Notes under the pieces: generated by a model
What the model saw: only the letters and a program-made list of their open reading frames with translations
Told to the model about the DNA's origin: nothing
Database searches by the model: none
Translations under genes and position numbers: made by a program
IMG/VR virus record: IMGVR_UViG_3300035492_000278
Location: 1-6,403 of that record
DNA length: 6,403 bases
DNA from: a virus
Direction: 5' to 3' (one strand)
Shown here: positions 1 through 6,403 of the stretch, piece by piece
Layout of the letters: every line of letters begins with the position of its first letter
How positions within the stretch are numbered: the stretch's first letter is position 1

Positions 1-107
1 ACTATAATTAATCCATACCTAGCCGGGATGGAGTAACCGACATGACCAACGAAGAACGCCAGTTCCACCTACGGATGGCAGAGAACATCGAAGCACGCGC
101 GAACGCC
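1..107. repeat. Terminal redundancy copy 1 (identical to 6297-6403)
   Basis: Base-by-base comparison with offset 6296: actataattaatccatacc...gcacgcgcgaacgcc occurs at both ends of the window. Confidence 0.95.
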
Positions 108-209
108 ATCATCGAACAAGTTCGGCGTGGCGAGAAAAATAAAGCGATGCTGAAAACCGCCCATGCACAACTGGCAGACGCCAAGCGAATCAGAGGATGG
201 GCGAAATGA
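42..209 (+). CDS. 55-aa highly charged, apparently all-helical small protein of unknown function (MTNEERQFHLRMAENIEARANAIIEQVRRGEKNKAMLKTAHAQLADAKRIRGWAK); first gene of the plus-strand module
   Basis: ATG at 42 is preceded by GGAG (30-33) with an 8-nt spacer. The stop TGA (207-209) overlaps the ATG at 206 of the next ORF as ATGA. The ORF is below the size cut-off of the supplied track and was hand-translated. Confidence 0.55.
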   Translation: MTNEERQFHLRMAENIEARANAIIEQVRRGEKNKAMLKTAHAQLADAKRIRGWAK

Positions 210-784
210 TCGAACCAGCAGACCGCCAGACCCAACCCCTACCACTGGACGAGCAGCCGGCCAAGCCGCGCCGTGGTCGACCAGCAACCGGCAAGGCGCT
301 GAGCAACGCCGAGCGGCAACGGCTCTACCGTGAACGCCAGAAAGCGCAACGTAACGAAAAATCGGACAAGCACCCAGTGCCATACGAAGAAGTAGTTGCC
401 ATTGCCCAGGAGCTGGCGGAGCGCTGCAAGCGCGCCGAGGATCGGCAAGACGAGTTGCACGACCAGGTGCAAAAGATGCTGCTTCAGCGTGACGAACTGA
501 TCCGCGAATGTCGGAAACTCAAGAAGGAATTAGCGTCAAGCAAGACCGTTGCGAAAACAAAGCGCCACCGCGACGAAACGCCAAACGTAATGAAGCAATA
601 CCACGCCCAGAATTGGGATGCGAAAGCGCGGAAATGGCGAACAATCGGCGACAGCGAGCCCGATAACCAGCCATTCGACGACTGGAAGGAAGCCGAAGAA
701 TTTATAAAACGATTGCTGAACAACGGTTCGAAATCGCGATACAGGATCGTGCCGGCAAACCTGACCATAATTGAATATAAGTAA
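206..784 (+). CDS. 192-aa putative DNA-binding regulator or accessory protein. It has an AT-hook-like PRRGRPATGK, an Arg-rich helix SNAERQRLYRERQKAQR, a central coiled-coil-like segment and an unassigned ~65-aa C-terminal domain
   Basis: The ORF track lists 197-784. I prefer ATG 206 (GAGGA at 193-197, 8-nt spacer, ATGA overlap with the upstream stop) over ATG 197, which has no spacer after the purine run. No helix-turn-helix is recognisable by eye and I cannot assign a family. Confidence 0.6.
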   Translation: MIEPADRQTQPLPLDEQPAKPRRGRPATGKALSNAERQRLYRERQKAQRNEKSDKHPVPYEEVVAIAQELAERCKRAEDRQDELHDQVQKMLLQRDELIRECRKLKKELASSKTVAKTKRHRDETPNVMKQYHAQNWDAKARKWRTIGDSEPDNQPFDDWKEAEEFIKRLLNNGSKSRYRIVPANLTIIEYK

Positions 785-795
785 CGTAACTATAA
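781..795. repeat. Motif copy immediately after the 206-784 stop. GTAACGTAAC (781-790) is the reverse complement of GTTACGTTAC at 6264-6273. ACGTAACTATAA (784-795) is a direct copy of 6292-6303
   Basis: Exact string matches found by eye. Function unknown (operator, recombination site or chance). Confidence 0.6.
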
Positions 796-815
796 ATCGA
801 GAATGGATCTAGAAG

Positions 816-873
816 CCGCCTGCAAGGCCTCAGGCGGAAACCGGGTCCCTCCCGCAAGCGGGAGCCCTCCCGG
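816..873. terminator. Two tandem GC-rich hairpins in the gap between the convergent genes 206-784 (+) and Zot/pI (-)
   Basis: Hairpin 1: CCGCCTG (816-822) pairs with CAGGCGG (831-837). Hairpin 2: CTCCCG (849-854), loop caag, CGGGAG (859-864), extended by CCGGG (841-845) pairing with CCCGG (869-873). On the minus strand hairpin 2 starts directly after the Zot stop (874-876) and is followed by TTT. U-tracts are short, so terminator efficiency is uncertain. Confidence 0.5.
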
Positions 874-2001
874 TTATCCGCCTGAGGACTTGTCAGGAGT
901 CTTGCTGGCTAGCGATACAGTCGGCAGCGCAGAGACCACGAACCCTAGATCGAGGTCTTTGTATCGCAACGCAATAACCGTCTCGGACTGGTAGCTGATC
1001 TGATAGCCGGCATCCGTAAGCTCGCGAAACGAGACCTGTCGGATCGGCTGGCCGTTTTGAGTTACGGTGATGTAGCCGTTAAGGTACGGCACGCCGGAAC
1101 GCTGGCCATGCATGAGCGCCGATAGAAACAGATCATAACCCTGATATGGGTGGAGCTGCTGCGCAGGCCCACGGGGAACGGCAACATCCGCTGGCACTGC
1201 GTCGGGCGCCGTAGGCGCCGGAGCGAATGAAATCGACGGAGAGACGGCCTTGGGCACCGAATGGACCGCTGGCCTGTCCCTGGTCAACTGATAGATGACC
1301 AGACCGACAACGATAAACGCGCAGATAGCGGCACCCTTGAACGGCCACCGCTTCCAAAGCGGGACAATATCGCCAGCGGTCAATTCCTCCGCCGCCGCGC
1401 TGGACTTAGTGTGAGACCGATAGAACTTGAAAAACTTGGCCTCGTATTCACGGATGGCGGTATTGACCACCTCCCCCCGAACACCGTCCTGCACCTTACG
1501 AATGTAGCGTTTCGAGGTTCCAAACGCAGTCGCTTTCTTGCAGCGGTAGACCACTTGAACCAGATCAATGACGGCTCGATTCACCTTGCCATACGACTGG
1601 GTAATAAGCAGCACGTCAGCAAGCTCGTGACGGTGCATCGAATACCACTCTTCGACCAGGCGCTGCCGCGGAACATCGGCGCGATCAACAACAGCGCGAG
1701 GCATAGCCAGGTGGCATTCATCGATAACGTAGAGCGGACCCACGCCAGACTCAGGATGGCGCCACGGGTCGCCGTAGTGATCGACGCGCGAAAACGGCCG
1801 AACGAGTACGCCGTCATCAAGCTGCGGGTGAAGGAGCTGAATCAGCCTGGACGCTCCGGGGAAATAGGCCTCGATAACGTCGACCTGTAACGGGAGGTTG
1901 GTAATGACGCGGCGACCATCGACCAGGGCTGGAATAACGTGGAACGCCACCGCCTCATACGATTTACCGCCACCAGGCTGACCAAGAATCAAATTGATCA
2001 T
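874..2001 (-). CDS. Zot / pI-family P-loop NTPase, the inner-membrane assembly/extrusion protein (gene I analogue), 375 aa
   Basis: N-terminal Walker A MINLILGQPGGGKSYEAV, Walker B-like PLYVIDECH, and a single TM segment GAAICAFIVVGLVIYQL after the ATPase domain. ATG at 2001 overlaps the upstream stop as TAATG. The track ORF extends to 2217, but that extension overlaps the pVI-like gene and would bury the P-loop 72 aa into the protein. Confidence 0.9.
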   Translation of the reverse strand: MINLILGQPGGGKSYEAVAFHVIPALVDGRRVITNLPLQVDVIEAYFPGASRLIQLLHPQLDDGVLVRPFSRVDHYGDPWRHPESGVGPLYVIDECHLAMPRAVVDRADVPRQRLVEEWYSMHRHELADVLLITQSYGKVNRAVIDLVQVVYRCKKATAFGTSKRYIRKVQDGVRGEVVNTAIREYEAKFFKFYRSHTKSSAAAEELTAGDIVPLWKRWPFKGAAICAFIVVGLVIYQLTRDRPAVHSVPKAVSPSISFAPAPTAPDAVPADVAVPRGPAQQLHPYQGYDLFLSALMHGQRSGVPYLNGYITVTQNGQPIRQVSFRELTDAGYQISYQSETVIALRYKDLDLGFVVSALPTVSLASKTPDKSSGG

Positions 2002-2339
2002 TACGACCCCCAGCGAACGAACGGGATTGTCTGGAGCGTGAACCGCACAACTAGCGCTCCGACGACAATGGTAAGCGCCTGAGTGACGCCGATCGCACCC
2101 ATCATTTGCGCAGTCTCGGGCGGAATCAGCGAATAATACGTTTGCGGGTCGAACGGAACATCTATCGCATTGAGCGCAGCGACAGCGATACCCATAAGCC
2201 CCTCGAACAACCAACAAACAACATCAGTTGCCATATTCCACGCATCGACGAATATCTGCTTAAAGACAGCCAGAAACCAACTAGCAAGCTGGGAGAACTT
2301 TGCGAGCAAAGACGTAAAGAATTGTCCAAGTGCAGCCAT
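2001..2339 (-). CDS. pVI-like hydrophobic minor coat protein (gene VI analogue), 112 aa
   Basis: Positioned between the pIII-like and pI-like genes. The protein is very hydrophobic (MAALGQFFTSLLAKFSQLASWFLAVFKQIF...). ATG 2339 lies 6 nt after GGAGG, which is embedded in the last codons of the pIII-like gene. The track start at 2369 is a TTG without an SD. Confidence 0.75.
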   Translation of the reverse strand: MAALGQFFTSLLAKFSQLASWFLAVFKQIFVDAWNMATDVVCWLFEGLMGIAVAALNAIDVPFDPQTYYSLIPPETAQMMGAIGVTQALTIVVGALVVRFTLQTIPFVRWGS

Positions 2340-2340
2340 A

Positions 2341-3741
2341 TCAGCCTCCGAACGTAAGAGCACGCGCAAGGAAAACAGCCGAAACTATAAGAACCGTTTT
2401 GATAAATTCAAATATCCAACACATGTTCCAGAAAGAAATCGTGCCGTAATTGGCCCAACTAGCGATATTGAATTGAAGGCTAAATGTCGGACAACTACCG
2501 CTGAAATTTGGAACAAAGGAAGAGAGAAAAGCCAGAAATGCAGAATTTTCTATGTTCGAACTAACGCTATGCCAAACACCCGCTAGACCATCGGGATATT
2601 TCTGCTGATAGAACGGCTCGACTTCTGGCATATCAGCATCAGAATATTCAATAGCGCCTTCGTCCTGATCTTGCTCTTCGGTAACTTCCTCGGGGTCGGT
2701 CTTAGTTTCAGTTTCGGTGGTACCATCTGGATTAGTTGTAGTTACTGTCGACGTTTTGCGATAGTCGTAATAGTTATCACCGTAGGTAATGTCGATCTGA
2801 GTGTTAGTTGTAGAGCTGGTGGTTCCACCTGGACCAGTAGTAGTGATGGCCGGGCCCTTTTCAGTGAGCGTTGATGGGCCCTCGAGCTGCGTTGACGTGC
2901 GCAACTCCTGATAACAGGACTCAGGAGCGAGAGAGCCCTCGCAGTGCTCGCGAAGCCGATCTTTGAGCCATTCGGAATCTTGAGCGGCAGCGGCGGCCTC
3001 CATCAGATCGAAATCCGCATCGGTCGCAGCGCGATAACCACCCGCAGCCTCGCACGCACCAGTAGAACTGTTATAGGTAGAACCCGCAGGGCACGAGTCG
3101 CCATAACGCTGAATAGAGACCCTGGATTCATAGCCATCAGATTCACGTTTCGCAATACAACGATACTGAGTATCGGAAACGCGCTCTAGGCGATCATAGA
3201 CATAGTCATTTCGCCAGCCCGCTGCAGCAATCTGAGAGCAAACCTCGACAGGTGTTAAGCCGGTATAGAAACTGGATGTACCGTCCGAACCAATATGTTC
3301 CGTCGCACTTTTCCAATAATAACCGCCAGGAACAGGACTGCCCGAGGCTGGAACTTTAACTTGCCCATCGTCAATAATTCCGTCAACCGCATCGAGCATA
3401 TATTGCAGACCAATACTTAGCCCGACACCAACTACACCGCCACGCAAGGACCCAGACATGCCCTTGATAGTGCGAGGAATCGAATAATCATATTTCGGCT
3501 TAATGGGCAACCTGGTGCCCTTGGAGCCGCCGCCATAGGACGACGGAATATATTCACCGTCCAGGGGCTGCCCGGTGATGATCAACGAATCACCGGACTT
3601 CGCAGCACTACCGCTGCCAACTACCGAACCGTTGGACGGCAGAGAAACATATTTGCGAGTGGCAGCATGCAATTGGGTGCTAGAGAAAATAGCCAGCACT
3701 GCAATCAAAAACGCTGCCGGATACCGGAGATAAATGCCCAT
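2341..3741 (-). CDS. pIII-like adsorption / minor coat protein (gene III analogue), 466 aa
   Basis: Signal peptide MGIYLRYPAAFLIAVLAIFSSTQLHA|AT. Cys-containing N-terminal domains, a Thr/Gly-rich then acidic linker (TTTGPGGTTSSTTNT...TETETKTDPEEVTEEQDQDEG), and a C-terminal hydrophobic anchor IKTVLIVSAVFLARALTFGG. GGAGGGG lies 10 nt upstream of the ATG, and the position after the coat gene is as expected. Confidence 0.8.
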   Translation of the reverse strand: MGIYLRYPAAFLIAVLAIFSSTQLHAATRKYVSLPSNGSVVGSGSAAKSGDSLIITGQPLDGEYIPSSYGGGSKGTRLPIKPKYDYSIPRTIKGMSGSLRGGVVGVGLSIGLQYMLDAVDGIIDDGQVKVPASGSPVPGGYYWKSATEHIGSDGTSSFYTGLTPVEVCSQIAAAGWRNDYVYDRLERVSDTQYRCIAKRESDGYESRVSIQRYGDSCPAGSTYNSSTGACEAAGGYRAATDADFDLMEAAAAAQDSEWLKDRLREHCEGSLAPESCYQELRTSTQLEGPSTLTEKGPAITTTGPGGTTSSTTNTQIDITYGDNYYDYRKTSTVTTTNPDGTTETETKTDPEEVTEEQDQDEGAIEYSDADMPEVEPFYQQKYPDGLAGVWHSVSSNIENSAFLAFLSSFVPNFSGSCPTFSLQFNIASWANYGTISFWNMCWIFEFIKTVLIVSAVFLARALTFGG

Positions 3742-3827
3742 GCGCCAATTACCCCTCCGAGAAACACAAGAGAATATGAGAGCGTTGCAAAATCCGCGCT
3801 AGTGACTGCAAACGTAATTTCGTTCAT
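3705..3827 (-). CDS. Candidate 40-aa coat-like membrane peptide (MNEITFAVTSADFATLSYSLVFLGGVIGAWAFISGIRQRF) overlapping the gene III start
   Basis: Hand-translated and not in the ORF track. It has the same architecture as the major coat (acidic N-terminus, one TM segment, basic C-terminus), and its N-terminus MNEITFAV resembles the coat's MTEIFAAV. There is no Shine-Dalgarno, and the ATG sits 5 nt after the terminator T-tract, so translation is doubtful. Confidence 0.3.
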   Translation of the reverse strand: MNEITFAVTSADFATLSYSLVFLGGVIGAWAFISGIRQRF

Positions 3828-3831
3828 TAAT

Positions 3832-3852
3832 AAAAAAGGGGCCGCAGCCCCC
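3832..3852 (-). terminator. Rho-independent terminator after the major coat gene
   Basis: The minus strand reads GGGGC-tgcg-GCCCC followed by TTTTTT (plus-strand A6 at 3832-3837), 22 nt downstream of the coat stop. A terminator after gene VIII is the classic inovirus arrangement. Confidence 0.65.
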
Positions 3853-3873
3853 TTTCCTCCACCATTAAGGGAG

Positions 3874-4008
3874 TTAAGCTTTCTTCACGCCGCGCTTGCC
3901 CAGATCGATGCCTTTAAACGACATGGCAATACCGATAATGGCAACCCCGGCAGTACCAACCCAAGTAGCGACGGAAGAAAAATCCACAGCAGCGAAAATC
4001 TCGGTCAT
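3874..4008 (-). CDS. Major coat protein (gene VIII analogue), 44 aa, no cleavable leader (Pf3-like organisation): MTEIFAAVDFSSVATWVGTAGVAIIGIAMSFKGIDLGKRGVKKA
   Basis: Hand-translated and not in the ORF track. AAGGAG lies 8 nt upstream of the ATG. The protein has an acidic N-terminus, a hydrophobic core and a Lys/Arg-rich C-terminus. A terminator follows, and the gene lies between the small hydrophobic ORFs and gene III. Confidence 0.85.
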   Translation of the reverse strand: MTEIFAAVDFSSVATWVGTAGVAIIGIAMSFKGIDLGKRGVKKA

Positions 4009-4021
4009 TTTTTGTTGCTCC

Positions 4022-4150
4022 TTACAGTTTTCGAATGGCGCTGATAGCAACGCCGATGGTAAACCCCAACGCCCAACCAGAGAGCGTTAGGAAAAACCCA
4101 GCGGTATACACGGTCGTTACGCATTCGGTAGTGAGTGTCGTGCATTCCAC
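4022..4150 (-). CDS. 42-aa small hydrophobic virion-type protein (gene IX/VII analogue): MECTTLTTECVTTVYTAGFFLTLSGWALGFTIGVAISAIRKL
   Basis: GTG start at 4150 with GGAG 8 nt upstream. One TM segment and a basic C-terminus. The stop TAA (4022-4024) sits inside the coat gene's SD region. The frame is open upstream as far as the ssb stop, so the start could be further 5' (GTG at 4201). Confidence 0.5.
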   Translation of the reverse strand: MECTTLTTECVTTVYTAGFFLTLSGWALGFTIGVAISAIRKL

Positions 4151-4181
4151 TGGTACTACTCCAATACCCTGAAAAACCAAT

Positions 4182-4271
4182 TCATGACCGCGCCCACTCA
4201 CGCACGACGACGCAGACGACGAAACAGACGCCGACCCAAATCGCCAGATTGATGGTCGCGGCCCAAATCAC
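4182..4271 (-). CDS. 29-aa small hydrophobic protein (gene VII/IX analogue): MIWAATINLAIWVGVCFVVCVVVREWARS
   Basis: GTG at 4271 overlaps the ssb stop as GTGA, and GAAGG lies 7 nt upstream. The size, hydrophobicity and position match the tiny tip proteins of inoviruses. Confidence 0.45.
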   Translation of the reverse strand: MIWAATINLAIWVGVCFVVCVVVREWARS

Positions 4272-4549
4272 GACGTCGCCTTCACGGCCGCCGCCACCGG
4301 AACCAGCACGGGCCGAACCTCAAGCGAACCGAACCGAGACGGATAGAACGACTCATCATCGAGTTCATACACGCCCACCGGATAGGGACGGGCATCCTCG
4401 TCGAGCGTGATTTTGATTTTGTCGGGATAGCGAGAGCCTGCCTTGAACAAGAGCGCCTGCTGCTCGCGGATGCTGTATTCACGGCCGGTACGTTCGGATT
4501 TGCCCGAACGCTCCTTGATCTGGGTGGACTCGATTTCAATTCGTGGCAT
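4268..4549 (-). CDS. ssDNA-binding protein (gene V analogue), 93 aa
   Basis: MPRIEIESTQIKERSGKSERTGREYSIREQQALLF...PYPVGVYELDDESFYPSRFGSLEV has the size, the position (after rep, before the coat genes) and the beta-rich OB-like pattern of inovirus G5P/Pf3-type ssDNA-binding proteins. GAGG lies 9 nt upstream of ATG 4549. The track's 28-aa N-terminal extension lacks an SD. Confidence 0.7.
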   Translation of the reverse strand: MPRIEIESTQIKERSGKSERTGREYSIREQQALLFKAGSRYPDKIKITLDEDARPYPVGVYELDDESFYPSRFGSLEVRPVLVPVAAAVKATS

Positions 4550-4718
4550 TGTGGAAAACCTCACATTTAAGTTTTGAGCAGAGTTGAAATTACTACAGGG
4601 CGAAAAGTAGAACGAGCCGAAACACAACGTCAAGTATTTTTTTACACTAGTGAACTTTTCGTGTGATCCCGGTCAAAAAATCGCCCACACTGAACAGGAG
4701 TTCAACAGAGGAGAAGGC
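4550..4718. promoter_or_regulatory. AT-rich divergent control region between the ssb/structural operon (-) and the RHH gene (+)
   Basis: About 40% GC. Minus strand: TTGACG (4628-4633), 18 nt, TACTTT (4604-4609). Plus strand: TTGAAA (4584-4589), 18 nt, TAGAAC (4608-4613). Inverted repeat TGAAC-agga-GTTCA at 4691-4704, with a further GTGAAC at 4641-4646. The promoter hexamers are only partial matches. Confidence 0.35.
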
Positions 4719-4979
4719 ATGAAATCACTAAAACTCGACGACGACGATCTGCACCGACGATTCAAATTGGCATGCGTTGCCACGGGCACGCCAATGATGA
4801 CAGCAGTTCATCAAATGGTGACCGCATGGGTTGCTGACGTGGAACGACGAATACCCGATATCCGTGCAGAATCACCCGCCAGCACGGGTCGCGGTGCTCG
4901 CCGGTCGCCCGGCAGACCCAGCCGCCACCAGACGCTCGCCGCCAACGGTCAGCAGGAAATCCCCAACGACGCACCGTGA
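4719..4979 (+). CDS. Ribbon-helix-helix (CopG/Arc/MetJ-like) DNA-binding protein, 86 aa, with a low-complexity tail; candidate phage repressor
   Basis: MKSLKLDDDDLHRRFKLACVATGTPMMTAVHQMVTAWV fits the RHH pattern: a beta strand with alternating residues, helix A, a G-x-S/T/P turn and helix B. GAGGAG lies 5 nt upstream of ATG 4719. The track start at 4650 has no SD. Nucleotides 4762-4979 are antisense to the rep 3' end. Confidence 0.6.
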   Translation: MKSLKLDDDDLHRRFKLACVATGTPMMTAVHQMVTAWVADVERRIPDIRAESPASTGRGARRSPGRPSRHQTLAANGQQEIPNDAP

Positions 4980-5745
4980 CCGGCAGGTTCCACCAAGCAC
5001 GCTCGAGACGGTGAGCCATGGACAGGCCGCCAACGCCGTAGAGCCGCGCGCCTTTCGGCATCACGTCGTCAGTCCCTTTCGACGCATATTTGGCCAAATA
5101 TCCGACCGCGTTCCGTGCACGTTCGGTGCGAGTCATGCCGTGGGGCCACCAGCCGCGACGATCAGCTTTCGGCATGGAGAGACCACGACCAGCAGGGTGC
5201 CAGAATAGGCAATGGTAATGAGGACGCCCGGCCTTGGTCAGCTCCAGAACCCAGACGTAACGGACCACATGCCCCTTCCGTTTGTACCACTGCCGAACGC
5301 GCCGAATGTACTCGGAAACATGCTCAGGCTGCCAATCGACACCAGGCCGATAGGTCAGCGTGACCATGAGCGCGTGGTGCTGGCGATTTTGCATCGCCCT
5401 GGAGTGCATGCGAGCCGTCGTGATGACGTTTTTTTTCAGACGGCGCAGGCGCATCGCCTGATGGTCAATCTCGATGGCGTTTTCGTCAACAGGCCACGTT
5501 TTGGTTGGAATGCTGCAACCCCACTCATGAGGCTGCGGTACTCCTGTTTCACAGCTCGGCCGCTGACATATCGTGGGCGTTTTTTTAACGGGCGTTCCAG
5601 TTGTTTTTATATGGACAAGCCCGCGCCCTGCGGGCGCTTGCGCCGCTGCGCGGCTGATCGCGTCAGCCCGACGATTAGCAACATATTGACGGAGTTGATC
5701 GCGCGACAGGAAATCGAGCGGAGAAAGCGGGGGAATGTAAGACAC
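4762..5745 (-). CDS. HUH-superfamily rolling-circle replication initiator (gene II analogue), up to 327 aa
   Basis: Motif 1 is ALMVTLTY, motif 2 is PHYHCLFW (HUH), and motif 3 is YLAKYASK (a two-tyrosine Y-x2-K-Y-x2-K, as in the phiX174 gpA-type YVAKYVNK). The longest ORF starts at GTG 5745 without a clear SD. An in-frame ATG at 5454 (MRLRRLKK...) is an alternative start. Confidence 0.85.
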   Translation of the reverse strand: MSYIPPLSPLDFLSRDQLRQYVANRRADAISRAAAQAPAGRGLVHIKTTGTPVKKTPTICQRPSCETGVPQPHEWGCSIPTKTWPVDENAIEIDHQAMRLRRLKKNVITTARMHSRAMQNRQHHALMVTLTYRPGVDWQPEHVSEYIRRVRQWYKRKGHVVRYVWVLELTKAGRPHYHCLFWHPAGRGLSMPKADRRGWWPHGMTRTERARNAVGYLAKYASKGTDDVMPKGARLYGVGGLSMAHRLERAWWNLPVTVRRWGFPADRWRRASGGGWVCRATGEHRDPCWRVILHGYRVFVVPRQQPMRSPFDELLSSLACPWQRMPI

Positions 5746-5817
5746 AAGTGCGGTTCCGTTGCAAGTAGGCCTTGCACCGACCGCCGTTCCTATCTATCCT
5801 GCGTCTTGTCTAGAGAG

Positions 5818-5855
5818 CGCGCTATCTGCTGGGAACGGGGTGGCGCGTTTTTTTT
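5818..5855 (+). terminator. Plus-strand intrinsic-terminator-like element (10-bp stem, T8)
   Basis: 5818-5827 pairs with 5838-5847 (CGCGC/GCGCG core plus A-T and three G-U pairs) around a 10-nt loop, followed directly by T8 at 5848-5855. Confidence 0.45.
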
Positions 5856-6046
5856 CGTCCCGAGAAAACTACTCGCACGGAGTAGAAAAGGCAACCCGCG
5901 CCGAAACCGCGGAACTATCGTGACCTGCCCGTCGGAGGGGCTGACAGTCCGGGAGAGCGGCAGAGAGACGCCCGGAGCGGCCCCATTTAGGAGGATCGGG
6001 GCGCGGGTTGAGTTGGTGGCAGGACAGTAGAGCGAGGACCGCGAAC

Positions 6047-6084
6047 AGCCCCTGGCGAGCCGTTGAGGCCGTCGGGGCTTTTTT
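6047..6084 (+). terminator. Plus-strand intrinsic terminator (about 13-bp GC-rich stem, T6)
   Basis: AGCCCC (6047-6052) pairs with GGGGCT (6074-6079). The stem is extended by GGCG/CGTC (with one G-U) and GCC/GGC around the loop gttga, then the T-run 6079-6084. Confidence 0.55.
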
Positions 6085-6202
6085 CGTTGAGGGGAAATCG
6101 GCCGCTACGCGGGTATCGTCGCTGGAACCGCGAGGCAATCAGTCCAGAGCGTGCAGGCGACTAATCGCCGCAAGCGGCGAGGTCGAGGCCACCGTCAATT
6201 CT

Positions 6203-6298
6203 CGTTACGTTGCATTATATCTATCGGGCCGGGGCGGTCGATCAGAATATACAATAAATTTCCGTTACGTTACGCCGGCCTATTTATCGTTACGTAAC
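6203..6298. repeat. Array of three exact CGTTACGT copies (6203-6210, 6263-6270, 6288-6295). The third lies within the perfect 10-bp palindrome GTTACGTAAC (6289-6298); candidate operator/iteron set
   Basis: Exact 8-mers within 93 bp of AT-rich DNA directly upstream of the plus-strand module. The palindrome abuts the TATAAT box. Confidence 0.6.
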
Positions 6299-6403
6299 TA
6301 TAATTAATCCATACCTAGCCGGGATGGAGTAACCGACATGACCAACGAAGAACGCCAGTTCCACCTACGGATGGCAGAGAACATCGAAGCACGCGCGAAC
6401 GCC
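6297..6403. repeat. Terminal redundancy copy 2 (identical to 1-107). It contains a duplicate of the first 66 nt of the 42-209 CDS at 6338-6403
   Basis: Exact match to 1-107. This is the signature of a circular molecule linearised with overlap, not a biological LTR. Confidence 0.95.
6299..6304 (+). promoter_or_regulatory. Putative -10 box TATAAT for the 42-209 / 206-784 operon (same bases as 3-8)
   Basis: Perfect sigma70 -10 consensus 38 nt upstream of ATG 42. There is no good -35 (TTTCCG/TTTATC at best), so the site may be activator- or extended-context dependent. Confidence 0.4.

Follow-up and report, generated by a model that had tools for sequence, protein, structure and literature searches.

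Anti-defence genes have mostly been found through their association with regulators, and all of the regulators associated with anti-CRISPRs (Acr) were of the helix-turn-helix (HTH) type until a preprint added Aca14, a ribbon-helix-helix (RHH) protein, to the HTH proteins Aca1-13 (bioRxiv 10.64898/2026.07.27.740549). The HTH repressors of inoviruses include RstR of CTXphi, Pf4r and those of the phiRSM ORF15 type (PMC4471427). Filamentous phages and prophages of Ralstonia and Cupriavidus were known to carry another protein, the phiRSS1 ORF11-like or AT-hook protein; a regulatory role was postulated for this family, and no function, binding site or cargo slot was described for it (PMC4471427, PMC10011098).

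Here we analysed a stretch of DNA of 6,403 nt, referred to as the window, which comprises a phage of 6296 nt and the first 107 nt of its repetition, as positions 1-107 recur unchanged at 6297-6403, and forms the beginning of an 18.5-kb contig with three inovirus units. On balance, we favour reading positions 1-800 together with 6204-6304 as a self-regulated accessory operon in an inovirus of the Pseudomonas type, which resembles an acr-aca operon with a non-HTH regulator. The operon has two genes, encoding proteins of 55 and 192 aa; the promoter/operator arrays and the tracking of a helix residue by the operator half-site are new. The 192-aa protein is a probable non-HTH counterpart, in filamentous phages, of the anti-CRISPR-associated regulators. 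The features are as follows, in coordinates of the window.

42-209, plus strand: gene of the 55-aa protein, the putative cargo; Shine-Dalgarno GGAG at 30-33; helical hairpin predicted; under purifying selection
206-784, plus strand: gene of the 192-aa putative regulator; Shine-Dalgarno GAGGA at 193-197; ATGA overlap with the preceding stop
272-283, plus strand: codons of the invariant RGRP (AT-hook-like arm, residues 23-26)
305-355, plus strand: codons of the basic, putative recognition helix (residues 34-50, NAERQRLYRERQKAQRN), with R or K at residue 37 depending on the class of the operator
346-355: operator-like copy inside the gene, GCAACGTAAC (reverse complement GTTACGTTGC, equal to O3), coded by Q48-R49-N50
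383-550, plus strand: codons of a helix of 56 residues (60-115), presumably the coiled coil through which the protein dimerises
599-754, plus strand: codons of the beta-beta-alpha-beta domain at the C-terminus (residues 132-183), which diverges fast and is exchanged between relatives
781-797: near-copy of O1 plus the -10 box, GTAACGTAACTATAAAT, overlapping and following the stop codon
823-892: inverted repeat of 23 nt between the convergent regulator gene and gene I (Zot), a probable bidirectional terminator
874-2001, minus strand: Zot gene (gene I), converging on the 3' end of the 192-aa gene
4719-4979, plus strand: conserved RHH ORF
6204-6213: putative distal operator O3, GTTACGTTGC, with an AT-rich 5' flank (AATTCTC), over the start of the leftward promoter, which is predicted near 6207
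6214-6241, minus strand: leftward sigma70-like promoter towards Rep; -35 TCGACC at 6241-6236, 16-nt spacer, -10 TATAAT at 6219-6214
6264-6273: putative operator O2, GTTACGTTAC, 25 bp start-to-start upstream of O1, with its centre at ~-42 from the transcription start predicted near position 15 of the window
6289-6298: putative operator O1, the one nearest to the promoter, a perfect palindrome (GTTACGTAAC) that directly adjoins the -10 box, with positions 1-2 of the window as its final two bases
6299-6304 (equal to 3-8 of the window), plus strand: -10 box TATAAT of the operon promoter, with no good -35 hexamer
6338-6403, plus strand: beginning only of a second identical copy of the 55-aa gene, in the next contig unit

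The gene pair and its setting

Both ORFs were found where the original prediction had placed them, and both are conserved coding genes. Their stop and start codons overlap in ATGA (TGA of the small ORF at 207-209 and ATG of the large ORF at 206-208), and the coupled expression that had been proposed is in agreement with what appears to be a co-transcribed unit. An alternative in-frame ATG for the 192-aa gene, at position 197, was chosen by the JGI gene call; however, nearly all homologues start at the residue equivalent to 206 (MID/MIE...) rather than 197. For the small ORF, dN/dS values of 0.05-0.12 were obtained against homologues differing from it at up to 51 of 165 nucleotide positions.

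The pair does occupy the accessory slot that had been suggested, with gene I on one side and the intergenic region on the other, and the Zot-adjacent placement of the regulator gene was also identified in loci L001, L002, L003 and L089. It is not, as had been claimed, the only sizeable coding capacity on the plus strand outside the backbone, since a conserved RHH ORF is found at 4719-4979. An Rfam search of the window did not find known RNAs.

Two small overlapping genes in an accessory slot could also be read as a toxin-antitoxin or addiction, abortive-infection or superinfection-exclusion module acting on the host, and inoviruses do carry toxin-antitoxin pairs and exclusion genes (PMC6813254). 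Such a module is, in our judgement, very improbable at this locus. All signals of a toxin, an antitoxin or a defence system were missing from profile searches (Pfam, NCBIfam and PADLOC), which goes against the addiction-type module initially considered, and the 55-aa protein is predicted to be a soluble helical hairpin with no membrane segment. Moreover, the genes are not conserved as a pair: the 55-aa gene is carried by 5 of 80 IMG/VR loci, while in most relatives the regulator stands alone or with unrelated partners, and an obligate two-gene module was not supported.

Family and architecture of the 192-aa protein

The earlier statement that the pair has no recognisable family was not supported, as the 192-aa protein matched the uncharacterised phrog_10506 (E 3.3e-20). 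By its sequence, it is a phiRSS1 ORF11-like / AT-hook protein encoded downstream of pI and belongs to an uncharacterised inovirus family. The related PHROGs of the family are 10506, 9651, 23279 and 6334. Using tblastn, relatives were identified in WX_Y (64% identity), 5a-DAzarov, 42-1 and RS603 (ORF11, 33% identity); 209 homologues were found, a scan of genome contigs gave 9 loci, and the N-terminal motif was present in ~190 sequence clusters. The N-terminal motif common to the window protein and this family is MxDxxDxQT...RGRP...A..A..Q..YR. Residues G24, R25 and P26 were invariant across 116 family sequences, and in 130 further cluster representatives G24 and R25 were invariant and P26 nearly so, with the motif always located within residues 1-50.

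Among the features that had been noticed, the AT-hook-like core RGRP (nt 272-283) was confirmed, as were the long helix and the basic stretch, the helices by AlphaFold2, which placed them at residues 34-50 and 60-115 (pLDDT 94-98) with a proline-containing loop (residues 51-59) parting the basic helix from the coiled coil. The window protein showed no match to PF02178 (AT-hook), and the RS603 homologue reached 17.1 bits against a cut-off of 17.4. The absence of an HTH agreed with the prediction, as none was found in Pfam, and neither an HTH nor an RHH family was detected in Pfam or NCBIfam at E<=10; searches of both window proteins against Pfam, NCBIfam and PADLOC returned coiled-coil noise only.

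The C-terminus, which could not be placed originally, was modelled by AlphaFold2 as a small beta-beta-alpha-beta domain at residues 132-183. When the 192-aa model was searched with Foldseek, nothing significant was found in the PDB (the top hit was PaaB, E 0.58), and only uncharacterised phage proteins of 55-75 aa, one DUF2188 protein among them, were found in BFVD (E 0.02-0.2). A DUF2188 identity of the C-terminal domain was not recovered by Pfam searches of ten variants of this domain. Across the family, the median identity was 69% for the N-terminal 52 aa and 22% for the C-terminal 58 aa, with swaps both ways. Regulators of less than 120 aa, which are devoid of the C-terminal domain, were found in 7 of 30 loci with cargo versus 1 of 52 without cargo (p=0.003). 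Sequences and models together point to an autoregulator in which the RGRP arm and a basic helix are joined to a coiled coil and to a C-terminal domain that varies.

A basic helix with a coiled coil after it may alternatively indicate a true bZIP homologue reading a TTACGTAA-type site, which we find hardly credible. N34-x7-R42 is present in the window protein, where Q38, Y41 and R42 are fully or almost invariant, its putative target has an ACGT core, and the basic region presumably resembles the Yap/Pap1 basic region and TTACGTAA site. However, no bZIP family was detected in Pfam at E<=10, and the family profile gave coiled-coil noise only against PDB sequences (E>0.02), and on these profile searches bZIP homology was rejected. 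In addition, over half of the family members have P, A or D in place of N34, and the loop at residues 51-59 makes the basic helix and the coiled coil discontinuous.

Promoter, operators and the basic helix

The motif CGTTACGT was observed 5 times in the window versus 0.29 expected by chance. Upstream of the regulator gene, a palindrome of 10-14 bp abuts TATAAT in ~110 loci, including those of the isolated phages WX_Y, 42-1 and RS603, and two more copies are present further upstream.

The left half-site of the operator was found to follow the basic helix, being GTTAC in 44/44 cases with AER or ADR helices and GTAAC in 58/58 cases with AEK helices, the latter including three separate N-A-E-K lineages. 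The class C helix DAERARRYRANKK pairs with GTGACGCGTCAC, the RS603 helix pairs with GTTAC-A-GTAAC, and the class-B operator site is GTAACGTTAC. All three upstream copies change class together, and in the perfect palindromes both half-sites change symmetrically, which would be expected if a dimer were bound there. An extra class-specific copy inside or just after the gene was identified in 33 of 44 class-B genes, against ~0.02 expected. The association of R37 with GTTAC and of K37 with GTAAC may represent a one-residue/one-base recognition rule, and O1 is a hybrid (GTTACGTTAC) at thirteen loci of class A, which leaves this 'code' strict for the left half-site only. As the operator and the helix codons are ~100-300 bp apart and thus co-inherited, the covariation could partly reflect linkage in a few clades instead of co-adaptation.

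This class-specific covariation between operator and basic helix, in more than 100 loci, points to an autoregulator. It supports the view that the large protein is a DNA-binding regulator without an HTH, for which the CGTTACGT sites, as had been suggested, very probably serve as targets. From sequence and models we infer DNA binding, repression and dimerisation, as well as any anti-defence activity of the operon proteins. The pairing of residue to base across more than 100 natural variants provides a testable rule of protein-DNA recognition.

The operators are located at the margin of a conserved intergenic block with many hairpins, and the 192-aa protein could accordingly be viewed as a replication or maintenance factor acting on intergenic repeats, a role to which we assign a small chance. 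The homologue in phage 42-1 is annotated as 'RepB replication regulatory protein', a label traceable to no profile, and the N-terminal motif heads ~95-aa proteins of tiny Aeromonas plasmids in which rep is the only other gene. However, no match to Pfam RepB-RCR_reg or to any replication family was obtained at E<=10, and the operator class is independent of the Rep family. Rep of the Phage_CRI type accompanies class A in 23 loci and class B in 27 loci, and the class A operators of the window accompany a different Rep family. Because the same Rep type occurs with both classes, and the class of the window with another Rep, the operators are not Rep sites, and Rep iterons were rejected. It also speaks against a replication factor that, in every lineage, the sites lie on core elements of the gene's own promoter, which is a signature of transcriptional autoregulation.

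A larger, though still low, chance is given to the 192-aa protein being the master lysogeny or immunity repressor, which would mainly shut the leftward promoter (6241-6214) to Rep and the structural genes, with the rightward operon serving just for its own expression and the 55-aa protein as a cofactor or anti-repressor. The site at 6204-6213 covers the predicted start of the sole sigma70-like leftward promoter found from the operon to Rep, the arrangement of three operators flanked by divergent promoters recalls classical phage switches, the regulator is present in most relatives even where there is no cargo, and an HTH repressor is absent from the window's phage. On the other hand, the leftward promoter with its adjacent site is conserved in a subset only (~10 of 77 distinct upstream regions), so it was rejected as a general feature, and two terminator-like hairpins were found between this promoter and Rep. 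Relatives such as phage 42-1 and contig unit 2 have, beside Rep, a further small regulator with its own repeats, and the few operator classes among co-occurring phages would lead to broad cross-immunity. Furthermore, the 55-aa gene remains 96-100% identical while the coiled coil and C-terminus of its partner vary, which argues against a specific complex with those parts.

In the autoregulated accessory operon that we favour, the promoter would consist of a perfect -10 box, with no usable -35, on which three operators of the form GTTACGT(A/T)(A/G)C are superimposed at ~-17, -42 and -102. Two copies of the product of the second gene would pair through the 56-residue coiled coil, each basic helix (residues 34-50) lying in the major groove of one GTTAC half-site and the invariant RGRP arm being placed in the AT-rich flank. 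Occupation of the site abutting the -10 box would switch the operon off, and the -42 site may help RNA polymerase when the level of the protein is low. The 55-aa gene would be the cargo, one among many unrelated small genes, with its output limited by the regulator.

The cargo slot and comparison with known systems

Of 82 unique complete loci, 30 had cargo in the slot; the cargo belonged to at least 10 unrelated ORF families and mostly showed the same 4-nt overlap. In ~63% of loci, the slot from the promoter to the regulator was empty, so cargo regulation cannot be the only role of the regulator. In L058, a close relative, the order is promoter/operators, AcrIC5, 55-aa ORF and regulator. The AcrIC5 was identified by Pfam PF22147 (E 2e-19) and by PDB 7YHR (E 3e-25, with about three-quarters of the printed alignment identical), and L058 is an inovirus, with a Rep 98% identical to that of unit 2 of the contig. 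With AcrIC5 in this slot, the operon would work like an acr-aca operon, and the anti-defence option, one of several in the original prediction, gained direct support from a true AcrIC5 in the same operon. The combination of AcrIC5 and regulator was seen at this one locus only; a search of IMG/VR for further ones found none besides L058, the other AcrIC5 loci lacking this regulator.

As AcrIC5 directly precedes the 55-aa gene in L058, the 55-aa protein is regarded as a candidate anti-defence factor. Its model is a helical hairpin with helices at residues 3-28 and 36-53 (pLDDT 96), for which Foldseek returned generic helical hairpins only, such as Rop and MexA, and no significant match. Apart from AcrIC5, neither the 55-aa ORF nor the other cargo families matched anything in Pfam, NCBIfam, PADLOC or the PDB, including, for the 55-aa ORF, any known Acr; the other cargo families did not match solved Acr structures either.

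Going further, and only tentatively, the family could be an unrecognised class of non-HTH, non-RHH anti-defence regulators that mark islands in filamentous phages, at which the cargo, including the 55-aa hairpin, and possibly the C-terminal domain would be new effectors. It would be the first such case in inoviruses, for which a single systematic test was found, with no Acr activity detected among ten candidates (PMC6813254). If this is true, at least 10 small protein families are nominated as candidate anti-defence factors in filamentous phages, and the new regulator design, with its N-terminal motif and the palindrome at the -10 box, provides a new search handle for anti-defence genes. A first functional proposal is also made for the phiRSS1 ORF11-like gene, which since 2007 has been annotated as 'hypothetical' in filamentous phages of plant pathogens and of Pseudomonas.

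The 192-aa gene shares with the phiRSS1 ORF11-like family its neighbour, gene I, and the palindrome abutting the -10 box; however, in Ralstonia both it and gene I are encoded on one strand, whereas in the window the two converge. Similar to the inovirus HTH repressors, it is located on the strand opposite to the backbone, next to the intergenic region, with multiple operators and possibly a divergent promoter. It differs from them in its fold and in its position beside gene I rather than beside Rep, and some relatives carry both.

Compared with the eukaryotic bZIP factors (Yap/Pap1), the logic is the same, with a basic helix leading to a dimerising coiled coil on a short palindrome with an ACGT core, but there is no detectable sequence relationship, the helix is discontinuous and the family of the 192-aa protein does not conserve the signature Asn. 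AcrIIA1, AcrIIA13-15 and AcrIF24 are autorepressor-anti-CRISPR fusion proteins, in which a conserved, self-repressing DNA-binding N-terminus (HTH) is joined to diverging C-termini. The 192-aa protein likewise combines a conserved N-terminus with a diverging C-terminus, although its N-terminus is not an HTH and none of the C-terminal domains of its family is known to be inhibitory.

As in the case of the Aca regulators, the putative regulator is encoded by the last gene of an operon with small, variable and unrelated upstream genes, and in L058 a member of its family occurs with a gene of the validated AcrIC5 family. The inverted repeats of Aca14 overlap the -10 box, and those of the window operon are likewise on the core promoter. 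Unlike the HTH or RHH Aca proteins, the 192-aa protein has an RGRP arm and one basic helix instead, to which a long coiled coil and, at the C-terminus, an additional domain are attached, and its family occurs in inoviruses and small plasmids, at which most of the loci carry the regulator without cargo.

Genes of the operon and of the phage unit

The window, 6403 nt long, opens a JGI metagenome contig of 18.5 kb (3300035491, Ga0376444_000753; here referred to as L004), in which three inovirus-like units follow in succession. One phage unit is 6296 nt long, with window positions 1-107 identical to 6297-6403. Its genes are as follows.

Genes of the window
42-209, plus: 55-aa ORF, ATG at 42, stop TGA at 207-209, GGAG ahead of the start
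206-784, plus: 192-aa ORF, ATG at 206, GAGGA at 193-197 ahead of the start, ATGA overlap with the 55-aa ORF
874-2001, minus: Zot/gene I
4762-5745, minus: Rep of the REP_ORF2-G2P family
minus-strand backbone: ssDNA-binding protein, coat genes, g3 and a DUF2523 g6-like gene

The original prediction of a plus-strand pair with an ATGA stop/start overlap was confirmed at 42-209 and 206-784, where each ORF is a real gene. Databases yielded no more than about ten relatives of the 55-aa ORF, each at least 69% identical, compared with which synonymous changes are saturating and non-synonymous ones few (dN/dS 0.05-0.12); AlphaFold2 folds its product confidently as a helical hairpin (pLDDT 96). For the 192-aa ORF, one search returned 209 relatives, mainly on contigs of about 7 kb and in Pseudomonas genomes, and the start of the homologues matches position 206, not the alternative ATG at 197.

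The second unit of the contig has the operon and the Zot/g6/g3 genes in common with the window's unit, but its Rep is of the Phage_CRI type and its ssDNA-binding protein of PF17878, where the window's unit has REP_ORF2-G2P and PF02303. The three-unit tandem (window 1-6403; L004 1-17080) is either a true array of modular recombinants or a chimera that arose in assembly through the shared module. A ribbon-helix-helix ORF (ParG/RHH_10 matches) was also detected on the plus strand at 4719-4979, between the ssDNA-binding gene and Rep and in antisense overlap with the 3′ end of Rep. Since it shows 59% identity across all 86 aa with an ORF of the metagenome locus L146, it is probably a real second regulator missed by the gene caller. 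A hairpin-rich intergenic block of about 300-400 nt (window 5900-6200; L004 12800-13100) is kept between phage units with different Rep genes, and in many other loci an CCGACGAACGGTCG element is conserved between the operators, some 60 bp ahead of the second one. Could these be an origin, a packaging signal or an attachment site?

Family and architecture of the 192-aa protein

The 192-aa protein matches PHROG 10506 (E 3e-20), to which PHROGs 9651, 23279 and 6334 are related, these three all annotated "unknown function", as well as hypothetical proteins of Pseudomonas phages WX_Y, 5a-DAzarov and 42-1 and ORF11 of Ralstonia phage RS603. Judging from these matches, it belongs to a known, uncharacterised family, named in the literature "phiRSS1-ORF11-like ORF" (PMC4471427) and with a role merely postulated (PMC10011098), where no recognisable family had been seen at first. 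Comparison of the protein with Pfam, NCBIfam and PADLOC gave coiled-coil noise only, and its earlier reading as part of an addiction-type module is judged wrong.

The AlphaFold2 model, built from an alignment of 116 sequences (mean pLDDT 80), has the following parts.

Predicted parts of the 192-aa protein
residues 1-33: disordered N-terminus with the conserved MxDxxDxQTxxL and an invariant RGRP
residues 34-50: basic helix, followed by a proline-containing loop
residues 60-115: 56-residue helix (pLDDT 94-98), followed by a linker
residues 132-183: beta-beta-alpha-beta domain

Median identity among relatives is 69% over the first 52 residues versus 22% over the last 58. Regulator pairs with N-termini at least 85% identical usually have unrelated C-termini, and near-identical C-termini are also found on N-termini just 40% identical; recombination thus shuffles the parts of the regulator. 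A divergent beta-beta-alpha-beta domain is present in about three-quarters of family members, the rest having helical replacements or no domain. Foldseek with the 192-aa model found no significant match in PDB and, in BFVD, only many uncharacterised phage proteins of 55-75 aa.

Using the first 56 residues as a query gave 190 clusters at 50% identity, in nearly all of which the N-terminal motif occupies residues 1-50 of proteins of 58-267 aa, the exceptions having extra upstream residues. The same motif, then KNVTVT(F/L)NR, begins proteins of about 95-100 aa on small Aeromonas plasmids (94-101 aa in pAerI and L087). The 2287-bp pAerI (L086) holds only rep and the motif gene (1500-1859), ahead of which a GTCAC-C-GTGAC palindrome abuts a -10-like GATAAT, and in the MOB plasmid L087 the motif gene (4280-4612) lies directly upstream of mobC. 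Judging from these plasmid proteins and the pAerI palindrome, the motif seems to serve small mobile elements in general as an autoregulator "head".

Operators, promoter and their pairing with the basic helix

The sequence CGTTACGT occurs in 5 copies in the window versus 0.29 expected.

Operators and promoter of the window
6204-6213: distal copy O3, GTTACGTTGC
6264-6273: middle copy O2, GTTACGTTAC, centre near -42
6289-6298: proximal operator O1, GTTACGTAAC, a perfect palindrome centred near -17 and directly abutting TATAAT
6299-6304 (window 3-8): -10 box TATAAT
346-355 and 781-790: extra copies

Each of the three upstream copies has an AT-rich tract on its 5′ side. We extracted about 130 loci with a homologous gene from IMG/VR, JGI metagenomes, GTDB genomes, three isolated phages and plasmids. 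About 110 of these have, upstream of the regulator gene, a TATAAT-like hexamer with a palindrome of 10-14 bp directly against it, usually with second and third copies about 25 and 60-85 bp further upstream.

The palindromes fall into classes, each paired with its own basic helix; the GTTAC operators found with AER or ADR helices, as in the window, are referred to as class A, and the GTAAC operators found with AEK helices as class B. The helix (S/T)NAERQR or NADRQR goes with GTTAC-GT(A/T)AC in 44/44 cases and all AEK helices go with GTAAC in 58/58, counts in which operator and helix codons are physically linked and clades are not independent events. The AEK helices include T(P/A)AEKQR, paired with GTAAC-GTTAC, and three separate, distant SNAEKQR lineages; since the latter also go with GTAAC, base 3 of the left half-site is tracked by residue 37 (R or K) rather than by residue 34. 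Further pairings are (S/T)DAERARRYRANKK with GTGACGCGTCAC (WX_Y, 42-1 and L066) and the RS603 helix TNAERQAAYRARRK with GTTAC-A-GTAAC. In perfect palindromes the class changes are symmetric across both half-sites, and all upstream copies switch class together. In 33/44 unique class-B genes, versus about 0.02 expected, there is one more class-specific copy, within the gene or immediately past its stop; the in-gene copy, at about +141 to +160, is read as QRN, GNVT or VTVT. The symmetric changes, joint switching and extra copies support a dimer site that would be read by one factor. A hybrid proximal site was found in 13 class-A loci.

That the operators might be Rep iterons was ruled out: Phage_CRI-type Reps occur with class A in 23 loci and class B in 27, and the window's class A array sits with a different Rep family, unit 2 of the contig having the same array with a Phage_CRI Rep.

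In the simplest reading, the regulator would bind the operators as a coiled-coil dimer and control its own promoter, its basic helix lying in the major groove, its RGRP arm in the AT-rich flank. Since this promoter has no usable -35 and the middle and proximal sites lie near -42 and -17, the regulator might activate it at low occupancy and repress it at high. A non-canonical repressor pair was among the options first put forward; the larger protein is a non-HTH regulator that probably binds the CGTTACGT sites, as the class-specific pairing of operator and helix argues, and we consider sequence-specific autoregulation by this protein quite likely.

A near-copy of the proximal operator and -10 box (GTAACGTAACTATAAAT; 781-797 versus 6289-6305) lies on and past the regulator stop codon, and a class-specific palindrome right after the stop was also seen in L006, L068, L066 and L002. 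Such copies could be looping partners, roadblocks or recombination joints for exchange of the operon cassette. A good leftward sigma70-like promoter (6214-6241, minus), its predicted start covered by the copy at 6204-6213, is followed by two terminator-like hairpins before Rep (5869-5913, minus). It may drive Rep or an intergenic RNA of about 300 nt, and is kept in only about 10 of 77 distinct upstream regions.

The cargo slot and the acr-aca layout

Between promoter and regulator gene lies a slot that is empty in 52 of 82 unique complete loci and holds one or two small ORFs in the other 30. These ORFs fall into at least 10 unrelated families, with helical, beta-rich, very acidic and membrane-spanning types among them. 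Loci with cargo are enriched in regulators shorter than 120 aa, which have no C-terminal domain (7/30 vs 1/52, p=0.003). The 55-aa gene was found in 5/80 IMG/VR loci and a handful of other contigs, always behind a class-A promoter and, except in L007, immediately ahead of the regulator, which it overlaps by the same 4 nt. Its identity remains at 96-100%, against only 35-83% for the regulator that follows. By this distribution, the 55-aa gene is a cargo of a variable slot, and the two-gene module that had been proposed is not an obligate one.

In the slots of L007 (1007-1350), L010, L016 and L105, the first 18 regulator codons (MIEPADRQTQPLPLDEQPA) are fused ahead of an 85-aa very acidic ORF, which looks like a recombination scar showing cargo entry. 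In the 947-nt contig L093 (293-526, P0130), a relative of the 55-aa protein keeps the first 49 residues and ends in a Fis-type HTH (PF02954, E 2e-7), either a rearrangement joint or a genuine fusion.

Of the cargo families, only AcrIC5 matched anything known. In L058 (IMGVR_UViG_3300011221_000002, 7354 nt), class-A operators and TATAAT are followed by a 60-aa ORF, the 55-aa ORF and the regulator. Along its whole length the 60-aa ORF matches Pfam AcrIC5 (E 2e-19), and it also matches the crystallised AcrIC5 (PDB 7YHR; E 3e-25), with about three-quarters of aligned positions identical. AcrIC5, a Pseudomonas protein first found beside aca1, inhibits type I-C systems, as experiments have validated (PMC7913775). 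L058 is, by its gene content, an inovirus, because its Rep is 98% identical to that of unit 2 and an inovirus ssDNA-binding protein is present. As the 5′ leader of the 55-aa gene is common to L058 and the window, acrIC5 is an insertion into a window-type operon. L058 was the only locus found to join a known Acr to this regulator.

Just downstream of AcrIC5 in the tailed-phage contigs L162, L164 and L165 lie small ORFs whose K(K/R)xGRP arm, resembling the RGRP arm of the 192-aa family, precedes an RHH-like strand and helix (for example AKRGRPATPEHLKRVDVPLRLP...); they are possibly regulators of the Aca14 type. AcrIC5-like coding sequences (44-55% identity) were also seen in unannotated stretches of two Microviridae genomes (MG945373.1 3796-3951 and KT264799.1 3729-3866), and thus small ssDNA phages besides inoviruses may carry AcrIC5-type anti-CRISPRs.

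Roux et al. assayed ten hypothetical proteins of inoviruses and detected Acr activity in none (PMC6813254). Aca families were all HTH until Aca14, a ribbon-helix-helix protein with a repeat overlapping the -10 box, was reported in July 2026, in a preprint with no mention of the 192-aa protein's family, AT-hooks or inoviruses (bioRxiv 10.64898/2026.07.27.740549). Of the accessory or anti-defence unit originally suggested, the accessory slot stands, and an anti-defence role is possible given AcrIC5 in the L058 operon. That the 55-aa protein is itself an anti-defence factor seems rather unlikely. The chances come closer to even that the operon functions in the manner of an acr-aca operon with anti-defence cargo. 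Its layout is that of an acr-aca operon, in which the small genes vary, the last gene is conserved and inverted repeats lie on the core promoter.

Follow-up and report, generated by a model that had tools for sequence, protein, structure and literature searches.

A ParG-like ribbon–helix–helix gene lying antisense to the replication gene of an environmental inovirus, and likely a regulator of the phage's main promoters

Well-supported antisense overlaps of more than 200 nt between protein-coding genes are rare, and in bacteria and phages they are often disputed. Small ribbon–helix–helix (RHH) repressors at closely spaced divergent promoters are represented by Arc and Mnt of phage P22. Among plasmids, the RHH protein ParG represses parFG by placing one dimer on each 4-bp box, with 4-bp AT spacers between the boxes, and parH/OF arrays carry 8–20 of these boxes (PMC3130281). 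On pMV158, a rolling-circle replicon with an HUH Rep, the small RHH repressor CopG and the antisense RNAII control repB (PMC4485353). RHH proteins are also found in inoviruses: families containing the domain have been catalogued by Roux et al. in 2019 (PMC6813254), and ORF13 of the Pseudomonas inovirus PMBT54, which resembles the omega protein of pSM19035, is thought to control maintenance or expression (PMC10534721). Judged by rep, the closest isolated relatives of the phage that concerns us here are the Xanthomonas phages Cf1c, Lf, XacF1, and Xf109 (Xylivirus), in which the gene order is rep-ssb-coat-pIII-pVI-pI. In Xf109, rep and ssb themselves overlap, leaving neither a gap nor a convergent gene between them, and the genes for its regulators (an XRE helix–turn–helix protein and one with DUF3653) lie between pI and rep.

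We have concentrated on one small open reading frame (ORF) that sits between rep and ssb of an environmental inovirus and on two questions about it: is it a gene at all, and if it is, what might its product regulate? RHH regulators in inoviruses were already known; what appears to be new here is the position of the RHH gene together with its antisense overlap with rep, and in the literature examined, we found no description of either the rep–ssb position or the overlap. We argue from comparative sequence analysis that this is a clean, comparatively supported antisense overlap of two genes on opposite strands and that the RHH protein is likely a regulator of the phage's main promoters.

The window (by which we mean the whole 6,403-nt stretch of DNA that was analysed) covers positions 1–6,403 of IMG/VR record IMGVR_UViG_3300035492_000278, taken as one strand, and its first 107 nt are identical to its last 107 nt, which makes it a complete circular genome with a unit length of 6,296 bp. 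It is the genome of an inovirus (Tubulavirales), with an HUH rep, a gene V-type ssb, a major coat gene, and pI/Zot in one orientation. The minus strand carries rep, the gene for the HUH rolling-circle initiator (4762–5745; Pfam REP_ORF2-G2P, E = 4e-34), the gene V-like ssb (4268–4549; Phage_DNA_bind, E = 6.5e-18), which is divergent from the RHH gene, the major coat gene (3874–4050; phrog_3354, E = 1.5e-25), a pIII-like gene (2341–3741), a DUF2523 gene (2001–2369), and the Zot/pI gene (874–2217), which encodes the sole NTPase of the genome. Two other plus-strand ORFs, at 42–209 and 197–784, are located at the usual regulatory position and could be the main regulators. Since the 6,296-bp circle holds neither an integrase gene nor an E. 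coli-type dif/attP site, the phage is probably episomal. An Rfam scan of the window returned no RNA family at E ≤ 1, and the entire window, compared with deposited phages by megablast, had no match. The window's rep is about 43% identical to the reps of Cf1c, Lf, and XacF1 over residues 90–302, and the window itself belongs to a clade of environmental inoviruses without an isolated member.

The ORF occupies 4719–4979 on the plus strand (86 codons and a stop, 261 nt), running from an ATG at 4719–4721 to a TGA at 4977–4979, with a Shine–Dalgarno sequence, GAGGAG, at 4708–4713, 5 nt 5' of the start; when the sequence was read again, all of this lay exactly where a sequence-only reading of the window had placed it. 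That reading had also pointed to a 212-nt gap between rep and ssb, which is indeed present (4550–4761), and to a gene wedged between two others that elsewhere run straight into each other, a contrast that Xf109, with its rep abutting ssb and its regulators elsewhere, bears out. The antisense overlap with rep (4762–4979, both strands) is 218 nt long, or 83.5% of the ORF, and begins at RHH codon 15 as had been described, but the part of rep involved is not quite its last 72 codons: strictly, it is 71 sense codons, the stop, and 2 nt. Within the overlap, positions 1, 2, and 3 of an RHH codon lie opposite rep positions 1, 3, and 2. In every RHH-bearing lineage, a purine run resembling a Shine–Dalgarno sequence stands ahead of the start codon, which may be ATG, GTG, or TTG. 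A longer version of the ORF starting at a GTG (4650–4979, 109 aa) was considered and rejected because the stretch upstream of the ATG has insertions and deletions that are not multiples of three and no conservation at the protein level. Just 5' of the Shine–Dalgarno sequence, at 4690–4704 on the plus strand, is an inverted repeat, CTGAAC-AGGA-GTTCA, which is confined to the window's own lineage; in L002, it has undergone a compensatory double change (CTGAGC/GCTCAG).

How widespread is such a gene? Relatives were gathered through rep, and those with reps 54–68% identical to that of the window represent about 17 lineages, 14 of which have an intact RHH ORF at the same place. Its orientation among them is invariable, convergent with rep (17/17 lineages) and divergent from ssb, and the total length of the protein ranges from 62 to 117 aa. 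A search with the single RHH protein sequence finds just two relatives, because gene callers rarely annotate the ORF (they missed it in seven of nine related contigs retrieved through rep). Among 52 more distant contig loci, with reps of 35–54% identity, there was no RHH homologue, and in the Xanthomonadaceae-type loci of that set, as in the isolated phage Xf109, ssb comes directly after rep. A tblastn search with the RHH domain against 50,697 deposited phage genomes found no relative; the protein had no match in PHROGs or NCBIfam; and the RHH protein of outgroup lineage L084, scanned against viral contigs, had none either.

The remaining three lineages have lost the RHH gene and kept rep. In L069, a 35-nt deletion takes out the beta-strand (the gene is intact in its sibling, L070); in L082, the N-terminus is gone, there is an in-frame stop, and the rep–ssb gap is just 80 nt; in L083, the gene is broken by a 1-nt frameshift. 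Some of these losses could be assembly errors. Loss of the ORF from relatives that retain rep was what the sequence-only reading had said would refute its proposal, and it does occur in these three of 17 lineages, but the ORF is intact in the other 14 and hence not spurious. Because rep persists without it in those three, the RHH gene appears dispensable in some contexts rather than essential.

The protein looks like ParG. Its score against the Pfam ParG model (PF09274) is 24.2–25.2 bits, above the gathering score of 21.4; it matches RHH_10 at E = 6.6e-5; and it matches the ParG structure 1P94 in the PDB at E = 5.5e-5 with a three-sequence profile and at E = 1.1e-8 with a profile of the 14 lineages, 11 of whose members hit Pfam ParG at E ≤ 0.01. 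The RHH assignment made for the ORF from its letters is supported by these matches. The family and 1P94 have in common H12, R14, F15, K16, A18, C19, V30, Q32, V34, and W37, the residues that are invariant across the 14 lineages are K2, L4, K5, L11, H12, K16, C19, and E42, and the nearest annotated relatives are plasmid ParG genes. An AlphaFold2 monomer has helices at residues 8–22 and 26–51, with pLDDT above 90 for residues 11–40; residues 1–7 (KSLKLD, an alternating pattern) are extended and not called a strand, as expected without a dimer partner, and residues 52–86 are disordered, with pLDDT below 50. Compared with the PDB by Foldseek, the monomer gave nothing significant (best E = 4), and many of the weak matches were RHH proteins. 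We divide the protein into a predicted RHH DNA-binding domain, residues 1–48 (4719–4862, plus strand), made of the strand KSLKLD, helix A at 8–22, and helix B from 26 to about 48, and a tail rich in R, P, S, G, and A, residues 49–86 (4863–4976, plus strand), with pLDDT below 50 and an identity among relatives that is near the null described below. By these sequence criteria, ORF 4719–4979 is a genuine gene for a ParG-like RHH protein, putatively DNA binding.

An antisense frame may resemble a protein without being kept as one, and so we ask which frame is selected where. The 13 RHH codons from 2 to 14 lie outside rep, and their minimum changes number 8, 4, and 27 at codon positions 1, 2, and 3 (p = 9e-6), with mean pairwise differences of 0.21, 0.12, and 0.61. 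For the overlap itself, we simulated sequences in which one protein was fixed and its synonymous codons were redrawn (the RHH null keeps the rep protein, and the rep null keeps the RHH protein), a null that ignores shared ancestry. Over RHH codons 17–38, identity in the RHH frame is 0.44 against a null of 0.16, and in the rep frame, it is 0.38 against 0.23; over codons 39–48, the corresponding figures are 0.48 against 0.24 and 0.69 against 0.23; and over codons 49–62, they are 0.275 against 0.226 and 0.62 against 0.17. The simulation gives clear evidence of selection on the RHH frame in codons 17–48 and on the rep frame opposite RHH codons 39–86. The rep tail opposite RHH codons 17–38 stands at z = 10 over its null (ancestry ignored), with changes that are flat by position (34/29/31), and in the region of the RHH tail, changes are concentrated at rep third positions. 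Because the RHH tail sits near the rep-only null, shared ancestry alone would inflate the identity statistic little. With the rep protein kept, 72% of simulated antisense frames gain a stop within codons 17–62, and the frame is open in 10 of 10 main-clade lineages.

It had been suggested that both reading frames constrain the same bases. That is so for about 30 codons at most (RHH 17–48), and elsewhere, one frame is dominant. The companion suggestion, that the tail beyond roughly residue 48 is dictated by the opposite strand, agrees with both the near-null identity and the rep third-position changes just given. We conclude from these patterns of change that RHH residues 1 to about 48, and only this part of the protein, evolve as protein and that the R/P/S/G tail is a by-product of a frame that stays open antisense to the conserved C-terminal portion of the rep domain. 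The two conserved cores share about 10 codons, where RHH DVE(R/K) lies opposite rep GRVFAxPR. In lineages L084 and L085, the RHH domain is wholly intergenic, only 102–113 nt of the two tails overlap, and the same protein is retained. Because the domain is conserved there free of any rep overlap, rep cannot be what conserves it, and we regard these two lineages as the strongest single argument, on sequence grounds, for a real gene.

The end of rep has a history of its own. In the window, its residues 304–327 (SPFDxLLxAL) and stop form a tail at 4762–4836 on the minus strand, antisense to RHH codons 15–39, so that about 24 codons at the rep 3' end lie on the strand opposite RHH helices A and B. 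The rep TGA falls in RHH codons 15/16 (the conserved F/L-K) in 10 of 10 main-clade lineages. Reps of the outgroup L084/L085 type (P0034, P0037) diverge completely right after GRVFAxP(R/K), from which we take the rep tail to be specific to the window's clade, and this clade-specific tail coincides with the RHH overlap. The overlap differs in extent among the relatives: at its shortest, it is about 100 nt long and involves the tails only, and at its longest, as in L081, a C-terminal extension of rep engulfs the whole RHH gene; both frames are intact in the 10 main-clade lineages and also in L081, L084, and L085. Because its length varies among lineages, the overlap is not in itself what is essential; it is the convergent orientation that is conserved.

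What might such a protein bind? The region at 4550–4718 had been proposed as a divergent promoter region that drives ssb and the structural genes, and a conserved promoter-like element directed at ssb does lie inside it. This putative sigma-70-like ssb promoter (4604–4633, minus strand) has a -35 hexamer, TTGACG, at 4633–4628, an 18-nt spacer, and a -10 hexamer, TACTTT, at 4609–4604, and it is preceded by an A-tract; an ssb-directed arrangement of the form TTGAC-17/18(-19)-TAnnTT occurs in 12 of the 15 lineages scanned. It was recognised only through cross-lineage conservation and a looser scan, a stricter promoter/terminator scan of 4300–5200 having reported no sites. A promoter directed at the RHH gene is not evident in the window, where a TTTACA at 4641 is followed by no better than a poor -10; L080 alone has one that is near consensus, TTTACA-17-TATAAT, at the equivalent place.

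On the plus strand at 4605–4612 is the box AAGTAGAA, a GTAG/CTAC tetramer with an A-rich spacer, which we treat as a candidate sub-site of an operator. RHH dimers characteristically place an antiparallel beta-sheet in the major groove at repeated sub-sites, and the repeats found here are candidates for that role. A second, degenerate copy of the box is found 24 nt off, at 4582–4589, and is intact in L002, L055, and L059. Each lineage has one to four of these boxes (CTAC on the ssb strand), at or just 3' of the -10, and neighbouring boxes are spaced at 8, 16, 24, or 32 nt (L071 has three in tandem at the 8-nt spacing) or, in the single case of L070, at 22 nt. A second conserved element, 5' of rep at 5866–5894 on the minus strand, consists of TTGCCT (5894–5889), a 17-nt spacer, and TAGTTT (5871–5866), and its spacer holds a TTCTAC box (plus strand GGAGTAGAAAAGG, 5879–5891). 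A box between TTGCyT and TA(C/G)TTT, about 135 nt 5' of rep, is found in eight lineages within a strongly conserved block; the element is a candidate P_rep with its operator, or else it may be part of the origin. TTCTAC occurs in 12 of the 14 RHH-bearing intergenic regions and at chance level in 51 RHH-less relatives drawn from the more distant contig loci, a comparison confounded by common descent. The layout of GTAG/CTAC units, mostly in multiples of 8 bp, recalls the operator of ParG, and we offer that analogy as a lead.

The most likely function, and one to which we would commit ourselves with some confidence but by no means full confidence, is repression of P_ssb and P_rep by a dimer of the RHH protein. 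Single dimers, or arrays of them, would bind the GTAG/CTAC boxes with their A/T spacers, one set of which overlaps the -10 and the early transcribed region of the ssb promoter, with another box between the -35 and -10 of the promoter-like element 5' of rep. Once bound, the protein would turn down both the replication operon and the structural operon, and probably the adjacent, back-to-back RHH promoter too, and this repression would set the level of a chronic infection by the episome. Convergence with rep holds throughout the lineages, so that any RHH transcript is necessarily antisense to the rep 3' end, and its collision or pairing with RNA reading through from rep to ssb could act as a further control. 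The sequence-only reading had in mind a switch of this kind, working by antisense RNA or transcriptional interference and possibly governing lysogeny or chronic infection, and on this arrangement, such a switch is plausible. Several things weigh against the repressor model. The boxes overlap or resemble the -10, TACTTT, and might simply belong to the promoter or serve as Rep/origin sites; shared ancestry confounds their co-occurrence with the RHH gene; the 22-nt spacing in L070 is not a multiple of 8; the window has no convincing RHH-directed promoter; the gene has been lost in three lineages; and the window's two other plus-strand ORFs could be the main regulators.

A bolder version can be imagined, and we put it forward knowing that it is probably wrong as a whole: rep and the RHH gene would form a selected convergent-gene switch, with about 30 dual-coding codons, mutual exclusion of the two transcripts, and RHH shutting P_ssb and P_rep. 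The end of RHH helix B would face the end of the rep core, with helices A and B facing SPFDxLLxAL, a rep tail motif that would have acquired a function of its own. Transcription of RHH and read-through from rep to ssb would be mutually exclusive, by polymerase collision or RNA pairing, and P_ssb and P_rep would be shut in addition by RHH through box arrays in the style of ParG. If this were true, integrase-less inoviruses would have a bistable choice between silent episome and virion production, and the relatives would record a stepwise overprinting, from tail–tail overlap to domain–tail overlap to full embedding.

Other explanations deserve a hearing. One might suppose that the ORF is nothing but an untranslated antisense frame of a GC-rich rep; GC-rich genes commonly have long antisense ORFs, gene callers skip this one in most related contigs, and codons 17–62 stay open by chance in 28% of simulated single sequences. 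That supposition would have to accommodate a Pfam ParG score above threshold, a PDB match at E = 1e-8, strong third-position periodicity outside rep, a frame open in all 10 main-clade lineages, and a domain conserved in relatives that lack the rep overlap there, and we consider it very improbable. Nor do we give much more than a passing thought to an antitoxin, or an inhibitor that binds Rep, with a disordered C-terminal tail that neutralises its partner. Disordered, toxin-binding C-terminal tails are common among RHH antitoxins, and the weak Foldseek matches include ParD, AtaR, CopA, and TacA, but this tail is conserved no more than rep imposes, and the protein varies in length from 62 to 117 aa, so that the idea strikes us as extremely improbable. 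The specific candidate of a type II antitoxin was rejected, there being no plus-strand toxin gene or family-matching ORF downstream, just the antisense of rep.

A plasmid-like maintenance factor is a more serious rival: RHH would be a ParG- or omega-like centromere binder working with a host ParA, or a CopG-like regulator of rep only, and not a switch for the structural operon. We hold this to be unlikely, with evidence on both sides. Plasmid ParG proteins are the closest in sequence, the circle without integrase or E. coli-type dif is probably episomal, a box lies 5' of rep, the omega-like protein of PMBT54 has been proposed in such a role (PMC10534721), and pMV158 controls its rep by an RHH protein and an antisense RNA (PMC4485353). 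The genome, however, has no ParF/ParA gene (Zot being its one NTPase), the protein, which starts at the beta-strand, lacks the N-terminal tail (about 30 residues) on which ParG depends to bring in ParF and stimulate it, there are one to four boxes where parH/OF has 8–20, and the main box cluster is on the ssb promoter and not at rep. A ParFG partition protein was rejected, the complete genome having no ParF/ParA (Pfam finds rep, ssb, Zot, and DUF2523) and the protein no N-terminal tail; a CopG-type operon member was rejected too, the RHH gene being convergent with rep and located downstream of it, not ahead of it within a shared operon. It is also conceivable, and to our minds rather doubtful, that the RHH gene is real and autoregulated, that its overlap and orientation merely reflect compaction of a 6.3-kb ssDNA phage, and that the boxes are core promoter or origin elements for RNA polymerase or Rep and no target of the RHH protein. 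Lineages differ freely in the length of the overlap, with 102 nt at one extreme and a fully embedded gene at the other; in both promoter-like elements, the -10 hexamer, TACTTT, falls on the box; and boxes are still present where RHH is broken (L083, L069). A single -10, however, does not suffice to account for boxes that lie 3' of it or in tandem with an 8-bp period (L071, L067, L077, L079, L081, L084), and convergence with rep is retained in 17 of 17 lineages.

The case for the overlap draws its strength from comparative evidence across several genomes rather than one and from controls that the locus itself supplies: a non-overlapping N-terminus, a tail that follows the rep frame, and relatives with the domain outside the overlap. 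The lineages provide a graded series of overlap lengths. With the repressor of P_ssb and P_rep as our preferred reading, there is now a candidate master regulator, with candidate operators, for environmental and apparently episomal inoviruses. Because its first 14 codons are outside rep, the RHH gene could be knocked out without touching rep.

How does this arrangement compare with those described before? Unlike ORF13 of PMBT54 and the RHH families of Roux et al., the window's RHH protein has no sequence relative in deposited phage genomes or PHROGs. From Arc and Mnt it differs in having no detectable sequence relation to either, and P22 is a tailed dsDNA phage in which the genes do not overlap. 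The likeness to pMV158 is one of parts: here too, a rolling-circle replicon with an HUH Rep is accompanied by a small RHH protein, putatively a repressor. The two differ in layout, with the gene for CopG preceding repB within one operon and RNAII acting on the rep leader, whereas the phage RHH gene is downstream and convergent, any antisense RNA would pair with the rep 3' end, and the main candidate target is the ssb promoter. ParG of plasmid TP228 (1P94, PF09274) is the nearest in sequence, with about 40% identity over helices A and B and the shared pattern H-x-R-F-K-x-A-C...V-x-Q-x-V-x-x-W. The phage protein lacks the flexible N-terminal tail of ParG (it has no counterpart to ParG residues 1–41), has no ParF to work with, is encoded by a phage and antisense to rep, and carries its disordered tail at the C-terminus instead of the N-terminus. 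The phage boxes differ in sequence from those of the ParG operator and are far fewer, but like them, they combine tetramers, here GTAG/CTAC, with A/T spacers in a mostly 8-bp register.

Nature has already made variants of the ribbon-helix-helix (RHH) gene in relatives of this inovirus, and three of the related loci keep rep, the rolling-circle initiator gene, together with a defective RHH gene. The RHH gene of L069 has lost its beta-strand to a 35-nt deletion (about 3095-3130 of that locus); that of L082 (1200-1400) lacks its N-terminus and carries a stop codon in place of W37; and that of L083 (1040-1312) is broken by a 1-nt frameshift. In L082, the TTCTAC/GTAG box, a candidate operator sub-site, has drifted too (AAGTGGAA). 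A different arrangement is found in the lineage of the rep proteins P0019, P0020 and P0025, where rep has been extended at its C-terminus by about 30 residues and the gap between rep and ssb is down to 115 nt. The RHH gene of this lineage, start included, is fully embedded antisense in rep; in the locus L081 the two lie at 1805-2134 (RHH) and 1078-2157 (rep).

What surrounds the RHH gene in the window? Just 5' of its Shine-Dalgarno sequence lies an inverted repeat, CTGAAC-loop-GTTCAG (4690-4704), formed by an 11-15-nt insertion that is confined to the window's own lineage and has equivalents in L002, L055 and L059. The loop varies, and the L002 stem has undergone a compensatory double change (CTGAGC/GCTCAG). 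The repeat may be a 5'-UTR hairpin or, on the opposite strand, a terminator-like element for rep. Downstream, a terminator-like hairpin followed by T8 (5416-5436, plus strand) lies antisense inside rep. Its T-run is complementary to conserved codons of rep that encode RLKKNVIT. The hairpin could end the RHH transcript about 440 nt beyond the RHH stop codon, or may be there by chance.

A strongly conserved non-coding block (5840-5895, minus strand), set back from the start of rep by about 100-150 nt on the upstream side, is common to the window, L055, L064, L067, L068, L070, L071 and L079, with the consensus gTTGCyTTTTCTACy-N8-TA(C/G)TTTTC-N6-GACGAAAAAAAACGCGC. The TTCTAC box of the ssb promoter region recurs inside it. 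The block is a candidate for the rep promoter (-35, 17 nt, -10) or, alternatively, for the origin or nick region of the plus strand.

The two ends of the window (1-107 and 6297-6403) are an exact 107-nt direct repeat. The assembly closes into a circular genome of 6,296 bp that has neither an integrase gene nor a dif site of the E. coli type, which suggests that the virus is episomal.

As called mechanically, the Zot ORF (874-2217, minus strand) begins with TTG, encodes 447 aa and shares more than 200 nt with the DUF2523 gene. The true Zot start is probably residue 73 (MINLILGQPGGGKS), since the Pfam Zot match begins there.

A second regulatory node may lie at 6200-6300, within a large intergenic region, where three or four ACGTAACG-like repeats stand either side of a promoter-like site (TCGACC-16-TATAAT, 6241 to 6214, minus strand). 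From this region diverge two plus-strand ORFs, convergent with Zot: 42-209, whose 55-aa protein has no family match, and 197-784, whose 195-aa protein (phrog_10506, unknown function) bears a basic motif, GRPxxGKALSNAERQRxYRER, that recurs in a 58-aa ORF of the related locus L001 (5483-5659). These two ORFs hold the usual position of inovirus regulators.

Follow-up and report, generated by a model that had tools for sequence, protein, structure and literature searches.

The stretch of DNA analyzed here (6,403 nucleotides; referred to below as the window) is a record classed as a complete virus with direct terminal repeats. It corresponds to a 6,296-bp circle, bases 1 to 107 of which are repeated at 6297 to 6403 as a 107-bp terminal redundancy, and it is a complete circular inovirus of the Pseudomonas type. 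The inovirus backbone is encoded on the minus strand and comprises a G2P-type Rep (5745-4762), a gene-V ssDNA-binding protein, coat ORFs, a pIII-like protein, a DUF2523 (pVI-like) protein, and Zot/pI. The Rep is ~43% identical to that of the Xanthomonas phages Cf1c, XacF1, and Lf, and megablast returned no near-identical phage records. Three further genes lie on the plus strand: ORF55 (42-209), a cargo gene occupying what we call the slot; the ORF195-family regulator gene (206-784; likely start ATG 206, MIEPADRQTQ), which is coupled to ORF55 by an ATGA overlap and encodes the proposed binder of the sites described below; and a ParG-like RHH gene (4719-4979). A profile search returned 815 relatives of ORF195, mostly named "hypothetical," and these homologues come overwhelmingly from Pseudomonas and allied genera.

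The region in front of the plus-strand operon had been predicted to contain three exact 8-mers, and these were indeed found, as CGTTACGT on the plus strand at 6203-6210, 6263-6270, and 6288-6295. With both strands counted, the 6.4 kb contain five copies versus 0.29 expected, a number reached in 0 of 200 dinucleotide shuffles. Also as claimed, the last copy overlaps a perfect 10-bp palindrome (GTTACGTAAC, 6289-6298) whose right end abuts TATAAT (6299-6304; identical to bases 3-8 owing to the terminal redundancy of the circular record). The repeat turned out to be longer than first described, being made of 15-nt units (AWTTYYCGTTACGTW), and comparison with relatives defined the unit as a 12-bp dyad, CGTTACGTAACG, i.e., CGTTAC/GTAACG (the slash marks abutting half-sites), of which the three CGTTACGT copies are the left halves. 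The sites at 6263 and 6288 match this dyad in 11 of 12 positions (two such sites observed versus 0.012 expected), that at 345-356 in 10 of 12, and those at 6203 and 780 in 9 of 12. Outside the module, the other 5.4 kb of the window hold no further match to the 10-mer with one mismatch or fewer. The triad is a real, non-random cis-element.

The distal site (copy 1, 6203-6214, plus strand) reads CGTTACGTTGCA, with an intact left half-site, a degenerate right half, and an AT-rich flank (AATTCT, 6197-6202). The middle site (copy 2, 6263-6274, plus strand; CGTTACGTTACG) is flanked by AATTTC and lies 25 bp upstream of copy 3, the proximal site (6288-6299, plus strand; CGTTACGTAACT), which contains the palindrome, has TATTTAT (6281-6287) on its left, and shares its last base with the first base of the -10 hexamer. 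Two more copies lie in the regulator gene itself: an intragenic one (345-356, CGCAACGTAACG), which encodes Q-R-N-E, and a terminal, operator-like one (780-791, AGTAACGTAACT), which overlaps the stop codon (GTAACGTAAC in the window) and is followed by ATAAAT. A fifth exact CGTTACGT, on the minus strand at 5255-5262 inside rep, has GC-rich flanks and no AT-rich flank, is kept in the locus L003, which has no module, and is probably unrelated to the operator set.

For comparison, 17 modules encoding an ORF195-family protein, drawn from IMG/VR, Logan, and JGI contigs, the P. aeruginosa phages WX_Y and 42-1, and an Aquipseudomonas alcaligenes prophage, were anchored on TATAAT (loci are designated by L numbers). 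This comparison of the motif across related phages, proposed earlier as a check, upheld it: a dyad abuts or overlaps the invariant TATAAT in all 17 modules, as is typical of an autoregulated operator with dyad symmetry over the core promoter. The left flank is AT-rich (TATTTAT), and 32 to 39 nt separate the hexamer from the first start codon. A second upstream site is usual, at a distance from the proximal site of 25 bp in class A, 31 bp in class B, and 30 bp in class C (see below for the classes), and a distal site lies beyond it. The class T modules (L016-L019) have no site at the middle position and a -10-only promoter as elsewhere.

The word forming the dyad differs between phages, and it does so together with the class of the ORF195-family protein, the second mark of an autoregulated operator. 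At least four classes could be distinguished, plus a hybrid form. The class A word, CGTTAC/GTAACG (the window and nine others), goes with the basic helix SNAERQR.YRER; the class T word, GGTAAC/GTTACC, with TPAEKQRAYRER; the class B word, CGTGAC-gc-GTCACG, with SDAERARRYRAN; and the class C word, gATAAC-gc-GTTATc, with KTQAQIQREYRAR. In a blind test on the TPAEKQR variants L021 and L022, the promoters carried a hybrid dyad, GGTAAC/GTGACC, the unusual GTGAC half of which recurred in the intragenic copies of the same two loci. The co-variation of word and protein class rests on about five independent classes, not on 17 independent events. The residue at the position corresponding to the bZIP Asn tracks base -3 of the half-site (N/T, P/A, D/G, Q/A), the pairing expected from direct readout by the basic helix. 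The half-site spacing in class B is variable (0, 2, or 10 bp), which would require a flexible dimer.

The other upstream sites also have counterparts in the relatives. The middle site is a perfect CGTTACGTAACG in L009, L012, L020, and L023, and the distal site reads CGTTACtGTAACG in L020 and CGTTATGTAACG in L009 and is identical to that of the window in L011. Between the distal and middle sites of the window (6215-6256) lies a conserved spacer element, ATCTATCG-N12-CGATCAG..ATACAAT, which is kept across class A and class T loci. Modules lacking this element carry a near-invariant 13- to 15-mer, (TA)CCGACGAACGGT(C), between or beside the operator copies (L013, L014/L015, L023, L021, L022, WX_Y [L005], 42-1 [L006], and, inverted, L004). 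Farther upstream in the window, two small hairpins (6151-6188, GTGCAGGCGACTAATCGCCGCAAGCGGCGAGGTCGAGG) are nearly identical in L016, L017, and L019, where they lie directly 5' of the distal operator. L016 and L017 share them despite encoding a Rep of a different family (the Rep of L019 lies outside the stretch fetched), and the hairpins may be a cassette passenger or a shared origin or packaging element.

Copies 1 and 2 are separated by an imperfect, AT-rich inverted repeat; a reading of it as a dif/attP site was rejected, since its ssDNA folding was not better than that of shuffles and the dif-like attP pair of the relatives lies elsewhere, downstream of the regulator gene, with a sequence identical across class A and class T phages. 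That pair (e.g., ..TCGCATAA-N6-TTACATTAAAT and GATTAAACGTAACGTCACGGCATTATGCGAA) was seen 3' of the regulator gene at L015 7560-7650, L005 5700-5830, and L006 1-130 upon comparison with positions 785-900 of the window; L015, which is integrated in Aquipseudomonas alcaligenes, has a dif-like site at its end. No dif-like pair is present at 785-900 of the window, where ORF195 runs directly into a long GC-rich hairpin and the 3' end of zot; lacking the pair, this phage may be non-integrating.

We then considered the promoter. The hexamer at 6299-6304 (equal to 3-8, plus strand) is a consensus TATAAT without a good -35 element, it is invariant in the 17 modules (32 to 39 nt before the first ORF), and the first plus-strand ATG of the window (6338, equal to 42) lies 33 nt after it. 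The palindrome had been placed in the -35/-10 spacer by the original prediction; this had to be revised, since there is no recognizable -35 (CGGCCT at 17-bp spacing) and the palindrome adjoins the -10 hexamer instead. The promoter scan called no such promoter in any locus scanned, because the -35 is poor, and promoter activity and the transcription start were therefore assumed from the invariant TATAAT alone. A promoter-like match on the minus strand of the window (TCGACC-16-TATAAT, 6241 to 6214, within the spacer element) would start transcription inside operator copy 1, towards rep. The match is absent from the four relatives scanned (L011, L009, L017, and L020), and a divergent promoter over copy 1 is accordingly kept as a weak possibility.

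The leader contains an inverted repeat, TCCAT..ATGGA, at 6308-6328 (equal to 12-32, plus strand), the 3' arm of which includes the Shine-Dalgarno GGAG, so that pairing of the arms would sequester it. Its conserved form is CTCCAT-N8-13-ATGGAG (L009 829-869, L013 1468-1508, L020 3817-3857, and L021 2789-2829), with an inner stem that varies between phages and stays complementary. The predicted RNA fold is weak in the window (-7.9 kcal/mol, z -1.05) and strong in L009, L013, L020, and L021 (z -3.1 to -4.2), whose inner stems differ; a second leader type, in L014, L017, and L019, has no hairpin, and the window has no match to known RNA families. The repeat begins 2 to 3 nt after TATAAT, a distance hard to reconcile with a start ~7 nt downstream if it works as RNA. 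Either the start is unusually close, or transcription depends on an overlapping -10 (TACTAT/AACTAT), or the repeat functions at the DNA level.

The copies located within the regulator gene, and those at its end, follow the word of the phage concerned. The same G-N-V-T residues are encoded by GGTAACGTTACC in L017 and by GGTAACGTAACG in L020, the synonymous codons fitting the respective operator in each case. L021 and L022 carry GTAACGTTACC over the stop codon, in the same place as the terminal copy of the window, and in phage 42-1 the gene contains CGTGACG..CGTCAC, with GCGTGACGTCACGC immediately following the stop. At the [Q/K]RNE sites of the class A genes, Arg is encoded by CGT in 13 of 13 cases versus 11% of the Arg codons elsewhere in the same genes, Asn by AAC in 13 of 13, Glu by GAA in 13 of 13 (39% elsewhere), and Gln by CAA in 12 of 12 (36% elsewhere in the same genes). 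The codons thus read CAA CGT AAC GAA at 12 of the 13 sites and AAA CGT AAC GAA at the remaining one. This fixation of codons points to a constraint at the DNA level, with shared ancestry inflating the effect. An extra class A dyad, gtgCGTTACGTAACaaataat, was found at L015 7519-7532 and also in L013 and L014; read in the minus sense, it lies upstream of a convergent ~76-aa gene that follows the regulator gene. Many relatives carry this gene, and the window does not. The regulator may control a second promoter at this gene in those relatives.

We also asked what kind of protein ORF195 encodes. AlphaFold models built from family alignments gave a disordered N-terminal arm with an RGRP motif (R23, G24, R25, and P26 are invariant in the family), a basic helix (34-53), a long coiled-coil helix (60-115; pLDDT 96-99), and a small alpha/beta domain. 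The monomer model of the window protein has a Pro-containing hinge (54-59) between the basic helix and the coiled coil, and that of P0050, the regulator of L023, which has class A operators, has no hinge and a single helix spanning 31-108. No HTH, RHH, or other DNA-binding family was matched in Pfam or NCBIfam, no HTH or RHH fold was present in the structure models, and neither Foldseek nor a search of PDB sequences returned significant matches. RepB-RCR_reg (PF10723), the annotation of the 42-1 homologue, was discarded, as it had no match in the window, WX_Y, or 42-1 proteins at an E of ≤10. Membership in the bZIP family was rejected as well: there was no Pfam match (bZIP_1/bZIP_2) at an E of ≤10, and hhalign gave a probability of 17%, for the zipper part only. 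The sites themselves are short palindromes of abutting half-sites as bZIP proteins use, both in class A (CGTTAC/GTAACG) and in class T (GGTAAC/GTTACC). The arm may be an AT-hook (PF02178-type), a short motif that has no Pfam match here; RGRP is invariant, and the TATTTAT and TATAAT flanks of the site are conserved.

The slot in front of the regulator gene is occupied in the other modules by one of about seven unrelated small ORFs or is empty, and the ORF in the slot is always coupled to the regulator start by an ATGA or GTGA overlap. Since modules without cargo exist, control of cargo is not the only role of the regulator. Eight cargo types had no Pfam match, and none of the five compared with PDB sequences had a match there. 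No evidence emerged for an anti-CRISPR identity of the slot genes: none of the five tested cargo ORFs matches a solved Acr or a Pfam family. In loci with stacked cargo (L007, 1007-1100; L009 and L010, about 1100-1440), a remnant of the regulator gene (the first ~19 codons, MIEPADRQTQPLPLDEQPA..) precedes a second cargo ORF beginning MAITKIIITNG.., which suggests that cargo was inserted by recombination at the 5' end of the regulator gene. Cassette orientation varies: in the window the module runs against the backbone genes, in L004 it is inverted with respect to rep, and in L022 it points the same way as the virion genes.

Across the loci fetched, the ORF195-family gene was the only gene always accompanying the sites. 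We consider it likely that the CGTTACGT sites form a multi-site operator through which the ORF195-family protein controls its own operon, the control probably being autoregulation by repression. The earlier suggestion of an operator for the module's own DNA-binding protein is well supported, at the level of sequence comparison, by the layout in the 17 modules and by the co-variation of word and ORF195 class. The operator-array layout on a promoter is ordinary, the probable binder is unusual, and the protein-DNA co-variation is clear.

As to the mechanism, we infer that the ORF195-family protein binds the sites, in the mode set out here, with repression as the direction and a transcription start downstream of TATAAT. 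The triad would be the upstream part of a five-site operator set in a portable cassette composed of operators, promoter, optional cargo, and regulator gene. ORF195 would sit as a coiled-coil dimer on each 12-bp dyad, with the basic helices reading the half-sites in the major groove and the RGRP arms lying in the AT-rich flanks, i.e., at the proximal site, TATTTAT on the left and the minor groove of TATAAT on the right. A dimer at the proximal dyad would cover the bases upstream of the -10 hexamer and one base into it and would so exclude RNA polymerase, and the operon would keep its expression in check. Cooperativity or looping could be contributed by the other four sites, i.e., the middle one (25 bp upstream), the distal one (85 bp upstream), and those within the gene and at the stop codon.

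The same sites could instead exert dual control, as lambda cI does at PRM, with the middle site activating a promoter devoid of a -35 and the proximal site repressing it at a higher concentration of the protein. The poor -35 would suit such an arrangement, as would site 2, centered 25 bp upstream of site 3, both matching the dyad in 11 of 12 positions; if transcription started near 6311, the centers would fall at about -42.5 (middle) and about -17.5 (proximal). We regard dual control as unlikely, since the class T modules L016-L019 manage with the same -10-only promoter and no middle site, and the position of the start is assumed.

The mobility of the cassette raises the question whether the repeats are cassette boundaries or recombination or partition sites rather than transcriptional operators. 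The operon has a copy at either end (6288 and 780); L003 lacks the cassette, L004 carries it inverted, and in L022 it has the direction of the backbone genes; and regulator 5' remnants precede the stacked cargo in L007 and L009. Such a function in place of an operator is nonetheless very unlikely. Every proximal dyad is joined to a TATAAT whose distance to the first start codon is fixed, neither a recombinase nor ParA is encoded, and co-variation of the word with a DNA-binding-like protein, as observed here, marks an operator. The boundary and operator readings are compatible and can coexist.

That a host factor and not the phage protein recognizes the dyads is highly improbable. The role of the phage protein as the binder is itself deduced, which leaves room for such a factor; against it, at least four word classes exist among phages of one host group (Pseudomonas and close genera), and a host genome shows no enrichment of the class A dyad, the Aquipseudomonas alcaligenes chromosome with a class A prophage containing 5 sites versus 8 for the control.

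The other layout invoked in the original prediction, that of replication iterons, would make the repeats origin elements to which the phage Rep binds; this reading is contradicted by the distribution of the sites and is barely credible. The direct repeats do lie in the large intergenic region upstream of rep, beside GC-rich hairpins, but they did not go with their cognate Rep: L003, with a Rep 98%, an RHH protein 99%, and a gV protein 97% identical to those of the window, has neither the module nor the site cluster; L004 has a Rep of the same family and an RHH homologue together with a different word; and L020 and L023 have the same word and another Rep, of the Phage_CRI/G2P_X_C type. The RHH (ParG-like) protein, also proposed earlier, or ORF55 as the binder is likewise contradicted by distribution and scarcely tenable; RHH proteins bind short repeats and both genes are present in the same genome, but L003 keeps a 99% identical RHH protein in the absence of the sites, the class A word occurs in L015, L020, and L023 without a window-type Rep or an RHH homologue, and ORF55, found in the window, L007, and L008 only (three class A modules), is absent from most class A modules.

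To return to the operator read by the ORF195-family protein, it is possible, though doubtful as a whole, that this family is bZIP-like with an added AT-hook, dimerizing through a coiled coil and reading abutting half-sites with basic helices whose specificity is re-programmed by a few helix residues, and that it acts as a non-HTH, Aca-like controller of swappable Pseudomonas inovirus cargo with operator copies in its own coding sequence. If true, a widespread unannotated inovirus gene would acquire a function and a defined target sequence, and the regulators of accessory or anti-defense cassettes in mobile elements would include a third structural type besides HTH and RHH. The matched protein/operator pairs would offer a compact natural series for the study of re-programmed DNA-binding specificity, bZIP-like binding being almost unknown outside eukaryotes, and the variable slot would flag about eight small proteins as candidate host-interaction or phage-competition genes.

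Among known systems, the rstR/ig-2 region of CTX-phi is a heteroimmunity module whose HTH protein RstR represses the rstA promoter. Like it, the module described here is a regulator gene of a filamentous phage, read against the backbone and next to the replication region, whose operator and regulator diverge together into specificity classes. Unlike in CTX-phi, the sites here surround the regulator's own operon, and several relatives also have a separate XRE-type repressor next to rep.

Functionally, acr-aca operons come closest; the resemblance lies in the short mobile-element operon with swappable small cargo upstream, the regulator gene in the last position, and inverted repeats in the operon's own promoter, which are bound by Aca there and predicted to be bound here. 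The autorepressors Aca1, Aca2, and Aca10 are HTH proteins, an RHH-type Aca14 was reported in 2026, structured motifs in the 5' UTR have been described, and neighboring operons can come under the control of extra repeat copies (PMC9410906, PMC13551039). The regulator here differs in having neither HTH nor RHH, many of the modules have no cargo, and sites also occur within the regulator gene and at its end. No Acr activity was detected by Roux et al. in ten hypothetical proteins of P. aeruginosa inoviruses; the same work did identify two superinfection-exclusion genes (PMC6813254).

A putative regulator designated "AT-hook motif protein downstream of pI" is on record for filamentous prophages of Cupriavidus and Ralstonia, with no sites or mechanism reported (PMC10011098). 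It resembles the ORF195-family protein in being small, in its N-terminal RGR/GRP, and in its position beside zot/pI, the likeness being one of gene kind and position. Bacterial bZIP-like proteins have been described (RptR and TodS; PMC12255303), and the site of the eukaryotic E4BP4/PAR bZIP proteins is RTTAYGTAAY (PMC2654074). The ORF195 family stands apart from bZIP proteins in having no sequence or profile relationship to them, in the hinge, extra RGRP arm, and C-terminal alpha/beta domain of the window protein, and in the replacement of the Asn in classes other than A. It is like them in that a predicted basic helix is followed by a predicted coiled coil, continuously so in the P0050 model, with an N-x7-R spacing in class A, and in the sites themselves: RTTAYGTAAY accommodates the class A core, GTTACGTAAC, and TGACGTCA occurs within a class B site.
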